Shown piece after piece: positions 1 through 64,000 of a DNA stretch of 64,000 nucleotides. The translations under genes were made by a program, and so were the position numbers. This stretch comes from a virus. The number at the start of each line of letters is the position of its first letter. The stretch's first letter is position 1. The notes under the pieces are model-generated. The model did no database searches. It saw only the letters and a program-made list of their open reading frames with translations, and was not told the origin of the DNA. The stretch spans positions 1 through 64,000 of IMG/VR virus record IMGVR_UViG_3300017763_000005. One strand, 5' to 3'.

Positions 1-266
1 GATACTATGTCTTTCCTTTCAATGACAAGAGTGATCTTTTCATTCCCAGAAATTTTTAAGTAGTCTATAAGACCTATGGAATCGAGTATGAAAATTTTTA
101 TTGTAAGGCTACTATTATAGATTGACTCAATGATTTTGATATCTTTTACGATGTTTTTGATATTTACTACTAATCCGTTATTCGAATGAAACTCAGCTGT
201 CGTTACGCTATACGCTTTGGGTGACGCTGCCATCTCATTGACAGTAAGATTATATGATTTACTCAT
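1..266 (-). CDS. Partial CDS (runs off the window), probable baseplate hub/tail protein
   Basis: Manually translated MSKSYNLTVNEMAASPKAY..., open to the window edge; ATG overlaps the gp53 stop; position downstream of gp53. Confidence 0.6.
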   Translation of the reverse strand, partial: MSKSYNLTVNEMAASPKAYSVTTAEFHSNNGLVVNIKNIVKDIKIIESIYNSSLTIKIFILDSIGLIDYLKISGNEKITLVIERKDIV

Positions 267-1305
267 TGATGAGGGCTTCGAACTTTGTTACGAACTCATT
301 GATATACGCAGGATCGACATATCTTATAGAACTCTTCTTATCGTTTTCATCATTGACATGCTGACGATTTGATATATATGAAAGACCTAATGGATCGACT
401 CCTCCTACAATATGATTTGAATTTGTTACTGGTTTTTTAGCAGCTGGATTTATTATAGCCTTTGCTGTTCCGCCAGAGCCTCCTCCACCTGTGATAGATA
501 CTATTGGAGATGAAGTATAACCTGAGCCTTTGTCTGTAACTCTTATCGATATAATTTCTCCATTTGAAACAGTTGCAACAGCTGCTGCTCCTGAACCATT
601 GCCTGAAATTGTTATTGTAGGCGCTGAACTATATCCAGAACCGCCTGCAGTAACACTAATTCTTTCAATTCGAGTAGATGCATCTGTTTCGTAATAGTAA
701 TAAGGAGCTTCTGCATATTTGTATACATTATAGGTTGATACTGAATCTTCTGTTGTTTGACCAACGATCAATTCTGTTGTTGATTGTCCTAATGCTGATC
801 CAATGAATGCTCCACCTGTTACATTTTGTATGACTAATTGACTCATATCAATATTTTTTTGAACAAGAGTACCACGTGCGCCACTTGTTCCTCCTACAAG
901 AGTCTCTCCAAGTGAAAATCTCCCTGAAAGACTATTCCTATGTTCAGTAATCAGACCATCTGTATCACGTACAATCACTGGATTTGTTTCAATGACATAC
1001 CCTTCGTACTCTTTTTCTATGTAATCGAATAGGTCTTCTTGCGAAAGAGGCCATGAACGATAGCCGTCATGTAAGAAATCATTGACAACAAAGAGAGTCC
1101 AATAGTATTGTGAGGTACCATACAGTCTTCTTGATACAATATCAGGTCTTTCTCCATTTTTTATCTCATAGAATTTGTATGCTGAATAGTTATCGAGAAA
1201 TGACGGTAACGGACGAACAGATCGAAACAAATCGACCATGTTTTGTTTCACTCCAGTACGATTAAAGTCGTATTCTACTCTTGGAAACTGTTTGAAAAAT
1301 GACAT
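259..1305 (-). CDS. gp53: Baseplate wedge subunit gp53-like with Gly-rich insertion
   Basis: FFKQFPRVEYD start, YEIKNGERPDIVSRRLYG..YYWTLFVVN LysM-like motif, C-terminal ENDKKSSIRY. Confidence 0.85.
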   Translation of the reverse strand: MSFFKQFPRVEYDFNRTGVKQNMVDLFRSVRPLPSFLDNYSAYKFYEIKNGERPDIVSRRLYGTSQYYWTLFVVNDFLHDGYRSWPLSQEDLFDYIEKEYEGYVIETNPVIVRDTDGLITEHRNSLSGRFSLGETLVGGTSGARGTLVQKNIDMSQLVIQNVTGGAFIGSALGQSTTELIVGQTTEDSVSTYNVYKYAEAPYYYYETDASTRIERISVTAGGSGYSSAPTITISGNGSGAAAVATVSNGEIISIRVTDKGSGYTSSPIVSITGGGGSGGTAKAIINPAAKKPVTNSNHIVGGVDPLGLSYISNRQHVNDENDKKSSIRYVDPAYINEFVTKFEALINE

Positions 1306-1312
1306 ATTTTAT

Positions 1313-2137
1313 TTACTCCTGAAAAAATCCGTCGGCTTCTTCGATATCTTGATCATCTGGATAGAGATCTTGACGTACAAGTTGACGTTCTTCTTGAAAT
1401 GCAAGAGCTAATGATACTTCTACTGGAGCTCCTGTCCCTGTAAAGACTGCATTAGATGTTTCGTTGAATGTTGCTTGTAAAGAAGTTAAGTATGCTGGTT
1501 TTATTTTTGGCATATATGGACTTTCTTTTCCTTTTACGAAAAATTTTATTTTAAATAATGGAGGATATGATAAAGCAATTGATCCAGCTCTCTTTGGATA
1601 TAAAAATTTTCTGAACGTACGTTCAATTTTTTTAGCGATTTCTGTTTCTTCTTTAGATTCCGGAACTAATTTAAAATTAAATTCGAATGTTCTTACATTA
1701 GTTCCTTCAAATGCAACTCTTGTATATGGATTTGCTGCTATTCCCGATTTAAGAGCTCCGACTGCGCCGCCCTTAGCAATATCAAAGCCTGTAAGACCCG
1801 CAAGTGCATCTTTACCAATTAATCCTCCTGCTATCGCGTCAGCTTGAGTAAGCTCTCTCTTACCTGTCGCATCTCCTGTCGCAAATTTAAGTCCCGCTCC
1901 TACAAGTCCAGTATCTAAATTAGTATAGGTTGCTCCATCAGAGACAGCAATACCTATTGGCTGATAAAGAAATATATCAGTTGGAAATGGTCCATCTTTC
2001 TGAACTATTGTAAATTGTATACAAGGATGACCGTCGTCTACAAGAGATCTTAATGCACTTGGAAATACATACGTCTGTTGTTCTTGCTCTTCGTCTTCTT
2101 GTTCTTCGTTTTCTACATTTGTTTGGTCGTCAGCCAT
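1313..2137 (-). CDS. gp48: Baseplate tail tube cap gp48-like
   Basis: NPYTRVAFEGTNVRTFEFNFKLVPES..E and YPPLF motifs; synteny with gp53 and gp4. Confidence 0.8.
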   Translation of the reverse strand: MADDQTNVENEEQEDEEQEQQTYVFPSALRSLVDDGHPCIQFTIVQKDGPFPTDIFLYQPIGIAVSDGATYTNLDTGLVGAGLKFATGDATGKRELTQADAIAGGLIGKDALAGLTGFDIAKGGAVGALKSGIAANPYTRVAFEGTNVRTFEFNFKLVPESKEETEIAKKIERTFRKFLYPKRAGSIALSYPPLFKIKFFVKGKESPYMPKIKPAYLTSLQATFNETSNAVFTGTGAPVEVSLALAFQEERQLVRQDLYPDDQDIEEADGFFQE

Positions 2138-2149
2138 AGTATTTTCCTA

Positions 2150-2181
2150 TATAAATAAAATAAACTATAGAGTTATTTATA
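2150..2181. promoter_or_regulatory. Pair of opposed T4-type late promoters (TATAAATA) serving gp4 (+, 2150-2157) and gp48 (-, 2174-2181)
   Basis: Exact TATAAATA on each strand in the gp48/gp4 intergenic gap. Confidence 0.8.
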
Positions 2182-2621
2182 TGAGTTACAGTGGTAAATA
2201 CAAAATAAAGAAGCCTGAAAAGTATGCTGGCGATCCAAGTAAGGTAGTATACCGTTCTTTATGGGAAAGACAAGCATTCAAGTGGTGCGAAAATAATCCG
2301 AAAGTCAAAATGTGGAACTCAGAAGAAGTTGTTGTACCATATAAATCTACTCTTGATAAAAAATTACATCGATATTTTGTTGATTTATTAATACAAATGG
2401 ATGATAAAAAAACATATCTTATCGAAATCAAACCAAAAAATCAAACCGTTCCTCCTAAAAAACGTAGTCGTAAGACAAAAAAATATATTAATGAGGTAAT
2501 AACATATGCAAAAAACCAAGACAAATGGGAAGCTGCAAGTGAATTTGCTGAATATAAGGGATGGAAATTTCAGGTCTGGACAGAAGAAACTTTAAAAAAT
2601 CTAGGCATAAAGCTCCTATAA
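2181..2621 (+). CDS. gp4: Head completion protein gp4 (TnsA-like nuclease fold)
   Basis: YSGKY..KY.GDP..VVYRSLWER, HRYFVD, IEIKP motifs. Confidence 0.92.
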   Translation: MSYSGKYKIKKPEKYAGDPSKVVYRSLWERQAFKWCENNPKVKMWNSEEVVVPYKSTLDKKLHRYFVDLLIQMDDKKTYLIEIKPKNQTVPPKKRSRKTKKYINEVITYAKNQDKWEAASEFAEYKGWKFQVWTEETLKNLGIKLL

Positions 2622-2626
2622 AGTCT

Positions 2627-2634
2627 TATAAATA
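2627..2634 (+). promoter_or_regulatory. T4-type late promoter
   Basis: TATAAATA 8 nt upstream of the gp2 ATG. Confidence 0.75.
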
Positions 2635-2642
2635 CATATAAC

Positions 2643-3230
2643 ATGGCAAGTTTATTTGACACATTACAAGCAGGAGCTCAAAGAGCTGGCGTAACTGCAC
2701 GTACAAAAGAATCGCAAAAGTGGTTTAGAAAGAATGTAAAGAATTTAGCGATCAGTCGTAAAGGTTTATTAAAAGATGATGCATTAGAAAGAACATCACG
2801 TAATATTCGTGGTAATATGTATATGTATTTTTACGATCCAAAGTTTAAAGCTGATTTACCATACTACGATAGATTTCCGTTAACAATTATGGTTGATGGA
2901 GCTCCTGGTGGATTCTATGGATTAAATTTACATTACTTAAATTATAATGTAAGAGCTGCTTTTCTTGATGAGCTTATGGCATTAGGGCCAGCAAAAGCTA
3001 AAGAAAATTCACGGCTGACTAAATTAAGATATAATTTATTAACAGGTGTTAAAAAATATAAAGAATTTAAGCCATGTTTTAAACACTACTTAGGTAAACA
3101 TGTAGCATCTCAATTTGCAAGAGTACCAATGACGGATTGGGAGATTGCTATATTCTTACCAGTAGAACAATTTAGAAAGAAAGGTAAGACAGCCGTTTGG
3201 GCAGAAAGTCTTAAAATTGCGAGAAGCTAA
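2643..3230 (+). CDS. gp2: DNA end protector protein gp2
   Basis: YMYFYDPK..LPYYDRFPL, GLNLHYL, KPCFKHYL motifs. Confidence 0.93.
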   Translation: MASLFDTLQAGAQRAGVTARTKESQKWFRKNVKNLAISRKGLLKDDALERTSRNIRGNMYMYFYDPKFKADLPYYDRFPLTIMVDGAPGGFYGLNLHYLNYNVRAAFLDELMALGPAKAKENSRLTKLRYNLLTGVKKYKEFKPCFKHYLGKHVASQFARVPMTDWEIAIFLPVEQFRKKGKTAVWAESLKIARS

Positions 3231-3868
3231 TGTCAAGTATAGAAGATCTCAAATCAACAATCAGTAAAAAGGGTGGATTAGCAAAAGCTAATAGGTATAA
3301 TGTAATATTTACTCCACCAACTCAGTCATTGTTAAATTTAAATCCGCAAACTATTTTTAGTTCGTTGTTGTCTGGTAATTTTTCAGCTAAAAATTTAATT
3401 AATGATCCAAGAGATATATCAATTCTTTGCTCAGGTGCTGAACTTCCAGGCAGACAAATAGCTACTATTGATTATATTGCGCATCAACAATCAGTAAAAG
3501 TACCTTATACAGTTATAGATGATGAGGTCACATTAAAATTTTTAATAACTAATGATTACTACGTTAAAACTATGTTTGATAGTTGGTTAGACGTAGTGGT
3601 AAACCTTGAGAGTTATACCGTTGGTTATAAAAAAGAATCGACAGCTGATGTAATTATACAACAAGTCGATGAACAGAATACTCCGATATATGGTATAAAG
3701 CTTATAAATGCTTTTCCATCTACAGTATCGTCAGTAGCTTTGGGGAACGAGAATGAAAACTCGATCCAAGAACTAAGTGTAACAATGAGTTACGACAAAT
3801 ATATACCAGAAGGACCTATAAGTTCTACTGGTTCTGCTATTAGAGCGGCTTTAGATATATTTGGTTAA
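3230..3868 (+). CDS. gp54: Baseplate tail tube initiator gp54 (gp19-like fold)
   Basis: GGLAKANRY, LCSGAELPG, AFPSTVS motifs; synteny. Confidence 0.75.
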   Translation: MSSIEDLKSTISKKGGLAKANRYNVIFTPPTQSLLNLNPQTIFSSLLSGNFSAKNLINDPRDISILCSGAELPGRQIATIDYIAHQQSVKVPYTVIDDEVTLKFLITNDYYVKTMFDSWLDVVVNLESYTVGYKKESTADVIIQQVDEQNTPIYGIKLINAFPSTVSSVALGNENENSIQELSVTMSYDKYIPEGPISSTGSAIRAALDIFG

Positions 3869-3886
3869 TTAATATAGGAGAATATT

Positions 3887-4597
3887 ATGGCTTTGCCAAA
3901 ATTGAATGTTCCTAAGTATATGGTAACTTTACCGTCTACTAAGAAACAAATTAGTATGAGACCTTTTCTTGTTAAAGAAGAAAAGGTATTAATGGTTGCT
4001 TTAGAATCAAATGATATAGAGCAAATTAGTAACGCAGTAAGAAATATTATTTTAGATTGTTATGATTTAGATAATTTAGATGAGCTTACTGTATTTGATA
4101 TTGAGTACTTGTTCTTACAATTAAGAGCAAAATCTGTAGGAGAAAATATGAATCTACAGATTAAATGTGCTGAAGAAGATTGTGATAATATGACACCAAT
4201 CACTATTAATGTTGACGATATTGAGATAATAAATCAGAACCAAGATCGTGTAATAATATTAGATGAAGATAACGGTGTTGGAGTTGAGATGAAATATCCA
4301 TCATTAGAATTGATTAGCGGATTAGATTTTGAAAACGTAAGTCAAGTTGATGGTGTAATGGAACTCATCTTAAAATGTATTGATGGTATATTTGACAATG
4401 ATAATGTTTATGATTTAAAAAATGAATCAGAAGACGAAATCAAATCATTTATAGAAAGCTTAAATAATGAACAATTTAGAAAAGTTCAAAGCTTTTTTTT
4501 AGAAATACCAGCAGTATATTATAAGAGCTCATATGATTGTAAATGCGGTAAAACGCAAGAGGTTGAATTAAGAGGACTTAATAGTTTTTTTACATAA
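3887..4597 (+). CDS. gp26: Baseplate hub assembly protein gp26-like
   Basis: MALPKL..P.Y, RPFLVKEEK.L, FDIEYLFLQLRAKSVGE, C-terminal GLNSFF. Confidence 0.9.
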   Translation: MALPKLNVPKYMVTLPSTKKQISMRPFLVKEEKVLMVALESNDIEQISNAVRNIILDCYDLDNLDELTVFDIEYLFLQLRAKSVGENMNLQIKCAEEDCDNMTPITINVDDIEIINQNQDRVIILDEDNGVGVEMKYPSLELISGLDFENVSQVDGVMELILKCIDGIFDNDNVYDLKNESEDEIKSFIESLNNEQFRKVQSFFLEIPAVYYKSSYDCKCGKTQEVELRGLNSFFT

Positions 4598-4623
4598 GCC
4601 TCTCACATGATAGTTTGGCCAAT

Positions 4624-4791
4624 ATGTACCAAACTAACTTTGCTTTAATGCAACATCATGGCTATAGTTTAAGCGAACTAGAAAATATGATGCCGTGGGA
4701 GAGGGAGATATATTTATCCTTACTACAAGAGCACATTAAAGAAGAGAACGAAAAAATAACAACTATGAATAATAGAAGAAGGAGAAGATAA
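4624..4791 (+). CDS. gp51: Baseplate hub assembly catalyst gp51-like (not in ORF track; may be made as a -1 frameshift extension of gp26)
   Basis: Manual translation MYQTNFALMQHHGYSLSELENMMPWEREIYLSLLQEHIKEEN matches the short marine T4-like gp51 pattern. Confidence 0.85.
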   Translation: MYQTNFALMQHHGYSLSELENMMPWEREIYLSLLQEHIKEENEKITTMNNRRRRR

Positions 4792-5165
4792 TGGCTGATA
4801 CAGATAACAGCAGAAATGAAGTCGAAATCGATTTAGATAAGTACATGGCTATGATCGAAAAGCTTGATGAACAAGAAGATAAGATCAAAGACATGCAAGA
4901 AGAAGCTCGCAAGGCTAGGGATCAATTGTCCCCACCTAAGCGTAAATTCATGGACTTATTTTTAGACGATAATGATATCAATGAAAAAGCAATCATTGGT
5001 TTTATATCATTTTTTCTCATGACAGTGTTTGGAATTACTGATTTAGTAACGGCGCTTGTATGGGATATGGATTTAAAAGTTTCTGAAACAATATATACAT
5101 CATTTGTGGTAGTAACACTTGGTGCATTTGGTATATCAGAAGCTGGAAAAGCGTTTGGTAAATAA
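4791..5165 (+). CDS. Coiled-coil plus two-TM membrane protein
   Basis: Charged N-terminal helix, two hydrophobic segments, AGGAG RBS, TAATG coupling. Confidence 0.65.
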   Translation: MADTDNSRNEVEIDLDKYMAMIEKLDEQEDKIKDMQEEARKARDQLSPPKRKFMDLFLDDNDINEKAIIGFISFFLMTVFGITDLVTALVWDMDLKVSETIYTSFVVVTLGAFGISEAGKAFGK

Positions 5166-5181
5166 AAGATAAGGATCAATC

Positions 5182-7128
5182 ATGGCAGATGAACCAAAAA
5201 AACCTCTAGGAGAGAAAAACGATATACAAGATCTTATTGCATTAATGCAACAAAATAATAAGTCGCAAGGTGAAATAGAGAAAGATCAGAGAAATACTCG
5301 TAGGCATTTGTTAGAATTAAAAAATATGACAAAGACTTTATCAAGTCTTCAGGAACGTACTGCGTTCGGGTTTGAAAACTTTCAAGAAATGATTGATTCA
5401 AATAATCTTCAAGGTCAAGAAGATTCAAGAGAAAGAACAACTTTATTCCAAGAAATAAGAGATGAATTAAGAAATCTTCCAAAAGATACTGCACAAGCTA
5501 ATAGTGAAGAATCGCGTAAAGGTCGAGGTGGAGGATTAGGTAAGCTTGGTGGTATATTAGCTGGAGCAGGTATAGCTGCTGCTGGAATAGGAGTAGGTAT
5601 TGCAGCAGTTTTTTATACAGCTCCTAAGCTTATTGAAGCATTTGAAAAAATAGATGCTAAAAAAATAGCACAAAATGTTGAAACTCTTGTTGGTATTAAT
5701 CAAATGGTTGAAGATAAAGGTGGTAATTTACTTTTAGATGGTGGATCATTAGCTATTGCTATGACAGGCATAGGTGTAGGACTCTTAGCTCTTGGTATTG
5801 GATCAGCAACAAATGCTGCTGTTGATAAATTCTTAGAAGAAGGTTGGGCAGATAAAGTAGTCGATAACGTAACTACTCTTTTAAGTATTAGTCAATTACA
5901 GGGTGGATCTCTTAGTTTCTTAGGTCAGGGTGCGGGCTTTGGATTAGCAATGACTGGTATTGGATTAGGACTTGCGGCATTTGGTATAGGTAAAGCTACT
6001 GATGGCGTAGGAGGTGCTATTAATAAATTTGCAGCAGGAGATAATTTTGCTGAAAGAATTAAAAAAGAAGTTGAGACTCTACTCTCAATTGACATGTCAA
6101 ATGCTGATGGTAAAAAATTAGATTTTATAGCTACCATGTCATCTCTTGGACTTGGTTTAGTTGCATTTGCTATAGGTAAATCTGGATCAGGTGTTGCAGA
6201 GAGCGTAAACTTTTTTACAAGAGGTGATAATTTTGCAGCTGATATTAAAAAAGAAGTTGAAACACTCTTAGAAATACCAAACTTACCTGGCGTTGCTGGA
6301 GACACCGTTGGATTTTTAGCTGTTATGGGTGGCATATCAGCTGGTCTTGGAGCCTTTGCAGTTACTAAAGGAGCTGCAGGAGTTGCTGAATTCTTAAATC
6401 TCGGTGGTAATTTTGCTACAGGCATAAAAGAAGAAACCGATGTTTTATTAACTATAGGAGAGGGAGCAGATGAAGATCGATCTAAGAGAGCAGCTGCAGC
6501 TTTAGCTCATTTATCAGGTGGGTTAGCTCTCTTTGCAGGTAGCAAAGGTCTTGGAGCAATTGCAGGTCTAGGTGCTAGTGTTTTAGACTTTTTTACTGGT
6601 AATAAAAATCCTATTGATCAAGCAATAACTCTTGGCGAAAATGCAGATCAAGTTCAAGCTGGTGCAGACGCATTTATGACTTTTGCTGATGCATTGACTA
6701 AATTTACAAATGTAAGTCTTGATTTTGACGCAGAAAAATTAGCTGAAGAATTATATGAAGCAAGTAAAGTATTAGAACTTGCTCTAGTAGGTGGTTCTGA
6801 AGGCTTTATATTCAAAGAAGAGTTTGTTGGTCTTAATAATCTAGGCGGTGATATTGATCAAGCAGTAATTAATATTAATAAACTAAAAAATGCTCTTTCT
6901 TTAGATATAGAAGGTGGACCTACAATGACTATACCTTCAAAAATGGATGGATTAGTTGTTAATACTATGTCAGTAGAAAATGCTATATTAAAAATGGATG
7001 GACTAGACACAAGCGGAGCTAATACAAATGTAATCAGAGGTGGTGATCAAGTAAGAGGTGGAGATAGTTATGTATTTAATACTTCTTCAGCTAATGATTC
7101 TATAACTGAAGGTTTAGCTAACAGATAA
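5182..7128 (+). CDS. Tape-measure / baseplate hub gp29-like protein
   Basis: 648 aa, Gly/Ala-rich helical repeats (NFAERIKKEVETLL, NFAADIKKEVETLL, NFATGIKEETDVLL); follows gp26/gp51. Confidence 0.7.
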   Translation: MADEPKKPLGEKNDIQDLIALMQQNNKSQGEIEKDQRNTRRHLLELKNMTKTLSSLQERTAFGFENFQEMIDSNNLQGQEDSRERTTLFQEIRDELRNLPKDTAQANSEESRKGRGGGLGKLGGILAGAGIAAAGIGVGIAAVFYTAPKLIEAFEKIDAKKIAQNVETLVGINQMVEDKGGNLLLDGGSLAIAMTGIGVGLLALGIGSATNAAVDKFLEEGWADKVVDNVTTLLSISQLQGGSLSFLGQGAGFGLAMTGIGLGLAAFGIGKATDGVGGAINKFAAGDNFAERIKKEVETLLSIDMSNADGKKLDFIATMSSLGLGLVAFAIGKSGSGVAESVNFFTRGDNFAADIKKEVETLLEIPNLPGVAGDTVGFLAVMGGISAGLGAFAVTKGAAGVAEFLNLGGNFATGIKEETDVLLTIGEGADEDRSKRAAAALAHLSGGLALFAGSKGLGAIAGLGASVLDFFTGNKNPIDQAITLGENADQVQAGADAFMTFADALTKFTNVSLDFDAEKLAEELYEASKVLELALVGGSEGFIFKEEFVGLNNLGGDIDQAVININKLKNALSLDIEGGPTMTIPSKMDGLVVNTMSVENAILKMDGLDTSGANTNVIRGGDQVRGGDSYVFNTSSANDSITEGLANR

Positions 7129-7152
7129 AAAAAAGGGGACCATTCAGTCCCC
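7126..7152 (-). terminator. Intrinsic terminator between convergent tape measure and gp32
   Basis: AGGGGAC-cattca-GTCCCCT hairpin with an A-tract on the left (U-tract on - strand). Confidence 0.8.
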
Positions 7153-7170
7153 TCCGAAAATCAAATTTAA

Positions 7171-8079
7171 TTAACTTTCTTTAGCTAGTTTAGCAAAATA
7201 GCTTAATGTATCATCCTCTTCGGCTGAAGCAGCTGGAGCTGACTCGAAGTGGTTATCTTCTGCAGTCAATGCTGGAGCTGGAGTACTTGGCTCAGCTTGG
7301 AATGGATCAGCTTGTGGTGCATGACCAGCGCTTATTCCCAATACCTTATTGAGTTTCATACTTAATTCATCATAAGTTTTATAGTTTTCAGGCTTTAAGA
7401 AATCCTGTAAGCTATAGAGTTTGTCATAGACTTCAGTAAGTCTTGCTTCATCTCCACCGTGTAAGGCAGACGCAGTAGCAAATTCTGATTTGTCATAGTT
7501 GACCCACCCTTCTACTTTTCTGATTTTGATTTTGAAGTCAGCGCCTTCCCAGAAATCATAAGGATTTACTGGATCTTCATCAGCGAACTGAGGTTGCATG
7601 ACGTCCATAATCTTATCAAAGATCTTTTTACCAAACTTATAAAGGAATACCTTTCCTTCGTTTTGAGGATTGTCGGGATCAGAGACGACTAGCACATTAG
7701 ATACATAGTGCAATCTTCTTTTCCTTTCCCTAGCAAGAGCTTTATCTTCATCGCGACCAGAGTTCCAAAGTAAACCATTTGATTCGCTCACTGGATCTGG
7801 TTGTCCAATAGATGTTAAAGAGTTCTCGATGTACCATAAGCCAGTAGGGCCTTTGAACCCATGATCCCAGTACCTTACCCAAGGAAGATCTTCACCTTCT
7901 CTGGCTGGTAGGAATCTGACTACGGCATAACCGTTTCCTGCTTTATCTCTCGTCGGTTTCCAAAAACGATCGTCATCATACGAATTAGATTCTGTTTTTG
8001 CTGTTGATACCGCTTCTGCTGCTTTTACGAGTTTGTCGATTGACGAGCCTCGCATGCTCTTTAGATTTTCTAGTGACAT
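7171..8079 (-). CDS. gp32: Single-stranded DNA-binding protein gp32
   Basis: DDRFWKP..DKAGNGYAVVRFLPA, YKFGKKIFDKI, acidic tail DDTLSYFAKLA. Confidence 0.97.
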   Translation of the reverse strand: MSLENLKSMRGSSIDKLVKAAEAVSTAKTESNSYDDDRFWKPTRDKAGNGYAVVRFLPAREGEDLPWVRYWDHGFKGPTGLWYIENSLTSIGQPDPVSESNGLLWNSGRDEDKALARERKRRLHYVSNVLVVSDPDNPQNEGKVFLYKFGKKIFDKIMDVMQPQFADEDPVNPYDFWEGADFKIKIRKVEGWVNYDKSEFATASALHGGDEARLTEVYDKLYSLQDFLKPENYKTYDELSMKLNKVLGISAGHAPQADPFQAEPSTPAPALTAEDNHFESAPAASAEEDDTLSYFAKLAKES

Positions 8080-8134
8080 ATATTTCTCCTGTATTTACAC
8101 TGTATTACTGAATTATCCACTTTATACATAATAT

Positions 8135-8163
8135 ATTATACCACATTACGTGGCTTTTGTAAA
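8135..8163 (-). promoter_or_regulatory. Early sigma70-type promoter for gp32
   Basis: TTTACA-17 nt-TATAAT with extended TG. Confidence 0.75.
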
Positions 8164-8742
8164 GGTTTCTTTTAATAAATTTAAACATTTATCTCTATCA
8201 AACTTTACAAATGGTTTGTATTTCATAATCTTTCTATAGATGTCCGGCCAAATAATAGTGTCCGTAATCTTTTTGTTTTCACGTTCTACAAAACCAAGTA
8301 TTGAATCCAAGATGACGACTGTTTCCAGTACTATTTCTTCTTGCATCCAAAGCTTTATAATCAATGGATGATTGTTATCTTCTGCTTCTAAAAGAGAATC
8401 AAACGATACATCCATATCATTAAGTTTATTTATATCAGTTTGAAACTGATACGTTAAAGATTCCATAATTTTTTTATGGTCTCTATAATATCTTTCGCCA
8501 CCTTCATTAAGCATATCACCGACATACTTAACGTCGTTCTTAAAGTTAGCTATATAGAATTCTTTTAATTCATTCTCATATGTCTTTGCTAACTTGGCAA
8601 AAAAGAACTTATCCTTTCGTTTAAAGAATGATGTAGGCTTTACTGAAGTCTTAAAATGATATTTAATCGCATCATATCCATCTGTTTCAAAATGGAGTTT
8701 AAGCGCGTTATATAATTTGTAAGACTCAAAAGGATCATTCAT
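8146..8742 (-). CDS. gp59: Helicase loader gp59
   Basis: YKLYNALKLHF...YDAIKY, FFKRKDKFFFAKLA; gp33-gp59-gp32 synteny. Confidence 0.9.
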   Translation of the reverse strand: MNDPFESYKLYNALKLHFETDGYDAIKYHFKTSVKPTSFFKRKDKFFFAKLAKTYENELKEFYIANFKNDVKYVGDMLNEGGERYYRDHKKIMESLTYQFQTDINKLNDMDVSFDSLLEAEDNNHPLIIKLWMQEEIVLETVVILDSILGFVERENKKITDTIIWPDIYRKIMKYKPFVKFDRDKCLNLLKETFTKAT

Positions 8743-8999
8743 AAAGGTAATTTATTAGTCCTTTTGATTTTAATAAGATTTAAGCTTGCTGCTTCTTCTT
8801 CAATCTTTTGTTTAAGAGAATCAGTAAGCAGCTTTTTCATATTCTTATAATCCATAGCTCTTTCTTCAACAACATAAGATGCTGCATCGATGTATGACAT
8901 ATTATTATTAGCTACAAGATGCTCAACAGCTGCTGAGAATCTCTTCTTAGTCATGATCTTTTGATCTAATGGATTATCCGACAAAGTCTTCTCCTTCAT
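8739..8999 (-). CDS. gp33: Late transcription coactivator gp33
   Basis: FSAAVE...SYIDA...SLKQKIEEEA..LNLI; synteny. Confidence 0.85.
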   Translation of the reverse strand: MKEKTLSDNPLDQKIMTKKRFSAAVEHLVANNNMSYIDAASYVVEERAMDYKNMKKLLTDSLKQKIEEEAASLNLIKIKRTNKLPL

Positions 9000-9495
9000 C
9001 CCATGCGCATCCAGTTAAGCCACCAGCTTGTAAACCTTTTAAGGTTCTTAAAACTTCATTATGGTTTCTACCTGTATCCAAAGCGTTTACCGATACGTGT
9101 TGTACTGTTCTATCTCTATCAAAGATAAACGTAGCTCTGTATGGTACACCTTCTTCTTCATTAACAATACCAAGTTTATGACTTAAACCAAGTCCACAAT
9201 CAGCTGCAAGAGTATGCTGGATATTACCAATCAATTGATTGTCTTCTTTCCACGCTAACTTACAAAACTCATTGTCTCCACTGATACCAATTACATTTGC
9301 ATGATCTACTAGGTTATCAAAACCTGCGATCTCTGTTGGACAGATAAATGTAAAGTCCTTTGGATAGAAGTAGACTATTGACCAATCATGTTTGAGTGGT
9401 GTATAACCTTCTTCAACCGTTACTCTCACAAATTCATTTTTTTCGTTAATTCCTTGCAGTGAGAATGCAGGGAACTTATCTCCTACTGATAACAT
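8974..9495 (-). CDS. ahpC: 2-Cys peroxiredoxin (AhpC)
   Basis: YFYPKDFTFICPTE peroxidatic motif, GRN..EVLR, C-terminal CAW. Confidence 0.95.
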   Translation of the reverse strand: MLSVGDKFPAFSLQGINEKNEFVRVTVEEGYTPLKHDWSIVYFYPKDFTFICPTEIAGFDNLVDHANVIGISGDNEFCKLAWKEDNQLIGNIQHTLAADCGLGLSHKLGIVNEEEGVPYRATFIFDRDRTVQHVSVNALDTGRNHNEVLRTLKGLQAGGLTGCAWDEGEDFVG

Positions 9496-9503
9496 ATTTC
9501 CTC

Positions 9504-10625
9504 CTAGAATACTCTCATTAATATACAGTCAGCGTTAATTCTGCCTGTAGGGCTATCAATTTTAGTTGTTATTGTCTCCCACACTTTCTCAATTTGCTTT
9601 TCAGTCTTATTAAGAATGAGTGGTAGTATCTCATCAGGTTTACGTAATGTAGCCTGTTTCGAATCTTTATCAAAGTTTTTAATCGTGGTACCTGATATTT
9701 CAAATCCACTTACAGCTGAAGTCACATACTCAATAAGCTTTCTATTCTTAGTATTATAGATATATAGCTTATGTTTAGTTGGTATGAGTATTGGATTAAT
9801 TGATGTCAATTTAGAATCAATATCTTCTTGGCAATACTTAAGCTTAGCAACTTGAGTATCAGATGACTTAGGCTTTTTAGTCCTAGGTATACGAGTAGCT
9901 TTAAAAGAATCTCTTAATCGTTCAAGATCAGCAAACACATCTTCAAACTGCTTTAAGATCTTTTTCTTTTCGCCTTTTGAATAATGTGAATAAGCTTCTA
10001 CACACTGATCGCATGTTCTTTCATAAGCTTCTTTGATTAAATCATACTCTTGTTCGAGCATGCCTTTGAATATATTTATTGCATTACCTTTCAATCCATG
10101 TAATTTAAATCGATTGTATGCACTGAATTTCTTTGTAAAGTCTCCATTTAACCAGCCTTCAACAATATCTTCATCCCATTCAGCGTAAATAGTATCAAGT
10201 ACTTTTAAACGAGTTCTTTCAGCTGGAGTTATAACTTTGACTTCAGCCTTTTTCTTTTCTTCAATCTTTTTAAGAGTAAGACCTTCTTTATAAAGTTCAT
10301 CAATAAAGTCTTTACACTTTTGAATCATTACATCATCGTATTGCCAGCCTCTATAATAGAGTTTGATAATCTTATTGACTTTCATAAACTTCCAATCTTT
10401 AAGTCTTTTCAATACTGATACTTTCTTTTTATCATATCCCATTACATCAGCAGCAAACTGATATGTTGTTGGCATATAATCTTTAGTCTTATAAAAGTAA
10501 TTATACCAGTGAGCACCGTGAGTCCAAGCTGAGCTTGTAAAATCAGATTCTGATGTATAGATTGGTTCTGGTCCAAGATACTTATCGTCTAAACTTGGTC
10601 CTCTTTTCTTTTTTCTTGCTGCCAT
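9504..10625 (-). CDS. Conserved T4-like hypothetical protein
   Basis: 373 aa ORF with its own promoter and RBS; C-terminal TLRKP...GRINADCIL. Confidence 0.7.
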   Translation of the reverse strand: MAARKKKRGPSLDDKYLGPEPIYTSESDFTSSAWTHGAHWYNYFYKTKDYMPTTYQFAADVMGYDKKKVSVLKRLKDWKFMKVNKIIKLYYRGWQYDDVMIQKCKDFIDELYKEGLTLKKIEEKKKAEVKVITPAERTRLKVLDTIYAEWDEDIVEGWLNGDFTKKFSAYNRFKLHGLKGNAINIFKGMLEQEYDLIKEAYERTCDQCVEAYSHYSKGEKKKILKQFEDVFADLERLRDSFKATRIPRTKKPKSSDTQVAKLKYCQEDIDSKLTSINPILIPTKHKLYIYNTKNRKLIEYVTSAVSGFEISGTTIKNFDKDSKQATLRKPDEILPLILNKTEKQIEKVWETITTKIDSPTGRINADCILMRVF

Positions 10626-10651
10626 ATTTCTCCTTATATATGTTTAGATAT

Positions 10652-10680
10652 ATTATACCACATTCCTTATCAAATGTAAA
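10652..10680 (-). promoter_or_regulatory. Early promoter
   Basis: TTTACA-17-TATAAT with extended TG. Confidence 0.8.
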
Positions 10681-10692
10681 CGATTATTTTTA

Positions 10693-10748
10693 ATAAAAGG
10701 TGGCCAGGACTCCGCGGTGATAAGGAGTTGCGTTAATGAGCCCTGACC
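10693..10748 (-). terminator. Large-loop hairpin followed by U-rich tract (terminator or structured RNA)
   Basis: GGTCAGGGCTC/GAGTCCTGGCC 11-bp stem with two G-U pairs on the - strand, 25-nt loop. Confidence 0.55.
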
Positions 10749-10754
10749 TTTGAT

Positions 10755-11042
10755 TTATTTAGCTCCTATTTGGAATACAAAATTTTCTGCTGCATCTTCA
10801 GCATATGATTCATTATGTATACCCATAGGTGATACCATTTTTAACTTATCATTTATAAATTTTTCTACACACCAAACTCCGTCGTTTCTTTTACAGACTT
10901 CAGCTCTATATTCAATATCATCAATAGTATTCATATGTGTTGAATAATACTTATAACTATATGAACGTTCAATTAACTCATCAAGCTTTTTTTCCATATC
11001 ATCAAGCTTAATCATTATATCTTCAAAATTATACATCATCAT
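10755..11042 (-). CDS. Hypothetical protein
   Basis: ORF track, AGGAG RBS; HNESYAEDAAENFV motif. Confidence 0.65.
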   Translation of the reverse strand: MMMYNFEDIMIKLDDMEKKLDELIERSYSYKYYSTHMNTIDDIEYRAEVCKRNDGVWCVEKFINDKLKMVSPMGIHNESYAEDAAENFVFQIGAK

Positions 11043-11114
11043 CTCCTTCTAAAAATATGTAATAAATTGCACCAATAGCAAATGCTATTATGGCAGTGTA
11101 AACTAAAACTTCCA

Positions 11115-11471
11115 TTAGTTTCTCCTCATCTTGCTGATATCCTCAGCTTCTTGTTGTGAAATAACTGGTACAGCATTTGACTTATGCATTGTTGCAATAC
11201 CTTTAACTAATGTGCCAGTATAAACTGGAGCTTCTTTTTTAGTGCAATCACTAGCAATCTCATGATAGGTACCATTTTTCATGTATTCTTCCATCAATGA
11301 GTTGTATTGTTTTTGCTGCCTCGCTCTGAGTTTATCGAGCTGAGACTGACTTGGTTTCATAGGTTTAAATACGGGTTTACTTTTCTTGACTGAATTTAAA
11401 GCGTGATTCTTTCTCTTACGGCCACAAGGTGAATACCTTAGTGATCCCATATAAAAATTAGTTGCACCCAT
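11115..11471 (-). CDS. Conserved T4-like hypothetical protein
   Basis: YTGTLVKGIATMHKSNAVPV motif typical of marine T4-like phages. Confidence 0.75.
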   Translation of the reverse strand: MGATNFYMGSLRYSPCGRKRKNHALNSVKKSKPVFKPMKPSQSQLDKLRARQQKQYNSLMEEYMKNGTYHEIASDCTKKEAPVYTGTLVKGIATMHKSNAVPVISQQEAEDISKMRRN

Positions 11472-11598
11472 TACTTAGGACCTCCATTGTGTCCTATCAT
11501 AGATTTTTGTTTTTGCTTTTCTCTCCATGCAAGGAAATGAATAGCAACTTCTCGGGTTGAGTGAGTTAGAGTACTCACTGGACTTCTTTTTGTTTTTT

Positions 11599-11847
11599 TC
11601 ATAATCTAAATATTTTACCTAATATATTGTCCACTTCTGGATCGTTTAAATGTCCCATGACATCTTCAGTAATACCACTGTCGTAACAAAGCTCACCATG
11701 TAATAAAACAGCAACTTCCCATAGACCTTTTTGATATCCATAGGAGCCTCTATGTTGTATTACACTTGCACCATAGCCATTAGGAAATTTATATACTTTT
11801 TGTATACCGCCCATATGTCTATTTGTTTCGATTAAGTATTTGTTCAT
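11599..11847 (-). CDS. Hypothetical early protein
   Basis: YKFPNGYGASVI..GSYG..GLWEVAVL phage family pattern. Confidence 0.75.
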   Translation of the reverse strand: MNKYLIETNRHMGGIQKVYKFPNGYGASVIQHRGSYGYQKGLWEVAVLLHGELCYDSGITEDVMGHLNDPEVDNILGKIFRL

Positions 11848-11853
11848 ATGTAT

Positions 11854-11882
11854 ATTATACCATAGTTTCAGTTAAATGTAAA
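11854..11882 (-). promoter_or_regulatory. Early promoter (leaderless arrangement)
   Basis: TTTACA-17-TATAAT, ATG 6 nt after the -10 box. Confidence 0.8.
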
Positions 11883-11901
11883 CTGTTTTTGTGAATTAAT
11901 T

Positions 11902-12162
11902 TTAAGTATTTCTTACGTACTCGTTTATAAGCTCTTCGCCTCGTAAAGATTTTCCTAACATGACTACTTCATCTGTAGATGCTATTGTTCTTTTAACACT
12001 ACCATCGTTATATTGAATGTCAAGGACTGATCCATCGTTTCTATCATCTGCATAGAACAATGAGTTTAATGAATGAGCATGTATTGATTTTACTCCTTGT
12101 GCCCACTCTTCAGCTTCCAATTTTAATCTTTGTTTTTCGACTCTATCGTTATATTGACTCAT
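11902..12162 (-). CDS. Hypothetical protein
   Basis: ORF track, co-oriented, purine-rich RBS. Confidence 0.6.
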   Translation of the reverse strand: MSQYNDRVEKQRLKLEAEEWAQGVKSIHAHSLNSLFYADDRNDGSVLDIQYNDGSVKRTIASTDEVVMLGKSLRGEELINEYVRNT

Positions 12163-12298
12163 CTTATTTTCCCCTCTTCTGCTAACTTAATTAATTGTCT
12201 TAACTTTTGATCCCATAGCAGTTTAAAATCTGGATCTTGAGCGTTATCTCTTGCTTTTGTTAAGGCTACTGCTCTTTGCATGGCTGTAAGTCTTTTCA

Positions 12299-12583
12299 TT
12301 AGTTCCACTCCTGGTCTAACTTAGATGCAGCGAACGCATCCATATATGATGTACCTTCAAGATATCTTTCAATATTCTTTTCGCTATGATACATATTCTC
12401 TTCTTTAAAACAATCCAAACCACCTGGTGATTGCTTACCAGCTTTTTTGACTTGCTTAGTCAATTTAGATTGCTCTTTGATAATAGCTTTTCTTGCATCA
12501 AGATTAGCAATAATATCCTGCATCTCTTTCTCTTCTTTAAATTGATTCAATTGTTTTTTTAGTTGTTCAAATGACTTACTCAT
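12299..12583 (-). CDS. Hypothetical protein
   Basis: ORF track, GAGG RBS. Confidence 0.6.
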   Translation of the reverse strand: MSKSFEQLKKQLNQFKEEKEMQDIIANLDARKAIIKEQSKLTKQVKKAGKQSPGGLDCFKEENMYHSEKNIERYLEGTSYMDAFAASKLDQEWN

Positions 12584-12712
12584 CGTTTTTTACCTCTTTT
12601 TCTTTAATAATACCTACAGCAAATAGTTCCATTCTTTCTGCCCATTCATACTCAGCCTCGTCGTTTAAATCAAGTGTAGCCAAGAACTTGTCAAATAGAT
12701 CTGTTTTTTCCA

Positions 12713-13189
12713 TTACGCTACCTCCTTGATTTCAAACCACTCTTTAAGCTCAGCTTCAGTGTCGCAAATATCGCCATCTTCCATTAAGTAAGAAGCTTTA
12801 TAAGATTCACGATTGTTAGTCCAAGTCTCAGTTTTTTCTAAGATTTCTTTTCTCATCCAACCATCTTCACGGTTATCAGTGACTTTCATAAAGTTGACTT
12901 TATCGCCGACAATATGAAATGTAGTAGGTGATTCCCAATCATCGCAAACTTTAATACGTTGACCTACAACTTTAAATTCAGTGACATACTCTTCTGAGCC
13001 ACCATTTGATCTAATTAAATCAGTAGTGATATAAGGTCTAACCTGTGCAGCAATTGTTGCTGTTTCGTTATCATTAAGAGAACCACAGTTTTCCATAAGG
13101 TAAGTATTACCACCCTTGAACTTCATATAAGGTTTCTCGGCAGTACCGTAGTTTTCCATATACTGAGTTTTGATTACTAATTTATTCAT
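12713..13189 (-). CDS. Hypothetical early protein
   Basis: KLVIKTQYMENYG...KFKGG.TY phage family pattern; TAATG coupling. Confidence 0.7.
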   Translation of the reverse strand: MNKLVIKTQYMENYGTAEKPYMKFKGGNTYLMENCGSLNDNETATIAAQVRPYITTDLIRSNGGSEEYVTEFKVVGQRIKVCDDWESPTTFHIVGDKVNFMKVTDNREDGWMRKEILEKTETWTNNRESYKASYLMEDGDICDTEAELKEWFEIKEVA

Positions 13190-13458
13190 TACGCAACCTC
13201 CATGATAGAGATTGGGCAGTTATATTCTCTGCCATCGATTTCTACAATCGCTTTTGTACGATTGAGTTTTACGATGGTTCCAGTCAAGCTGCCTTTTCTG
13301 GAAGTTATATTGACTGTTTGGCCAATATTGAAAGCTGCTTTTTTTGCAGCTACAAGAGAAGCTCTAAGAGATTTTTGTTTTGCTCTTACAACTTCGATTA
13401 TCACATTCAAATCTTCCATTTGGTCGATTTGGTTAATTAGCGTTATTGCTTTTTTCAT
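13189..13458 (-). CDS. Hypothetical early protein (SH3/KOW-like C-terminus)
   Basis: AAGGAG RBS, first gene after a promoter; GTIVKLNRTKAIV. Confidence 0.7.
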   Translation of the reverse strand: MKKAITLINQIDQMEDLNVIIEVVRAKQKSLRASLVAAKKAAFNIGQTVNITSRKGSLTGTIVKLNRTKAIVEIDGREYNCPISIMEVA

Positions 13459-13487
13459 AATTACTCCTTATCCTGAATTATATGTAT

Positions 13488-13516
13488 ATTATACACTAGT
13501 TTGGCGCAAATGTAAA
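13488..13516 (-). promoter_or_regulatory. Early promoter
   Basis: TTTACA-17-TATAAT. Confidence 0.8.
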
Positions 13517-13695
13517 GGATTATTTTCACTTTTTGTGAAAAAACTTGACACTCTTAACACCTTTTCGCTCAAGTGTTGTCTCCGTCCCTGTATTCTACGT
13601 CATGTTTTGCGAATATTTTGTTTGCTTTACGTTGAAAGGATAGCTCGATCTGACGATCAAGCCATCTTCTAAACCACTGTCTGATTTTACCCATA

Positions 13696-14136
13696 TTAAA
13701 ATGCTCCAGGAGCTACTTGTAAACATGGGATGCCAGCTGATCTCCACATACTGACAACTTGGTCTCTATCATCGAAAACCATATCAGGTTTCCAATCAGC
13801 TTTGATCAACTCAGCCAAGACTCTTGCTTTAAACTCATGATCTGGCTCGTAGCTATCATCTGGTCTCATGAACATAAAGTCCCAAAATTGACCACAGGTT
13901 GCAGATAACTGTTTTTCAGTTATGGCTCTTTGTCTTTCTTTTCTTGCTGATACAACAACTATTGAATGACCTGCATCTTTCATGCATTCAGCTATCTCAA
14001 AGATATGCTCATGTCTTGTATCATCGACTGTAGCAGCTTCAAATGCTGGCCAATCGACTTGTTGACTTCCATCAACGAATTTTCTTCTGTGTTCGACATC
14101 CATTAAGGTTCCGTCGACATCAAATATAATTTTCAT
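13696..14136 (-). CDS. HAD-family 3'-phosphatase resembling the PseT/PNKP C-terminal domain
   Basis: IIFDVDGTL, VVSAR, FMRPDD, VFDDRDQVVSMWR; start moved to the ATG with an AGGAG RBS. Confidence 0.88.
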   Translation of the reverse strand: MKIIFDVDGTLMDVEHRRKFVDGSQQVDWPAFEAATVDDTRHEHIFEIAECMKDAGHSIVVVSARKERQRAITEKQLSATCGQFWDFMFMRPDDSYEPDHEFKARVLAELIKADWKPDMVFDDRDQVVSMWRSAGIPCLQVAPGAF

Positions 14137-14209
14137 TACGATACTCCTAAAATTTTTAATATTACTGGCAATGCAAATAAAGCCAACCCTTGTATAAAAC
14201 CCCAATCCA

Positions 14210-14506
14210 TTATGAAGCCTCCTTTAATTGAGTTCTGATTTTTCCAGCCATTTGCCATCCGTTAAGATCACCACCTGACTCTATACCAAAATCATTTAAA
14301 TTAACTACTAATTTGTAGTACTTAGGGCCATCACAAAACTCAAATCTTTCGCCTCTTTTATAAACTGCTCTGAACCAGTATTTGTTGTATTGTCCTTGTA
14401 CTGGAACTAAATCATATCCCAATTTATTTCTGAAATATGTAACGATTTTTGTAGCACTGTAGTGCCCTTTTTCTGAGTTTGCTTTTGCGATTATGTTATA
14501 AGCCAT
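14210..14506 (-). CDS. Hypothetical early protein
   Basis: AAGGAG RBS, first gene after a promoter. Confidence 0.65.
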   Translation of the reverse strand: MAYNIIAKANSEKGHYSATKIVTYFRNKLGYDLVPVQGQYNKYWFRAVYKRGERFEFCDGPKYYKLVVNLNDFGIESGGDLNGWQMAGKIRTQLKEAS

Positions 14507-14540
14507 ATATTTTCTCCTTATCCTTTAATATATACTTACT

Positions 14541-14569
14541 ATTATACACTAGTTGGGAGCAGTTGTAAA
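14541..14569 (-). promoter_or_regulatory. Early promoter
   Basis: GTTTACA-17-TATAAT. Confidence 0.8.
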
Positions 14570-14605
14570 CGTTTTTTTGAAAATAATTGACAGAAAAGTG
14601 TTGTT
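14541..14605. repeat. Promoter-module repeat, copy 1 (copy 2 at about 47894-47969)
   Basis: Shared TAGTTGGGAGCAGTTGTAAACGTTTTTT.TGAAAATAATTGA and TTGACAGAAAAGTGTTGTT. Confidence 0.8.
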
Positions 14606-14661
14606 TGGCATGTGACTATAGTGTTGTTTCAGAAACATCAACACTTTTATGCTAAGTTTTT

Positions 14662-15243
14662 TTATTTTATTTTATTTTTGACGTGACGATTATTTATGAC
14701 TACAAGACCTAATACCATGTTTAACTCTTTTAAGAGCTGTGGATCATGATCATGAATATAAGATGGTTCGAGATAATAATCCACTATAGTCTTAAATATA
14801 ATTAATTCTGAAAGAGAAGGTCTCTCTCCAAGCAATGGATTAAGTTCCATAATCTTATTACTTTCAGAAAGGCCATCATATGTAGTATACACATCTAATG
14901 CATTAAGTGCATACCAAACATATAGGTCAATTTTATCTTGTTCGGATAGGTGTATAGATGGTAACTTCTTCTGATTTTCCTTTAACTTTAATCCTATCAA
15001 CTTCAGAGAATGCTCTTTCTGTACAGCTTCTATATGTTTCTGGTCCCAACAGCACTCGTATCCCATCGTAATTGCGAGTTTGTCCTTCGAGTCTAGCCCC
15101 AAGGTTGACGGCATCTCCAATAACGGAATAGTCAAACCGCTCTTCGGATCCCATGTTTCCAACGATGCAAGTACCTGTGTTGATACCAATACCAATGTCG
15201 ATAGTAGGAAGACCTTGTTCTTCCAGTTCTTTAATAAGTTCAT
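14662..15243 (-). CDS. Putative exported/membrane protein whose 5' half overlaps the cyclase gene
   Basis: GAGG RBS, signal-peptide-like MNLLKNWKNKVFLLSTLVLVSTQVLA, C-terminal LDVYTTYDGL...ELNPLL. Confidence 0.6.
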   Translation of the reverse strand: MNLLKNWKNKVFLLSTLVLVSTQVLASLETWDPKSGLTIPLLEMPSTLGLDSKDKLAITMGYECCWDQKHIEAVQKEHSLKLIGLKLKENQKKLPSIHLSEQDKIDLYVWYALNALDVYTTYDGLSESNKIMELNPLLGERPSLSELIIFKTIVDYYLEPSYIHDHDPQLLKELNMVLGLVVINNRHVKNKIK

Positions 15244-16774
15244 CTGCTGCCTCACATATTTCTAATGATGTTTTTACAGCTTTGTTAGCATGATCTTCAC
15301 AGTCAAGTGGAGCATTCCAAAAAGCCATAATACAATCACCCATGAATTTATCAATGGTTCCACCGTTCTTTAAAACGATTTTAGTCATTGTATCTAAATA
15401 ATTATTTATAAGAACTACGAGACCTTCCGGATCGTCATTATTCTTATAGTGTTCGGATATCGGTGTAAATCCACATATATCCATAAACATAAATGTCATT
15501 TCTTTTCTTTCGCCACCAAGCTTTAAGAGCGATGGATCTTTTTGTAATTGTTTAACTAAGTCAGGAGATACATATGTACCAAATTGTTTCTTTATCTGTT
15601 GTCGTAAAACAAATTGTTTATAGAAGTTATTGAAACTCGCTGAGGTGAGTAAAAGTATATATATTATTAGAGTAGCTGATAAATCGAGGAGTATAGAAAA
15701 TTCGTACCAGGCGTAATAGGAAGCGTAGCTTACAGCAGCAGCGGAGCCGACGAAGGATACAAGCCCGATCAATATTGGAAGATAATAGACTGACAGTACT
15801 ATCAGCAGACTCCCAATTAGAATCATTCCTAACTCAGCAGCATATGTCCATTGAGGACGAGATATCGGAGAATCAGATATTATCGTCTGAAGAGCATTTG
15901 CCTGTAATTGATGAGGATATAGAAGTCCAGCTGGAGTTGTAATCTGAGGTGCTATACCTTTAGCGGTTACTCCTATAATAACTGTCTTACCTTCTAAGTC
16001 TGGTAAAGGTTCTCCATAATCATAACTATCAAAATGTGTATTCCATTTCAACCAGATACTTCCTCTTTCATCAGTAGGTATTATAAACGGTCTCAATATA
16101 ATAGATTCTATTCCTGATTCATTTAACTTAACAGTATAGGATTTCTTATTCTGTAGTGCTCGTACCGTTTCTAGTGCAAATGATGGGTAGACGTTTCCAT
16201 TGACTTGTGACATTAATGGTATCCTACGCGTCTGATTATCTACTTCTGGCGCACCATTAAGTAATCCTACTCCCCATGAATGTTTCTCTAATTCTTCTAT
16301 GTTAGTTACTAATCCTTTATATCGATAAGTAAGGTCTAGTATATCACCTGAATAACCAAATGTTGCATACCCTACATAAGGCGCTTTAGTACTTCTTCCA
16401 TTTTCATCTGCATCTTGAGCAAGTATTATACCATTTCCATTAATCCAAGAAGCAAAAACTTCATCTCCGCCAAACCTATCAGCCTCTGGAAACATAATAG
16501 TGAACCCAATCATACCCGCATTTGCATTCCTTAGATCAGAAATCACTGCTGCGTGATTCTGACGTGGCCAAGGGTATTGACCATAGGCTTCGAGTGAAGA
16601 CTCGGATATGTTCAACAACACTATATCGTTAGAATGTTCTACTGGAATTGATTGTATATATTGATCGAATATACTTAAACGAAATTGTTCTAATAATTGA
16701 GGGTCAGCTACTCTTACTCCTAAAAGTGTTATACCCAATAAAACAGTTGTCCAAATGCTTGTTAAATATTTCAT
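14933..16774 (-). CDS. CHASE2-domain class III adenylate/guanylate cyclase
   Basis: YGQYPWPR and PEADRFGGD (CHASE2), 3 TM helices, FMDICGFT, DKFMGDCIMAFWNAP, GIGINTG, YSVIGDAVNLGARLEG. Confidence 0.95.
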   Translation of the reverse strand: MKYLTSIWTTVLLGITLLGVRVADPQLLEQFRLSIFDQYIQSIPVEHSNDIVLLNISESSLEAYGQYPWPRQNHAAVISDLRNANAGMIGFTIMFPEADRFGGDEVFASWINGNGIILAQDADENGRSTKAPYVGYATFGYSGDILDLTYRYKGLVTNIEELEKHSWGVGLLNGAPEVDNQTRRIPLMSQVNGNVYPSFALETVRALQNKKSYTVKLNESGIESIILRPFIIPTDERGSIWLKWNTHFDSYDYGEPLPDLEGKTVIIGVTAKGIAPQITTPAGLLYPHQLQANALQTIISDSPISRPQWTYAAELGMILIGSLLIVLSVYYLPILIGLVSFVGSAAAVSYASYYAWYEFSILLDLSATLIIYILLLTSASFNNFYKQFVLRQQIKKQFGTYVSPDLVKQLQKDPSLLKLGGERKEMTFMFMDICGFTPISEHYKNNDDPEGLVVLINNYLDTMTKIVLKNGGTIDKFMGDCIMAFWNAPLDCEDHANKAVKTSLEICEAADELIKELEEQGLPTIDIGIGINTGTCIVGNMGSEERFDYSVIGDAVNLGARLEGQTRNYDGIRVLLGPETYRSCTERAFSEVDRIKVKGKSEEVTIYTPIRTR

Positions 16775-16780
16775 AAAGTG

Positions 16781-17191
16781 TTATACTGTGTTATACTTTT
16801 TTTCTTCCCAATCTTCTATAGCTTTTCTAATACTATCTTCTGCTAATACAGAACAATGTAATTTAATTGGTGGAAGATTTAATGCTTCAGCAATATCTTT
16901 ATCTTTTATTTGTTTTGCTTCTTCTATTGTATTACCTTTAAGCATTTCTACAAACATTGTAGAACTTGCGATAGCTGAACCACAACCATACGTTTTAAAC
17001 TTTACATCTACTATTCTATCGTTACCTGGATCAAGCCTTAATTGTAATTTCATTACGTCACCGCAAGCTGGAGCTCCAGCCATACCTGTTGCAACTGTTG
17101 GATCGTTAGGATCGAATCGTCCTACTGAAAATTGTTGTGGACTATTTAAAACTCCTTCGAATCTTTCTACTACTTCTTTCGAATATGCCAT
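16781..17191 (-). CDS. iscU: Fe-S cluster scaffold IscU
   Basis: GAPACGDVMKLQ, FKTYGCGSAIASS, LPPIKLHCSVLAED. Confidence 0.96.
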   Translation of the reverse strand: MAYSKEVVERFEGVLNSPQQFSVGRFDPNDPTVATGMAGAPACGDVMKLQLRLDPGNDRIVDVKFKTYGCGSAIASSTMFVEMLKGNTIEEAKQIKDKDIAEALNLPPIKLHCSVLAEDSIRKAIEDWEEKKYNTV

Positions 17192-17448
17192 TAGCTAAAT
17201 TTCTTTTGTATTTTTTTAAACATATAATATATAGACAAACCATAAGTTGCTAAAACTGTCATAGTAATACCTATATAAACTAATTCTAATGGATTAAGAA
17301 AAAGAACTTGCCATACGAAATTTGCAGCCGCTTCTGCATCACCCATTGCTTCTGGCATTGCCATATCATTCTCTTCAAATATATCTACTATCTCGTCCCA
17401 TTCTTCGTATGTAAGACATTCGTAATATTCTTCTGGACATTCTACCAT
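17191..17448 (-). CDS. Small acidic membrane protein
   Basis: ORF track; C-terminal TM; TAATG coupling to iscU. Confidence 0.6.
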   Translation of the reverse strand: MVECPEEYYECLTYEEWDEIVDIFEENDMAMPEAMGDAEAAANFVWQVLFLNPLELVYIGITMTVLATYGLSIYYMFKKIQKKFS

Positions 17449-17449
17449 T

Positions 17450-18097
17450 TTAATTTCCTTGTGTTACTGATACTGAACAACCACCAACTGTTTGGCAGTT
17501 TTGTGTTAAACTATATGTTTGATTGACAGAACCCTGTTGTAATACATTTAATGTAGTTGCATATGAACCTTGTAATGTTACTTGAGAGTTATGCGAACCA
17601 GTTCCTTTTTGCATTATATTAGTATCTGAATAAGATGATGAACCATAAAAATAAGTATGATTGTAATGACTACCACTTCCTTCTTGCCATAGGTCATGAT
17701 CTACTGAACTTGCATGTAAATCTAAGTTATGAGTATGTGTTCCATTTTGATATACATCAACATCGTTACTATTACCCCATATATGTCGACCATAGGTTGC
17801 ACCGTTTAATTGCATAACTGATTCGTTATTATTAGTACCATCAACATCACCACCCCAACCTTTACCTGGTCCCCAATATGAAACCCATGATATAGAATTT
17901 CCGGATCCAGTTTGACTTAAATCAAATACATTGTTTTGATGATCAAATGAAAATTTAATTTCGTTATCATATCCAATTTGAGTGATCTCAATATCTACGT
18001 TATCTCCGCCATTGACCTGTTCTATATGAACATGATTATCTCCGCCAAATACTATAGCGCAATATGAGAGTAACCAGAGGTATGCTATTATTTTCAT
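17450..18097 (-). CDS. Secreted curlin-repeat protein (CsgA/CsgB-like)
   Basis: Signal peptide; repeated Q-x-G-x-x-N/H units (ITQIGYDN, LSQTGSGN, MQKGTGSH); csgFG context. Confidence 0.8.
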   Translation of the reverse strand: MKIIAYLWLLSYCAIVFGGDNHVHIEQVNGGDNVDIEITQIGYDNEIKFSFDHQNNVFDLSQTGSGNSISWVSYWGPGKGWGGDVDGTNNNESVMQLNGATYGRHIWGNSNDVDVYQNGTHTHNLDLHASSVDHDLWQEGSGSHYNHTYFYGSSSYSDTNIMQKGTGSHNSQVTLQGSYATTLNVLQQGSVNQTYSLTQNCQTVGGCSVSVTQGN

Positions 18098-19257
18098 TAA
18101 TTTACCTGCCTTATGTATATATTTATATCATCACCACCATTCATTCGTATTGTTCCTTCATATCCATCAACAATAGTATTAAGTGTTACCTCAGCTCCAG
18201 CTTCGAACTTAAGATTAATAATACCATTTACATCTCTATAGAATATAATACCACCATCTTCAAGGAATACATTATATTGGCTATCTTTATTTAAACCGAG
18301 TGTTGCACCCTCAAGTTTAAACCCAGCCGATCCACCAGAGCTTGATGAAGCTTGTTTGTCTCCAAGTACCTTTTTAGTTTTTACTAATTCTTCTACAACA
18401 TCTAATAAATCTGGTAAGAATTCGCCTGCTAAAAAGTCTACATCAATACGATTATAGTCTTTATCTTCTTCGTAATAATCATCTATGGTTTTATCCAATT
18501 CATTATACTCTAAAAAATCAACATCTAATATTCCTTGATCTTTATTTAAATCATTATCCACTTGTTCTTGTATTGCTTGTTTTACTTCTGTTGGTGGATT
18601 CACAATAAACATATTATCAATCATTGATGGAGTAATACCACCAATCGTAACTGGTTTTGTTGGCATAGTATTTAAACTTTGTACCATTGTTGCTTGATAC
18701 GCTTGATTCAGAGTAATAACTCCTGCTTCATTTGTTACTGTAATCTCTCCAGATGGATCACCATTCGCATCTGGCAATAACATAATTAAACTTCTACCAA
18801 GTTCATCAATCGTTGTTGTAAAATCTGTACCACGAATACCAATCGTGGCTGTGGGTGTTTGTATATCAATGTTTGCTTTATTTACTAATCCAAGAGAACC
18901 TGAAGCAAATCTTGCTGTTCCCATTGTAAATTTCATTGACATTTTAGAGAGTGAAGGATCCGGATCATAATAGATCTCATCAATTAATACTTCACTATGT
19001 TCTTTAATATCTAATTGAGCATTATCTAAAAACTTTATTTTAAGTTTACCATTCGCTGTTTCTGCCACATCATTCAATTCGATCTCAGGCAGAGACTCTT
19101 CTGTAATTATTATTTCTTCTTGTTGTCTTTTGAGTTGAGCAGAACCTGATTGTTCTACTATAGACCCGATAGAGTCCGCCGAAACGGACCCTATGAGTAA
19201 AAAATTAACTATCGTTAGCTGTATCTTTTTGATTGATTTGAATTGTTGCATTTTCAC
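18097..19257 (-). CDS. Exported FecR-domain protein
   Basis: AETANG.LKIKFLD, GTARFASG, IQTPTATIGIRGTDF FecR signature; signal-like N-terminus. Confidence 0.88.
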   Translation of the reverse strand: MKMQQFKSIKKIQLTIVNFLLIGSVSADSIGSIVEQSGSAQLKRQQEEIIITEESLPEIELNDVAETANGKLKIKFLDNAQLDIKEHSEVLIDEIYYDPDPSLSKMSMKFTMGTARFASGSLGLVNKANIDIQTPTATIGIRGTDFTTTIDELGRSLIMLLPDANGDPSGEITVTNEAGVITLNQAYQATMVQSLNTMPTKPVTIGGITPSMIDNMFIVNPPTEVKQAIQEQVDNDLNKDQGILDVDFLEYNELDKTIDDYYEEDKDYNRIDVDFLAGEFLPDLLDVVEELVKTKKVLGDKQASSSSGGSAGFKLEGATLGLNKDSQYNVFLEDGGIIFYRDVNGIINLKFEAGAEVTLNTIVDGYEGTIRMNGGDDINIYIRQVN

Positions 19258-19930
19258 TATCTACATCAAGTGTGATAATACCTTTACAAGCTGAAACGCC
19301 AGTAGGACATGTACCAGATAATTGGTTAATGTCTACATCGGCTCCAGAACCGTCAAGAGTAAAATTAATCTCTTGATAGAATCCATCTTTTTGTAAAGTA
19401 TTAATATTATTTGTACTACCAGTAATGTCAAAATTCCAAGTGACATCATCGGTTTCTACATCAACATCAAATACATTTGAACTACCTAACACTGTTAAGT
19501 CAAAGTCTAATCTTTCTGCACTAGCTAAAGAACCTTGATCCAAATCCATTGTATTTGAATCTCCAGTAATATCAACCAGAAAATTTGAACTATCTGATGA
19601 ACCAGATTGTCCTATCATCCAGTCCCAAACATTACTATCGCCATTCCACTCTAAAGTGTATGATGATGAGTCTGCTGTGACCTTACCAAAGAGTAAGTTC
19701 TCGTTACCTAACTGATCAATATTGAAAGTTAATGAAGAACCAGTAATTGGAGAAGCAGACGAAGATGAACTAAAATTATCTAGTCCAATCTTGTTACCAT
19801 ATCCTACTTGGTCAATATACAAAGTTAATGTATCACCAACTTGTGTAATATTAATTTCATTATCATCAGATGCTTGTGCAAAAGTCAAAGAACTGAAAAA
19901 TAAGCTTAGGCCTAATATATATTTTATCAT
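19205..19930 (-). CDS. Secreted curlin-repeat / beta-solenoid protein
   Basis: Signal peptide (..LTFA), repeats IDQVGYGN, IDQLGNEN, ITGDSN, VLGSSN. Confidence 0.78.
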   Translation of the reverse strand: MIKYILGLSLFFSSLTFAQASDDNEINITQVGDTLTLYIDQVGYGNKIGLDNFSSSSSASPITGSSLTFNIDQLGNENLLFGKVTADSSSYTLEWNGDSNVWDWMIGQSGSSDSSNFLVDITGDSNTMDLDQGSLASAERLDFDLTVLGSSNVFDVDVETDDVTWNFDITGSTNNINTLQKDGFYQEINFTLDGSGADVDINQLSGTCPTGVSACKGIITLDVDSENATIQINQKDTANDS

Positions 19931-20850
19931 TTTTCTTTTCCTTTTATAACCCAAAAACCTCTATCATGTCCTTGGTTGATTAATTCTAGTACTCCTGCTT
20001 CAATAGCTGAACGTACTGCATATGTCACTGACTCATTTTTACCCACTCCGTCCTCATACTCTATTAATTGCGTACCTTGTTCTATAAACCTAAATACGTC
20101 TCCTCCACTTCCGTAAGATAGGATAGTCTTCTTACTTTGGACGTTTAATAAAACCTCTCCAGTCAGAACTGAAACAGCTCTTATAGAGATTGTGACAACA
20201 TCTTTACGATATTGTCTACTTGCACCTATACCTAGAGTCCGTGCGCCTCGTCCACCAGATAAGATGTTAGTATCGTAACCAATAATACCGCCTTCTATAA
20301 TCATTCCAGCAAATAACATTGGTTGTATTCCTTGTGCTTCGTCTTCTCCCTTAGCTTTTGCTAAGTCTTGTCTAGCACTTCGTATAATTTGTCTTTCTCG
20401 TACAAGGTGATCTAATCCTTGTCGCTCTACCACTCGGAACCAAGTTCCTCCACCTGCACTCTTTAATGCATCAATTAACATAGCATCAGCACCTTGTGTT
20501 ACTGCAGTACTAAATGAAGCTATACCATCTAAAGCTTTTCTTTGTCCTGTTAGGTCTTGGAATTTATAAACTGCTACAACTGGTTTTTTATCAGCTGGTG
20601 GTATATCTAATAATTGAAAGTATGACGGCATATTAACAATTTCAGGTACATCAACACAGATGTATGGCATTGCTTTTTTAAATACTCTACCGCTTGCTTT
20701 TACCCATTCAACTACATTATGATTATATTGATCACCCCACATATCTGGATTACAGATAGTCGGATCTTCTGTGTATCTTGGTATTTGAGCACAGCTAGAG
20801 AGTAATATAATGACTGCTAAACTAGCCGCCGTCAGGTGGTGTCGTACCAT
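19927..20850 (-). CDS. csgG: Curli secretion channel lipoprotein CsgG
   Basis: Lipobox LSSC; VAVYKFQDLTGQRK, FSTAVTQG, WFRVVERQGLDHLVRERQIIR, EGGIIGYD. Confidence 0.95.
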   Translation of the reverse strand: MVRHHLTAASLAVIILLSSCAQIPRYTEDPTICNPDMWGDQYNHNVVEWVKASGRVFKKAMPYICVDVPEIVNMPSYFQLLDIPPADKKPVVAVYKFQDLTGQRKALDGIASFSTAVTQGADAMLIDALKSAGGGTWFRVVERQGLDHLVRERQIIRSARQDLAKAKGEDEAQGIQPMLFAGMIIEGGIIGYDTNILSGGRGARTLGIGASRQYRKDVVTISIRAVSVLTGEVLLNVQSKKTILSYGSGGDVFRFIEQGTQLIEYEDGVGKNESVTYAVRSAIEAGVLELINQGHDRGFWVIKGKEK

Positions 20851-21391
20851 AGTCGCTCCCGAAATATCCACTGCCGATTGGGATTTCAATTATTGTTTCC
20901 GTACCGTCGGTATCTACTATAGTCATTTTAATAAATTCTGAACCATCTGCATTGGTTATCACTTCATATGTTACTGTTGAACCTTCTAATACAAATGATC
21001 CAAACCTTACGGCATTATCATTTTGAAACATACTTTCTACAAGTTGTTTCGACATTTGAGCATATATTCTTGATTCTAAGTTACGAATGAATTTTGCTAA
21101 TGTCGTATTATCGGCTTCTCTTTGTGCTGCTTTTTCTGCTGCAGCTAATGCTTCTTCTATTGATTTCTTACGAGAGAACTCTTGATTTTCTACTGTAAGA
21201 TAATGAGATGCTGTACCTTGTCCACTAAAGGAAGGATTTTTAAACTTATGTACAATTTCTGTGGCGTTAGCAGGAGCAACAGCCATAATAGATACTATAA
21301 AGAGACTAACTAAAGTAAATACTTCAGCTTGTTCCCTTATCTTCTTTATTTTTCTTTCTTTCATTCTCTCTGTATTCCAATACCACGTCAA
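20822..21391 (-). CDS. csgF: Curli assembly protein CsgF
   Basis: Mature N-terminus TEIVHKFKNPSFSG matches the CsgF F.NP.F.G motif; adjacent to csgG. Confidence 0.88.
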   Translation of the reverse strand: MTWYWNTERMKERKIKKIREQAEVFTLVSLFIVSIMAVAPANATEIVHKFKNPSFSGQGTASHYLTVENQEFSRKKSIEEALAAAEKAAQREADNTTLAKFIRNLESRIYAQMSKQLVESMFQNDNAVRFGSFVLEGSTVTYEVITNADGSEFIKMTIVDTDGTETIIEIPIGSGYFGSDYGTTPPDGG

Positions 21392-21590
21392 CCTTTTGCT
21401 GGAGACGAATTAAGTCTTGATCGAGCATTCTCATCTGATCAATAACTCTTATTAATTGGAAATGCATTTTTTCAGTAGCTGGATCTAAATGCTCACTTAT
21501 AAAATTCCATACAAAGTAAACAAAATATCCTAATCCTACAACCATCACGGTGGGAAAGCCATAGTTGGCTATTAAATCAGCAATTTCCAT
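21324..21590 (-). CDS. Single-TM coiled-coil protein (holin-like)
   Basis: LIANYGFP + TM + coiled coil. Confidence 0.6.
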   Translation of the reverse strand: MEIADLIANYGFPTVMVVGLGYFVYFVWNFISEHLDPATEKMHFQLIRVIDQMRMLDQDLIRLQQKVDVVLEYRENERKKNKEDKGTS

Positions 21591-21593
21591 ATT

Positions 21594-21890
21594 CTAGTCT
21601 CTTCTTACGTCAAGCTTACCATCTTCGACAAAATTCTCAGCGCGAGCTATTCGGCCGATGTCAGGTCTTAATTCTAATGCGCTACTTACGAGTAAGTCAA
21701 TCTTGACCATTTCATTACTCATTGTTCTTGCTCTGTTCTCTAAACTTTCGCAAAAAATAGTTAGCGTCTTTATATTATCAACAACACCTTCAAGTATTTG
21801 TTTGATAATAGTAAATATGAAAAATCCCATTACTAATGCTCCTGCTATAGGTAATCCTACATCGGAGATAAGCTGGAAAATATCTTCCAT
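21594..21890 (-). CDS. Single-TM coiled-coil protein (holin-like), similar to its neighbour
   Basis: LISDVGLP + TM + coiled coil. Confidence 0.6.
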   Translation of the reverse strand: MEDIFQLISDVGLPIAGALVMGFFIFTIIKQILEGVVDNIKTLTIFCESLENRARTMSNEMVKIDLLVSSALELRPDIGRIARAENFVEDGKLDVRRD

Positions 21891-21891
21891 A

Positions 21892-22146
21892 TTAGTTAGT
21901 GTACGCTACTCCTACTGCGAGAGAAGTTGCAACACCTGTTAATGTATCTGTTGAAGCTTTTTCTATATAAGCTACTTCACCAGCTGCTAAAGTTACTGTA
22001 CCTAAAGTAGTACCACCTGCATTTTTCCAAGTAATTGCTTGAACTGATGTTTTATTATTCAATACTCTTACTACTTTCGCAAATCCTACATTAGATGCAG
22101 AAGATAAATTGCCCTCTGATCCCAATAGTTTAATTGTACTTGCCAT
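21892..22146 (-). CDS. Small beta-rich late protein
   Basis: GAGG RBS; first gene after a late promoter. Confidence 0.65.
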   Translation of the reverse strand: MASTIKLLGSEGNLSSASNVGFAKVVRVLNNKTSVQAITWKNAGGTTLGTVTLAAGEVAYIEKASTDTLTGVATSLAVGVAYTN

Positions 22147-22178
22147 GTTTTTTCCTCATTAAAAAATTCTAACAATGT

Positions 22179-22186
22179 TATTTATA
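22179..22186 (-). promoter_or_regulatory. T4-type late promoter heading the curli/cyclase module
   Basis: TATAAATA on - strand just downstream of a terminator. Confidence 0.75.
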
Positions 22187-22207
22187 ATAGCTGGAATGCC
22201 AAGACAT

Positions 22208-22236
22208 AAAAAAAGGGACCTAAAAAGATCCCTTTA
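22208..22236 (-). terminator. Intrinsic terminator
   Basis: AAAGGGA..TCCCTTT hairpin with U-tract on - strand. Confidence 0.75.
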
Positions 22237-22238
22237 AT

Positions 22239-22397
22239 TTATTGTTCGCACTCTTCCGGATATTGCGTACAGTAGCGTTTCACAATTTTAATGATAACTG
22301 TTATATCATTAGTTGCTTCTCCAACTACTACTCTCTCTTTTTCAATATCCTTTTTTTGTTTAGGATATTGTGGAAAGAGAGACCAAGCTACTTTCCC
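22239..22397 (-). other. Predicted -1 programmed ribosomal frameshift cassette and 50-codon extension frame
   Basis: G_GGA_AAG slippery heptamer (22397-22391), 8-nt spacer, 9+9 bp hairpin (22382-22332), open -1 frame ending at TAA 22239. Confidence 0.75.
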
Positions 22398-22705
22398 TCA
22401 GGTTGAGGAGTTTGTAGTTTGTCAGTTTCTTCGTCGATTTTGGCAGCTGCTTTTTGAACAACTCCAGTACCAGTATTGACTGCAGTTTTACCTACATCAA
22501 CAGCTGTTTCAACAACGAATTCACCAGTGGATACTACATCCGAAGCTACAGCTGAAACAACTGTTGAAGTACCTTTTACAGCACCGTCAACAACTCCAGT
22601 TGTAAACTCCTTTGTTCCTTCTACGACGCTTCCAATTGAAGCACAATTCGTAATAAGAACTAATCCGGCGAACAGAGTAAATAAATTTTTCATTTTATTC
22701 TCCAT
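22388..22705 (-). CDS. Lipoprotein with amphipathic Val/Thr/Gly/Ala repeats
   Basis: MKNLFTLFAGLVLITNC lipoprotein signal; late promoter at 22753-22760. Confidence 0.75.
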   Translation of the reverse strand: MENKMKNLFTLFAGLVLITNCASIGSVVEGTKEFTTGVVDGAVKGTSTVVSAVASDVVSTGEFVVETAVDVGKTAVNTGTGVVQKAAAKIDEETDKLQTPQPEGK

Positions 22706-22751
22706 TGCTTTAATTATAATAGTAGACCAACTGTCATACTATCTCCAATTA

Positions 22752-23003
22752 TTATTTATACAAGTACATGTCCTGTTCATCTAATGACTTAGCCATTATT
22801 ATTACTGATAACAGATCTTGTTCTCTTGCTATCTCTTCTAGTAAACACTTCGCAACTATACATTTAAATATAACAGCTGCAATTAATATTGTACCAAATA
22901 AAAGATAGAAAGCGTAAAAATAATAAGACAGAATAATCGCATGTAAACCCACAATAAGGCCTACATGCAATTTAATTGTGTGTGTATATTTACTTAGAAT
23001 CAT
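22752..23003 (-). CDS. Small membrane protein
   Basis: ORF track; hydrophobic. Confidence 0.45.
   Translation of the reverse strand: MILSKYTHTIKLHVGLIVGLHAIILSYYFYAFYLLFGTILIAAVIFKCIVAKCLLEEIAREQDLLSVIIMAKSLDEQDMYLYK
22753..22760 (-). promoter_or_regulatory. T4-type late promoter
   Basis: TATAAATA on - strand. Confidence 0.65.
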
Positions 23004-23175
23004 TCTTATGTTTTAAGAATTGTTCTATAAAATCATTTGAATGCCAATAGGAATCCAAACCAATATCAATCATTAATGCTATTAAAACAAAAGTAAGTAT
23101 GATTGACAGATACACGTTGATTGCGGCTGATATCTTCAGCCATTTGATCATATGTTTCATAATCTAAAGTGCAAC

Positions 23176-23484
23176 TTATTTAGCTGCTGTTTTTCTGGTT
23201 CTGCGTTTAGCTGGAGCTTTCTTTGCTACTGTTTTCTTAGCCGGTGCTTTTTTAGCAGCTGGCTTCTTAGCAGCAGGTTTTCTTTTAGCTGGAGCTTTTT
23301 TCTTAGATGGTGTTTTACCATCTTTATAAGCTTCATTCCTGTGCTTTGTAGCAGGATCGTCTTTTACATAACGACCCTTATCATTTCTTGCTCTAACTCC
23401 TGACGCAGGTTTGTTGGAATCATAAACAGCATATATTCCTGCTGCTAATAGAATTCCACCAATCACTATGAATGCTATATCCAT
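23176..23484 (-). CDS. Membrane-anchored protein with histone H1-like KKAPAK tail
   Basis: N-terminal TM, RARNDKGRY..DDP.T..NEAY motif, PAKK repeats; GGAGG RBS. Confidence 0.75.
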   Translation of the reverse strand: MDIAFIVIGGILLAAGIYAVYDSNKPASGVRARNDKGRYVKDDPATKHRNEAYKDGKTPSKKKAPAKRKPAAKKPAAKKAPAKKTVAKKAPAKRRTRKTAAK

Positions 23485-23588
23485 AATATAATCCTCCTAG
23501 TCTTTATAGTTATAATTTCTGAACTCTTCCCATTTGAAATAGTTCTTTCTCTCATGACACCAAAAATTCCCTTTATGTTTCGGTTGTT

Positions 23589-24050
23589 TTAGATCTCCTC
23601 GAGTCTCTTCATTAGCCTTTCGGCTCGGTTTGTCACTTGACTGTACCATCTTGAATCTCTGCCTTCTTTGGCAGCCTCCGTCCAATCACCACTTTGCAGC
23701 GCTGCATTGTGGTTCTTAAATTTGCTCAAGCGCGTGAGTCCCATATTAAACATCATGTTTGCTACGATTTGTTTCACTTCTTGTGGATAACCGTCCCAAC
23801 CATCATGTAGTTTTTTACAATCATCGATCACTGATTGTACGTCTTTTTCAAAACATTCGTTTACACGATCTTCTGAAACTTCAGTGCCAACGTCCTGACC
23901 GAATTCCTTGTCCTCTTTTATAACTAGATGTCCTATTCCAAATGTAGGATAGCCAAGATGATCTTTGTATATTTTATATACTACACCTTCATCTACTTTT
24001 AGTGTTTCTTTTAATTGTTCTATGTCAATGTCTTTGCTATTCCAAAACAT
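23589..24050 (-). CDS. e: Phage lysozyme (GH24, T4 e-like endolysin)
   Basis: DEG..KIYKDHLGYPTFGIGHL (E-D-T triad), NMMFNMG, DSRWYSQVTNRAERL. Confidence 0.93.
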   Translation of the reverse strand: MFWNSKDIDIEQLKETLKVDEGVVYKIYKDHLGYPTFGIGHLVIKEDKEFGQDVGTEVSEDRVNECFEKDVQSVIDDCKKLHDGWDGYPQEVKQIVANMMFNMGLTRLSKFKNHNAALQSGDWTEAAKEGRDSRWYSQVTNRAERLMKRLEEI

Positions 24051-24063
24051 AATGCTCTCCTAT

Positions 24064-24783
24064 TTATTGTCCACCTTCACCAGCACCTTCGAGTTCAACC
24101 TCTAATGTGAAGTTATATGTATATGTAGTTTCTCCAGATTTTTCAAAAATAAGACTTACAGTTAAGACTGAATTATTCGTTCCTGCATCGTCATAACTGC
24201 TCCCAGATTCAAATGATGGTTGCCAATCTGTAAAGAAGGTTGAAGTTGGAATAGACACTGCTGAACCATTTGGTTGTATATTTGAACTAGTCCAAGCATA
24301 AGGCCCATCTCCTGTTTCAGTATGTGAGTCTCTTACAGTATATCCAGAAGCTGGGTTTACAATTTGATAAACAAGTGTGCCTGAGTTTGGACTTGCATTT
24401 TCACTGTCAGGATACCATTTAACATTAATATTGCCACTTAAATATTGTATTCTAAGTTGTGGGTGTACTACAATGTTAGTATCCTGTGAATATTCGTTTT
24501 CGTCTAAAGTGCTATCATATGTTGTAGCTAATGTTTGAACATATCCACGAAATTCTGACATTCTATGAGGAGCGGTCTGATCTGGTGAACTTCCTGCTAC
24601 TGCAATATCTGTATTAGCTCCACCTGTGTATTGAAAATCATTTACACCATCAACAGATAATCCTCTTAATGATACATTTTGAACTGCAGATGGAGTACCA
24701 GTGTCAGTGCCTGCTTTGACTTGAGCGATACTATTGGTTCCGGTGCCACCCATTTTTATCGGTCCTGAATTTGGTATTGCCAT
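24064..24783 (-). CDS. Probable virion/tail-fibre-associated protein
   Basis: MAIPNSGPI start, APHRMSEFRGY, Ser/Thr/Gly-rich; downstream of a late promoter. Confidence 0.55.
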   Translation of the reverse strand: MAIPNSGPIKMGGTGTNSIAQVKAGTDTGTPSAVQNVSLRGLSVDGVNDFQYTGGANTDIAVAGSSPDQTAPHRMSEFRGYVQTLATTYDSTLDENEYSQDTNIVVHPQLRIQYLSGNINVKWYPDSENASPNSGTLVYQIVNPASGYTVRDSHTETGDGPYAWTSSNIQPNGSAVSIPTSTFFTDWQPSFESGSSYDDAGTNNSVLTVSLIFEKSGETTYTYNFTLEVELEGAGEGGQ

Positions 24784-25049
24784 TATTTAATTATCCCTGC
24801 TATTAAATCTTCAAAGGCTTCTACTTTTTCTGTTCTCTTTGGCCAATAGATATAATCTTTTTCTGGATTTGCTTTTAAATTACTTAAAAGTGGTAATATA
24901 GCATTATATAATTTGTTTAACTTTTCTTCAACTTCATCAGCTTTTGCTGATGTTGTTTCTAATTTAGTTGTGGTCTTCTGTACCGCTTCAAGCTCATCTT
25001 CGTCTACAGCGGTAAAACCGAAATCAAATTGATCTATGTCTATACTCAT
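24783..25049 (-). CDS. Conserved T4-like hypothetical protein
   Basis: FDFGFTAVDEDEL, PLLSNLKANPEKDYIYWPKR. Confidence 0.75.
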   Translation of the reverse strand: MSIDIDQFDFGFTAVDEDELEAVQKTTTKLETTSAKADEVEEKLNKLYNAILPLLSNLKANPEKDYIYWPKRTEKVEAFEDLIAGIIK

Positions 25050-25261
25050 ATTTGTTCCTCGTTATTATATTTATACCTTCTCGGTATGACTTTTGTCTTA
25101 TCTTTATGTATTTGTGTAGAAGCATGATTAGGTGTTTCTTTACGCACAGCAATTTCTGGTTTCTTTTTACCAAAGATTTTATCCCAGTTATCAGCATAAG
25201 CTTGATGTCCATCTGTCTTAGATCTAATCAAGTCACCTGTAATGTCATTTTTATTTTTCAT
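25046..25261 (-). CDS. Hypothetical protein
   Basis: KNDITGD.I.SK...YADNWDKIF pattern. Confidence 0.65.
   Translation of the reverse strand: MKNKNDITGDLIRSKTDGHQAYADNWDKIFGKKKPEIAVRKETPNHASTQIHKDKTKVIPRRYKYNNEEQI
25068..25075 (-). promoter_or_regulatory. T4-type late promoter upstream of the lysozyme gene group
   Basis: TATAAATA on - strand. Confidence 0.6.
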
Positions 25262-25474
25262 CTTGTTTTATTACCTTATTACAAACCATACATCTTAATG
25301 GTATATCTAATAGTTTACACATTGCTTCATCTTTTTCTGATGCCACACAATATACATGTGGGTGAAACATTTCTGGTGGTAAAGGAAAGCCTACATGCTT
25401 ATCCATAATATAACCAGAATACTATTGCTCCAGTGATTAACACTGTTGCTAAAATCATACTTAGAATCTTTCTT

Positions 25475-25690
25475 CTAAACTGTTTCTTTTGTTTCTTCTT
25501 GTACTCTTCTATGTCCAGTACTTCTTTTATTCGGTCCATTTTCGACGACATAATATCCACCATTTTTAATATAATCTAATAATATCTTTCTAGATTTATC
25601 TCCATAATTCAATACATCATGATCATATGGTATATCCACTGAACAACTAATTCGTATCGTATTGGTTGGAATCTTACTTCCCTTGGCCAC
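25475..25690 (-). CDS. Hypothetical protein
   Basis: ORF track, co-oriented. Confidence 0.5.
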   Translation of the reverse strand: MAKGSKIPTNTIRISCSVDIPYDHDVLNYGDKSRKILLDYIKNGGYYVVENGPNKRSTGHRRVQEETKETV

Positions 25691-25807
25691 GATATTTTTT
25701 AAAACTTCTTTTTTTAGCTTTATTCATAGTAGCTCTTGATTTAGGATTTCTTCCTATTGAAGTACCTTTACGAATTGCAGTTATTCCACTTGTTCTTGGT
25801 TTAGCCA

Positions 25808-26002
25808 TTAGTTAAATACTACTCCACCACGTCTTACAAGTTCATTTTTTACCTTTTGCTTTACTTTAGGCTTAAGATTTCCTGTATTATATTTTTCGAT
25901 TAAATCTGTTTTAGAATGACATTTAATATAGTCATGTTCTACTTTTGTTTTTCCTGTTGCTCTATCACGAACAACTGCGCTCTTTGTTAATTTTATTGGC
26001 AT
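25808..26002 (-). CDS. Hypothetical basic protein
   Basis: ORF track; TAATG coupling. Confidence 0.6.
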   Translation of the reverse strand: MPIKLTKSAVVRDRATGKTKVEHDYIKCHSKTDLIEKYNTGNLKPKVKQKVKNELVRRGGVVFN

Positions 26003-26610
26003 TATGTTATCCTTTTAATACTTCCTTTTATATCTGCTAAGAATGCAAACATCTCAACAGTTGGAAATTCTTTTTTCAAATCAAGTAACGCTTGAAGATT
26101 CTCTTTATGGTCATCAAAGAGTCTTATTCTTGCATACTCACCAGTTTTTAAATACTTTCTAAATATAACTTTTTTATTTGATGCACTTGAAGGTCCTTTA
26201 ATATTACCAGCTCTTTCAACGTATACGTTTTTCATTGGTATACCATGTGATTCAAATGTCTTAATAAATAGATTTTTATCATCCATATTACTTCTTGCTG
26301 TAACTACAATAACCTTTGAACCTTTTTTAGTTGCATTCTTTATTATAGCTTTTGCCTTTTGTACCATACGGCCAATAGGTGTAGCTGTTTGATAAAAGAT
26401 TTTAGACGATTTAAATTCTCCAAAATCAAATTCTTCGTTCTTTCTTAACTTATAACTATTAAACTCCATAGGTGTTAACGGTTTAGTTTGTCCAGTATTT
26501 GTATTCTTTACTATTACACGAGCTTTTGATACAAACAAAGTATCATCAATATCAAATATTGTAAGACCTTTGCCTGCTCTTTCCGCTAAAAACTCGTTAA
26601 ACTTTTTCAT
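26002..26610 (-). CDS. HAD-superfamily phosphatase with internal-protein-like N-terminus
   Basis: IFDIDDTLF, VVTARS, K, LFDDHKEN; N-terminus MKKFNEFLAE. Confidence 0.8.
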   Translation of the reverse strand: MKKFNEFLAERAGKGLTIFDIDDTLFVSKARVIVKNTNTGQTKPLTPMEFNSYKLRKNEEFDFGEFKSSKIFYQTATPIGRMVQKAKAIIKNATKKGSKVIVVTARSNMDDKNLFIKTFESHGIPMKNVYVERAGNIKGPSSASNKKVIFRKYLKTGEYARIRLFDDHKENLQALLDLKKEFPTVEMFAFLADIKGSIKRIT

Positions 26611-26616
26611 AGATAT

Positions 26617-26658
26617 ATTATACCATACTTTTTAGTAAATGTAAATATCTATTTATAA
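26617..26658 (-). promoter_or_regulatory. Tandem late (TATAAATA) plus early (TTTACA-17-TATAAT) promoter, copy 1
   Basis: 41 of 42 nt identical to 46785-46826. Confidence 0.85.
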
Positions 26659-26665
26659 GTTTTTT

Positions 26666-26881
26666 TTATCTGCCGACGTGGCTATTAAGCATATCTAGTA
26701 TATCTTGATACTTTGCCGCTTCAAGCAATTCTTTCTCAATAGTTTCCATCATATCAGGATGCTCTGCTATTCCAGCATGACTTCCAATTAATATATCAAC
26801 ATTCATAATGTGTCTATCAATATTAGCCTTAGCTGATGTTTTAAGCGTTTCAATGATTCTTCCTTTATAGTTTGCTGCCAT
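26666..26881 (-). CDS. Conserved hypothetical protein
   Basis: GIAEHPDMMETIEKEL motif common in marine T4-like phages. Confidence 0.75.
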   Translation of the reverse strand: MAANYKGRIIETLKTSAKANIDRHIMNVDILIGSHAGIAEHPDMMETIEKELLEAAKYQDILDMLNSHVGR

Positions 26882-26883
26882 TT

Positions 26884-27558
26884 CTATCTCCCAAATAGTT
26901 TTCTTCTGCTGTATTCAGCACGCGTTTCAATTAATTTCTTTGTCCAATTATCTCTATCTTCTATAAAGACTTGTGGTCCTTCATCACCAGCAATACAAAC
27001 AACTAATTGTTTAATTGGTTGGCCAGTTCTTTCTTCCCACATAATTGCATATGCTGAACATTGCATAAAGTATGAACTAATCCATTCTTTCTTTTTCAGC
27101 TTACGAGATGTTTTCCAATCAATGATTGAATCTACACCTTTCCATTGACCAACGAGATCTACTCTTCCAGCTAAACCAAGATGTTTAGAGTAAAGAGGAG
27201 CTTCTTGTTGATAAACTTTTGTGACGCATTCGTCTAAAATTGGTTGTATATCTTTAAATGTTTGTACATTATGTGGCATTTCTCCTTTTATAAACTCAGG
27301 ATCATTTGCAATATATTTTTCTATTATGTTATGAACTGTTGTTCCTCGTGAGCTTGCTTGTCGAGATATACGATTAGCTTCTTCTTCGCCAACTCTTGCT
27401 CTCCAAGCTTGGATTGCTTCTTCAGAAAGTATTGAAAGTACTGTAGTAATTGATGGATATTTGTTTCCATCTGGATCTGTATATAGTCTACCTTTATCTG
27501 TAGTTTCCGCTATTAGATCAAAATAGCCAAGATCTACTGGTTCATGTATAAATTTCAT
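26884..27558 (-). CDS. PD-(D/E)xK exonuclease (Cas4/RecB-like)
   Basis: YPSITTVL, RGTTVH, E.PLYS, AGRVD, IIDWKTS, YFMQCSAYA. Confidence 0.88.
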   Translation of the reverse strand: MKFIHEPVDLGYFDLIAETTDKGRLYTDPDGNKYPSITTVLSILSEEAIQAWRARVGEEEANRISRQASSRGTTVHNIIEKYIANDPEFIKGEMPHNVQTFKDIQPILDECVTKVYQQEAPLYSKHLGLAGRVDLVGQWKGVDSIIDWKTSRKLKKKEWISSYFMQCSAYAIMWEERTGQPIKQLVVCIAGDEGPQVFIEDRDNWTKKLIETRAEYSRRKLFGR

Positions 27559-27720
27559 AAAAATAAATTAGTGACTCCCATAACACCTAGCATACCAAAG
27601 AACATAACGGCTTGTACTACTGACATAATCGCTACTTGTTTCATTGGATGTACATCTACAATTTTCTCTATCCAGTCTTCGTCTGGAGATAGATTAGCTA
27701 CTTGCAAAAGCTTTTCTTCT

Positions 27721-27948
27721 TTAGTCTTTTTCATTAAAGCTTATCTCCTGTTGCCAGTTTTTCTTGTTGGTCTCGTAGTTTTCTGATCCCTTTTGTACCA
27801 ATATAATTCTACCGCCATCCATATCAATCCTAATAGAATCAGTGATAATTCTCCCGCCATATCTGTCATAAAATATTCCTTCTATTTCTCCACTTTTATC
27901 TTCGCTTCGAAGACTTTTAACTAACTTTACTAATTCTTCTTTTCTCAT
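27721..27948 (-). CDS. Hypothetical protein
   Basis: ORF track. Confidence 0.55.
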   Translation of the reverse strand: MRKEELVKLVKSLRSEDKSGEIEGIFYDRYGGRIITDSIRIDMDGGRIILVQKGSENYETNKKNWQQEISFNEKD

Positions 27949-28042
27949 TTTTTTCTTTTTTTATATTCATTATATTCAAATTGTATTACTGGTATTGCTA
28001 ATGGTAAAAACAAAATGATAGGTATTAACCATAACCAGTTGT

Positions 28043-28288
28043 TCATTTTGTTTTAATATTATCTCTTAATCTTGGTGGCATGCCACTCTTAATTCTATTT
28101 TGTACTTCTTTCCATCCATCACCAGCTCTTGAAAGAACTGATTTACCACCATCATGATCTATATTTAATGTACTATAATGTGATTGAATGTTTGGATTAT
28201 CTTTTAAGTATTCAACTTTACTTTCATAAGACATTATCTTTTCGAAGACTTCGTCTGTTTCAGTATTTTTAAATTCATATGTTGGCAT
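28043..28288 (-). CDS. FmdB-like small protein lacking the Cys ligands
   Basis: MPTYEFKN..T.E.FE start; GWKEVQNRIK. Confidence 0.7.
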   Translation of the reverse strand: MPTYEFKNTETDEVFEKIMSYESKVEYLKDNPNIQSHYSTLNIDHDGGKSVLSRAGDGWKEVQNRIKSGMPPRLRDNIKTK

Positions 28289-29198
28289 CTAGTATTTCTC
28301 CAAGTCTTTTATGAGCGGACATCTCATCTTTACATAGATAAGAATATATATACCAAAGCAAAAAGCATCTGCTATCGTCTTTACTATACCATGACATATC
28401 ATTTATATATCCACGCAGTTCTGTTAGTATTCTTAAATCTTTTGTTATCCAATGATAATCAGGATATCCATAAGATATAATAGGTACATCATGCATCATA
28501 CATTCAATACCAGCTGTTGAGTTTTCAGTTATTGCTAATCTTGTTTTAGGCAATACATCGTGTATTGATACAAATCCAATAATAACAGTATGACCAGCAT
28601 CTTCCCATTTTTCTATTTGTTTATTTAAGTTTCTTATAATATGAGTTGCTTTTCTTATTCTTGGATGTAATTTGATAACTAAATTTTCATTTTTAAGTTT
28701 ATCTATTATCATACACATCTTTTTCCAATGATCACCAAAGCTAAATCCATAAACAGTTTCGTCTTCTGGCATTTGGCCTATAATAAGTATATGATCGTCA
28801 GGTACATTTTTAGCTCTTTCCCACTTAAGTAAAATTGAATCATCCCACTTATTAGATCGATCTTCAACCATCTTTTCAATATAGCTCCAACTAATGTTCT
28901 TTGTCCATATAAAACCGTTATATCCTGGTTCTTCAAATGTAATACGAGAACTATTAGCATATCCTAAATCACATATTTGAAAATGCTTACTTGTAGGAGC
29001 TGTTGGCTTAAATATAATAGAATTCTCTGGCATATCAGGTTCTAAATCTCTTGCTGTATGATTGTATATATGTAGATCAGGTTCTCCATCAGTTTCTTTC
29101 ATGCCTCTTAGATTTAAACCAGCCTTTATACATTCAGCTGCATGTTTAAAGTTGCCTTTAAACGTATATCGATATTCGTAGAATTTATATGTTTCCAT
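28275..29198 (-). CDS. Capsule-synthesis (KpsS/KpsC-like) glycosyltransferase-fold protein
   Basis: IIGQMPED, VIKLHP, TENSTAGIECMMHDVPIISYG motifs. Confidence 0.6.
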   Translation of the reverse strand: METYKFYEYRYTFKGNFKHAAECIKAGLNLRGMKETDGEPDLHIYNHTARDLEPDMPENSIIFKPTAPTSKHFQICDLGYANSSRITFEEPGYNGFIWTKNISWSYIEKMVEDRSNKWDDSILLKWERAKNVPDDHILIIGQMPEDETVYGFSFGDHWKKMCMIIDKLKNENLVIKLHPRIRKATHIIRNLNKQIEKWEDAGHTVIIGFVSIHDVLPKTRLAITENSTAGIECMMHDVPIISYGYPDYHWITKDLRILTELRGYINDMSWYSKDDSRCFLLWYIYSYLCKDEMSAHKRLGEILDANI

Positions 29199-29748
29199 TA
29201 AACCACTTAGGTATAGGTCTTTTAGACCATATCATATTAAATCTTTTTTGTTTTGTTTTGTAAAAATTGCGATATGATTCTACAGGATCAGTGCCACCTA
29301 ATCCAGTAACTACGCATTCTGGATTAGAACCCATTGCAAGTTTAAATTGTGTTTTACCTATCTTGATATTATTTGGTAATGACGAAAGTATCTCTCTGAG
29401 TTTTGTATCTGTTGAATGTACTTTACCATATCGGTAAGTATACTCATCACAAAGGCCAATAAAATGTTTGTAATGCCAAGTGTAATTACAACAGCCTTCG
29501 CGAGTCCATATTGTTGATGGATGATTAAAATGGCAGGCTTTGTATAGTATATCCTCACGTTCATCATCTAACTTCCAGTATTGTAGCATTGCTCCAGATT
29601 TAGATGGTCTTCTTTCCATAACACCGTCTACCATGCGATGTACTGTAGACAGCATTTGAGCAGATTCGACAATCATTTTTACTACATGTTTGTCGCACTG
29701 CTCTTGTGCTGCAATCACGGGGTCATTATCTAGTATAAAAATATTCAT
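29185..29748 (-). CDS. Pyrimidine-dimer DNA glycosylase (DenV)-superfamily protein
   Basis: MNIFILD.DP..AA...CDKHVVKMIVESAQML, HFNHPSTIW, EYTYRYGKVH. Confidence 0.75.
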   Translation of the reverse strand: MNIFILDNDPVIAAQEQCDKHVVKMIVESAQMLSTVHRMVDGVMERRPSKSGAMLQYWKLDDEREDILYKACHFNHPSTIWTREGCCNYTWHYKHFIGLCDEYTYRYGKVHSTDTKLREILSSLPNNIKIGKTQFKLAMGSNPECVVTGLGGTDPVESYRNFYKTKQKRFNMIWSKRPIPKWFNGNI

Positions 29749-29755
29749 AATATAT

Positions 29756-29784
29756 ATTATACCACATTTTCAAAGTAATGTAAA
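29756..29784 (-). promoter_or_regulatory. Early promoter
   Basis: GTTTACA-17-TATAAT. Confidence 0.8.
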
Positions 29785-30000
29785 CGATTTATTGCATTTC
29801 TTTTAAAGTGTGATACATGTAATCAATTTGCTTTCCCAGCTTGTAAGCTTTAATGTTCCTCCCTTTTTTAACTAATTTTCTTTTATGGTATATTGCTTTA
29901 GAAATATCTTTCTTTAGGCTTTCAATTTGTACAAACATAGTTTCTCCTATATTATAAAAATTAAACAATTGTATCATAACAAAAATCTGGGGATCACCTC

Positions 30001-30453
30001 CTATTTTACTATCAGATTTGGAAATGCATCACGAATTAATATTTTCGTAATACCTTTAATTGCTAGTGACTTATCTTTAGCTGCAACTAGCAATTCAGCT
30101 TCTTCCTTATTTAAAGTTTCAAGAAGCTGTAGAAACATGCTTTCTCTTTTAAGAGGCTTCATTGCTAACGCAACAGGACCTTTAAAAAAGTATTTAAATT
30201 TTTTGTATTCTTTATTAAGAATTGAATATTCGTAACCTTTAGGAGCATCATCTTGCTGATAAGCTGGTGCGCCTTCTGGTAACATTGATACGATAGTATC
30301 ATCGTAGTTTATTCTTAGGATATCTAATAATCCTGGTGATTTATTTGCTTGTAAATAAGCAATACGATCGCTTTTCTTTACGATCTTGGAAGCTTTTTCT
30401 AGTACTTCCGAAACTAATTGTCTAGCCATTGTAAAATTCCTCCACGACTTCAA
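30001..30453 (-). CDS. Conserved T4-like hypothetical protein
   Basis: LPEGAPAY, KRESMFLQLLE.L...EAELL..AKDK; follows rnh. Confidence 0.75.
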   Translation of the reverse strand: MKSWRNFTMARQLVSEVLEKASKIVKKSDRIAYLQANKSPGLLDILRINYDDTIVSMLPEGAPAYQQDDAPKGYEYSILNKEYKKFKYFFKGPVALAMKPLKRESMFLQLLETLNKEEAELLVAAKDKSLAIKGITKILIRDAFPNLIVK

Positions 30454-31276
30454 TCAAATGATTACATCTTTTCTTTATTAAATAGTTTAATACTTTCATA
30501 TTTGGCGTTTTTGTTTGCCCGTTAAAAGTATTTATAATTGTTTCTTGTATGTTTTCTGGTATATCAGTCAAATCTATCAGTTTTTTGTTACGTTGATAAT
30601 TGCGATATATTTCATCATCCATAGATTCTCTTAGATTATCTGCGTTTTCTAACCATGCATCAATCTTTGTCTGTCTTAATGGTGTTTGGCTTTTTTCAGA
30701 TATAAATGTATCGTCAGCTGAAAGAACATTTGGTATTCCATCTCCTGTATCTCCTCTCATAATATGATTAAAGAGATATGTTCTAGGATTCTTATCAGTC
30801 ACAAACTTCTTTTGTATAGGACTAAATTGTTTAACATTTTTAAACTTTTGTAATTGAATAAAGTCTTTATCAGAAGAGATAATCATAACTGGTTCATTCA
30901 TACCAAACTCTTGTGTTTGCATAGTTAATGTACCAATAACATCATCAGCTTCTACGCCTTCTAGATGTACGACTTTATATGGTAGGTAATCTCTTATTTC
31001 ATCTCTTACAGTATGCAAAATTCTAAATATTTCAGTCCAATCTTGACTTGAACTATCTCTGTTCTTTTTACGAGCTGCTTTATATTCTGGAAAGAATTCT
31101 TTTCTCCATGTATTCATGCCATCAGCACATATAACAAGTTGCCCATATTCTTCTCTATATCTTTTGTTGTACATACGTATACTATTAAGTATCATATGTC
31201 TTATCATGCTTTCATCATTGAGCTTTTGCACAATTATATTAGACAGCGCTATTTGGCTGTAATCAATCAGTATCAT
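30422..31276 (-). CDS. rnh: T4-type RNase H (5'-3' exonuclease)
   Basis: MILIDYSQ, WRKEFFPEYKAAR, EADDVIG, ISSDKDFIQLQ, GDTGDGIPN. Confidence 0.95.
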   Translation of the reverse strand: MILIDYSQIALSNIIVQKLNDESMIRHMILNSIRMYNKRYREEYGQLVICADGMNTWRKEFFPEYKAARKKNRDSSSQDWTEIFRILHTVRDEIRDYLPYKVVHLEGVEADDVIGTLTMQTQEFGMNEPVMIISSDKDFIQLQKFKNVKQFSPIQKKFVTDKNPRTYLFNHIMRGDTGDGIPNVLSADDTFISEKSQTPLRQTKIDAWLENADNLRESMDDEIYRNYQRNKKLIDLTDIPENIQETIINTFNGQTKTPNMKVLNYLIKKRCNHLIEVVEEFYNG

Positions 31277-31691
31277 TATCTTCTGGATCCTCGGGTGTAA
31301 AAGTAAATTCTATATCGCTATCTTCTGGTGTAAATGTATATTCAGCTATTTGATGATTAGCTTCTTCATTTATAAGAATCATTTCTTTGATTTTTATATA
31401 AGCGTTATCCATTGTTTGATGCAATCCATGTGGCATAGCGTACCAACGATTAAACATTGCATTTAACATATTAACAATAACAAACATATCTCTTGACTCT
31501 TGTTTTGTTTCATCTCTGAAATCCATTAACATAAAGTCTTGATTTACTTCACCAGTTGTAATAAACTCTTCCATTACTTCTAATAAGAAATGAGAGTTAT
31601 CAACACATTCATCGCTGAGTTTATTAAGAAGATCAGCATCTTCTTTTTCTTTTTTGATTTCCGGAGTCGGAAACTTTAATATTTTTGCCAT
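31263..31691 (-). CDS. Hypothetical acidic protein
   Basis: ORF directly behind an early promoter. Confidence 0.65.
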   Translation of the reverse strand: MAKILKFPTPEIKKEKEDADLLNKLSDECVDNSHFLLEVMEEFITTGEVNQDFMLMDFRDETKQESRDMFVIVNMLNAMFNRWYAMPHGLHQTMDNAYIKIKEMILINEEANHQIAEYTFTPEDSDIEFTFTPEDPEDNDTD

Positions 31692-31700
31692 AATATATCT

Positions 31701-31729
31701 ATTATACCATACTTTTAAGTAAATGTAAA
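31701..31729 (-). promoter_or_regulatory. Early promoter
   Basis: GTTTACA-17-TATAAT. Confidence 0.8.
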
Positions 31730-31732
31730 CGT

Positions 31733-32161
31733 TTATTTTAAGTTTTTTACAGCATTACCACCTATTCTACAATTGATAATACCGTTATAATACTCTTCTT
31801 TTAATAAGACTTCTCTTTCGAATTGCTCTTTTGTTTCAAGATATGCGCATTCGCCTTTCGATTTACAGAGATGTATAATCTCTCTATGGAAGAAGTCTTC
31901 TCCCATCTTTTCGACATCTTGTTGTAGGTGTTTATTAGAACCGTAGTATGTACGCCAATCCGATTCGACTTTAAGTCTTTTGCGCCTCTTTCGAGTTTTT
32001 GTAATAGGAAGAGTCTTTGCCTTCCAAAAAAATTTCTTTCCAATGTACTTTTTTGCTGTGCCTCTATTGGTTATACAATATACAAAACCGTACCACACGT
32101 CTGGAGTAAAATCTTCTGGTGGTTCGAACTTTCTTCCTTGATATATCCAATTATTCGTCAT
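31733..32161 (-). CDS. GIY-YIG family endonuclease
   Basis: YGFVYCITN...KKYIGKK, ESDWRTYYGS, E...Q, YYNG. Confidence 0.85.
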   Translation of the reverse strand: MTNNWIYQGRKFEPPEDFTPDVWYGFVYCITNRGTAKKYIGKKFFWKAKTLPITKTRKRRKRLKVESDWRTYYGSNKHLQQDVEKMGEDFFHREIIHLCKSKGECAYLETKEQFEREVLLKEEYYNGIINCRIGGNAVKNLK

Positions 32162-32288
32162 TAAAATCTAATTCGTCTAAATCATCATCAGCTGGTTCGC
32201 CGCAATGAGGACAAAAATTTATTCGTGTTTCTCTGTCATCAGGTTTTATGACTATGCGTGAATAACAATATTCGCACTCTAAAATCAC
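32151..32288 (-). CDS. Small zinc-ribbon protein (not in ORF track)
   Basis: GTG start overlapping the grx stop; MILECEYC...FCPHCGE plus acidic tail, 45 aa. Confidence 0.7.
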   Translation of the reverse strand: MILECEYCYSRIVIKPDDRETRINFCPHCGEPADDDLDELDFNDE

Positions 32289-32512
32289 AACTCTAAATCT
32301 ACTAAAGCTTGAAGTTCTGTGTAACCGCCAATCTTATTTCCATCTACTATAATTTGTGGAAATGTTCTTGCGTTAGGAAAAATTTCTAGCATTTCTTCTC
32401 TACCAAAGTCTTCTCCAAGTTGTTTATATGTGTATTCCATATCCTCTCTTTCACATAATGCTTTTGCTTTATCACAAAAAGGACATTGTGTTTTTCCATA
32501 TATCTCTATCAC
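32285..32512 (-). CDS. nrdC: Glutaredoxin
   Basis: CPFC active site, TFPQI, IGGY. Confidence 0.93.
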   Translation of the reverse strand: MIEIYGKTQCPFCDKAKALCEREDMEYTYKQLGEDFGREEMLEIFPNARTFPQIIVDGNKIGGYTELQALVDLEL

Positions 32513-32952
32513 TTCATTGTCTCCTCAATAAATTTACCTATTGTTTTCATATCATCATCTGATAGCATACCTACTTGAGCCCACATAGTAGAACTCATTG
32601 ATCCCACAGTTTCACGATTCTTGTACTGTTGTAATCTTTGGTATATGTAATCAGCAGATTTTCCTTTAAGCGCTGGGAACACGGCCATACCTTGTCCCTC
32701 GCTACCGTGGCAAGCGGCACATCCAGACCAAAGTCCTTTAATGGAACTAAATGGATCTGTTGCAGCGGCAGCGTTTTTTCTTTGTTCAATTTCAGTAGCC
32801 GTGCCATTAATTTTAACATATTCTTCATAACATTCTCCTATACATGATGTATTTCTTTTACCATTTTTATGTTCTAAATCTGGATATACTGTTGCTCCAA
32901 GAAATCCAAATATACTTGCTGTTGCTAATAAAGCCATTCCTAATTCTTTCAT
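32509..32952 (-). CDS. Membrane-anchored c-type cytochrome (c553/c4-like)
   Basis: CAACHG heme motif, FPALKG, distal Met region MSSTM; N-terminal hydrophobic anchor. Confidence 0.88.
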   Translation of the reverse strand: MKELGMALLATASIFGFLGATVYPDLEHKNGKRNTSCIGECYEEYVKINGTATEIEQRKNAAAATDPFSSIKGLWSGCAACHGSEGQGMAVFPALKGKSADYIYQRLQQYKNRETVGSMSSTMWAQVGMLSDDDMKTIGKFIEETMK

Positions 32953-33284
32953 TATGTTCCCGTTGATGTGCTTGTTGATGTTGATGTACCAGTCGCTGTA
33001 GTAGTTGTAGGTACCGTAGTTGTGGTTACATCCATATTTTCTAGCTCTTCTATAATCTGAGCTTCTATTTCAGCTTCTGTTTGTGTTGATGTCGCTGTTG
33101 ATGTACCTGTTAATGATTCAGCAACTGCTGTAAGTACTGCAGCTGTTTGAGTTACCTGTGTAACATCAACTGCATTATCTGGTACTGATTGTTCTACTAC
33201 TGGTGCTTCTGGTTCAGGATCTACTTCTTCCCATAGGTTTCCTTCCCATGCCCAAAGTAGTGCTATTAATACTATTACTTCCAT
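32952..33284 (-). CDS. Thr-rich low-complexity protein with N-terminal anchor
   Basis: GGAG RBS; late promoter TATAAATA at 33304-33311. Confidence 0.6.
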   Translation of the reverse strand: MEVIVLIALLWAWEGNLWEEVDPEPEAPVVEQSVPDNAVDVTQVTQTAAVLTAVAESLTGTSTATSTQTEAEIEAQIIEELENMDVTTTTVPTTTTATGTSTSTSTSTGT

Positions 33285-33306
33285 ATTTTTCTCCGTTAAA
33301 AATTAT

Positions 33307-34380
33307 TTATAAGCTTAAACCGCTTAGCGTATTTTTATCTACGTCTTGTTTTACTCCACCAACAACATAAGAACTTATCTCTGTTTCTTGTGGAGCAACT
33401 TGTACATTACCACCTGATATCCATTTTTCTGTCCAAGGTAATGGATTCATTTGTGGTACGTGATAAGGACAAGGCAAACCTAATGCTCTCATTCGTTTGC
33501 ATCCTATCCATTCTATATAGTTATGTAATATTGCTTCGTTTAAACCAATCATAGAACCATCTTTGAAAAGATATGTTGCCCATGCTTTTTCTTGTTCAAT
33601 AACATCTACAAATAATTTAACAGCTTCATCTTCCATTTGTTTTGATATTTTAACAAAGTCTTTATCTTCTTTTAAGAGATTACGTATCATAACTGTTGTA
33701 CCAGCTAAATGAGTATTTTCATCTCTTGCAATAAACTTAATAATCTTTGCGTTACCTTCCATCTTTTTTAATTCAGCAAATGCCCATGAACAAGCAAATG
33801 ATACATAGAATCTAATACCTTCTAATGCATTAGCTGATAATAAACACATCCATAGTGTTCTTTTATTTGATAACTTGTTTGTTGCTGCTCTATTATCGTC
33901 AATAAGTTCATCATAGTATTTTGCAATGTCATCTCCACATTCCATAATTTCTTTTACATCAAGCATTGAATCAAAGACTGCACTTGGATCTGGATAGATG
34001 TTTCTTATAATATGAGTGTATGATCTACTATGAATTGTCTCAAAGAATGACCATGTTTCAATCCAGTTCTCTACTTCAGGTAACGAACATATAGGAAGGA
34101 AAGCAAGGTTCGGGGCCCGACCTTGAACAGAGTCCAATAGTATTTGCCTTTTGAGATTAGATGTGAAGATGTGTTTTTCATGATCAGTTAAATTATCAAA
34201 ATCCTTTTTGTCTTTAGATACATCAACTTCTTCAGGTCTCCAAAAGAAACCAAGTTGTTTATCTGTTATCTTTTCTAGTTGAGGGTATTTGACTTGATCG
34301 TATCTTGCGATGTCAACACTCTCATCAAAAAACATATTACGTTCTAAGTGAGATTTTTTATTTTTCTTGAGTACTGCCAT
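33307..34380 (-). CDS. nrdB: Ribonucleotide reductase class Ia beta subunit
   Basis: FFWRPEEVD, ETIHSRSY, LEGIRFYVSFACS, DENTH, VAPQETEISSY. Confidence 0.98.
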   Translation of the reverse strand: MAVLKKNKKSHLERNMFFDESVDIARYDQVKYPQLEKITDKQLGFFWRPEEVDVSKDKKDFDNLTDHEKHIFTSNLKRQILLDSVQGRAPNLAFLPICSLPEVENWIETWSFFETIHSRSYTHIIRNIYPDPSAVFDSMLDVKEIMECGDDIAKYYDELIDDNRAATNKLSNKRTLWMCLLSANALEGIRFYVSFACSWAFAELKKMEGNAKIIKFIARDENTHLAGTTVMIRNLLKEDKDFVKISKQMEDEAVKLFVDVIEQEKAWATYLFKDGSMIGLNEAILHNYIEWIGCKRMRALGLPCPYHVPQMNPLPWTEKWISGGNVQVAPQETEISSYVVGGVKQDVDKNTLSGLSL

Positions 34381-34591
34381 CGGGTTTCCATGAAATGTTT
34401 GATTTTGTTTCTATTGCGTCTTGTGCGCACTGTATATATTCTTTGTCTTCTTCTGAAAGTACTGACCAAAATTTACTTATTGTTAAGGTATGATCATATA
34501 CTACTTTCGGATTTCTTAAATGATAATCTACTTCCATCCAAGCTTGAAGTATGTCCATTCTTTGATTTATTTTCTTTCTTAAATCTTGCAT
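34358..34591 (-). CDS. Hypothetical protein between nrdA and nrdB
   Basis: ORF overlapping both neighbours; SKFWSVLSEEDKEYI. Confidence 0.65.
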   Translation of the reverse strand: MQDLRKKINQRMDILQAWMEVDYHLRNPKVVYDHTLTISKFWSVLSEEDKEYIQCAQDAIETKSNISWKPDGSTQEK

Positions 34592-36888
34592 GAATCACAA
34601 TCTTCATCATCTTCAACATAGGTTTCTGCTTCACCATCATATGCATGATGAGTTTCACCATCAGTTATCTCACCAGCACCATCAAAGGTGTTAAAGTAAT
34701 ACAACTGTTTGAGGCCATACTTATATGCCGTCACGAGATCAGTAATCATTACTGACATTGGTACCTTATTATCCTCAAAGTGTTCAGGATTATAAGATGT
34801 GTTTACAGAGATACCTTGGTCTATATACTTTTGTAATATACCACATATTGCTAAGTATCCTTCTGGAGATTTTTGATCCCACAGTAAATCATACTTATTC
34901 TTAAGGTGGTGATAACCAGGTACGACCTGAGCCATTACACCATCTTTACTCTGTTTGTACGATACCAATGCTCTTGGTGGTTCAATACCATTCGTACTGT
35001 TACTTATCTGAGCGCTTGTTTCAGCGGGCATTAAGGCCATTAGTGTAGAGTTTCGAATTCCCGTTTCTCTGAGTTGTTCTCTTAACTCTTCCCACGGCAA
35101 ACGTTCTCTATGCACTATAAGATTATCTAACGCTCTCTTATAAGTGTCGATAGGAAGTACTCCATCAGAATATTTCGTATCAGTATTATATATCAATTTT
35201 CCTTTCTCAGCGGCAAGGTTTGCTGAACTTTTTATTAAATAATATGACCATGCTTCTGCATATTCATCTACTATTTCGTATGCAGATTCATCGTATTTTA
35301 ATCCTCTTTTTGCAAGAAAGTACGCGAGGTTGATAATCCCAACTCCCAACGGTCTTCGAGATAATGTACCTTTTTCTGCTGCTGGGATTGGATACCCTTG
35401 ATAGTCAAGTAGCTCATCAAGAGCACGCACAGACAAATCGCAATATTTTTCAAATTCGGTGGTTTCATTTATAAGTCCCCAATTAATAGCCGATAAAGTA
35501 CATAATGATATTTCACCTTCTGTGTCATCATAGTTACTTAAGGGCTTTGTAGGTAAATCAATCTCACAACATAAATTACTCATACGTATTGGAGCAACTT
35601 CAGGTTTAAACGCACCATGATCATTTGCATGATCTACATTCATAAGATATATTCTACCTGTATCTTTTCTTTCAGTTAAAAATTGTTGAAAGACTTCAAG
35701 CGCTGGTAATGATTTTTTACGTATTGATGTCTTTCTTTCGTACTTCTCATATAACTTATCAAACTCATCTTGATCTGCAAAGAACGCTTCATAGAGTCCT
35801 GGCACATCATTTGGATCGAAGAAAGTTATATTACCGCCTGATAATAACCTTTCATACATAAGTTTATTGAATTGAAATGCATAGTCCATATGTCTTACAC
35901 GACTTTCATCAGTACCTTTATTGTTTTTAAGTACAATAAGATCTTCAAACTCATAGTGCCAAAGAGGTAAATAAACTGTGGCCGCTCCTCCACGTACACC
36001 TCCTTGCGAGCACGACTTCACAGCCGATTGAAAATACTTTAGGAATGGTATTAATCCTGTATGTACAACCGAACCATCACCTACCTTGGCACCATTCGCT
36101 CTTATTGATCCTGCGCCTATTCCAATACCTGCTTTCTTGCTTATATATCTGACAATAGAAGTAGCAGTAGCATTAATAGAATCAAGGGAATCTCCTGATT
36201 CAATAAGGACGCAAGAACTGAATTGTCGAGTCGGTGTTCTAACGCCTGCCATGATTGGAGTAGGTAGTGATATATAGAATTGAGAAATTGCATCATAATA
36301 GTCCTTTACAAATTTAAGTCGGTTATCTTTATACTTACCAAACAAAGTCATTGCAATCATCATATACAATATTTGTGGAGTTTCGTATATTTGTTTAGTT
36401 CTTCTATCTTGAACTAAATATTTACCACGGAATTGTTCCATTCCAGCGTATGTAAATGTATCATCTCTTTCATGCTTAATATAATCATTAAGCTCACTGA
36501 TTTCTTCATCACTATATATGTTAATGACTTCTTCATCATATACTCCAAGTTGTATATTCCTATTAATGATTACCCAAAGCGATGGAACTTGATAGTCTCC
36601 ATAAGCTTCTTTTCTCATTTTATAAGATATAAGTCTTGCTGCTACGAATTGATAGTTTGGTGTATGATCAGAAATTAATTCTGCTGTGGATTTGATTAAC
36701 AACTCATGAATATCATAAGCTGGAATCTTATCGTAAAGTTGTATGTTTGCTTTGAGTTCGATTTCAGACATTGATACGCCTGATATATCTTCAACTGCCC
36801 ATTCTAAAACTTTGTGTACTTTCTCTAAATCAAATGGTTGTATTGTTCCATCTCGCTTAGTGACATTTATTGTAGTTGTTCCATTCAT
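34579..36888 (-). CDS. nrdA: Ribonucleotide reductase class Ia alpha subunit
   Basis: ATP cone VTKRDG, QFSSCVL, SNLCCEI, LYY, C-terminal CDSCKI. Confidence 0.98.
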   Translation of the reverse strand: MNGTTTINVTKRDGTIQPFDLEKVHKVLEWAVEDISGVSMSEIELKANIQLYDKIPAYDIHELLIKSTAELISDHTPNYQFVAARLISYKMRKEAYGDYQVPSLWVIINRNIQLGVYDEEVINIYSDEEISELNDYIKHERDDTFTYAGMEQFRGKYLVQDRRTKQIYETPQILYMMIAMTLFGKYKDNRLKFVKDYYDAISQFYISLPTPIMAGVRTPTRQFSSCVLIESGDSLDSINATATSIVRYISKKAGIGIGAGSIRANGAKVGDGSVVHTGLIPFLKYFQSAVKSCSQGGVRGGAATVYLPLWHYEFEDLIVLKNNKGTDESRVRHMDYAFQFNKLMYERLLSGGNITFFDPNDVPGLYEAFFADQDEFDKLYEKYERKTSIRKKSLPALEVFQQFLTERKDTGRIYLMNVDHANDHGAFKPEVAPIRMSNLCCEIDLPTKPLSNYDDTEGEISLCTLSAINWGLINETTEFEKYCDLSVRALDELLDYQGYPIPAAEKGTLSRRPLGVGIINLAYFLAKRGLKYDESAYEIVDEYAEAWSYYLIKSSANLAAEKGKLIYNTDTKYSDGVLPIDTYKRALDNLIVHRERLPWEELREQLRETGIRNSTLMALMPAETSAQISNSTNGIEPPRALVSYKQSKDGVMAQVVPGYHHLKNKYDLLWDQKSPEGYLAICGILQKYIDQGISVNTSYNPEHFEDNKVPMSVMITDLVTAYKYGLKQLYYFNTFDGAGEITDGETHHAYDGEAETYVEDDEDCDSCKI

Positions 36889-36898
36889 TATAATATAT

Positions 36899-36927
36899 AT
36901 TATACCACAAAAGTAAACAAATGTAAA
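36899..36927 (-). promoter_or_regulatory. Early promoter for nrdA
   Basis: GTTTACA-17-TATAAT. Confidence 0.8.
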
Positions 36928-36930
36928 CGT

Positions 36931-37233
36931 TTATTTTTGTTTTATTTTAAGTCTTCTTTCTATTTCTTTTATTCTATTGTCAAGGTTGGCATAACCATCA
37001 AAGGATTCTATACCACACTTAGGGTGTGCATCTCTCTCTAATACTGCAATTCTTTTTGATATGAGAGGATATTTTTCATGGAACTTTTTATCTTGTTTTA
37101 TAATATCGATTCCAAGCTTTGTTTCAGCCCATTTATCTAATTTTAGTAAAGATGGGTGTAAGAAACTAAATACTGATGTTGTTAATAATTTAATAATAAT
37201 TGCACGAAAAACGGCAACTATTATGCTAATCAT
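36931..37233 (-). CDS. Hypothetical membrane-anchored protein
   Basis: ORF track; hydrophobic N-terminus. Confidence 0.55.
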   Translation of the reverse strand: MISIIVAVFRAIIIKLLTTSVFSFLHPSLLKLDKWAETKLGIDIIKQDKKFHEKYPLISKRIAVLERDAHPKCGIESFDGYANLDNRIKEIERRLKIKQK

Positions 37234-37747
37234 CTTTTTTAATTGCTACACCAGCACCTTTATCGCCGTTAGGCATAGTAACATTTTTATAATAAACTAC
37301 TACTTCTCCCAGTTGTTTTAGGTATCGCTTAAGTTCTTGCATATCCTCAGCCATTACTTTATAGTCTCCAACTGATGTAGCTACAAATACAACTTCACCG
37401 CTGTTTTGTTTTTTCATTTCATCAAGGAATCGATCTAAATAAGTATAACCTTCTGGCCAGTCTGGATTTTCTGTTTCAGATTTATCACAAACCTTTGGTC
37501 GTTTTTCTTTACCATCTTCTTGTACAACCTTTTTACAAGGATTAGCAATACGAGCTTCTGATACCACATACCATTTAGGTGCTGTAAGTTCTACAGGTCT
37601 TGGCAAATCAGGTTGCATAATATCTATTTGTATTGGCTTAGATACAGTCTCTATTTTCTTAGGACCTAATAAACCTAAGGTACTGCATCCTGTAAATAGA
37701 AAAATACTACTGATTAAGAGTACTAAGTTTTTCTGTATCATCTTCAA
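37226..37747 (-). CDS. Outer-membrane lipoprotein, probable o-spanin
   Basis: Lipobox FTGC, Pro-rich segment, C-terminal helix; overlaps the upstream i-spanin candidate. Confidence 0.7.
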   Translation of the reverse strand: MKMIQKNLVLLISSIFLFTGCSTLGLLGPKKIETVSKPIQIDIMQPDLPRPVELTAPKWYVVSEARIANPCKKVVQEDGKEKRPKVCDKSETENPDWPEGYTYLDRFLDEMKKQNSGEVVFVATSVGDYKVMAEDMQELKRYLKQLGEVVVYYKNVTMPNGDKGAGVAIKKDD

Positions 37748-38075
37748 GTCCCTCCATCACTGCTTCACTTGCTTTGTTAAATCTTAATTCTATAAGTCCA
37801 GGCTTTTTAATTGCAAGTGCATCTAAATTATGCCTAGCAAATATAGCTAAATATTTTGCCTTTTCTTCTTCGATCTGAGCATTCTGTCTGCTCATATTCA
37901 TTAAAGCTTTACCTTGTTTCTCATATTGTTCTTTCATGATCTCCATAGCTTGTTTCTGTTCTTCGACAGCAGCCTCGAGTTTAATTTGGTTTGCTTTAAA
38001 TGTTTGGTTTTGCCCATATAACCACCAGGTACTTAAACCTAGTACTAATATGATAGCTATAAAAAATTGCTGCAT
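37707..38075 (-). CDS. Probable i-spanin
   Basis: N-terminal TM, long coiled coil, KKPGLIE.R.NK motif as in T4 PseT.3-like spanins. Confidence 0.72.
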   Translation of the reverse strand: MQQFFIAIILVLGLSTWWLYGQNQTFKANQIKLEAAVEEQKQAMEIMKEQYEKQGKALMNMSRQNAQIEEEKAKYLAIFARHNLDALAIKKPGLIELRFNKASEAVMEGLEDDTEKLSTLNQ

Positions 38076-38293
38076 TATGAATTCACCTCAATATATTCTT
38101 TAATAAGACCTATAGTTGAAAGAGTTTCTGCATCTTCATCTGCTATTTCTACATCATATTGTTCTTCAAGCTGTAAAATAATTTCAACTGTGTCTAATGA
38201 ATCAGCTCCAAGATCATCTACTAATGATTTATCATCGCTACATTCTTCTATTGTTTTACCTAAATGGTCTGCTACTATTTTATTTACTGACAT
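38075..38293 (-). CDS. acpP: Acyl carrier protein
   Basis: DDLGADSLDTVE phosphopantetheine site; acidic 72 aa. Confidence 0.93.
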   Translation of the reverse strand: MSVNKIVADHLGKTIEECSDDKSLVDDLGADSLDTVEIILQLEEQYDVEIADEDAETLSTIGLIKEYIEVNS

Positions 38294-38562
38294 TATTCGT
38301 CCTCTATCTTATATCTTAAACCTTGCATACCTTTGATATGCACAGTTCTTTTATCATCTGTTCTAAACTTTAGTTCTTTGAAGTTTGATTTTATTATTTT
38401 TCTCACATGCACATATTTTTGATCGTCACCATTACCCCATTGATTATCAAAGGAAACAGTAACAGTAAATCTTGGATTTAACTTATTTACTATCCACCAA
38501 TAAACTTTCTTAACAATATTAATCAGTTTTTTTAAGTATTTCACGTGCGTTTCTCCTAGCAA
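38293..38562 (-). CDS. Hypothetical protein
   Basis: ORF track; coupled to acpP. Confidence 0.55.
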   Translation of the reverse strand: MLGETHVKYLKKLINIVKKVYWWIVNKLNPRFTVTVSFDNQWGNGDDQKYVHVRKIIKSNFKELKFRTDDKRTVHIKGMQGLRYKIEDE

Positions 38563-38758
38563 GGATACGTTCTACAAACTTCTTACCCTCTTTAGTTCTT
38601 CCATCATAAATTCTTTTATGCATTTGATTTTTCTTTTTATGTTTATCGTGTTTATCTTTTGGCATAGCGTCTGCTGGCATAGATACACCACCATGACCTA
38701 CAGCATTTGCTGCTGCATCTTCCCACATATCTTGGTATTCTTTAAATGATCTTATCAT
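38519..38758 (-). CDS. Hypothetical protein with internal-protein-like N-terminus
   Basis: MIRSFKEY; EDAAANAVG; DGRTKEGKKF. Confidence 0.65.
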   Translation of the reverse strand: MIRSFKEYQDMWEDAAANAVGHGGVSMPADAMPKDKHDKHKKKNQMHKRIYDGRTKEGKKFVERILARRNAREILKKTD

Positions 38759-39345
38759 CTGCTTATATCTCTATTTGTTATGTATATATTTTGTCTTGTT
38801 TTAGAATGTAATACCCTGTATATATTTATATTAGAAATGCTTCCAACTGGTGTTAATAAGTCATTAACTATAACTTTTGAATTTCTATGCGCTATTATTT
38901 CACCAGTTTCTAAAGATGCTACATCTTCTACTAAAATATAATTACCTGGATAAAGTCTTGCTTCTGAATCTTGATACCAATAGTTTTCATTTATCTCATT
39001 ACTAAGCGGTTCTTCTAAAGCTTTTTCTAATGTTTTTAATAATTGTTTTTCAGACATTCCAGTATGTTCTTTAATCAAGAATAGAGCAGCTCCATAACGA
39101 GCAACAACTGATTTGCCGCCTGGAGCTTTTGCCATTATTCTTTTAAGATTAAATACAAGTCTATGAAAAACTGTATAGGCTGACTTTTCTTCTGGAGTTG
39201 TACGTTCAGGTCCTTTTTTAAGTACCTTACCTTCTTTATCAATTATACCAAGCTCAAACGCTTTTGTTTTCTCAAACGGAGTAACGAGCAATTTCAAAAA
39301 GCGAAATGCGTAAAATAAATCTCCTGTTCTTGATATAATTCCCAT
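38755..39345 (-). CDS. Conserved T4-like hypothetical protein
   Basis: DLFYAFRFLKLLVTPF..T.AF.LGIID..G; YTVFHRLVFNLKR. Confidence 0.75.
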   Translation of the reverse strand: MGIISRTGDLFYAFRFLKLLVTPFEKTKAFELGIIDKEGKVLKKGPERTTPEEKSAYTVFHRLVFNLKRIMAKAPGGKSVVARYGAALFLIKEHTGMSEKQLLKTLEKALEEPLSNEINENYWYQDSEARLYPGNYILVEDVASLETGEIIAHRNSKVIVNDLLTPVGSISNINIYRVLHSKTRQNIYITNRDISR

Positions 39346-39716
39346 TAAAGTTCTCTTAATACCTCTACTATGTTAGGGTCCATTACGACATCAACCTTCT
39401 CATCCTCAGGTAAGTAGTGAAGATATACTAAAAATGGTTTGATATATTGATAGTGATTTTGATCTATCTTATACCATATCATTCTATTACAAGCTTCTAT
39501 ACCAAATACGTTATAAAGAACTATAATGTGATTAAGAATTAATCGTTCTTGTAATTCACCATGTTCTTCGTATCGAGTAAGCAACCTTTTGAGATATTTA
39601 AATCTACTTAAGTCTTGCTTGAATTCTTCTACATCCGTACATTCCGGATTGTTATAATGTTGTGCCGCAAAAAGTTTAAAATTCTTACTCGTCAACTCAT
39701 CAAATACTTTCATCAT
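39345..39716 (-). CDS. Conserved T4-like hypothetical protein
   Basis: FAAQHYNNPEC..EEF..DL.RFKYLKRL, RLILNHIIVLYNVFG. Confidence 0.8.
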   Translation of the reverse strand: MMKVFDELTSKNFKLFAAQHYNNPECTDVEEFKQDLSRFKYLKRLLTRYEEHGELQERLILNHIIVLYNVFGIEACNRMIWYKIDQNHYQYIKPFLVYLHYLPEDEKVDVVMDPNIVEVLREL

Positions 39717-39745
39717 ATATTATATATACCTTTCGGTATAATTAA

Positions 39746-40408
39746 TTAGTCAGTTTCGTTATCAGCTTCGTAGTTTGCATCAACGTAATCAAAGAATTCT
39801 TTCTTTTTATCTCCTTCAAGTTCATCAGGTGATTTTACACCAAATTTCTTAAGAGCTTTATCAAAGAATGCTCGGTATTTTTTTTGTTTTTCAGACTGCT
39901 CATCGACTTTTTCGTCTTCTTCGTCTTCTTTTTTACCTTCTTTGACGTCTTTCTTTTCTTCTTCTTCGTCGTCTTTGTAGTCTTCTACTTTGTATTTTTT
40001 ACCAGAAACTACGAATTCATCATCACCGTTTTTACGAGCAGCATTTAAAGCTTTAGTGAAGGCATTACCTTCTTTTTTCTCATCTTCTTCATCATCATGC
40101 TTAGCTTCTTTAGTTACTGTACCATCTGGATTTTCACCAGATTTTTTTATAACATGCTTGTCTTTAAAATCCTTTTCGCCTTTAGCTCTTGGCTCTTCAA
40201 CCTCATTAACTTTTGGCTTTTCATGAGTGTAACCTTGCTTAGCAAGTTTTTCATGATCTTCAGGAGTTTTAGCAACTACTTTTTCGCCAGTTTTAGGGTG
40301 AAACATATCGTGAGGATATTTAGCTTCTTCTTTTTTTGGAGCTTTACCTTCAAGTACATCTTGTACTGTGTTAGCAATGCTCATTGTTATGTCATCATTG
40401 AATTTCAT
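39746..40408 (-). CDS. Highly charged low-complexity protein, possible head core/internal protein
   Basis: E/K/D-rich; YRAFFDKALKKFGV..P.EL...KKKEFF motif. Confidence 0.65.
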   Translation of the reverse strand: MKFNDDITMSIANTVQDVLEGKAPKKEEAKYPHDMFHPKTGEKVVAKTPEDHEKLAKQGYTHEKPKVNEVEEPRAKGEKDFKDKHVIKKSGENPDGTVTKEAKHDDEEDEKKEGNAFTKALNAARKNGDDEFVVSGKKYKVEDYKDDEEEEKKDVKEGKKEDEEDEKVDEQSEKQKKYRAFFDKALKKFGVKSPDELEGDKKKEFFDYVDANYEADNETD

Positions 40409-40419
40409 TTTTTTCTCCG

Positions 40420-40767
40420 TTAATTACTTAAATGAACTATGTATTCCCAAGTAACTGCTGATATTAAACCAACTAATATTACCCAGAATATTCTATTAAT
40501 AATATTGACTGTGCTTGCATTGCTATTAACTAATTGCTCAACACGGTCTATTCTATTTATAAGCGATTGCACTTGAGTTGCTTGTTGCTTATTAAATTCT
40601 GCGAGAGTTGAAATCTTCTCTTCAGCTCTTGCAAGCGCTATTATCGCCTGAGCCATTTGATCTAATTTCTCTTCTATTCTATCCAATCTTTGAGATTGAA
40701 CTGTGTAAACTTGCATTTCTTGTTTATCCATCTTTAGAGATAATCCTACATTTGAGGGTGTTAACAC
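40420..40767 (-). CDS. Coiled-coil protein with C-terminal TM
   Basis: RLDRIEEKLD coiled coil; hydrophobic C-terminus. Confidence 0.65.
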   Translation of the reverse strand: MLTPSNVGLSLKMDKQEMQVYTVQSQRLDRIEEKLDQMAQAIIALARAEEKISTLAEFNKQQATQVQSLINRIDRVEQLVNSNASTVNIINRIFWVILVGLISAVTWEYIVHLSN

Positions 40768-40999
40768 CTTTTAATACTCTATGATATTCTCCCTTTGGTA
40801 CGTCGAATATCATGCCTGGTGATAATAAAAACGGTAAACAGTTATCAAACTGTATACACCAACCATCGCCTTCGAGTATTTCAATTTCACGATCTTCATT
40901 GTCACGATGCCAAACATATTCCTCATCATCTCGATCGATAAAGAATTCTCTCTCTATACCTCCTAAGGTATATTCTTCTGCAAATGGAAGGTTTACCAA
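40724..40999 (-). CDS. Cupin-like protein
   Basis: WHRD.EDREI, VPKGEYHRVLKG. Confidence 0.7.
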   Translation of the reverse strand: MVNLPFAEEYTLGGIEREFFIDRDDEEYVWHRDNEDREIEILEGDGWCIQFDNCLPFLLSPGMIFDVPKGEYHRVLKGVNTLKCRIISKDG

Positions 41000-41364
41000 A
41001 AGTAATTCCCTCCTCCCTTTAAACCTAATTCTTTAGCATACTTAGGTAATCTACATGCCCAATAACCAGCTGACAATTTATCAGTTTTAGTATCACAGTT
41101 ATGTCTTGAAGCAAAGTTTCGAGCAGCATCACGATCATTTATCTTTGATGTTAAACCACCTTTTGCATCTCCAAAGTTTATCTTCTTTACATTACCAGTT
41201 TGTGGATTTTTTACATATACCACATACTTGCTTGGACCAGCTGATCTTTTTGGTTTATTAAGCTCCGGAGCTTCTATCAATGGTCTTTCTAATGGAACAG
41301 TTGTTCCTTCATATAAACCAAAGTTTTTATTTATATGTTCTTTGAAATTATCCACCGAACTCAT
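40993..41364 (-). CDS. Conserved phage hypothetical protein
   Basis: YVKNP.TGNVKKINFG, FASRHNC...DKLSAGYWAC. Confidence 0.75.
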   Translation of the reverse strand: MSSVDNFKEHINKNFGLYEGTTVPLERPLIEAPELNKPKRSAGPSKYVVYVKNPQTGNVKKINFGDAKGGLTSKINDRDAARNFASRHNCDTKTDKLSAGYWACRLPKYAKELGLKGGGNYFW

Positions 41365-41722
41365 GCCCCGCTACTCTTTTCATTTGTTTTTTATATTCAG
41401 CAAAGTCAGGTTTAGATTTATATAGCTTTATAGAAATCTCGTTTCTTTCTTTACCTTTAATACGCCAGTTATAACCTTGTTCTTTATGTTCAGGATCTGT
41501 GGTTTTTACAACTCTTCTTTTGTAACCATCTTCCCAAGTTTCGCCTTTGTATTTACCTTCGCCTTCTTCTACGTTTTCTCCTTTAGCTCTGTCCATAGCT
41601 GCTTGAGTAGGAGCTCCTTTTTCTCCTTTTTTACGCATTGGCTTTCCACTCTTTCTTTTATTATGGATATTGGCCCAAAGACCAGGACCCTTTTCAGAAA
41701 GAAATGATTTAAATGATATCAT
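41348..41722 (-). CDS. Putative internal head protein
   Basis: MISFKSFLSE; PGLWANIH.KR...MRKKGEKGAPT. Confidence 0.65.
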   Translation of the reverse strand: MISFKSFLSEKGPGLWANIHNKRKSGKPMRKKGEKGAPTQAAMDRAKGENVEEGEGKYKGETWEDGYKRRVVKTTDPEHKEQGYNWRIKGKERNEISIKLYKSKPDFAEYKKQMKRVAGHEFGG

Positions 41723-42012
41723 CTTTTTAAATCCATTCTAAACGATTTGCCCTTTTGTTGTTTATCTTTAGTGACTTTAAACTTAGCAATTCTAGCTATT
41801 ATATTAGTTAATTCTGTTTTGCCTTTTTTTAAATCTTTTTCTAAGACCTTTTTAACTTCCTTCCATATAGAATCTAGTATATCACTATCACTAGCTACAT
41901 ATGGTGCTTCATCTAATTCATCTGCTTTAATACCGTCGCCATCTGTATCAATTTCTTTTTCGGCGTCAGTATAAGACTTAAATTTTTGTCTAGCTTGTTT
42001 AAAGGTTTTCAT
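41719..42012 (-). CDS. Putative internal head protein
   Basis: MKTFKQAR; coupled ORF. Confidence 0.6.
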   Translation of the reverse strand: MKTFKQARQKFKSYTDAEKEIDTDGDGIKADELDEAPYVASDSDILDSIWKEVKKVLEKDLKKGKTELTNIIARIAKFKVTKDKQQKGKSFRMDLKR

Positions 42013-42788
42013 TAGTATTTTGATCCTGCGCTTAAGTCGACTTTCATTCTTCTACCTGGTCGTATGTTTCCAGATTTTCTTTTGATTGCTTCATCCATAT
42101 CTACATCGAAGTTGATATGTGTAATATCATAACCTTGACCTTTTTTCTTAGCAGTTAACCATCTACCATTAAGTGAATCCATTGCAACTTTGTTTAAATC
42201 AGTCTTAGGAAACTTCTTACTCTTTGTAGACCCAGGGATAAAATATAAAACACCAAGATCATCGTATAACTCATCATCACCAAATGGCATAAGCTTTAAA
42301 TATTTGTCTACTTCCTTTTCAGTAGTAGCAAAGTATGGCTTTGATACAAGGTCCATTAATTTTTGAAGTTTAGTTTTAGTATCTGGTATATCCCATGTAC
42401 CTTCTTTAACTTTTTGCACTGATTCTGGTAAAGACATCATAAACTTACCGATATTTTTATTAGGACCTGATACACTAAGTTCAGTACCAGTTTTAGTTTT
42501 TTTACTTACAACTTTTACACCAGCCTTTTGAGCAAGCTTAACTGCAGTCTTATGACTATCGTCGTCCATATCTACTAATTTAACGGTCTCTTCGTTTACT
42601 GATTCGTTTGCTTGTCTTAAAGCATCTTTAACCATAGGATCATTTGCTAATCCTTTTTTCATTGCTTCTATTTTTTTATGAGCTCCAGTCATATTACCAC
42701 CCATATCAATTGCAATCTTTACAGCAGCTGCAACAAGAGATGAAGGGAATTTACTTCTGTATTTTTCTCTTAGTTCTTTAAATTTCAT
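42012..42788 (-). CDS. Putative internal head protein
   Basis: MKFKELRE; internal xxE sites (ANE, VNE, VKE, MDE). Confidence 0.6.
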   Translation of the reverse strand: MKFKELREKYRSKFPSSLVAAAVKIAIDMGGNMTGAHKKIEAMKKGLANDPMVKDALRQANESVNEETVKLVDMDDDSHKTAVKLAQKAGVKVVSKKTKTGTELSVSGPNKNIGKFMMSLPESVQKVKEGTWDIPDTKTKLQKLMDLVSKPYFATTEKEVDKYLKLMPFGDDELYDDLGVLYFIPGSTKSKKFPKTDLNKVAMDSLNGRWLTAKKKGQGYDITHINFDVDMDEAIKRKSGNIRPGRRMKVDLSAGSKY

Positions 42789-42791
42789 TTT

Positions 42792-44138
42792 TTATCCTCT
42801 TACTTTAGCGGCTAGATCTTTATCAGCTTTGCCCCATGTTCCTTTTGATTTTGTTACGAATGAATTGACTCTTGCCAATCCCCATTGAACAGCTGTTGTT
42901 CCAGGTCTATGACCTGTTTTCCATGCTGCTACTCCTCTATTGAATACTTGTCTTAATATACCTAAAGGCATACCAGATTTATCAGCTTTTTTCTTAAGTG
43001 CTGCATCTGATTTACCTTCATGTACATTAAAGTCTTCAAATGTTAATTCACCAAACATTTGATGATATTTTTTTGTATGTGTAGATGGTTTTGTTTTTGC
43101 TGTTGCATCACCTGGAGCTGGTTTTGTAGATTTCTTTTTAAAATGAGCATCTCTTTTTTGCTTTGTAGATTTAGAAAGACCTGCATGATATTTGGCTGGT
43201 TGTGAACCTTTTTTGTGACCGATATCAGGATCTTCTCTATTCTCATCTTTCTTTTTCTTCTTTTCGCCAGGTGTTTCATTTTTAAGATAATTTGTATATG
43301 TTTTAGTACCTATTTCATTATATTCTAATAATTCTATAGCATCTAACCAGTATCTTTTCTTACCTAATATACCTTCTACTATTACATAATTAGTTCCACA
43401 AACTGAAATAGTACCTACTTCATTTGTTTCTTTAATTACAATTTCGTCTCCAACTTGGAATGAGTTACCTGCAACATATTCCTCTCTTGACTCAGATACA
43501 GTTGGTAATTCAACATGTTGTCTAAAAGTACTTTCTAATTTTAATCCCATACCTTTACGTACAGCATTAAAAAGATCTGTTGGATGAAACCTAGCTGGAA
43601 CTCCTTTCGCAAATCCAGCTAGATCATTTTGTTGAGCGGCCATACGCATTTTTGAAGCAGACATACCAGTTGCACCTTCGGCATCTGGATCTCTTTCTCC
43701 TGCGCTTACTACATTTATTGCACCTTCGAAATTATAAAAACCGTGTTTAGCTTTTTCACCATTATATTTGTTTAATAATATATCAAACTCTCTTACTCTA
43801 TCGCTACCAGCGACAAGTGTTATTTTGGTAAAGCCTTGATCGTAAAGTTTTACTGCAATATCCAGTACTGTACGAACACCTTTATCGGCCATTATATTTC
43901 GTGCATGTTTAGGAAACATTTTACGAAGGAATTTAATTTTATCTTTAAATTGAAGAGGATTCTTTTTAGCATCTACTGATTGTGATGCATAGATTCTATA
44001 TGAACCACCGCGTGATTGTTTTTTCAGTGCTTCAAATAATTTTTCATGACCAATCGTCGGAGGATTAAATCTCCCAAATACGAATGATACTTCTTTTGTG
44101 TTTTCAGTTAAATAATCACTGAATGATTTTATCGACAT
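42792..44138 (-). CDS. HIGH-superfamily nucleotidyltransferase (cytidyltransferase-like) with C-terminal accessory domains
   Basis: FGRFNPPTIGHEKL, KNPL, VAGSDR, SAGERDPD, MSASKMR. Confidence 0.85.
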   Translation of the reverse strand: MSIKSFSDYLTENTKEVSFVFGRFNPPTIGHEKLFEALKKQSRGGSYRIYASQSVDAKKNPLQFKDKIKFLRKMFPKHARNIMADKGVRTVLDIAVKLYDQGFTKITLVAGSDRVREFDILLNKYNGEKAKHGFYNFEGAINVVSAGERDPDAEGATGMSASKMRMAAQQNDLAGFAKGVPARFHPTDLFNAVRKGMGLKLESTFRQHVELPTVSESREEYVAGNSFQVGDEIVIKETNEVGTISVCGTNYVIVEGILGKKRYWLDAIELLEYNEIGTKTYTNYLKNETPGEKKKKKDENREDPDIGHKKGSQPAKYHAGLSKSTKQKRDAHFKKKSTKPAPGDATAKTKPSTHTKKYHQMFGELTFEDFNVHEGKSDAALKKKADKSGMPLGILRQVFNRGVAAWKTGHRPGTTAVQWGLARVNSFVTKSKGTWGKADKDLAAKVRG

Positions 44139-44157
44139 TTATATCCTCGGTTCCCAT

Positions 44158-45399
44158 TTAGCCTGGATTGTCCCAGCCTTTAATAATATCTTTGCTAAAG
44201 TTGTTGGTAGAAAATTCCATTCTATCAACTAGTTTAACTGCTCCACCTTCCATACGATCTATAGCAACAAAACCTTCTGGGTTGGTCACTTTAAATCCGG
44301 ACGTTGTTTTAACAAACGTTCCAATTTTATTAAGTTTGTTTAGTTTATTTATAATAATTAATTTGCTGTCTACTAATAAATTTTGTAAATCAAACACATT
44401 TTGTAAGTTTTTTATATTTTTTTTATCAAAAAACTTTAATAATGCATCTCTTTGTTTTGCTTTATTATCTTTACCCTTTGTAGACGATAATTTATCGATT
44501 TGTTTTGCATATCTATCTTGAACAAACATTATTAAACCAGTAGCATGTTTTTTAGTATTAGTAATTCTTTGACCTTCTCTTACTTTTTTATTGTTATATA
44601 CATTAATAACAAGATTTAATTCTTTATTTGATTCTATTTCTTTTAATGTAGAAGCTGATATCTTTTTAAATATCTTACCAGCATCTGATAATTTCTTTGA
44701 TACTTCTAAGCTATCTTGTTTAGTGAGTGTTGCAGTACCACTTAGGTCTTTTAAAGTAGCATCTTGCATCCATACATTTTTATTTGGTTTTAATTTAGAA
44801 ACAATATCTTTACCAAACTCTGCTTTCATAGTTTCAAATGTTGCTCCACTATATGATGTATGCCATACTATACCTACTTTAGCTGCTGCAATCTCTTTTG
44901 CTAAGGGCGTACCTGTAGGTACAGCATAAAGAATAGTATTAGGATGGAAAGTAATATGTTGGACTCCATCAATCTTCTCCTTTTTTAGATCACTTGAGTC
45001 AAACATAAAGTCACCTTGTATTACATCTTTAATGCCAAGACTTTTTAGATTATCAAATGCAATCTTTAATTTTTTATTTAAATCACCTGATGTATCAGCA
45101 TCTATATCTGCATGATTCTTATATACTTTAGGATCAGCATTAAAGATACCTTTTTTTGCTACAAAGAATTGTCCATCTCGTGGATCTTCTCCAGCGAATA
45201 AGGCGGGGGCTCCGTCCCACTTGACAGTAACGTCCACAGGTGCTTTTGCGTTACCGCTCAACATATCCCTCAGTGATCTGAGCGCTAGGATTGCCTGGCG
45301 AGCCCCCTTAACTCCACCGTCAATGACAAGATCTTCAATATGTGTCATATGAGTATTCTTGCCTGCGGCCTCTGTTAAGTAATTTGTTAAACTTATCAT
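44158..45399 (-). CDS. Conserved T4-like protein with covalent nucleotidyltransferase (ligase-like) motifs
   Basis: TVKWDG, IQGDFMF, PEGFV, VKLVDR. Confidence 0.6.
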   Translation of the reverse strand: MISLTNYLTEAAGKNTHMTHIEDLVIDGGVKGARQAILALRSLRDMLSGNAKAPVDVTVKWDGAPALFAGEDPRDGQFFVAKKGIFNADPKVYKNHADIDADTSGDLNKKLKIAFDNLKSLGIKDVIQGDFMFDSSDLKKEKIDGVQHITFHPNTILYAVPTGTPLAKEIAAAKVGIVWHTSYSGATFETMKAEFGKDIVSKLKPNKNVWMQDATLKDLSGTATLTKQDSLEVSKKLSDAGKIFKKISASTLKEIESNKELNLVINVYNNKKVREGQRITNTKKHATGLIMFVQDRYAKQIDKLSSTKGKDNKAKQRDALLKFFDKKNIKNLQNVFDLQNLLVDSKLIIINKLNKLNKIGTFVKTTSGFKVTNPEGFVAIDRMEGGAVKLVDRMEFSTNNFSKDIIKGWDNPG

Positions 45400-46778
45400 G
45401 TATAAACCTTTACGTACGAGCTGGAATCTTCTGCTTTTGATCCAGCATAATTTACAATTTTAGTTATCCATCTGTTTGCTCTTTTACCTGTATTAATATC
45501 CAAGTAATAACAAACATATAAACAACCAAGTTTAGATGAAATCCAATTAGTATCTTTTGCTAATAGTAGTTCTTGGAATTGTTCAAATGTTTCATTCTTA
45601 TAAAAGTTGTTATACATCTTCCAAAATATTGCAATTCCTTTTTTATCTTTCTTTGTAGCTATTTTCTTCGCTATATTATATATTCCAGCTTTATGATTTG
45701 GTAATTTCTTATTAAATACAACTTTTGTTGCATCTTGTAAAACTCCCCAACTTGCTCCACCACCTCTTGCAGTTTTTAATATAATTTCTGCTTTTACGTT
45801 ACCGCCAGGTGAGTTATCTTTTAAAGCCATTTTACCATCATCAAATACTAATGTTGCACCTTTGTTAGACCAGAAGTCTCCTCGTACAGCTCCTTGTAAT
45901 AAGATCTGCATTAACTTATGATCGTCAGTATCAGGTGGTAGTTTAACATTGTATTCAGTTAGTTTAGCTTTTTTCTTAACAAGTTTAAGAGATATACCAA
46001 CTAAAGTTCGATTTGCAAAGTGTTCTAATATAGATTCATTTAATGATTTAACGCTGTCTGATTTAAGATTTTTTATGTTAAAGCTTTTATCAACAGCCCA
46101 TATATCGCCAGGATTCCATTTGTCATCTTTTAACGCTTTCATATCTGTATTTTTATATGCTACATTTTTAAGTGCATATATGCTATTCATGACTTTGTCA
46201 TTTCTGTGAAAGGTGTGACCTTTATGGATATATTTGTTTTTAATTAATTCATATGCAGAGAGATGAGATGATGTAAACCAATCTCCTTCTACGCCTAATA
46301 CTTCATCTAATGATGCATCAACAAATACTTTTTTGTATGCTGCTTTAAGTATATCATGCGTAAAGAAATCTTCATCATGCATTCCATGATCTAACATCGC
46401 TTGGCACATAACACATTGATGTGATTCTGTAATCTTTGTGTTAAGTGAACCTCCACCAGATCCTCCGCCACCACCAAATACTGATGACTTAGATAAATCT
46501 GATGTGGTATAACTGTTTCCATCTATTCCCATAAATGGTATAGCAGCTTTCTTATCTGAATTACTCTTTTTAAAGTCTTTTAAAAGTTTAAGTAGCTCAG
46601 GATTTTTTTCTATTACTACTGATCCGCCTTTAGCTAATTCAATTGGTTTATTTTGTCCAATCAGTCTTATAAGAATATCAACTCTCGCTTCTCCAGTAAT
46701 ACTGTTAGGTTTATCTAACTGAGCTGGAGTCATTTTTACTGCTTCTTTAAGTGTTTTAAAGTCTTTAAAATTTTTCAT
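45396..46778 (-). CDS. Putative PD-(D/E)xK-like nuclease-fold protein
   Basis: TKITES, DKWNPGDIW, VGISLKL. Confidence 0.55.
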   Translation of the reverse strand: MKNFKDFKTLKEAVKMTPAQLDKPNSITGEARVDILIRLIGQNKPIELAKGGSVVIEKNPELLKLLKDFKKSNSDKKAAIPFMGIDGNSYTTSDLSKSSVFGGGGGSGGGSLNTKITESHQCVMCQAMLDHGMHDEDFFTHDILKAAYKKVFVDASLDEVLGVEGDWFTSSHLSAYELIKNKYIHKGHTFHRNDKVMNSIYALKNVAYKNTDMKALKDDKWNPGDIWAVDKSFNIKNLKSDSVKSLNESILEHFANRTLVGISLKLVKKKAKLTEYNVKLPPDTDDHKLMQILLQGAVRGDFWSNKGATLVFDDGKMALKDNSPGGNVKAEIILKTARGGGASWGVLQDATKVVFNKKLPNHKAGIYNIAKKIATKKDKKGIAIFWKMYNNFYKNETFEQFQELLLAKDTNWISSKLGCLYVCYYLDINTGKRANRWITKIVNYAGSKAEDSSSYVKVYT

Positions 46779-46784
46779 AGAGTT

Positions 46785-46826
46785 ATTATACCTTACTTTT
46801 TAGTAAATGTAAATATCTATTTATAA
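46785..46826 (-). promoter_or_regulatory. Tandem late plus early promoter, copy 2
   Basis: 41 of 42 nt identical to 26617-26658. Confidence 0.85.
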
Positions 46827-47151
46827 CTTTTTAAACTTTATCTTTTGTGTAGAAAAGATTGGGCGAAATTTCTCCGCCCCTGTCTACATTGATGATCTTT
46901 TTTTCATGAAGTTTTCGAATGGTTCTTTCAGCACCTTCACGTATGCCAATTTGAAATGCTTGATAACCAGCACCGAGTATGCAAATAAATGTAATTGCGT
47001 ATACTTCCACTATAGAAGCACTCTTTCTACATGTGTATCAAAACCTTTTTTTCGCATTTGCTCTTCAAATATAATTGCATCTTTAAGCTGATCAAAAATA
47101 TAATCAGCTTTGACTTCTTTGTCTTCAGTAGCAATTACTTTAAATGAAACA

Positions 47152-47448
47152 TCATCTTTCGTATACATATACATCCATTCTCTCCGCAAATTTTAGTGGT
47201 AATGATTGATCGTATCTTCTACGATATGAACCTTGAGCAACTGCATGTTTAACTCTTGGACCACGTCCTTGACATTTAACATAGAATTGTACGAGCTTTT
47301 GCGGCCCGTAATTCATACTTGCTTGTGATGCACGTCTTCTTAAGATTGCATTTTGTTTCTTGACTAGATCTCTTAAATTTTGCAACTCTAGCATAGAGCT
47401 TGCGCATTTAGGATCTGCAGTCATTACATAACTACTTGAATATCTCAT
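47152..47448 (-). CDS. Hypothetical early protein
   Basis: ORF track; YVKCQGRGPR. Confidence 0.6.
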   Translation of the reverse strand: MRYSSSYVMTADPKCASSMLELQNLRDLVKKQNAILRRRASQASMNYGPQKLVQFYVKCQGRGPRVKHAVAQGSYRRRYDQSLPLKFAERMDVYVYER

Positions 47449-47654
47449 TAGTGTATTGGCCTCCCACCTAAAGTTTCTAAAAAGAATTGACCCTGAATAT
47501 CATGGCCAGTTCTTGCAAATACTGAATCACACAGTTTATTCCATGATTCATTAATAGTTTCTGGATTTTTGTCTTTAGCAAAACTTTGTTCTACTAAATC
47601 TAATTCGATATCTAGTGGGATATCAGTTGCGATGTGGGTTAGTGATAATATCAT
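47448..47654 (-). CDS. Hypothetical early protein
   Basis: Coupled ORF. Confidence 0.6.
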   Translation of the reverse strand: MILSLTHIATDIPLDIELDLVEQSFAKDKNPETINESWNKLCDSVFARTGHDIQGQFFLETLGGRPIH

Positions 47655-47866
47655 TGTGGTCCCTCCGGCAAAGCCTCGAATCTTTGGTTAACGAGTCTTT
47701 CAATAACTACGTTTCTATCAGTCATAGCAACTCTCATGTCGAATGACTCGCATAATCCTGGTCTAGCTACACCGCCATCCAGTTCTCTCAGAATACAACC
47801 TGTGTTCATTTCTGAGACCTCGTCGAATAATCTTTCGAGGGTTTGTTCATTTTGTAAATTTGACAT
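47651..47866 (-). CDS. Hypothetical early protein
   Basis: AAGGAG RBS; first gene after a promoter. Confidence 0.65.
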   Translation of the reverse strand: MSNLQNEQTLERLFDEVSEMNTGCILRELDGGVARPGLCESFDMRVAMTDRNVVIERLVNQRFEALPEGPQ

Positions 47867-47893
47867 TTTATCTCCTTATCAATTTATAGTTAT

Positions 47894-47969
47894 ATTATAC
47901 CATAGTTGGGAGCAGTTGTAAACGTTTTTTGTGAAAATAATTGAAAATAGTTGACAGAAAAGTGTTGTT
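47894..47969 (-). promoter_or_regulatory. Early promoter within promoter-module repeat copy 2
   Basis: GTTTACA-17-TATAAT at 47894-47922; repeat of 14541-14605. Confidence 0.8.
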
Positions 47970-47972
47970 CTC

Positions 47973-47996
47973 AAAAAGGGGAGTATGAAACTCCCC
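47973..47996 (-). terminator. Intrinsic terminator after the gp41 operon
   Basis: GGGGAGT/ACTCCCC stem with U-tract on - strand. Confidence 0.8.
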
Positions 47997-48021
47997 CACG
48001 AATTGTCATAATTAAAGGTTA

Positions 48022-48204
48022 TTATACTTCTTTTGCAATAAAAGTGTAAACACCGTAAGCAAGGGCTACCCAAGCTAGAAGGTCAACTAAGCCACCTAAG
48101 AGTAGGTAGGATAATGATAGTCCGATGATCATACCACCGTCCCAAGATGTTCTTTCTGCCCATCTATCCATTAACCATGCTTTTGCGTTATTTAACATAT
48201 TCAT
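48022..48204 (-). CDS. Small membrane protein
   Basis: AGGAG RBS; ERTSWDG plus two TM segments. Confidence 0.7.
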   Translation of the reverse strand: MNMLNNAKAWLMDRWAERTSWDGGMIIGLSLSYLLLGGLVDLLAWVALAYGVYTFIAKEV

Positions 48205-48215
48205 ATATTTCTCCT

Positions 48216-49607
48216 TTATACTTTAAAGTCCGCAAACGAGTCATTACTTTCCCGTTCACCAAACTTGTTTATCGGCTTATCTGGTATCATGTCAGACATA
48301 ATATCTGATTGAGCCGACTCCTCTACATCATATAGCTTCATGCGGGAACGATCTACACCAACCACAAATCTCTTGTATTTGGTCGGATCGTTATAACGAT
48401 TCTTCAATTGCTTTACCATTATCTGGCCAAGTTCCTCAAGTTCCTCTGTTGATATAAGAGCAAACATAAGATCTGCCGTTGCAGGTAAACCAAATGATTC
48501 AGATGTATCCTCTAGACCGACGTCAGTATTACTGTAGCCAGACCTTGTAGTCTGAGTAGCCGATACTATAGGTACATTGAATTCCACAGCCAGTCCGCGA
48601 AGTTCTTCCGCGATGGCTTTAATATAGGTATAACTATTTATACTTCCGCCCATGCCACGCATGCGACTTGAGGCACAAATATTTAAATAGTCAATATAGA
48701 TCATATCAGGACTAAAGTTCTTTTTGAGTCGCAACTCATTAAGTAAAGCCCTGAAATGACCAGTGTGAGCTGAGCCAGTAGGATATTCCTTAACAATAAG
48801 TTTACCCGTAGCAGCTTTCGCTATCTTTCCAATCTTATCATCGAATACATTTTTAGGTAATGACCCAAGTGATTCAATTGGCAAATTCATTAAGTTAGCA
48901 TCGATTCTTTCAGCGATACGTTCTTCTGCCATTTCCATTGTAATGTACAATACATTCTTACCTAAGTTAAGAGCACTTGCTGCACAATGACACATGAATA
49001 ATGACTTACCTACGCCAGTTCCGGCTAAGGCAATATTGAGAGTCTTATTAGGAAGACCTCCCTTAGTTATTTTATTGAAATAATCTAGATCAAATGGAAT
49101 TCGATCTTCTTTTCTATTGTAAAAATCAAATCTTTCTTCTGAGTTATCGATATAATCATGGCCAATTGCTTCATCAAATGAAACACCAAGAGCTTCTGAA
49201 AGTATTTCAGGTATAGCACCTTCACTTCGTTCTTTATCTTTACCATCAATGATTTGTATAGAATCCATGATAGCATTATAGACAGCTCTTTCCTTACACC
49301 ACTTTTCTGATTCATCAAGTAGATACTCAGTATCGATATCAGATTTATCAGCTATTTCGTTTACCAACCTTGATGCATTATTTAATACATCTTCAGGAGC
49401 ATTGATCTTTTTAAGCTCAAGCTCTAATATTTTCGATGTTGGTAATTTGTTGTGTTGACCTACAAAGTTTACAATGAGATCGAATACCGTTTTATGAGTA
49501 CCTTCGAAATATTCTTTCTTAAGATATGGTACTACACGTCTACAGAACTCTTCATTATTGAGAAGATGATTCAGTATGTGTGTCGGTAGTTGATTCGTCA
49601 TGTCCAA
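48216..49607 (-). CDS. gp41: Replicative DNA helicase gp41
   Basis: AGTGVGKS Walker A, IDYLNI, ATQTTRSG, SESFGLPATAD, KQLKNRY. Confidence 0.97.
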   Translation of the reverse strand: MDMTNQLPTHILNHLLNNEEFCRRVVPYLKKEYFEGTHKTVFDLIVNFVGQHNKLPTSKILELELKKINAPEDVLNNASRLVNEIADKSDIDTEYLLDESEKWCKERAVYNAIMDSIQIIDGKDKERSEGAIPEILSEALGVSFDEAIGHDYIDNSEERFDFYNRKEDRIPFDLDYFNKITKGGLPNKTLNIALAGTGVGKSLFMCHCAASALNLGKNVLYITMEMAEERIAERIDANLMNLPIESLGSLPKNVFDDKIGKIAKAATGKLIVKEYPTGSAHTGHFRALLNELRLKKNFSPDMIYIDYLNICASSRMRGMGGSINSYTYIKAIAEELRGLAVEFNVPIVSATQTTRSGYSNTDVGLEDTSESFGLPATADLMFALISTEELEELGQIMVKQLKNRYNDPTKYKRFVVGVDRSRMKLYDVEESAQSDIMSDMIPDKPINKFGERESNDSFADFKV

Positions 49608-49917
49608 TTCCTATTGTTGATTGATTAGTTTCGTTAGCATAATCTAACGAATCTGTTATTATATATTGTAGTACAGCTCCAAGATAGTTTTTAAATGTCT
49701 CATCTTTATCAAGTTCATCTACACTAAACTCGCCTGGATCTTGTACTGTATAGTTAAATGTAAGTGTAGCCATGTCCAGTGCTGGATCTTCTTTGATACC
49801 AACCTGTCCATAAACTACGATTACATCTTTCCATGTACCTGTTTTAAGAAGTACTCCACTTAAAGGGCTATTCTCATTTTCTACAATTGAGTAGTCTTTT
49901 TCAGATACATTATACAT
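49555..49917 (-). CDS. Hypothetical protein at the T4 gp40 position
   Basis: Between uvsX and gp41. Confidence 0.6.
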   Translation of the reverse strand: MYNVSEKDYSIVENENSPLSGVLLKTGTWKDVIVVYGQVGIKEDPALDMATLTFNYTVQDPGEFSVDELDKDETFKNYLGAVLQYIITDSLDYANETNQSTIGIGHDESTTDTHTESSSQ

Positions 49918-50969
49918 TAGTCTTCCGTTTCAATATCAAGATCAATATCAATCATTGGTCTATGTCCAATTGAATAATATGTTTTAACAAACTCTTTAAA
50001 GTCTGTATTTTTAAAGATTGGATCCCAGAATTTTTTAGTAAGAGTATCTTTTTCTCTTACTTTAGTATCGTTAATTTCTCCAGTTTTCATATCAACTGCA
50101 GCGTACCAACCAACGTTTGGTTTAGTTACATATCCACCAGCAAGAGCTACAGTTAAGAGTCCACTATACTGCTCAATACCACCTTCCCATGAAACACTAA
50201 TAGGTACTTTAGATTTTTCTTTTACAAACCTAGATTTCTCTACATTGATTACAAAGTGATACCCTTGAATCTCTGTTCCTTTTTTATCTTGTTGTCTTCC
50301 AATAATCCAAATGTTATCAGCTGAATAGTAAATACCAGTACCACCTGATACTACAGCTTTTGGAAATAAACCAATCTCTTGATAGGTATGGTTCACCGCA
50401 AGTAAAGGGATATTCTTCATAGTAAGATAAGGAGTAACCATTCTGAATAGTCCCTTTAATGCTTTAGCTCTTGTCATATCAGCAACTGATTTCTCATTCA
50501 AAGCATCTTCCAATTCTTTTTTGGACGCTAAATTACCAATTGAATCAATAACCACTATGACTTTATCGTTTCTTTCAATATTTTCTAACTGACCAACTAA
50601 ATCAAATTTAAGTTGCTCAACATCAGTAATTGGAGTATGTAATACTCTTGATGTATCGATACCAAAAGATTCGAAATAAGATTGTGGTGAACCAAATTCT
50701 GAATCGTAAAATAACATTACGGCATCTTCATGTTGTTTTAAATATGCTGCACCCATTAATAATGCAAATGAGGTTTTGAAATGTTTAGATGGACCAGCAA
50801 GAACTGTAAGTCCTGATGTTAATCCTCCATCAATATCTCCTGATAATGCAACGTTAACCATTGGCACATCAGTAGTAATTATGTCTTTCTCTGCAAAAAG
50901 AATAGACTTGGATAGTATAGATGTTTCTTTTATCTTACTATTTTTCTTTAATTTATCCATTATAGACAT
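49917..50969 (-). CDS. uvsX: RecA-like recombinase UvsX
   Basis: AGPSKHFKT, FYDSEFG, IDSIGNLASKKE, ADMTRAK. Confidence 0.97.
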   Translation of the reverse strand: MSIMDKLKKNSKIKETSILSKSILFAEKDIITTDVPMVNVALSGDIDGGLTSGLTVLAGPSKHFKTSFALLMGAAYLKQHEDAVMLFYDSEFGSPQSYFESFGIDTSRVLHTPITDVEQLKFDLVGQLENIERNDKVIVVIDSIGNLASKKELEDALNEKSVADMTRAKALKGLFRMVTPYLTMKNIPLLAVNHTYQEIGLFPKAVVSGGTGIYYSADNIWIIGRQQDKKGTEIQGYHFVINVEKSRFVKEKSKVPISVSWEGGIEQYSGLLTVALAGGYVTKPNVGWYAAVDMKTGEINDTKVREKDTLTKKFWDPIFKNTDFKEFVKTYYSIGHRPMIDIDLDIETED

Positions 50970-50970
50970 A

Positions 50971-51237
50971 TTATCTTCTCCTGCCTTTTTGAGGCTTCAT
51001 GTATGCATCATTGATGCGTTGTAATTTACGAGTTCTACTAATAGCTTCGGCTTTTTTGCGTTGCCTTCTTTGAGCTGGTTTTTCGTAGTACTGGCGTTCG
51101 CGTACTTCTTGTACGATGCCTGCTTTCTCACAGGCTTTTTTAAATTTGCGAAGTCCTACATCAAAAGGCATTTCCTTTTGAGGACGTTTATCTCGCGGGT
51201 TTCGATTGGGCCTTGGCCTTAAATCAATACTGGGCAT
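50971..51237 (-). CDS. rpsU: Ribosomal protein bS21
   Basis: [37 protein letters not shown]. Confidence 0.92.
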
Positions 51238-51269
51238 ATATTCTCCGTGTTTTATTTCTCATTGTATAT

Positions 51270-51298
51270 ATTATACCATAAAATCAGTGAGTTGTAAA
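51270..51298 (-). promoter_or_regulatory. Early promoter for rpsU-uvsX-gp41
   Basis: GTTTACA-17-TATAAT. Confidence 0.8.
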
Positions 51299-52458
51299 CT
51301 GTTTTTTTCATATTCATAGGTTCTTTTTTTATTGTCTTGAACTAAGAATTGAGTATCTACTAACTCAAGGTTATTATTTAAATATTCTTTAACCATACGT
51401 GCTGGATGTTCAGCTGTCGTTACAGGTACATTTTGACATATATGATTTAAAGATCTTTTTGCATCAAGCAATACAAAGTTAAATGGTAACTTCATAAGCG
51501 ATAAAGCTTCTCTTACTGTTAAGTAACGATCTTCATCTGGATGTGTTAAGCAAGTTGGCATATGTCCAACAAAAGCTCCTATTTTATCTTTAGGAATCTC
51601 TGTTGTTTTTCTCATGATATTACCACCCGCTTTAAGTTTATGATATTGTCTATCGCATTTCTTTGCTACATTCTCAAAACCGTTTGCTCTCATCCATTTA
51701 GCAACTTCTTTGTAGGTTGTTCTTTCTTCTATGTAATCCATAGGGTTAGTTGTCTTTTCTATTTTATTTTGAAATTCACTGTGGGATATACCACCTTCCA
51801 ACTCCTCTAATACATATTTATAGTATGGCTCTTCTGAAGGAGTCTTATCGTTACAAAGTATTTGACTCATTGGATCATTATCGCAGCGTTTTACTTCTCT
51901 TATATCATCAGCAATCATAGTTGGTTTTTCTAATACATAATCAAATAATGGTACTTGATCTCCTTTCCAAAAGAAATAAAATGTACGATCTCTTACTTGA
52001 CTTAATCCATGTAATATTGATTTTGTTTTAAAGATACTAAATGTATATCCATGTTCTTCTCCAATCTTTCTTAATCTTCGAACTACTGGTTCTCCCATCT
52101 TACTTGCTAACCTAGGAGCATTCTCTCCCCAAAAGACTTTTGGTTGAACCTCACCAAGTACATATTCTGCAGACTTATACATCCATTCGTTCATAGGATT
52201 ATTACTCGAAGCAGATGGACTAAGTGAGCTGAGCCCTGCACATGGGCATACAGTATTAATCACATCAACTTTTTCTGTGTAACTCGCTCCCTCTGAGAGG
52301 TTCAAATATGGGACACTATGGTTGTAATAATTGTTTAAGTGACTTTCATTAGCTTGAAATCCCTCAAACGTTAAGAAATACTTTGGCTTTTCTCCAAAGA
52401 CATTTTCCATTGCTATTGTTTCTCCACCTATTAGTGGTACTATACTTGCGTAACTCAT
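51271..52458 (-). CDS. C5 cytosine methyltransferase-like protein with degenerate SAM-binding motif I
   Basis: CPCAGLS (IV), GENAP (VI), QVRDRTF (VIII), RYLTVREA (IX), QNVP (X); motif I reads VPLIGG. Confidence 0.8.
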   Translation of the reverse strand: MSYASIVPLIGGETIAMENVFGEKPKYFLTFEGFQANESHLNNYYNHSVPYLNLSEGASYTEKVDVINTVCPCAGLSSLSPSASSNNPMNEWMYKSAEYVLGEVQPKVFWGENAPRLASKMGEPVVRRLRKIGEEHGYTFSIFKTKSILHGLSQVRDRTFYFFWKGDQVPLFDYVLEKPTMIADDIREVKRCDNDPMSQILCNDKTPSEEPYYKYVLEELEGGISHSEFQNKIEKTTNPMDYIEERTTYKEVAKWMRANGFENVAKKCDRQYHKLKAGGNIMRKTTEIPKDKIGAFVGHMPTCLTHPDEDRYLTVREALSLMKLPFNFVLLDAKRSLNHICQNVPVTTAEHPARMVKEYLNNNLELVDTQFLVQDNKKRTYEYEKNSLQLTDFMV

Positions 52459-53435
52459 CCGAAAAACTCCTCTAATCCTTGAGGTTCCATTCCATTCCAA
52501 TGTGGATAGAACTCTCTTGATAAATGTATTGATTGTGGCTTCTCCATATATTTAAAATCGAGCTTGCCTTCTTGATTGTATAAGTACTCAGTCCATCTTA
52601 TAATACCATATTGTTTTTCAATATAGTCATTAAACTGATTTCTCCAATCGTTTCTTTCTTTCCATGAACCATAAAATGGTTGACCTTTATAGAAACCTGA
52701 TTGTGGTATTCTTCTACTGACATCTTCAATTGGAAGCAACTCATAAATTTTAGCTTTATACTTACTTGCTTCTTCAATATATCTATCAGCCAAATCTTCT
52801 ACCTTTTGTTCTAATCTTATTGCATGATGACGAACATCAATATTACCAAAATAACATTCAAGCTCGTCGTATTCATGTGGTATGAATGTATCAAATCCTT
52901 CATTGATAGCTCCATTCAAAGTTTTAAATGGAACACTGTTGACTGTCCAGCCTGGACGATACATACATATTGAATGACTATCGCCAATAACTAGTTTACG
53001 AGTTGGATTGATATAGTCTACTCTTTCAGCTTCATTAAACATTCTTTCTAGATTTTTTAAGTCTACATCATGCCATTCTGGCTGAACCTCTTTTTTAGCC
53101 GATTCCAGTTTTGATTTAACCATTTCGTGGTACGGCGGGAAGTCGATTCCAATGGAATAGACTTTACCTTTGAACTGAGAAAAATTAACAGTGTTCTTAA
53201 CATAAGGAAAACCGTATACGCCACCAAACATATTAATTCCACCACTCCAATCAGTACCATGATAGACCCAAAGGTTATCATAAATATTATGGTCTTCAAT
53301 TTCTCCACCGTAGTTAACATCGCAGTTTCCATATTTCTCCTTTATCATATCTCCATACATTACTCCAGCAGCACCTCTATGAGAACCTGGTCTCTTTGCT
53401 ATTGGAATAAATGGACAATTAATTATATTTTTCAT
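52455..53435 (-). CDS. Protein with C-terminal SGNH-hydrolase-like domain
   Basis: VIGDSH, YFGNIDVR, SIHL blocks. Confidence 0.6.
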   Translation of the reverse strand: MKNIINCPFIPIAKRPGSHRGAAGVMYGDMIKEKYGNCDVNYGGEIEDHNIYDNLWVYHGTDWSGGINMFGGVYGFPYVKNTVNFSQFKGKVYSIGIDFPPYHEMVKSKLESAKKEVQPEWHDVDLKNLERMFNEAERVDYINPTRKLVIGDSHSICMYRPGWTVNSVPFKTLNGAINEGFDTFIPHEYDELECYFGNIDVRHHAIRLEQKVEDLADRYIEEASKYKAKIYELLPIEDVSRRIPQSGFYKGQPFYGSWKERNDWRNQFNDYIEKQYGIIRWTEYLYNQEGKLDFKYMEKPQSIHLSREFYPHWNGMEPQGLEEFFG

Positions 53436-54496
53436 TCAAAAAACTCCGTGAGTGTATTAGTTTTTTGTACTCTTGCTACACGTCTACGTGCGCAAGCTTT
53501 TTCATCTTCTCTTATTTGAAGGTATACTCCAAACTGACATGATAGAACTTCTGTTCCATAATACTTAAGAGAATCTTGTTCGTATTGAAACAATTTAGTT
53601 CCATCTTTCTTATCGATATTAAATGCTTCAGGATGAAAGACCACATCTTTTGTAAGTCCAATCTCATCTGCATTTTCTCTCATAAAATAAATTGCTTCAT
53701 CATATAGTTTCTTTGGAGCATCAGGCCACATAAGTTCTATTGTATAAACTGCTCCTGGTCCAGGCGCTACAAATCTTTGATCATGATGATACCTCATTTG
53801 TGGTAATACTGAAGATGAAGCTGCTCCGTGAAATCCGTAGTAATGTCCTATACCAGGCTGTTCTCTTAAAAGATTATATATCTCTGACATATGATCACAG
53901 AGTTGCATACGTTCTAAGAATCCAGTATCTCTAAATGAAGATACCCATTCACATACATCAACTGGATGAAACTTTCTATTTGGTTCGTTATACTTTCTTC
54001 TACAATGGTTTCTACCAGCTGTTTGAATAGAAGTATGTAATTCAGTCGTTCCCCATATTGGTTGTTTATTTGCAATTGCTTTATCTAAATTCTGTCTTAT
54101 TGATTGAATATAATCTTTGTCTTCATCTGCAAATCTATCAAAGTCTACAAATACATTATCTTCTCCTGAAGCTAAGAAGTGAACTCCTCTCCCTCCATAA
54201 AAATGAGATATAAAAGTATTACCAACAATATTCATTATTGAAGTATCTAAACTTGCAATCTCTTGACCAATAAATCTCATACGATCATCAAGTGTAATTG
54301 TTGGATGAAAATATTCTACATCTTCTCCAAGACCAAAGTCTGCATCTCCATGTCGATTAACAGCTTCATATGTTTCATCGATATAACCAAGTTGAATACC
54401 TGATCTTTGATTGACTTTATATAAGAACCAATTGAACTCTTTCATGAGTTCTTTATCGTAGTTCCACCAATCGTAATTATATTTAATACTTGACAC
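53432..54496 (-). CDS. Divergent aGPT-Pplase1 / 5-hmdU DNA kinase-like helical protein
   Basis: LDDRMRFI, HhH-like PGIGHYYG, VAPGPGA, EVLSCQFGVY. Confidence 0.6.
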   Translation of the reverse strand: MSSIKYNYDWWNYDKELMKEFNWFLYKVNQRSGIQLGYIDETYEAVNRHGDADFGLGEDVEYFHPTITLDDRMRFIGQEIASLDTSIMNIVGNTFISHFYGGRGVHFLASGEDNVFVDFDRFADEDKDYIQSIRQNLDKAIANKQPIWGTTELHTSIQTAGRNHCRRKYNEPNRKFHPVDVCEWVSSFRDTGFLERMQLCDHMSEIYNLLREQPGIGHYYGFHGAASSSVLPQMRYHHDQRFVAPGPGAVYTIELMWPDAPKKLYDEAIYFMRENADEIGLTKDVVFHPEAFNIDKKDGTKLFQYEQDSLKYYGTEVLSCQFGVYLQIREDEKACARRRVARVQKTNTLTEFFE

Positions 54497-54863
54497 GTTC
54501 CTCGTTATCTCTTTTACAATGTACTATTGAGACGTTTGGACATCTCTTTCTAATTTCTTTAATTTGTATAGGATCATCTTCAAAATGCATTTGAACTTCT
54601 ATACCAAGATCTTTTAACATATTAATCATTTGACCTTTAAAAATACCAGAAGCTTTTCTTCCATAAATTGAATTATCATAACGGTCAAGTGGATTCATAT
54701 ATACGGTATTATATATGCCTCTTGAATGTAGCATTTTTTCTGTAGCTTCTCTATCATGATACGGCCGCCCCGTAAGAATTATGTCATTCTCACAGGGTCT
54801 TACGCCGGTGACGTCTTCGCCAAAATAGATCACACCATCAATGTCAAAACTATTAACTTTCAT
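54483..54863 (-). CDS. Minimal HAD phosphatase
   Basis: SFDIDGV, LTGR, K, HFEDD. Confidence 0.85.
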   Translation of the reverse strand: MKVNSFDIDGVIYFGEDVTGVRPCENDIILTGRPYHDREATEKMLHSRGIYNTVYMNPLDRYDNSIYGRKASGIFKGQMINMLKDLGIEVQMHFEDDPIQIKEIRKRCPNVSIVHCKRDNEERVKY

Positions 54864-56145
54864 AATCAGTTTGACCAGCTTGGAAGGTGAAAGGCAAGTC
54901 TTTAGCCTTTGGTCTATTTTCCTTGAGCTGAGGTTTAGTCATGTCTGTAATGACTCTTCTCGCTAAGGCGTCACATTCAAATTTAGCATCCTCAGTTTTT
55001 AACTGTACTGGAGGAGTCTTTTGAGTCCAAGCTGATGGTCCTCTTAGATATCCAACAATACCCATTTCTGATGCTACCTTACAAAATCTAATTGCTGAAA
55101 CAACAACTCCACCAGAGTTTGGCGAATCTTGAACTGAAAGTCTTGCTGACATTTCGTATCTTGCTCCTGCAAATCCATAAGCAACCATATCAAAGTTTGC
55201 TATCTTATTATCAGATGAAATAAAATCTCCACCTGGTTTTTGTTGAACAGTAAGAGATGGACCAGCAAATAAAGTCATACCTGCTGTAGACTCATCTCTT
55301 ACAATATTCTGACCTTTAAGAACATTTTCTTTTGAGATATGTTTGTTTTTTAATCTATATTGTTTAGCCATATTTAAGAAGTCAGTATTAGCTGTTCTTC
55401 CTGTTCTAATATGTTCTTGACCTTGTGTAGATCCAGCTGCCATATTCATTTGAATATGTTGAGTAATCATAAGTCCTGAATCAAGCATTGCACCTTGTAA
55501 AACTTCTGACATTCTTGAAGCTCCCCAAGCTGATCTCATATCTGATCCAATGAAACTTAAACCAGCATCTATAAATCTTTGTTCAACTTCTAATGCATCA
55601 TCAGTTGAAATTAATGTAGGAATACAATTAACAAAATGTACTCCAGCTGCAACTGCGACATCAATCCAATATCTTGATGCTTCTTCTGATCCTACTGGTA
55701 AGTAATTAATAAGTACGTCTACATTATGATACTGTAATAACTCAACTGTTCTATCGAACGATTCAGCTGGAACAGCTCCATTTACAAATGTGACTTCATC
55801 TGGATAGTCATGCATATGTGGTGCTATCCCGTCCATTTCTGGAGCTGAATAGACCATTGCGTCTTTATGTACGCATGAACTATTTGATGTAGTAGTAATT
55901 TTATCGACATGATCCATAGCACAATTAGGTTGAGCTCGTAAAGCTTTTGCTAATTTCTTATTTACTTTTCTCTTATCGATATCAAATCCAACGACAAATT
56001 CTATATCGTGTACTGAATATCCTCCGATATCTTCATACATAAGACCTATTTTATCTTCTGGATTTTCGTTATAATATTGAATTCCCTCTACGAGAGACTT
56101 CGCACATGATCCGACACCTATGATGCCTGCTTTTATTTTTGACAT
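54853..56145 (-). CDS. ino1: myo-Inositol-1-phosphate synthase homolog
   Basis: GIIGVGSCAKSLVEG, INYLPVGSEEA, FVNCIP, TDFLNM, DSPNSGG, KTPP. Confidence 0.92.
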   Translation of the reverse strand: MSKIKAGIIGVGSCAKSLVEGIQYYNENPEDKIGLMYEDIGGYSVHDIEFVVGFDIDKRKVNKKLAKALRAQPNCAMDHVDKITTTSNSSCVHKDAMVYSAPEMDGIAPHMHDYPDEVTFVNGAVPAESFDRTVELLQYHNVDVLINYLPVGSEEASRYWIDVAVAAGVHFVNCIPTLISTDDALEVEQRFIDAGLSFIGSDMRSAWGASRMSEVLQGAMLDSGLMITQHIQMNMAAGSTQGQEHIRTGRTANTDFLNMAKQYRLKNKHISKENVLKGQNIVRDESTAGMTLFAGPSLTVQQKPGGDFISSDNKIANFDMVAYGFAGARYEMSARLSVQDSPNSGGVVVSAIRFCKVASEMGIVGYLRGPSAWTQKTPPVQLKTEDAKFECDALARRVITDMTKPQLKENRPKAKDLPFTFQAGQTDYES

Positions 56146-56213
56146 AATTTTTCTCCTTGTTTATATCAGTTTATTTGAGTGAGAAATTTGGCTGGGAGAC
56201 CCAGAGTAGCTCA

Positions 56214-56519
56214 CTATATACTATTAGTTATAACACTTATCAAGCCACTTCCTAAGATGAGACATGCTGCTGTGTTTAAAATTATCAACGCTCTATCTTT
56301 CCAGATAAGAGCTACTACTAACCAACCGAAACATCCTATTAAGGAAAAGGTTTGATCGTAGATCGCAAGATCAGGACTTGATCTTACTGCCATTGCCAAT
56401 AAAAGAATAGCAGATGCTACCCATTTTATATACCAATCGATTGTATACTTAGGAGTTGCACTCTTAAATATACGTTTTGAATTCTCTAATTCTTTTGCGT
56501 CAAACTTTGATTGACTCAT
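56214..56519 (-). CDS. Small three-TM membrane protein
   Basis: WYIKWVAS, GWLVVALIWKDRALIILN. Confidence 0.7.
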   Translation of the reverse strand: MSQSKFDAKELENSKRIFKSATPKYTIDWYIKWVASAILLLAMAVRSSPDLAIYDQTFSLIGCFGWLVVALIWKDRALIILNTAACLILGSGLISVITNSI

Positions 56520-56997
56520 ATTCTATACCTGCTTCTTCAAATAATTGTTCTGTTAATGTATCGCTTTTATTCCAACGATCTGGAGTATCTTGAGAGAAAG
56601 CCATTACTCTTTTGACACCGACTTGGATAAGACCTTTTGCGCATTCGCTACAGGTTGGTAATCCGTGTACATATACTGTCGAGCCTTTTAAAGATACTCC
56701 ATTTGCTGCTGCATTGTAAATACAGTTCATTTCTGCATGTACTACATATTTGTATTTTTCTTCTCTGTCATTATATCTTTCTTCAGTATCTTCAATACCT
56801 CGTGGAAACCCATTATAGCCTTGAGCTATGATTTCTCCATTTTCTCCAATAGCAACTGCACCAATTTGTCGGCTTGGATCTTTTGACCACGTGCCAAAGT
56901 GCCATGCTAGAGCGAGATATCTCGTATCCCAATTACTTGATAAGGTCAAAGTGTCTTTCATATACGTGTAAGTTTTGTACTTGCCAGTGAATATCAC
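56500..56997 (-). CDS. cd: dCMP deaminase (true start probably downstream of 56997)
   Basis: WSKDPSRQIGAV, GYNGFPRG, HAEMN, TCSECAK. Confidence 0.93.
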   Translation of the reverse strand: MIFTGKYKTYTYMKDTLTLSSNWDTRYLALAWHFGTWSKDPSRQIGAVAIGENGEIIAQGYNGFPRGIEDTEERYNDREEKYKYVVHAEMNCIYNAAANGVSLKGSTVYVHGLPTCSECAKGLIQVGVKRVMAFSQDTPDRWNKSDTLTEQLFEEAGIEYESIKV

Positions 56998-57613
56998 CTA
57001 AGCCAATATGACCTAGTACTTTTTCTTTATTAAGATCTGATGCTAAGTTAACGAGTACTTGTTTTTGCCAAGCATAATCGTTTTTATAACCAAACACTAC
57101 ATCATTAGATCTCATTTGAACTACACAATGTAGTTCTCTATTTCTAATATAATACGTTACTGCATTAGTACAAATAAAATCGTTTTTACCATTCTCATCA
57201 AATTCAAACCAGATGCTTGGTCTTTGATAGACCATACTTGCTCGTCTTGAATCAATATTGTATGTAAGTTCATTTAATACTTGTTGATATTGACAATGAA
57301 ACTTAGGACTATAAATGAGATGACCATAATTAGAATTGATTTCACCATGAATATTAGCAGTTGATTGCCAAGCTTTTGGTGGTTCTTTATCTCCTTCAGG
57401 ATAGATATCAGTTATATTCGTTGATTCAGATTGATACCAATCGAGTTCAGCTTTAATATATTCTCTGTTTGGAGTACCAAAGATTGCTGGTTTATCAGCA
57501 AGAAATGATGCACCAATAATTTCTACAGTCTTACATCCAGTTTTATCTGTTGTAAACTGTTTTGATTCAAGAGCATTAACAAATATCTCTGCGATATCTT
57601 TAGTCGTCTGCAT
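56933..57613 (-). CDS. gp42: dCMP hydroxymethylase (T4 gp42-type thymidylate synthase homolog)
   Basis: GEINSNYG, DSRRA, DFICTN catalytic Cys, MRSNDVVFGYKNDYAWQ with the dCMP-specifying Asp, LHVYERHF. Confidence 0.88.
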   Translation of the reverse strand: MQTTKDIAEIFVNALESKQFTTDKTGCKTVEIIGASFLADKPAIFGTPNREYIKAELDWYQSESTNITDIYPEGDKEPPKAWQSTANIHGEINSNYGHLIYSPKFHCQYQQVLNELTYNIDSRRASMVYQRPSIWFEFDENGKNDFICTNAVTYYIRNRELHCVVQMRSNDVVFGYKNDYAWQKQVLVNLASDLNKEKVLGHIGLGDIHWQVQNLHVYERHFDLIK

Positions 57614-57929
57614 TTTGAATCCTGTTATTGAACATATCTCTATTTGGATCTTGGCCTTCCATTTTACCACGAGCATAAGCAACTGCAAAAGAACAATAGT
57701 TAATCATGTCTTTATAAGTATCTTCAATGCTTTCGAAGTTTGGTTCATCGGTTGATTCAAGCAATGATGTTGCTCGCATAATTTTACCAAGAATGATATC
57801 ATGAATAGTATCAATGCCGCGTCTATAATGCATTGCTTGTACTACTGTAGATTCAGAGCTTTGGTAGTCTTGAGATTTTTTAGTTTGTAGTTCTGCACAT
57901 TCTTGCAGGACTCTTAGGCTTTCTTTCAT
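57600..57929 (-). CDS. Small helical nucleotide-modification-associated protein (MazG/dNTPase-like fold)
   Basis: LQTKKSQDY, K..R, ESIEDTYKDMINY. Confidence 0.7.
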   Translation of the reverse strand: MKESLRVLQECAELQTKKSQDYQSSESTVVQAMHYRRGIDTIHDIILGKIMRATSLLESTDEPNFESIEDTYKDMINYCSFAVAYARGKMEGQDPNRDMFNNRIQNADD

Positions 57930-57957
57930 AATGTCTCCATAATTTATTAATAGTTAT

Positions 57958-57986
57958 ATTATACCATACTTTAGCGTAAATGTAAA
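57958..57986 (-). promoter_or_regulatory. Early promoter heading the DNA-modification operon
   Basis: GTTTACA-17-TATAAT. Confidence 0.8.
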
Positions 57987-58414
57987 CAAGTTTTTTCACT
58001 AAATTTAAATCCATCCCATTCATAGTATCCACCAAGTTTATAGTAGGTATTTTCTTTTGGATCGTTGACAAAGATCATAGCTTTATCTGCTGCAGGTTTG
58101 CCCCACAAGTCTAAATTTCTTCTATGCTCGTTAAGTCTTTGTAATACGCTTGGTATATATTGAGAAATTTTCGTAACCTTGACTTCTACCCATTTATTGT
58201 CAAGATCAATTACGTCTTGATACATAGCAGGATTATCTGTGTAACCAATTTTCTCAATTAGAAACCATTCAGCTGTATGACCATACTCAACGGTTTCTAT
58301 TATCTTTTCTAATGACCTTCCCTTACGTGTATTAGGATTATTAAATATTAATTCTGCTTCTGCTTTTGCTCTTTTATGAAGAGCCTCATTATCTAATTCG
58401 TTCTTATCAAACAT
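57971..58414 (-). CDS. Hypothetical protein, possible PD-(D/E)xK nuclease
   Basis: GHTAE, QDVID..WVEVK. Confidence 0.5.
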   Translation of the reverse strand: MFDKNELDNEALHKRAKAEAELIFNNPNTRKGRSLEKIIETVEYGHTAEWFLIEKIGYTDNPAMYQDVIDLDNKWVEVKVTKISQYIPSVLQRLNEHRRNLDLWGKPAADKAMIFVNDPKENTYYKLGGYYEWDGFKFSEKTCLHLR

Positions 58415-58866
58415 TATGGCTTATATATTATCCCCTGTTCATTTAGAGCTGCTCTATTCCACATATGACCTTTAATAGTATCTTCTTTTGATTGTCCCAT
58501 GTATGGAACTGCATGATGATTATCCATCATAAGTTGATTAACACTTTTTTCAATATCAACTTCAAATACTGGATGACCTTCGGCATGTTTTTCTATTATA
58601 AAGATCTCTCCAATAATTCTTCCAAACTTACCTTTATCATGAACTATTAATTCAACTTCAGTTTCTTCTAATAAAGATGTAAGAAAATATTTTGCTTGTT
58701 TACCATAATACTTTTCTTCTAAGTCTCTTGTTCTTGACTCTGGAGTATCAATACCCATTAATCTTACTCTTTGTTTTTTCATCCATATACCAAAACCAAG
58801 ATCGATGTCTACATCAACTGTATCTCCATCTACGATTCGAGTAACGTCAACTTTATATCTGTACAT
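58414..58866 (-). CDS. Thermonuclease (SNase) family protein
   Basis: RIVDGDTVD, RVRLMGIDTPESR, KGKFGRIIG. Confidence 0.9.
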   Translation of the reverse strand: MYRYKVDVTRIVDGDTVDVDIDLGFGIWMKKQRVRLMGIDTPESRTRDLEEKYYGKQAKYFLTSLLEETEVELIVHDKGKFGRIIGEIFIIEKHAEGHPVFEVDIEKSVNQLMMDNHHAVPYMGQSKEDTIKGHMWNRAALNEQGIIYKP

Positions 58867-58875
58867 TATTGTCTC

Positions 58876-59433
58876 CTACTTATAAAATATATGATTATTT
58901 ATAACAACAGTATTGTTCAATGAGTCAGCCCAGTAAGGATGTACACTATCTGAATGATAATGTGTAGAACCTTCAGTTATATCTCCATACTTATCTTGTA
59001 AAACATCTCTTGCTACATGCATCGAATATAACCAAGTAGGACTATCAACTGGATCATCTGATTTACCATCACAGAACCAGCTAAACTGACATTGATTTCG
59101 TATTGGAACTACTTCATTTTTCCAATTAACTCTCATTTTAGCTTGATAAACTACACCACATATCGTCGTAGGATAATTAAAATGATTAACTCTATTTAAA
59201 ACAACTTGAGCTACTGCAATTTTTCCAGCTAATGGTTGATTACCTGCTTCAAAATAAATATTTTGAGCTAAACAATATTGTTCTCCATTTGGATCAGATG
59301 CATAAGCTCTTGGTACAGCAAACATAACAGCTCCAAGTAAAAATCCAAATAGCATTCCACTTAAAAATGATTTGAACATTTTACGTCCTTGTTCGTTAAC
59401 TTCTTTATCTATTGCTTTGCCAAATTTACTCAT
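58876..59433 (-). CDS. SleB/CwlJ-type cell wall hydrolase
   Basis: CLAQNIYFEA, AVAQVVLNRV, TICGVVYQ, CQFSWFCDG, GSTHYH, HIFY. Confidence 0.92.
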   Translation of the reverse strand: MSKFGKAIDKEVNEQGRKMFKSFLSGMLFGFLLGAVMFAVPRAYASDPNGEQYCLAQNIYFEAGNQPLAGKIAVAQVVLNRVNHFNYPTTICGVVYQAKMRVNWKNEVVPIRNQCQFSWFCDGKSDDPVDSPTWLYSMHVARDVLQDKYGDITEGSTHYHSDSVHPYWADSLNNTVVINNHIFYK

Positions 59434-60347
59434 ATATTATTTTTAAACACGAATTCAATAGCTCGTGCAGCCTCCTTTTCTAAATCACGTTTTGAATACC
59501 AACCACCTGTATCAAGATCTAAGTCTCTACAAATGTACTCAATCTCTTTAGGAGTAATTGGATATCCTTTACTCATAGCATTACCTGCTGTTGTTAGCAT
59601 GATTTGATACATCTTAGAGTACCAACCAGTACCAGTAATACCTTTATATTCATCAATCTGTTTTTTGTTTACAAATGGACAATCACGATATGATGTCCAA
59701 CTAAAGTTAGTATTATTTAATTCATTGCGTTTTCTTTCAAGTAAAGCTTTTTGTATTGCTTCAGGAAAACGATCGAACATTGTTTGATTAGGTTTGACGT
59801 ATGGATACTTTTCCATAAGGTCATTTGGATTCATAATATCTCCATCATGAGAGAATATGAAGTTGAAACTGTTTTTATATTTAGCAGGAACATAATACAT
59901 TCTGCTTAAGTCTTTGGTTTGAGCATCAGCAATATCGCCAATCTCTTTATTTAAAGCATACCAAAAATGCTTAATATCATCGGTATCTACATTGCATGTC
60001 AATGGAAATACTAAACGAAACTTTGGAGATTCAACTGTAGATGAAGCTGTTGAATAACAAACATAACGATACTTATCATACTTTGATTCGATATCTTTCA
60101 TATCTCCTTCATAGTCATCAATATCAAGAATACCAAAGCCACCCCAACCTACAACATTATCGTTTGCACGAGTAGTATCAGGTTGATAAATGGCTGGACT
60201 TAAAAGAGGAGCATCCTTCTTTGTAGGATACTTTGTAGATTCTGATAGCTTATACAGGATAGCCTCGAACTCGTCGAAGCTAGTATAGTCCATACGTTTA
60301 TCTGTTTTATTATCGTATATACTATCGAATATCGTTAAACTTACCAT
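59430..60347 (-). CDS. Primase-polymerase (AEP/PrimPol)-like protein
   Basis: RANDNV, ILDIDD, YSTASS...PKFRLVFPL, D..TKDLSRMYYVP; helical C-terminal domain. Confidence 0.7.
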   Translation of the reverse strand: MVSLTIFDSIYDNKTDKRMDYTSFDEFEAILYKLSESTKYPTKKDAPLLSPAIYQPDTTRANDNVVGWGGFGILDIDDYEGDMKDIESKYDKYRYVCYSTASSTVESPKFRLVFPLTCNVDTDDIKHFWYALNKEIGDIADAQTKDLSRMYYVPAKYKNSFNFIFSHDGDIMNPNDLMEKYPYVKPNQTMFDRFPEAIQKALLERKRNELNNTNFSWTSYRDCPFVNKKQIDEYKGITGTGWYSKMYQIMLTTAGNAMSKGYPITPKEIEYICRDLDLDTGGWYSKRDLEKEAARAIEFVFKNNI

Positions 60348-60735
60348 GATTGTCTTTGTGACTTGGTGCCTCCCAATCTTCAGGTTTAATTAAGTCTGGT
60401 AATCCAAGTGGATTAGGTCTTTCTGGTTTTACGCCGACTTGTTTATTCATATTTGCTTTAAGTACTTCATCCCATGCTTTATATGGATTAATTCCAAAAG
60501 CATCTAGTGTACCAATTGCTACAACACAAAGATCGATAAGACCATCAACTATTTCTTCTGCATCAGTACTTATAAGTGCTGCTTCAGTTTCATCAAGCTC
60601 TTCTCTTAAGAAGTCAACTCTAAATTGTAAGTATGTACGAAGTTTATCTGGATTTTCTTTGTTTTCTTCCATCCATTTCTTTACACCATACTTATCATGC
60701 ATGATTGCAATATCTCTTACCCAATCAAAACTCAT
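60322..60735 (-). CDS. MazG-like/PRA-PH family dNTP pyrophosphatase
   Basis: LREELDE, EEIVDGLIDL, WDEVLKANMNK. Confidence 0.85.
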   Translation of the reverse strand: MSFDWVRDIAIMHDKYGVKKWMEENKENPDKLRTYLQFRVDFLREELDETEAALISTDAEEIVDGLIDLCVVAIGTLDAFGINPYKAWDEVLKANMNKQVGVKPERPNPLGLPDLIKPEDWEAPSHKDNHGKFNDIR

Positions 60736-60896
60736 TTTCTATTGTCCTCTAATTGTAATAGTGTTATCCATATTAATAGCAATAAGAATCCCCACATGCT
60801 ATTTAGTGTTTGTAAAAGTGGATACATAAAATCATATCCAAAAAGTACTGAGGATACAACTGTTAATCCAAATATTCCAGTTAATAATCTCATCAT
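60732..60896 (-). CDS. Small membrane protein (not in ORF track)
   Basis: Manual translation MMRLLTGIFGLTVVSSVLFG..., 54 aa, fills the gap with overlaps at both ends. Confidence 0.55.
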   Translation of the reverse strand: MMRLLTGIFGLTVVSSVLFGYDFMYPLLQTLNSMWGFLLLLIWITLLQLEDNRK

Positions 60897-61180
60897 GTTA
60901 TAATTTTGTTCTTAGGTGCAACAAGTCCAGTATCCATTTGCCTTACCTGATCGACTAACTCGTCGACTGGATCAACTGTGAATACAATAAAGTTTTTAGG
61001 AATAGTGATTCCATCTTTTGCTTTTGTATAAGCCATGAAAGGCATAAATCCAATTTTGCCTTCACCAGCTGGTATTAAAGAATAGCCATCAGTAATAGTA
61101 ACATCGCTGCCATTATCTACTACTTTGCCAATTACTTCCTCTCCTGAGGATAATCTTACTAGTTTCATATTTTTCTCCAT
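60893..61180 (-). CDS. Sm-like conserved T4-like hypothetical protein
   Basis: KLVRLSSGEEVIG, IGFMPFMAY. Confidence 0.7.
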   Translation of the reverse strand: MEKNMKLVRLSSGEEVIGKVVDNGSDVTITDGYSLIPAGEGKIGFMPFMAYTKAKDGITIPKNFIVFTVDPVDELVDQVRQMDTGLVAPKNKIIT

Positions 61181-61188
61181 AGGTATAT

Positions 61189-61217
61189 ATTATACCATAC
61201 TTTTAGTAATTTGTAAA
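61189..61217 (-). promoter_or_regulatory. Early promoter
   Basis: GTTTACA-17-TATAAT. Confidence 0.8.
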
Positions 61218-61222
61218 CGTTT

Positions 61223-63754
61223 TTATCCAAAAAAATCCTCAAGGCTTGCGACTTCTTTTGAGTTCCAGCCAACTGCATCCAATATTGGTTCAATTGGATC
61301 GAGGAAAGTTTTTTGAAATTGTATCTCATGATCAATATATTTTCTTAAGCCAAACTCTTCAGGAAGATAGTCTGGAAAAGCAATTACATTTTCATGAATT
61401 GAATTTGGTTGACGAAGATATAAGAACTTAATCTTTTCGCCATTATTGATTGGTTCATATTTCTTTTTAAGTTGCATATCTTCTACAAGTTTGTTATATA
61501 GAATAGAACCACGAACATGAATAGGTGTACCTTTTTTATAGAGAGTATTTCTATCCTGCCATTTGCGAACTTGAGTTACGCCTCTTGGAAAGGCAATCTC
61601 GTCTGGTTCAAGCGTTTTAAAATAGTTTTTGAATTGTTCGATTGCTTGTTGAACTGATGACTCATCTTCTTTCATGATAACGTGAAAGATCTTTTTAAGA
61701 GCTTCACGACATGGAGCTGGTGTAGAAGACTTAATAGCTTCAATACCCATAATTTTGAGTTTTGGTTCAGCATATCTTACGCCTTCGTTGTCATGTACAT
61801 TCATAATATATCGTTTCTTTGCAGTCCAAAGAGCACGATCAGCAATTGCTTCACGTTTCATGACCATACGATTATCTACACCGCCTAATATATCATAGAG
61901 TTCAGCATAAGACTTTTCAAGCTCTGGTTCCAAAGCATCTTGGCAAACTTTATCTAAGAAATCGATTGGATTGTTTGGTTGTACCTTTTTGACGAGATCG
62001 TCTAAGCTAACATACAACGAGTCGGTGTCGATTGCAACGATATAATCTTTCCAGTCTCTGTTTTGGAGCACTCGATTGAGGTAGGAGTTAAGCGCATATT
62101 CGGCCCATCGTATTGTAAGTTGTCCGGTGAGGGTAATTGCTTCTGCGATTCGTTGGTCAAAAAAGCGAAAGTAGCGATTCCCCATAGCACCATACAAGCT
62201 ATTAAGGAGAATCTTAATCGACATTTGTCTGTTTTCTGCGATTGCAATATCTCTTTCGATTCGATACATTTCTTGTTTATCATTTTTATCTACCTTTTGT
62301 AATTCTTTTTGAGCATCAATCATTTGTTGCTTGATTTCTACACGTTCTTTATACATCTCATCGATAATAAATGGAACAATACCTTGTCGATCAGTTCGAA
62401 AATATTGGCCATTTGCAGCAAGAGCTTTACCACGATTGTCAGGACGAGTAGATTTAGTAAGAACATTTTCAATATCAAACTGAGTAATCTCTCCATTGGC
62501 AATCGTTTCTGGCGACATGTTGTATTGCATAATGATTGATGGATATAGTGAGTTAAGATCAAACGATACAATATTGTCATGTATTCCTACATGAGGATCT
62601 TTTACAAACCCGCCAGGATAAGCTGACTTTGTTTTATCTTCGATAAATGGAACAACGATATTGTTTGCAAACAGTTTACGATATATAATCGTATCCCATA
62701 TCAATGTTGTACCAAACGTGTCATTATAGTTTACGCCACCTTTATATGCCATTGTCATGCAAAGTGTAATTAATCCAAGCTTATCTTCGATACGATCTAC
62801 AAGCTCAACGTCTTTGATATTATAGTCAATAAACTTTTGATGATTATGTTTGTAAAGAGTATGAAGATTAGAATACTCTTCGTATGAGAGTTTCTTTTCG
62901 CCAAGTACAACATGAGCAATATGATCAAGTTTATACGACTCTTGTGGACCATATGAATAACCAAACTTTTTAAATAAGTCAAGATAATCTAATTGAGATA
63001 TACCTTTAAGCTCATAAGCAGTTTGAGTTCTACCCATCTTAGTTATTTCTTGTCTGTCAACCATACCCCAAGGACTTAGCCTTTTGACATATGATTCGCC
63101 AAGCATACGATTAATACGATTGACAAGATATGGAATATCAAAGAACCTTGTATTCCAGCCAGTAACAACGTCTGGACTATATTGTTGAGAAGACCAATGA
63201 GTAATAAAGTTAATAAGCAAATCGTCTTCACGATCAAACTTACGATATACAACCATGTGATCTTTCATGTATGATTGTTCAGTGTCATAGTCGCCAAGTC
63301 CCCATACGTAATATGTTCCACCAATATTACTTTTCATTGCAATCGATATAACTTTATGATCAGCCTTTTCTGGCTCAGGGAATCCATCATCGGATGCGAC
63401 TTCGATATCGATTGTGGTTACGTTGATTTTATTACGATTGAATTCAACTTCACCTGGGTAATAGTCATTGATAAAAGCAGGAATATACTTTGTATTTCCA
63501 TAGATTGTTTTACCTGAGACTCCTTTGTTTGCAGTAACGTATTCGTTAGCTGCTCTCATAGATTCGAATCTCTTACCAGCATTAGCTACGCCGACAGGAG
63601 TTCCATCTAGAGCTTTCCAATTTGTTTTTAGATTTGTGGATGTAAAAAGGATTGGTTCGTATTTGATTTTCTTTTCGATTCTTCGACCATGATCATATCC
63701 TCGTAAAAGAATTTGATTGCCATATCGAGAAACGTTAGTATAGAATTGCAACAT
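61223..63754 (-). CDS. gp43: Family B DNA polymerase gp43
   Basis: DIEV exonuclease I, FDLNSLYPSII, KILLNSLYG, IDTDS, KKRY, C-terminal SLEDFF clamp-binding peptide. Confidence 0.98.
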   Translation of the reverse strand: MLQFYTNVSRYGNQILLRGYDHGRRIEKKIKYEPILFTSTNLKTNWKALDGTPVGVANAGKRFESMRAANEYVTANKGVSGKTIYGNTKYIPAFINDYYPGEVEFNRNKINVTTIDIEVASDDGFPEPEKADHKVISIAMKSNIGGTYYVWGLGDYDTEQSYMKDHMVVYRKFDREDDLLINFITHWSSQQYSPDVVTGWNTRFFDIPYLVNRINRMLGESYVKRLSPWGMVDRQEITKMGRTQTAYELKGISQLDYLDLFKKFGYSYGPQESYKLDHIAHVVLGEKKLSYEEYSNLHTLYKHNHQKFIDYNIKDVELVDRIEDKLGLITLCMTMAYKGGVNYNDTFGTTLIWDTIIYRKLFANNIVVPFIEDKTKSAYPGGFVKDPHVGIHDNIVSFDLNSLYPSIIMQYNMSPETIANGEITQFDIENVLTKSTRPDNRGKALAANGQYFRTDRQGIVPFIIDEMYKERVEIKQQMIDAQKELQKVDKNDKQEMYRIERDIAIAENRQMSIKILLNSLYGAMGNRYFRFFDQRIAEAITLTGQLTIRWAEYALNSYLNRVLQNRDWKDYIVAIDTDSLYVSLDDLVKKVQPNNPIDFLDKVCQDALEPELEKSYAELYDILGGVDNRMVMKREAIADRALWTAKKRYIMNVHDNEGVRYAEPKLKIMGIEAIKSSTPAPCREALKKIFHVIMKEDESSVQQAIEQFKNYFKTLEPDEIAFPRGVTQVRKWQDRNTLYKKGTPIHVRGSILYNKLVEDMQLKKKYEPINNGEKIKFLYLRQPNSIHENVIAFPDYLPEEFGLRKYIDHEIQFQKTFLDPIEPILDAVGWNSKEVASLEDFFG

Positions 63755-63760
63755 GTATAT

Positions 63761-63789
63761 ATTATACCATAGTTTTGTACGTTTGTAAA
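63761..63789 (-). promoter_or_regulatory. Early promoter for gp43 (leaderless arrangement)
   Basis: GTTTACA-17-TATAAT, ATG 6 nt after the -10 box. Confidence 0.8.
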
Positions 63790-63811
63790 CGTTTTATTTC
63801 AATTATTTTCA

Positions 63812-63839
63812 ATAAGGTTGGGGGAGTTATTCCTCCCCC
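63812..63839 (-). terminator. Hairpin, probable terminator upstream of the gp43 promoter
   Basis: GGGGGAG/CTCCCCC stem; weak U-tract. Confidence 0.55.
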
Positions 63840-64000
63840 GCATGATTTTCATTTTGAGACTTAAATGCTAGCCACTTGAGCAATCATTATAGCTGGTGCT
63901 AATCCTAAGATTAACGTAGTTACAATAATGCTAATTGTAGCTGTCTTTAAGGTCTCGGCAACGTCATCATATTTTTCAGCAAAGCTTATTATATGTTTCA

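What the first reader, a model, noticed from the sequence alone, without database searches (positions are those of the whole stretch)
22239..22705. Textbook -1 ribosomal frameshift in a late lipoprotein gene
Seen: the lipoprotein ends GAG GGA AAG TAG, which is the slippery heptamer G_GGA_AAG (same as lambda G/GT). An 8-nt spacer follows, then a hairpin TCTCTCTTT-cca-CAATATCCT / AGGATATTG-aa-AAAGAGAGA. The -1 frame stays open for 50 codons (VAWSLFPQYPKQKKDIEKERVVVGEATNDITVIIKIVKRYCTQYPEECEQ), has no ATG of its own, and stops just before the terminator. Inference: two lipoprotein isoforms at a fixed ratio, the long one with a Cys-x6-Cys tail. Phage frameshifts are mostly known from tail chaperones and capsid/tail proteins, so an envelope lipoprotein is unusual.
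Basis: seen in the sequence. Interest (0 to 1): 0.78.

Follow-up and report, generated by a model that had tools for sequence, protein, structure and literature searches.

The report
Frameshift-extended lipoprotein of marine phages
A small lipoprotein gene of an uncultured marine T4-like phage ends in a ribosome slip site and RNA hairpin that every tail-bearing relative keeps, so it very probably makes a short protein and a 50-residue-longer one with a two-cysteine tail: a classical recoding mechanism in a kind of gene where I found no published case.

Summary
On the minus strand, the lipoprotein ORF 22705..22388 ends with an in-phase G_GGA_AAG (22397..22391) directly before TAG. A strong hairpin starts 8 nt later. 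The -1 frame opens exactly at the heptamer and runs 52 codons to TAA (22241..22239), just before a terminator.

One sequence alone would be weak evidence, since the window has 107 in-phase slippery heptamers. The comparative evidence is strong. Among 103 distinct homologous gene ends:
- 87 have an in-phase A_AAA_AAG or G_GGA_AAG within one codon of the stop, plus a -1 tail ending in an invariant Y/F-C-x3-P-x2-C motif.
- 13 have neither heptamer nor tail.
- None has one without the other.
- 3 carry the tail in the +1/-2 frame, which is unexplained.

The tail frame is under purifying selection (pN/pS 0.40, against 0.92 and 1.49 in the other frames). Hairpins differ in sequence between clades but persist, with compensatory changes. 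RNA-library contigs show no indel at the site.

Best reading: programmed -1 ribosomal frameshifting that yields two isoforms (confidence about 0.85; no protein evidence). The function of the tail is unknown.

I found no published report. This scan has already reached the same reading for this family on other genomes. It is a new member of a known kind.

The parts
22753..22760 (-). T4-type late-promoter-like motif TATAAATA, about 50-60 nt upstream of the start codons
   Evidence: The motif occurs 20 times in the window against 12 expected. Its function here was not tested.
22388..22705 (-). 0-frame lipoprotein ORF, including the TAG stop. It is 105 aa from the ATG at 22705. The likelier start is the ATG at 22693 (101 aa), which has GGAG 22703..22700 six nt upstream. 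The lipobox Cys codon is 22645..22643.
   Evidence: The protein has 197 homologues, all from marine viral or metagenome sources. There is no Pfam hit. AlphaFold2 gives a low-confidence two-helix model, pLDDT 52.
22391..22397 (-). Slippery heptamer G_GGA_AAG in X_XXY_YYZ phase. The 0-frame stop TAG follows directly at 22390..22388, and a -1-frame TGA lies directly 5'.
   Evidence: An in-phase heptamer is kept in all 87 distinct -1-tail-bearing relatives and is absent in all 13 tail-less ones.
22332..22382 (-). 3' stimulatory hairpin, 8 nt after the heptamer. It has two 9-bp stems (22382..22374 with 22340..22332, and 22370..22362 with 22351..22343) and a 10-nt A-rich loop.
   Evidence: -24.7 kcal/mol, z = -4.1; the hairpin is kept in all five sequence variants of this clade (-20.6 to -28.4 kcal/mol); in-frame indels in L005/L007 close the internal loop.
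22239..22397 (-). -1 frame extension of 52 codons plus TAA. The trans-frame product is the full 0-frame protein plus 50 new residues: 151 or 155 aa as precursor, about 135 aa mature. The conserved C-terminal module is a helix plus Y-C-x3-P-x2-C, with Cys codons at 22271..22269 and 22250..22248.
   Evidence: Y, C, P and C invariant; pN/pS 0.40 against 0.92 and 1.49; helix at residues 16-45, with pLDDT about 90 over residues 31-50.
22205..22235 (-). Intrinsic terminator-like hairpin and T-run that ends the transcription unit just after the -1 ORF

Best explanation
The gene uses programmed -1 ribosomal frameshifting.

Mechanism (inferred from the established tandem-slippage model):
- Ribosomes decoding GGA-AAG at the last two sense codons meet the hairpin 8 nt downstream.
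- A fraction of them slip back one base, so the tRNAs re-pair on GGG-AAA.
- Those ribosomes then read 50 further codons in the -1 frame.
- The rest terminate at the adjacent TAG.

The result is two forms of one exported, N-terminally lipid-anchored protein:
- a short form, about 85 mature residues, predicted helical or disordered, built of 11-residue repeats;
- a long form, about 135 mature residues, that adds a variable linker and a conserved amphipathic helix closed by a two-cysteine loop.

What is shown: the sequence anatomy and its conservation, its co-occurrence with the tail, and selection on the tail frame.

What is inferred:
- that slippage happens, and at what ratio;
- that the cysteines form a periplasmic disulfide;
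- that the tail is a partner-binding or oligomerisation module. On this reading, frameshift efficiency would set how many copies of the envelope protein carry it.

The phage is an uncultured marine T4-like myovirus carrying the CsgG/CsgF module described for pelagimyophages. The biological role of the lipoprotein is unknown. My guess, at low confidence, is an envelope or lysis-related role.
For: (1) Anatomy in the window: an in-phase G_GGA_AAG, a stop directly 3', a -1 frame closed just 5' and open for 52 codons, a hairpin at 8 nt (z -4.1 to -6.2), then a terminator.

(2) Co-occurrence across 103 distinct homologous gene ends: heptamer plus -1 tail 87, neither 13, either alone 0. For example, L346 ends ...P-K-Q-D with CCT AAA CAG GAC, no tail and a terminator. 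Its sister L066 ends ...P-K-K-D with CCA AAA AAG GAC and has a tail.

(3) The heptamer switches between A_AAA_AAG and G_GGA_AAG in different clades but is always a canonical X_XXA_AAG. Synonymous codons match it: Glu is GAG before GGA-AAG and GAA before AAA-AAG, and Pro is always CCA. Window codon usage would favour AAA over AAG 73:27 and GAA over GAG 79:21.

(4) The tail frame is coding. pN/pS is 0.40 against 0.92 and 1.49 in the other two frames, which hold 61 and 83 stops. At least seven different linker lengths all keep the Cys motif in the -1 frame. Y, C, P and C are invariant.

(5) There is no conserved start codon. In most clades the -1 frame is closed 0-13 codons upstream of the heptamer.

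(6) Hairpins 5-8 nt after the heptamer differ in sequence between clades but persist. Within one subclade there is an 11-bp consensus stem with two compensatory pairs. The window-clade stem is kept in all variants.

(7) Contigs from four RNA-library runs (three studies) cover the heptamer without any inserted or deleted base. One spans the stop and most of the tail.

(8) No in-frame fused homologue was found in 5.8 billion proteins.
Against: - No protein, reporter or ribosome-profiling evidence exists, and the host is unknown.
- On a poorly resolved tree of this short protein, the perfect heptamer/tail association rests on only 3 well-supported (5 in all) independent contrasts. The sign test cannot reach significance.
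- In two clades (endings ...PEKK and ...EEPKK) the predicted downstream structure is weak or sits about 20 nt away, with z -1 to -3.
- Three relatives (L205, L220, L221) have the tail in the +1/-2 frame, with no heptamer and with upstream ATGs in that frame. The tail may therefore be expressible another way.
- Thirteen tail-less relatives show that the tail is dispensable for the core protein.
- The window clade's lipobox has Asn at -1, which is unusual.
Confidence: 0.85

Rival explanations
1. The tail is a separate small gene. It would be translated on its own by non-canonical initiation, or by termination-reinitiation after the lipoprotein stop, and not fused to the lipoprotein.
For: In L205, L220 and L221 the tail lies in the +1 frame, which is open far upstream and contains ATG codons. 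Gene callers have called 49-54-aa ORFs inside the tail of one clade, starting from internal ATG, GTG or TTG codons.
Against: - No start codon is conserved. The window tail has no ATG, and its only in-frame GTG would give 13 residues.
- The internal Met of some clades is Leu, Ile or Val in others.
- The -1 frame opens at the heptamer in most clades.
- This reading does not explain the perfect coupling of heptamer and tail, the fixation of synonymous codons, or the hairpin.
- A free peptide would lack a signal sequence although it has two invariant cysteines.
Confidence: 0.06
2. Transcriptional slippage by RNA polymerase on the A-run puts the tail in frame in a fraction of mRNAs, rather than ribosomal slippage.
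For: Most relatives have runs of 6-7 A at the site. A single protein record (P0124) reads as an in-frame fusion that lacks one A.
Against: - The window clade and at least two other clades use G_GGA_AAG, with only three A's, yet keep the same architecture.
- What is conserved is the X_XXY_YYZ phase, not the run length.
- RNA-library contigs of three studies show no indel at 22391..22397, although contigs cannot exclude rare variants.
- P0124 changes frame a second time inside the Cys motif, as an error-prone assembly would.
Confidence: 0.04
3. There is no recoding. The open -1 frame is a by-product, and the hairpin is an mRNA-stability or attenuation element in a long 3' UTR.
For: The window is AT-rich and has many chance slippery heptamers (107 in phase). 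A 50-codon open frame alone has a few per cent probability by chance.
Against: - There is purifying selection specific to the -1 frame.
- The Y-C-x3-P-x2-C motif is invariant down to about 35-45% identity of the core protein.
- Indels come in multiples of three.
- Tail-less relatives end in a terminator directly after the stop.
Confidence: 0.03

Closest known systems
Phage lambda G/GT tail assembly chaperone -1 frameshift and its analogues in tailed phages (Levin et al. 1993; Xu, Hendrix & Duda 2004; cited from my own knowledge)
   Same: The heptamer G_GGA_AAG is identical. Both are phage genes, apparently late-expressed in this case. One gene yields a short and a C-terminally extended form at a ratio set by translation. 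The slip site is conserved across diverged relatives.
   Different: - The protein family is unrelated: no Pfam or PHROG match.
- The gene is not between tail tube and tape-measure genes.
- The product has a signal peptide and lipobox and is presumably exported.
- The slip occurs on the last two sense codons, with the stop adjacent.
- A strong 3' hairpin is present and conserved.
E. coli dnaX tau/gamma -1 frameshift (A_AAA_AAG plus a 3' stem-loop and a 5' Shine-Dalgarno-like element; cited from my own knowledge)
   Same: Most relatives use the same heptamer A_AAA_AAG, with a stem-loop 5-7 nt downstream. Both depend on Lys-tRNA slipping from AAG to AAA.
   Different: - In dnaX the shifted ribosome terminates almost at once, so the frameshift product is the shorter one. 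Here it is the longer one.
- No conserved upstream Shine-Dalgarno-like element is seen.
- dnaX is a cellular replication gene, whereas this is a phage envelope protein.
Phage T7 gene 10A/10B (a -1 frameshift near the end of the capsid gene adds about 50 residues; cited from my own knowledge)
   Same: The frameshift is at the extreme 3' end of a late phage gene and adds a C-terminal extension of about 50 residues to a minority of molecules.
   Different: The heptamer differs, and T7 gene 10 encodes a structural capsid protein, not an exported lipoprotein.
Phage spanin lipoproteins (Rz1-type o-spanins, T1 gp11-type u-spanins)
   Same: This is a small phage-encoded lipoprotein with conserved cysteines and an unusual coding architecture. 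In this window it lies near a T4-lysozyme-like gene and small membrane-protein genes.
   Different: - Rz1 is an embedded gene with its own start; it is not recoded.
- The protein here is not proline-rich and has no C-terminal transmembrane segment.
- No adjacent Rz-like coiled-coil partner is evident.
- In other clades the gene sits beside DNA polymerase or curlin-like and cyclase genes instead.

Membership tests
Canonical bacterial-type programmed -1 ribosomal frameshift site | X_XXY_YYZ slippery heptamer in the 0-frame phase | tested here: met
   G_GGA_AAG at 22397..22391 is in phase. Relatives have A_AAA_AAG or G_GGA_AAG, always in phase.
Canonical bacterial-type programmed -1 ribosomal frameshift site | -1 frame ORF that continues from the site, lacks its own initiation signal and is under protein-level selection | tested here: met
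   The frame is open for 52 codons from the heptamer, with TGA just 5' and no ATG. pN/pS is 0.40 against 0.92 and 1.49 in the control frames. The Cys motif is invariant.
Canonical bacterial-type programmed -1 ribosomal frameshift site | 3' stimulatory RNA structure about 5-9 nt downstream | tested here: met
   The hairpin starts 8 nt downstream: -24.7 kcal/mol, z -4.1. It is kept in clade variants. Other clades have different hairpins at 5-7 nt, with compensatory pairs. The structure is weak or distant in two clades.
Canonical bacterial-type programmed -1 ribosomal frameshift site | Slip site and trans-frame ORF gained and lost together in evolution | tested here: met
   Counts are 87 both, 13 neither, 0 either alone, plus 3 +1/-2 exceptions. 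Only 3-5 independent contrasts are seen on the tree.
Canonical bacterial-type programmed -1 ribosomal frameshift site | Trans-frame protein detected; frameshift efficiency measured | not testable with these tools
   No proteomic or reporter data are available. RNA contigs only show that the mRNA or DNA is unedited at the site.
Bacterial lipoprotein (Lgt/LspA substrate) | N-terminal signal peptide ending in a lipobox with an invariant Cys | tested here: inconclusive
   The Cys is invariant in 64 aligned homologues. Relatives have canonical-looking boxes such as A-A-S-C, F-V-G-C and A-Q-G-C. The window clade has I-T-N-C, with an unusual Asn at -1. No dedicated lipoprotein predictor was available.
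Lambda gpG/gpGT tail assembly chaperone family | Sequence or profile similarity to gpG/gpGT, and a position between the tail tube and tape-measure genes | tested here: not met
   There are no Pfam or PHROG hits to chaperone families. The neighbours are a lysozyme-like gene, small membrane proteins and CsgF/CsgG.
Spanins (o-spanin / u-spanin) | Outer-membrane lipoprotein paired with an adjacent or embedding i-spanin gene, or carrying a C-terminal transmembrane domain | tested here: not met
   Neither isoform has a C-terminal hydrophobic segment. No Rz-like neighbour is conserved; the conserved neighbours are a 56-aa single-pass and a roughly 80-120-aa two-pass membrane protein.

The most novel reading that the evidence does not exclude
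The frameshift-only tail, a helix stapled by a two-cysteine loop, may be a docking module. It would tie a set fraction of the lipid-anchored protein to a partner in the envelope. Candidates are the co-conserved 56-aa inner-membrane protein or the phage CsgG/CsgF pore. Translational slippage would then set the stoichiometry of a phage-built trans-envelope complex involved in lysis timing or secretion in streamlined marine hosts.

The family may also have switched at least once from -1 to -2/+1 recoding (L205, L220, L221). That would make it a natural system for studying how recoding signals evolve.
Probability: 0.15. Interest if true: 0.8.

Novelty: new member of a known kind. Interest (0 to 1): 0.58.

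Why it matters
Conserved programmed frameshifts in bacteria and their viruses are few. The known cases are dnaX, insertion sequences, tail chaperones, some capsid genes, copA and csoS2. In phages nearly all concern virion assembly. This case is well supported and found across many marine samples, and it sits in a small exported lipoprotein of abundant uncultured marine T4-like phages.

- It shows that annotation pipelines miss a conserved protein domain that exists only in the shifted frame. I found no in-frame copy in 5.8 billion predicted proteins.
- It offers a compact natural series for studying how slip sites and stimulators co-evolve: two heptamers, many different hairpins, tail-less relatives and a +1/-2 variant.
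- It gives a new handle on the unexplained envelope gene cluster (CsgG/CsgF, curlin-like and cyclase genes) of pelagimyophage-like phages.

Tried and rejected
- Cultured phages: blastn and tblastn of the region, of two family members and of the 56-aa neighbour against 50,697 phage records gave nothing usable. The family is known only from uncultured marine contigs.
DNA for database proteins had to be obtained through the search for related loci instead.
- Pfam, PHROG and the ESM Atlas gave no informative family for the lipoprotein or the tail. The only lead was a weak Atlas hit to DUF6726 (score 0.86).
- The AlphaFold2 model of the lipoprotein has low confidence (pLDDT 52), so no fold search was run. 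The tail model is a single helix and is also unsuitable for a fold search.
- Complex prediction of the tail with the co-conserved 56-aa membrane protein returned 'no answer'. This is not evidence either way.
- An alifold run on a MAFFT alignment of all ...KKD-type sequences failed, because indels misaligned the non-homologous hairpins. A gap-free subclade alignment worked.
- A search for more members of the +1/-2 clade with a DNA pattern found only the same three contigs.
- Upstream Shine-Dalgarno-like stimulator: none is conserved. The GAGG in the window overlaps the heptamer itself, too close for the dnaX-type arrangement.
- Sequencing error or pseudogene: rejected. The same arrangement occurs on very many independent contigs, and the window's sequence is held in about 17 studies.
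- There are no tRNA genes in the window. Nothing can be said about the Lys-tRNA supply.

Full report
**What is in the window**

The finding lies on the minus strand. ORF 22705..22388 (105 aa) begins with a hydrophobic signal-like segment that ends in Cys (codon 22645..22643). An inner ATG at 22693 has GGAG six bases upstream and is the likelier start, which would make the precursor 101 aa.

The 0-frame ends CCT GAG GGA AAG TAG. This places G_GGA_AAG (22397..22391) in exact X_XXY_YYZ phase, with the stop directly 3'. In the -1 frame a TGA lies directly 5' of the heptamer. That frame then stays open for 52 codons, to TAA at 22241..22239.

Eight bases after the heptamer a bipartite hairpin begins. 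It has two 9-bp stems (22382..22374 with 22340..22332, and 22370..22362 with 22351..22343). It folds at -24.7 kcal/mol against -13.3 for shuffles, z = -4.1, and z = -6.2 on a 72-nt window. A terminator-like hairpin and T-run (22235..22212) follow the -1 stop. A TATAAATA motif sits at 22760..22753.

On its own it is only suggestive. This AT-rich window has 107 in-phase slippery heptamers in about 19,700 codons, though only this one in-phase G_GGA_AAG.

**What the genome is**

The window is part of a 97.6-kb IMG/VR viral contig estimated to be 54% complete.
- It encodes a T4-type DNA polymerase, ribonucleotide reductase and a DnaB-like helicase.
- The polymerase is at most 52% identical to any cultured phage. 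The next best matches are T4-like cyanophages at about 47%.
- Just downstream of the finding lie CsgF and CsgG homologues (Pfam E = 1.7e-17 and 1.2e-52). This module has been described in pelagimyophages and the OM43 phage Melnitz (PMC7029224, PMC9004378). Neither paper mentions this lipoprotein or a frameshift.

**Comparative test**

I collected homologous loci in several ways:
- viral contigs, searched with the protein, with two profiles and with a tail profile;
- one metagenome scan;
- 197 database homologues.

A tblastn-anchored script over all 357 loci gave 103 distinct gene-end sequences, including the window:

| Heptamer in phase (within one codon of the stop) | Conserved tail | Count |
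|---|---|---|
| yes (A_AAA_AAG or G_GGA_AAG) | yes, in -1 frame | 87 |
| no | none | 13 |
| no | yes, in +1/-2 frame | 3 |
| yes | none | 0 |
| no | yes, in -1 frame | 0 |

The tail-less relatives typically end in a terminator right after the stop.

One pair is telling. L346 ends ...P-K-Q-D (CCT AAA CAG GAC TGA, then a terminator). Its sister L066 ends ...P-K-K-D (CCA AAA AAG GAC TAA) and has a tail.

The heptamer type differs between clades, and G_GGA_AAG occurs in at least three places on the tree. The synonymous codons always fit the heptamer:
- Glu is GAG before GGA-AAG but GAA before AAA-AAG.
- Pro is always CCA.
- Lys-Lys is always AAA-AAG.

The window's own codon usage would favour AAA over AAG 73:27 and GAA over GAG 79:21.

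**The tail is coding**

- An ungapped 23-codon block around the Cys motif, in 33 distinct sequences, gives pN/pS 0.40 in the tail frame. The other two frames give 0.92 and 1.49 and contain 61 and 83 stops.
- Y, C, P and C are invariant in a 24-sequence alignment. More distant clades keep the motif, with F in place of Y once.
- At least seven different linker lengths between heptamer and motif all preserve the -1 frame.
- Within the window clade, L005/L007 carry a 3-nt insertion and a 3-nt deletion. These keep the frame and also close the hairpin's internal loop, giving -28.4 kcal/mol.
- No start codon is conserved in the tail.
- AlphaFold2 models tail residues 16-45 as a helix, with pLDDT about 90 over residues 31-50.

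**RNA structure**

Nearly every clade has a hairpin starting 5-8 nt after the heptamer, but the sequences are unrelated between clades. In a gap-free subclade alignment the consensus is an 11-bp stem 6 nt after the heptamer, with two pairs showing compensatory changes.

Two clades are weaker:
- The ...PEKK clade has only a modest long-range structure that includes the stop codon (z about -2).
- The ...EEPKK clade has AU-rich hairpins about 20 nt downstream (z -1 to -3).

**Transcripts**

The window's sequence is held in about 17 studies of seawater and viral metagenomes and in six RNA runs. Contigs of four RNA-library runs (three studies) cover 22391..22397 with no inserted or deleted base. 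One contig spans 22253..22467, which covers the stop and most of the tail. Contigs cannot exclude rare variants or DNA carry-over, so this argues only weakly against transcriptional slippage. The stronger argument is that three clades use G_GGA_AAG, which has no homopolymer run.

**Fused or free forms**

- No homologue among 197 has a C-terminal in-frame tail. The longer ones are N-terminal extensions.
- A tail-profile search of longer proteins found nothing, which is weak evidence.
- The tail-profile search of short proteins found contig-edge fragments. It also found 49-54-aa ORFs that gene callers started at internal codons of the tail in a divergent clade. The DNA of that clade shows the same A_AAA_AAG-plus-stop arrangement.
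- One record (P0124) reads as an in-frame fusion lacking one A. It shifts frame again inside the Cys motif, as an indel-prone assembly would.

**Exceptions and limits**

L205, L220 and L221 end GAA GAA AAG AAG TAR, with the conserved tail in the +1 (equivalently -2) frame, no heptamer, and ATG codons upstream in that frame. Either these use a -2/+1 event or the tail has become a separate overlapping gene there. I could not decide between these.

The tree of this short protein is poorly resolved. Only 3 well-supported (5 in all) independent contrasts underlie the heptamer/tail association.

There is no protein-level evidence.

**Function**

The core protein has no family assignment. It is predicted as two long helices at low confidence, and an 11-residue indel between clades fits an 11-mer repeat.

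Across clades the gene travels with a highly conserved 56-aa single-pass membrane protein (window 22990..23160) and a two-pass membrane protein. It often sits beside curlin-like, cyclase or CsgF/G genes. In this window it also lies near a T4-lysozyme-like gene. I therefore guess an envelope or lysis-related role, with the tail as a binding or oligomerisation module. This is inference only.

**Comparison and novelty**

Mechanistically this is a classical -1 programmed frameshift. It has the lambda G/GT heptamer in this clade, the dnaX heptamer plus stem-loop in most relatives, and a T7 gene-10-like C-terminal extension.

It is not a member of those protein families. No paper in the searchable library links frameshifting to a phage lipoprotein.

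This scan has already reported the same family, with the same reading, on at least six other genomes. My tests here were run independently and agree. They add four things:
- the tail-less relatives as a negative control;
- the pN/pS test;
- the RNA-contig check;
- the +1/-2 variant.

**Verdict**

This is a new member of a known kind.

Noticed in passing
window 19927..21391 (-): CsgG (19927..20889) and CsgF (20822..21391) homologues. The Pfam matches are E = 1.2e-52 and 1.7e-17. This is the partial curli/type VIII secretion module already described in pelagimyophages and phage Melnitz (PMC7029224, PMC9004378).
   Followed up: partly
window 22990..23160 (-) and 22752..23003 (-): A 56-aa single-pass membrane protein and an 83-aa two-pass membrane protein lie directly upstream of the lipoprotein. 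The 56-aa protein stays 56-93% identical in clades where the lipoprotein is only 35-50% identical (44% in the most divergent clade, L048), and the three genes travel together. Their function is unknown. They may be partners of the lipoprotein.
   Followed up: partly
L205, L220, L221 (viral contigs 3300012936_003521, 3300004369_000172, 3300006919_007525): In this variant the lipoprotein ends GAA GAA AAG AAG TAR and the conserved Cys tail lies in the +1/-2 frame without a canonical heptamer. The three contigs fall in two different places on the protein tree but share a near-identical junction, which suggests recombination of the 3' end.
   Followed up: partly
L206:1653-2117 (+) and homologues in L197, L208, L210, L215: In one clade the gene after the frameshift tail encodes a secreted protein of about 154 aa. 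It carries the same Y-C-x-N-N-P-x-E-C motif near its N-terminus (weak Pfam DUF5658, E = 0.0012). The two-cysteine module may therefore be shared between neighbouring exported proteins.
   Followed up: partly
window 21594..21890 (-) and 21324..21590 (-): Two paralogous small proteins with an N-terminal transmembrane segment (both phrog_18771, with a weak holin-family hit) lie between the 84-aa gene that follows the lipoprotein and CsgF.
   Followed up: no
window 23176..23484 (-) and 23589..24050 (-): A 102-aa protein has an N-terminal transmembrane segment and a Lys/Ala/Pro-rich, histone-H1-like tail (weak Pfam HC2 hit). It sits next to a gene that looks like T4 lysozyme by sequence.
   Followed up: no
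window 31736..32164 (-), 41722..42015 (-), 40996..41367 (-), 3887..4597 (+): Other in-phase slippery heptamers lie 3-9 codons before a stop, with long open -1 frames (161, 127, 99 and 68 codons). Most are probably just overlaps with the next gene.
   Followed up: no
window 22346: In an oligo-dT RNA library (run X10) the contig breaks at 22346 with a loose run of T. This is most simply explained by internal priming on the A-rich loop of the frameshift hairpin, not by a real RNA end.
   Followed up: no
P0093 and P0124 (database proteins): P0093 equals the window protein for 71 residues and then diverges; it sits on a 692-nt contig and is probably a chimeric assembly. P0124 is an apparent in-frame lipoprotein-tail fusion with a second frame change; it is probably an indel-prone assembly.
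   Followed up: partly

Follow-up and report, generated by a model that had tools for sequence, protein, structure and literature searches.

The operon and its last gene

The gene considered here lies on the minus strand of a 64,000-nucleotide stretch of viral DNA (positions 1 to 64,000 of IMG/VR record IMGVR_UViG_3300017763_000005, hereafter the window) and encodes a protein of the C5-cytosine-methyltransferase fold. The source phage is marine and T4-like, and this methyltransferase-like (MT-like) gene ends its hydroxymethylcytosine (hmC) gene set. The features relevant to its interpretation are the following, from the upstream side.

61223..63754 (-): family B DNA polymerase, C-terminus ...SLEDFFG
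60322..60735 (-): MazG-like nucleotide pyrophosphohydrolase (PF01503, phrog_671)
57958..57986 (-): promoter-like site at the operon head (consensus match only, 11/12, TG)
56933..57688 (-): T4 gp42-type dCMP hydroxymethylase (PDB 1b5e family, E 1e-69; limits are those of the open reading frame, start probably further in)
56500..56997 (-): dCMP deaminase (PF00383; phrog_174)
56214..56519 (-): DUF6552 small protein
54853..56145 (-): inositol-3-phosphate synthase homologue (PF01658; TIGR03450 E 6e-57, under its cut-off)
54483..54863 (-): 126-residue HAD-type phosphatase-like protein (phrog_415 partial match; N-terminus ...DIDGV...)
53432..54496 (-): 354-residue protein with the HMUDK_hel domain only (PF18723, E 1.2e-10)
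52455..53435 (-): 326-residue protein with an SGNH/GDSL-like C-terminal domain (phrog_13881, phrog_17781)
51271..52458 (-): C5-cytosine-methyltransferase-fold gene, 395 residues (translation, PF00145, AlphaFold2, Foldseek)
51270..51298 (-): next promoter-like site (consensus match only), at the 3' end of the MT-like gene and before S21

The longest mechanical reading frame of the MT-like gene begins with TTG at 52500; the ATG at 52458 is taken as the real start because it overlaps the upstream stop codon (GG-ATGA) and because this start is shared by all homologues. The same ATGA overlap couples the gene translationally to that of the 326-residue SGNH-like protein and, together with the flanking promoter-like sites, places it in the operon, which it closes, downstream of the dCMP hydroxymethylase gene. 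The SGNH-like protein itself has an invariant G-D-S-H, and its AlphaFold2 model (pLDDT 72.6) matches GDSL esterases by Foldseek at E 2.6e-6.

That cytosine in this genome is hydroxymethylated at C5, the premise of the earlier sequence-only reading, is supported by the gene content. The dCMP hydroxymethylase homologue keeps the cytosine-specifying Asp (KNDYAW), and the MazG-like gene, whose homologues are 55-82% identical in 46 loci, occupies the position of T4 gene 56 (dCTPase) on the T4 map. With the dCMP deaminase, these make up the genes that a phage replacing nearly all its cytosine would be expected to have, and a preprint reports the same co-localisation as characteristic of phages whose cytosine is modified (10.1101/2024.12.05.627091). 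A variant was also considered in which the deaminase would turn hm-dCMP into hm-dUMP, with the cassette acting on hmU and cytosines staying free. Relative to the T4 beta-glucosyltransferase locus (42, beta-gt, uvsX, 40, 41), the cassette and the MT-like gene are flanked by homologues of gene 42 and uvsX, in the slot that T4 gives to its hmC-decorating enzyme. The MT-like enzyme differs from beta-glucosyltransferase in both fold and chemistry, however, and T4 carries no C5-methyltransferase-like gene.

Catalytic residues, cofactor half and C-terminal tail

Pfam recognises the protein as PF00145 at E 3.1e-14 (53.6 bits, cut-off 22), a match that does without motif I because only profile positions 55-320 are aligned; the NCBIfam dcm model TIGR00675 gives 31.6 bits, under its cut-off of 100.65, and the best single-sequence match in the PDB is CmoX at E 0.057. 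The AlphaFold2 model (mean pLDDT 94) predicts a class I methyltransferase fold that includes a target-recognition insert, and it is matched best by M.HhaI, M.HaeIII, MET1/DNMT1 and CmoX in Foldseek (E ~1e-13, TM 0.58/0.69). The motifs are located as follows, all residue frequencies here and below being those of an alignment of 132 diverse relatives.

52423..52443 (-): motif I variant I6-V-P-L-I-G-G12, replacing FxGxGG (from the translation)
52240..52245 (-): motif IV, P72-C73 with the catalytic Cys, aligned to the PC of HaeIII and HhaI
52117..52125 (-): motif VI, E112-N113-A114 (E112 100%, N113 98%)
51985..51999 (-): motif VIII, Q154-V-R156-D-R158 (Q154 97%, R156 100%, R158 100%)
51508..51528 (-): motif IX, R311-Y-L-T-V-R-E317 (R311 93%, E317 95%), aligned with HaeIII motif IX
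51424..51435 (-): motif X variant Q342-N343-V-P345 (GN to QN), aligned to HaeIII GNAVPV
51274..51300 (-): clamp-binding-like C-terminal tail S387-LQLTDFMV395, with similar endings in the polymerase and neighbouring proteins

The translation bears out what had been read from the letters, namely that motifs IV, VI, VIII and IX are kept and that motif I is IVPLIGG rather than FxGxGG, with P-L-x-G-G 94-96% conserved; motif X is kept in the variant form QNVP, with the Asn but not the Gly. Compared with M.HhaI and M.HaeIII (PF00145), the fold is the same and motifs IV, VI, VIII and IX and the Asn of motif X are aligned and conserved, Cys73 at 99% and N343 at 94%. The differences lie elsewhere. Motif I takes the family form (I/V)PL(I/V)GG (P8 95%, L9 95%, G11 96%, G12 94%), the Gly of motif X has become Gln (Q342 97%), and a C-terminal hairpin with a conserved Asn376 is added, followed by the tail. 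The acid that ends strand 2 in motif II is missing; this site, equated with Glu40 of M.HhaI by secondary structure and not by superposed coordinates, is Ser in 88% and Thr in 9% of relatives (T30 here), and the polar position next after it is not conserved across the family. The three best-conserved SAM determinants of C5-methyltransferases are all changed family-wide (motif I F to I/V and G to L, motif II Glu to Ser/Thr). At the same time, other N-terminal positions are strongly held (S/T30 97%, an aromatic residue at 31 92%, F34 93%, N37 93%), and the altered motif I and cofactor half are, by these frequencies, a family trait that has been rebuilt and has not decayed. The pocket is taken to be lined by L9, S/T30, Y/F31, N37, Q342, N343 and N376. 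The N-terminal half is unrecognisable by sequence: a profile of its first 73 columns finds no solved protein in the PDB at E <= 10, whereas the whole family profile finds HaeIII at E 1.5e-15. The positions that we take to be equivalent to those flanking adenine in M.HhaI stay hydrophobic or aromatic, so that the cofactor may yet be of an adenosine type. The least conserved part of the protein is the target-recognition insert, with a mean top-residue frequency of 0.30.

Two known phage systems invite comparison. SpCmoX, the C5-carboxymethyltransferase of Synechococcus phage S-B43 (PDB 8YF3; PMC12783734), is likewise a phage enzyme of the C5-methyltransferase fold and transfers a non-methyl group; it keeps Phe25, Glu47 and Asp69 for adenosine, carries Arg350 where motif X normally has Asn, and works with CmoA as a partner (PMC12783734). 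The Asn is kept in the MT-like protein, and a CmoX-type carboxy-SAM route was rejected, CmoA (TIGR00740) being absent from this record and from five other family-carrying records. TET-associated phage C5-methyltransferases, for their part, produce the 5mC on which a TET dioxygenase acts (Burke et al. 2021, PMC8256090) as the start of a cytosine hypermodification pathway, beside glycosyltransferases including TAGT (PMC8256090). Here, by contrast, hmC would come from the gp42-type nucleotide pathway, and a TET/JBP partner was likewise rejected, Tet_JBP (PF12851) being absent from this record and five others, two of them complete.

The C-terminal tail is of the L-x-x-F-(F/M) type and resembles the end of this phage's own polymerase, as in clients of the T4/RB69 clamp gp45 (the C-terminal peptide of gp43); two DNA-acting neighbours of the MT-like enzyme end similarly in GLEEFFG and TLTEFFE. 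Of 128 family members, 34 have such a tail (the share is roughly a quarter to a third), whereas random internal cuts give it in 2.9% of cases. A predicted complex of the MT-like protein with the gp45 candidate scores 0.44, against 0.00 for the best control, in a range (<=0.60) where the passes comprise only 7 of 80 solved complexes plus both passing mismatches; overall, 58 of the 80 solved complexes reach the mark, as do 2 of 110 mismatched pairs. Contacts agree between runs to 77% or more, with partner pLDDT of at least 85, but the pass may merely reflect a similar clamp-peptide complex that has already been solved. The tail and this model suggest, tentatively, that the MT-like protein may bind the sliding clamp.

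A viral family beside hydroxymethylase genes

The family is large (2,571 clusters when grouped at 90% identity, ~770 representatives at 50%) and globally abundant, with contigs in 20 sequencing runs; the marine metagenomes that contain it come from 15 or more studies. Unlike M.HhaI and M.HaeIII, it is almost only viral and shows no restriction-modification context around its genes. Among prokaryotes (one genome for each of 185,579 species) only 9 loci were found, all on contigs of metagenome-assembled genomes, 7 of them in a hydroxymethylase or tailoring-gene context. Cultured carriers are S-TIM5-like cyanophages and Pseudoalteromonas phage vB_Psh_XG4. No description of this MT-like family was found in the literature searched.

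Gene neighbourhoods, compiled by related-locus search and tblastn, tie the family to C5 substitution of dCMP; related-locus searches from two single distant members gave no matches. The thymidylate-synthase-like reading frames that accompany the family have Asp at the E. coli N177 position in 33 of 33 cases, and such an Asp-type gene is present in all five complete or near-complete genomes with an MT-like gene. In most lineages, down to 29% identity, less than 10 kb separates the MT-like gene from the hydroxymethylase gene, although the two are 56-100 kb apart in some records. Given that the whole clade is tied in this way to genes that would supply C5-substituted dCMP, the role of a plain methylase is at least puzzling, much as the sequence-only reading had reasoned.

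What lies between the hydroxymethylase and the MT-like gene varies. In the window it is the inositol-phosphate synthase with the HMUDK_hel-like and SGNH-like proteins; at other loci it is TAGT, Glf/epimerase, or NDP-sugar genes with a GT-like protein. The MT-like gene is retained in 80 close loci. Sister pelagimyophages with 77-86% identical MT-like enzymes have no inositol genes: the inositol cassette is replaced by a TAGT glycosyltransferase in one locus (L065) and by a cytidylyltransferase, an epimerase and UDP-galactopyranose mutase in two (L036, L081); a fourth (L056) lacks it as well. Deeper branches, at 29-36% identity, carry NTP-transferase/APH with a GT-like protein, TAGT, or the inositol set, and the combination of MIPS, HMUDK_hel, SGNH-like and MT-like genes recurs in jumbo phages at 26-43% identity.

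These arrangements divide the proposal with which the analysis began, that of a C5-methyltransferase repurposed as an hmC transferase. Its general part gains from the rebuilt cofactor half and the linkage to hmC genes. Its specific part, condensation of a cyclitol onto hmC or phospho-hmC, does not fare so well. A cyclitol-specific condensing role is unlikely in view of the close enzymes in phages devoid of inositol genes and of the NDP-sugar-type cassettes on deep branches. Nor is there a visible kinase for a phospho-hmC step: none was recognisable in the inositol cassette, and the 354-residue protein consists of the helical HMUDK_hel domain only, a search for a Walker A motif or P-loop having found none. 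Judged by its Atlas neighbours, that protein is related to the ADDT (amino-acid:DNA transferase) family, and it would seem a more natural condensing enzyme than the MT-like protein.

Candidate roles and their implications

Whether the MT-like enzyme acts on cytosines that have escaped modification, on hmC itself, or on neither is the central question. The best guess, held tentatively, is a fork-tethered enzyme that completes C5 modification at unsubstituted cytosines; since the enzyme is present independently of the cassette type, a general completion step is its most likely job. Docked on the clamp by its tail, the enzyme would act on freshly copied phage DNA. A cytosine would be flipped out and attacked at C6 by Cys73, with Glu112, Arg156 and Arg158 assisting as in ordinary C5-methyltransferases, and a one-carbon group would be placed on C5 of cytosines that had escaped replacement by hmC. 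The donor in the rebuilt pocket might be SAM in a non-canonical pose, with 5mC as the default product; another donor might yield hmC. Weighing against completion are the change of the three SAM determinants, which is a poor fit to a mere patch methylase since that would have no reason for a rebuilt pocket, the presence of a dCTPase-like gene, by which residual cytosine may be very rare, and the fact that T4 does without such an enzyme.

Possible, albeit doubtful, is an enzyme directed at hmC and independent of SAM, in which Cys73 would add to C6 of hmC or activated hmC, the 5-substituent would leave to give an exocyclic methylene, and a nucleophile held in the rebuilt pocket would then add. 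The strict linkage to Asp-type dCMP hydroxymethylase genes, the rebuilt cofactor half, the inositol cassette devoid of a recognisable hmC-activating kinase, and the recurrence of the four-gene set in jumbo phages all speak for it; in addition, the Klimasauskas laboratory has reportedly used C5-methyltransferases deprived of SAM to join thiols and aldehydes to C5 or hmC in vitro. However, the pocket is nearly invariant though the cassettes, and hence the attached groups, differ, glycosyltransferase-type cassettes require no such activation, the 77-86% identical enzymes manage without inositol genes, and the ADDT-like protein is already there for substitution chemistry. An ordinary sequence-specific orphan methylase, dependent on SAM, anti-restriction in purpose and beside hmC genes only through the usual clustering of DNA metabolism, is improbable. 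It would account for the PF00145 score above cut-off, the motif X Asn and the poorly conserved target-recognition insert, as in ordinary methylases, and departures in motif I are also known from active methylases such as Dnmt3; but the near-absence from prokaryotes with hydroxymethylase or tailoring genes beside most exceptions, the lack of restriction-modification context, the usual proximity to the hydroxymethylase (with the distant records as exceptions) and the low dcm score all run against it. Covalent chemistry with no transfer at all (deamination of stray C to U for repair with hmC, hydroxymethyl removal, or tight or covalent binding of host C-DNA) is very unlikely. SAM-starved C5-methyltransferases do deaminate cytosine, and intact catalytic residues beside an altered cofactor half would suit such a use, yet a pocket so strongly conserved would be expected to hold a second substrate, phage and not host DNA is the target suggested by the clamp-type tail, and no uracil-repair partner gene is seen in the operon.

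Cutting across these readings is the prospect, an unlikely one, of a natural DNA enzyme that works without SAM and puts the Cys-C6 adduct to a use other than methylation. It might do so by activating hmC for substitution, with inositol or a derivative landing on the 5-methylene in this phage, or by adding a one-carbon unit from a non-SAM donor to stray cytosines, giving hmC directly in DNA. If true, this would be the first natural use of a chemistry so far confined to SAM-starved methyltransferases in vitro. Phage DNA hypermodification pathways are a main source both of new nucleic-acid chemistry and of epigenome-sequencing tools, and the role of the family is directly testable because cultured carriers exist among the S-TIM5-like cyanophages and in vB_Psh_XG4. 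More broadly, the family possesses every residue needed for covalent catalysis on a pyrimidine and is found almost exclusively where C5 of cytosine would already be undergoing substitution; fork completion, hmC activation or a new donor, whichever holds, would be new.

Putative operon and phage setting

The methyltransferase-like (MT-like) gene belongs to a T4-like marine myovirus whose IMG/VR record spans 97.6 kb and carries a family B polymerase, primase, gp41-type helicase, UvsX and ribosomal protein S21, the last called core to pelagimyophages (PMC7029224). Same-strand genes lead to it in the order listed, the four before it forming the cassette, and promoter-like sites (consensus matches only) at 57958-57986 and 51270-51298 suggest a single operon with the MT-like gene last. 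The S21 gene (50971-51237) follows directly, behind its own promoter-like site.

Genes of the putative operon, in order
Upstream of the hydroxymethylase, minus: DUF1599/Nmad1 protein
Next, minus: T4 dCMP hydroxymethylase homologue (E 1e-69; Asp retained in KNDYAW)
56500-56997, minus: dCMP deaminase
Between deaminase and inositol-3-phosphate synthase, minus: DUF6552 protein
Within 52455-56145, minus: inositol-3-phosphate synthase homologue
Within 52455-56145, minus: small HAD-like protein
Within 52455-56145, minus: 354-aa protein, HMUDK_hel domain only
Within 52455-56145, minus: 326-aa protein, C-terminal part modelled as an SGNH/GDSL fold
51271-52458, minus: MT-like gene, 395 residues from ATG at 52458

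The layout recalls T4: a MazG-like pyrophosphohydrolase sits between the polymerase and primase genes, the place of dCTPase gene 56, and homologues of gene 42 and uvsX flank the cassette and MT-like gene, which take the place of the beta-glucosyltransferase. A New England Biolabs preprint (10.1101/2024.12.05.627091) reports co-localised Asp-type thymidylate-synthase homologues, dCMP deaminase and PRA-PH domains as a mark of modified-cytosine phage contigs, which this locus fits. A preprint shows a preference of some such deaminases for nucleotides of 5-substituted cytosine. If the deaminase at 56500-56997 shared that preference, hm-dUMP could be its product, and some of the cassette might work on hmU, not hmC. 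In nearly every lineage its gene stays attached to that of the hydroxymethylase. Elsewhere in the window (42792-45399) a DUF6267 protein (E 9e-101) adjoins a cytidylyltransferase-like protein with a DUF5824 domain, a pair that many relatives keep, downstream of their helicase gene. In 20 public metagenome runs, marine or viral and from at least 15 studies, contigs contain at least half of the sampled words of 51271-57688, so this type of phage is widespread.

The hydroxymethylase link extends across the family. Thymidylate-synthase-like reading frames found with it carry Asp at the E. coli Asn177 position in all 33 cases, canonical ThyA paralogues in those same genomes have Asn, and the Asp-type enzyme is present in 5/5 complete or near-complete genomes with the family. 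Cyanophage S-TIM61 is among these five; its annotated 'ThyA' (L001, 5769-6605) reads PLD, not PFN (Asn177 of thymidylate synthases), and so probably makes 5-methyl- or 5-hydroxymethyl-dCMP, not dTMP. Neither a TET/JBP domain nor CmoA was found in this record or, for each search, in five other family-bearing records.

A conserved but altered methylase fold

The ATG at 52458 overlaps the upstream stop as GG-ATGA and all homologues begin there; a longer TTG-started frame was therefore rejected. The protein matches PF00145 (C5-cytosine DNA methylases; Pfam, E 3.1e-14) over profile positions 55-320 only, with motif I outside, and scores 31.6 bits with the NCBIfam dcm model, for which the cut-off is far higher (100.65). 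As a single sequence it is barely recognisable against solved structures (CmoX, 8yf3, E 0.057; HhaI, about 0.7). An AlphaFold2 model based on 40 relatives has high confidence (mean pLDDT 94), with M.HhaI, M.HaeIII, MET1/DNMT1 and CmoX as top Foldseek matches, and the motifs named in the sequence-only reading were correct: I6-VPLIGG12, P72-C73, E112-N-A, Q154-V-R-D-R158, R311...E317 and Q342-N-V-P.

A word-index search places 2,571 clusters at 90% identity in the family, many from Tara and other marine data; an exhaustive search gives 770 representatives at 50% identity with E <= 1e-3, and 252 with E <= 1e-30.

Residue frequencies across 132 full-length representatives (identity to the query 28-57%)
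Catalytic residues: Cys73 99%; Glu112, Arg156 and Arg158 100%; Gln154 97%
Motif I: P8 95%, L9 95%, G11 96%, G12 94%
After strand 2: Ser 88% or Thr 9%, then an aromatic residue 92%
Helix B: F34 93%, N37 93%, D/E38 96%
Motif III: Asp 65% (Ser55 in the enzyme here)
Motif X: Q342 97%, N343 94%

In C5-methylases the ribose-binding Glu sits after strand 2. An extra C-terminal hairpin bears Asn376, 91% conserved. The whole-family profile matches HaeIII at 1.5e-15 in alignments that begin only at column 39-53, and an N-terminal 73-column profile made from 38 sequences has no match to any solved protein at E <= 10. This conservation, together with the missing match, shows a cofactor half that was rebuilt and then kept under strong selection; the altered motifs are a family trait, not decay. 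A literature search found no description of the family. Its nearest published cases, both phage enzymes, are CmoX, the C5-carboxymethyltransferase of Synechococcus phage S-B43 (PMC12783734), and the TET-associated methylases (Burke et al. 2021, PMC8256090), and each differs in defining features.

Exchange of cassettes beside the enzyme

Gene order is retained in 80 loci with 70-98% identical enzymes, save for four sister pelagimyophages. In L036 and L081 (enzymes 86% identical) the inositol cassette is replaced by a cytidylyltransferase, an NAD-epimerase, an unknown protein and UDP-galactopyranose mutase (L036, 6625-10004); in L065 (77%) a TET-associated-type glycosyltransferase (TAGT; 9190-9999) lies immediately upstream of the MT-like gene; and L056 (79%) is without the inositol cassette. 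The slot between hydroxymethylase and MT-like gene looks like a hot spot for exchange of DNA decorations among related pelagimyophages.

In a branch at 29-31% identity (150-218-kb phages), a gp42-like gene and a deaminase again stand 3.5-5 kb upstream of the MT-like gene (about 9 kb at one locus, L100), and annotated records have an NTP-transferase/APH-kinase fusion, or a kinase and cytidylyltransferase, plus a protein of about 415 aa in between. Cultured Pseudoalteromonas phage vB_Psh_XG4 is arranged similarly, with two proteins giving weak glycosyltransferase-like matches. A pattern scan added further lineages, including 240-364-kb phages, that pair the gene with the ~415-aa protein, a TAGT, or an inositol synthase, HMUDK_hel and SGNH-like set (26-43% identity). 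The inositol-synthase module (52455-56145; its HMUDK_hel protein has no P-loop) recurs with the MT-like gene at only that identity in phages of very different kinds, some of 290-360 kb (L207, L210, L212, L216, L219, L221), and is a candidate undescribed pyrimidine hypermodification with no visible kinase.

Among prokaryotes (one genome per species, 185,579 species) the family occurs at nine loci only, all on MAG contigs, seven with the same kind of island. The MAGs, labelled Pacearchaeota, Clostridia, Bacteroidetes, Rhodobacteraceae and others, have contigs with this phage island (L252-L260), which are probably of phage origin and were put into bins of cellular genomes.

Possible action at the replication fork, and the reaction

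The enzyme ends in ...SLQLTDFMV, the polymerase in ...SLEDFFG, and the SGNH-like and HMUDK_hel proteins, whose homologues retain similar ends, in ...GLEEFFG and ...TLTEFFE; the cassette's two small-molecule enzymes end without a polymerase-like tail. A terminal L-x-x-[FWY]-[FLMIWY] occurs in 34 of 128 family representatives, against 2.9% at random internal cuts. Outside the window, G000 holds a gp45 candidate (about 67.3-68.0 kb; 223 aa, weak PF02916 match), and its predicted complex with the enzyme scores 0.44 against 0.00 for the best control, on a rough calibration (own alignment, SAM included) in which 58 of 80 solved complexes and 2 of 110 mismatched pairs reached the mark, only 7 of the 80 and both passing mismatches doing so at <= 0.60. 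Contacts agree between runs at 77% or more, with partner pLDDT of at least 85. The pass may reflect the predictor's prior exposure to a like clamp-peptide complex, already solved, and the model lends weak support to an interaction. The tail gives a good indication, not proof, that DNA close to the replication fork is where the enzyme acts.

Given intact covalent chemistry, a rebuilt cofactor half and a near-exclusive occurrence in phages that substitute cytosine C5, the general point of the sequence-only reading stands, and this is probably not an ordinary methylase family; an ordinary orphan methylase is improbable, and a non-transferase use of the covalent chemistry is more improbable still. 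The specific proposal, condensation of a cyclitol onto phospho-hmC, fares poorly: near-identical enzymes occur in phages that lack inositol genes, the enzyme's partners in deep branches are sugar-type cassettes, and the locus has no recognisable kinase, its HMUDK_hel proteins being without a Walker A motif. A fourth point against it is that the HMUDK_hel protein, with the ADDT amino-acid:DNA transferase family among its Atlas neighbours, is the more natural condensing enzyme. A general role in activating hmC is nearly as likely as the reading preferred below, and the remaining probability goes to something else. Because the pocket is invariant while cassettes vary, all these phages should share the second substrate. 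Tentatively preferred is a completion enzyme, tethered at the fork, that would modify cytosines that escaped substitution, using either a methyl group from SAM bound in a non-canonical way or a different one-carbon donor.
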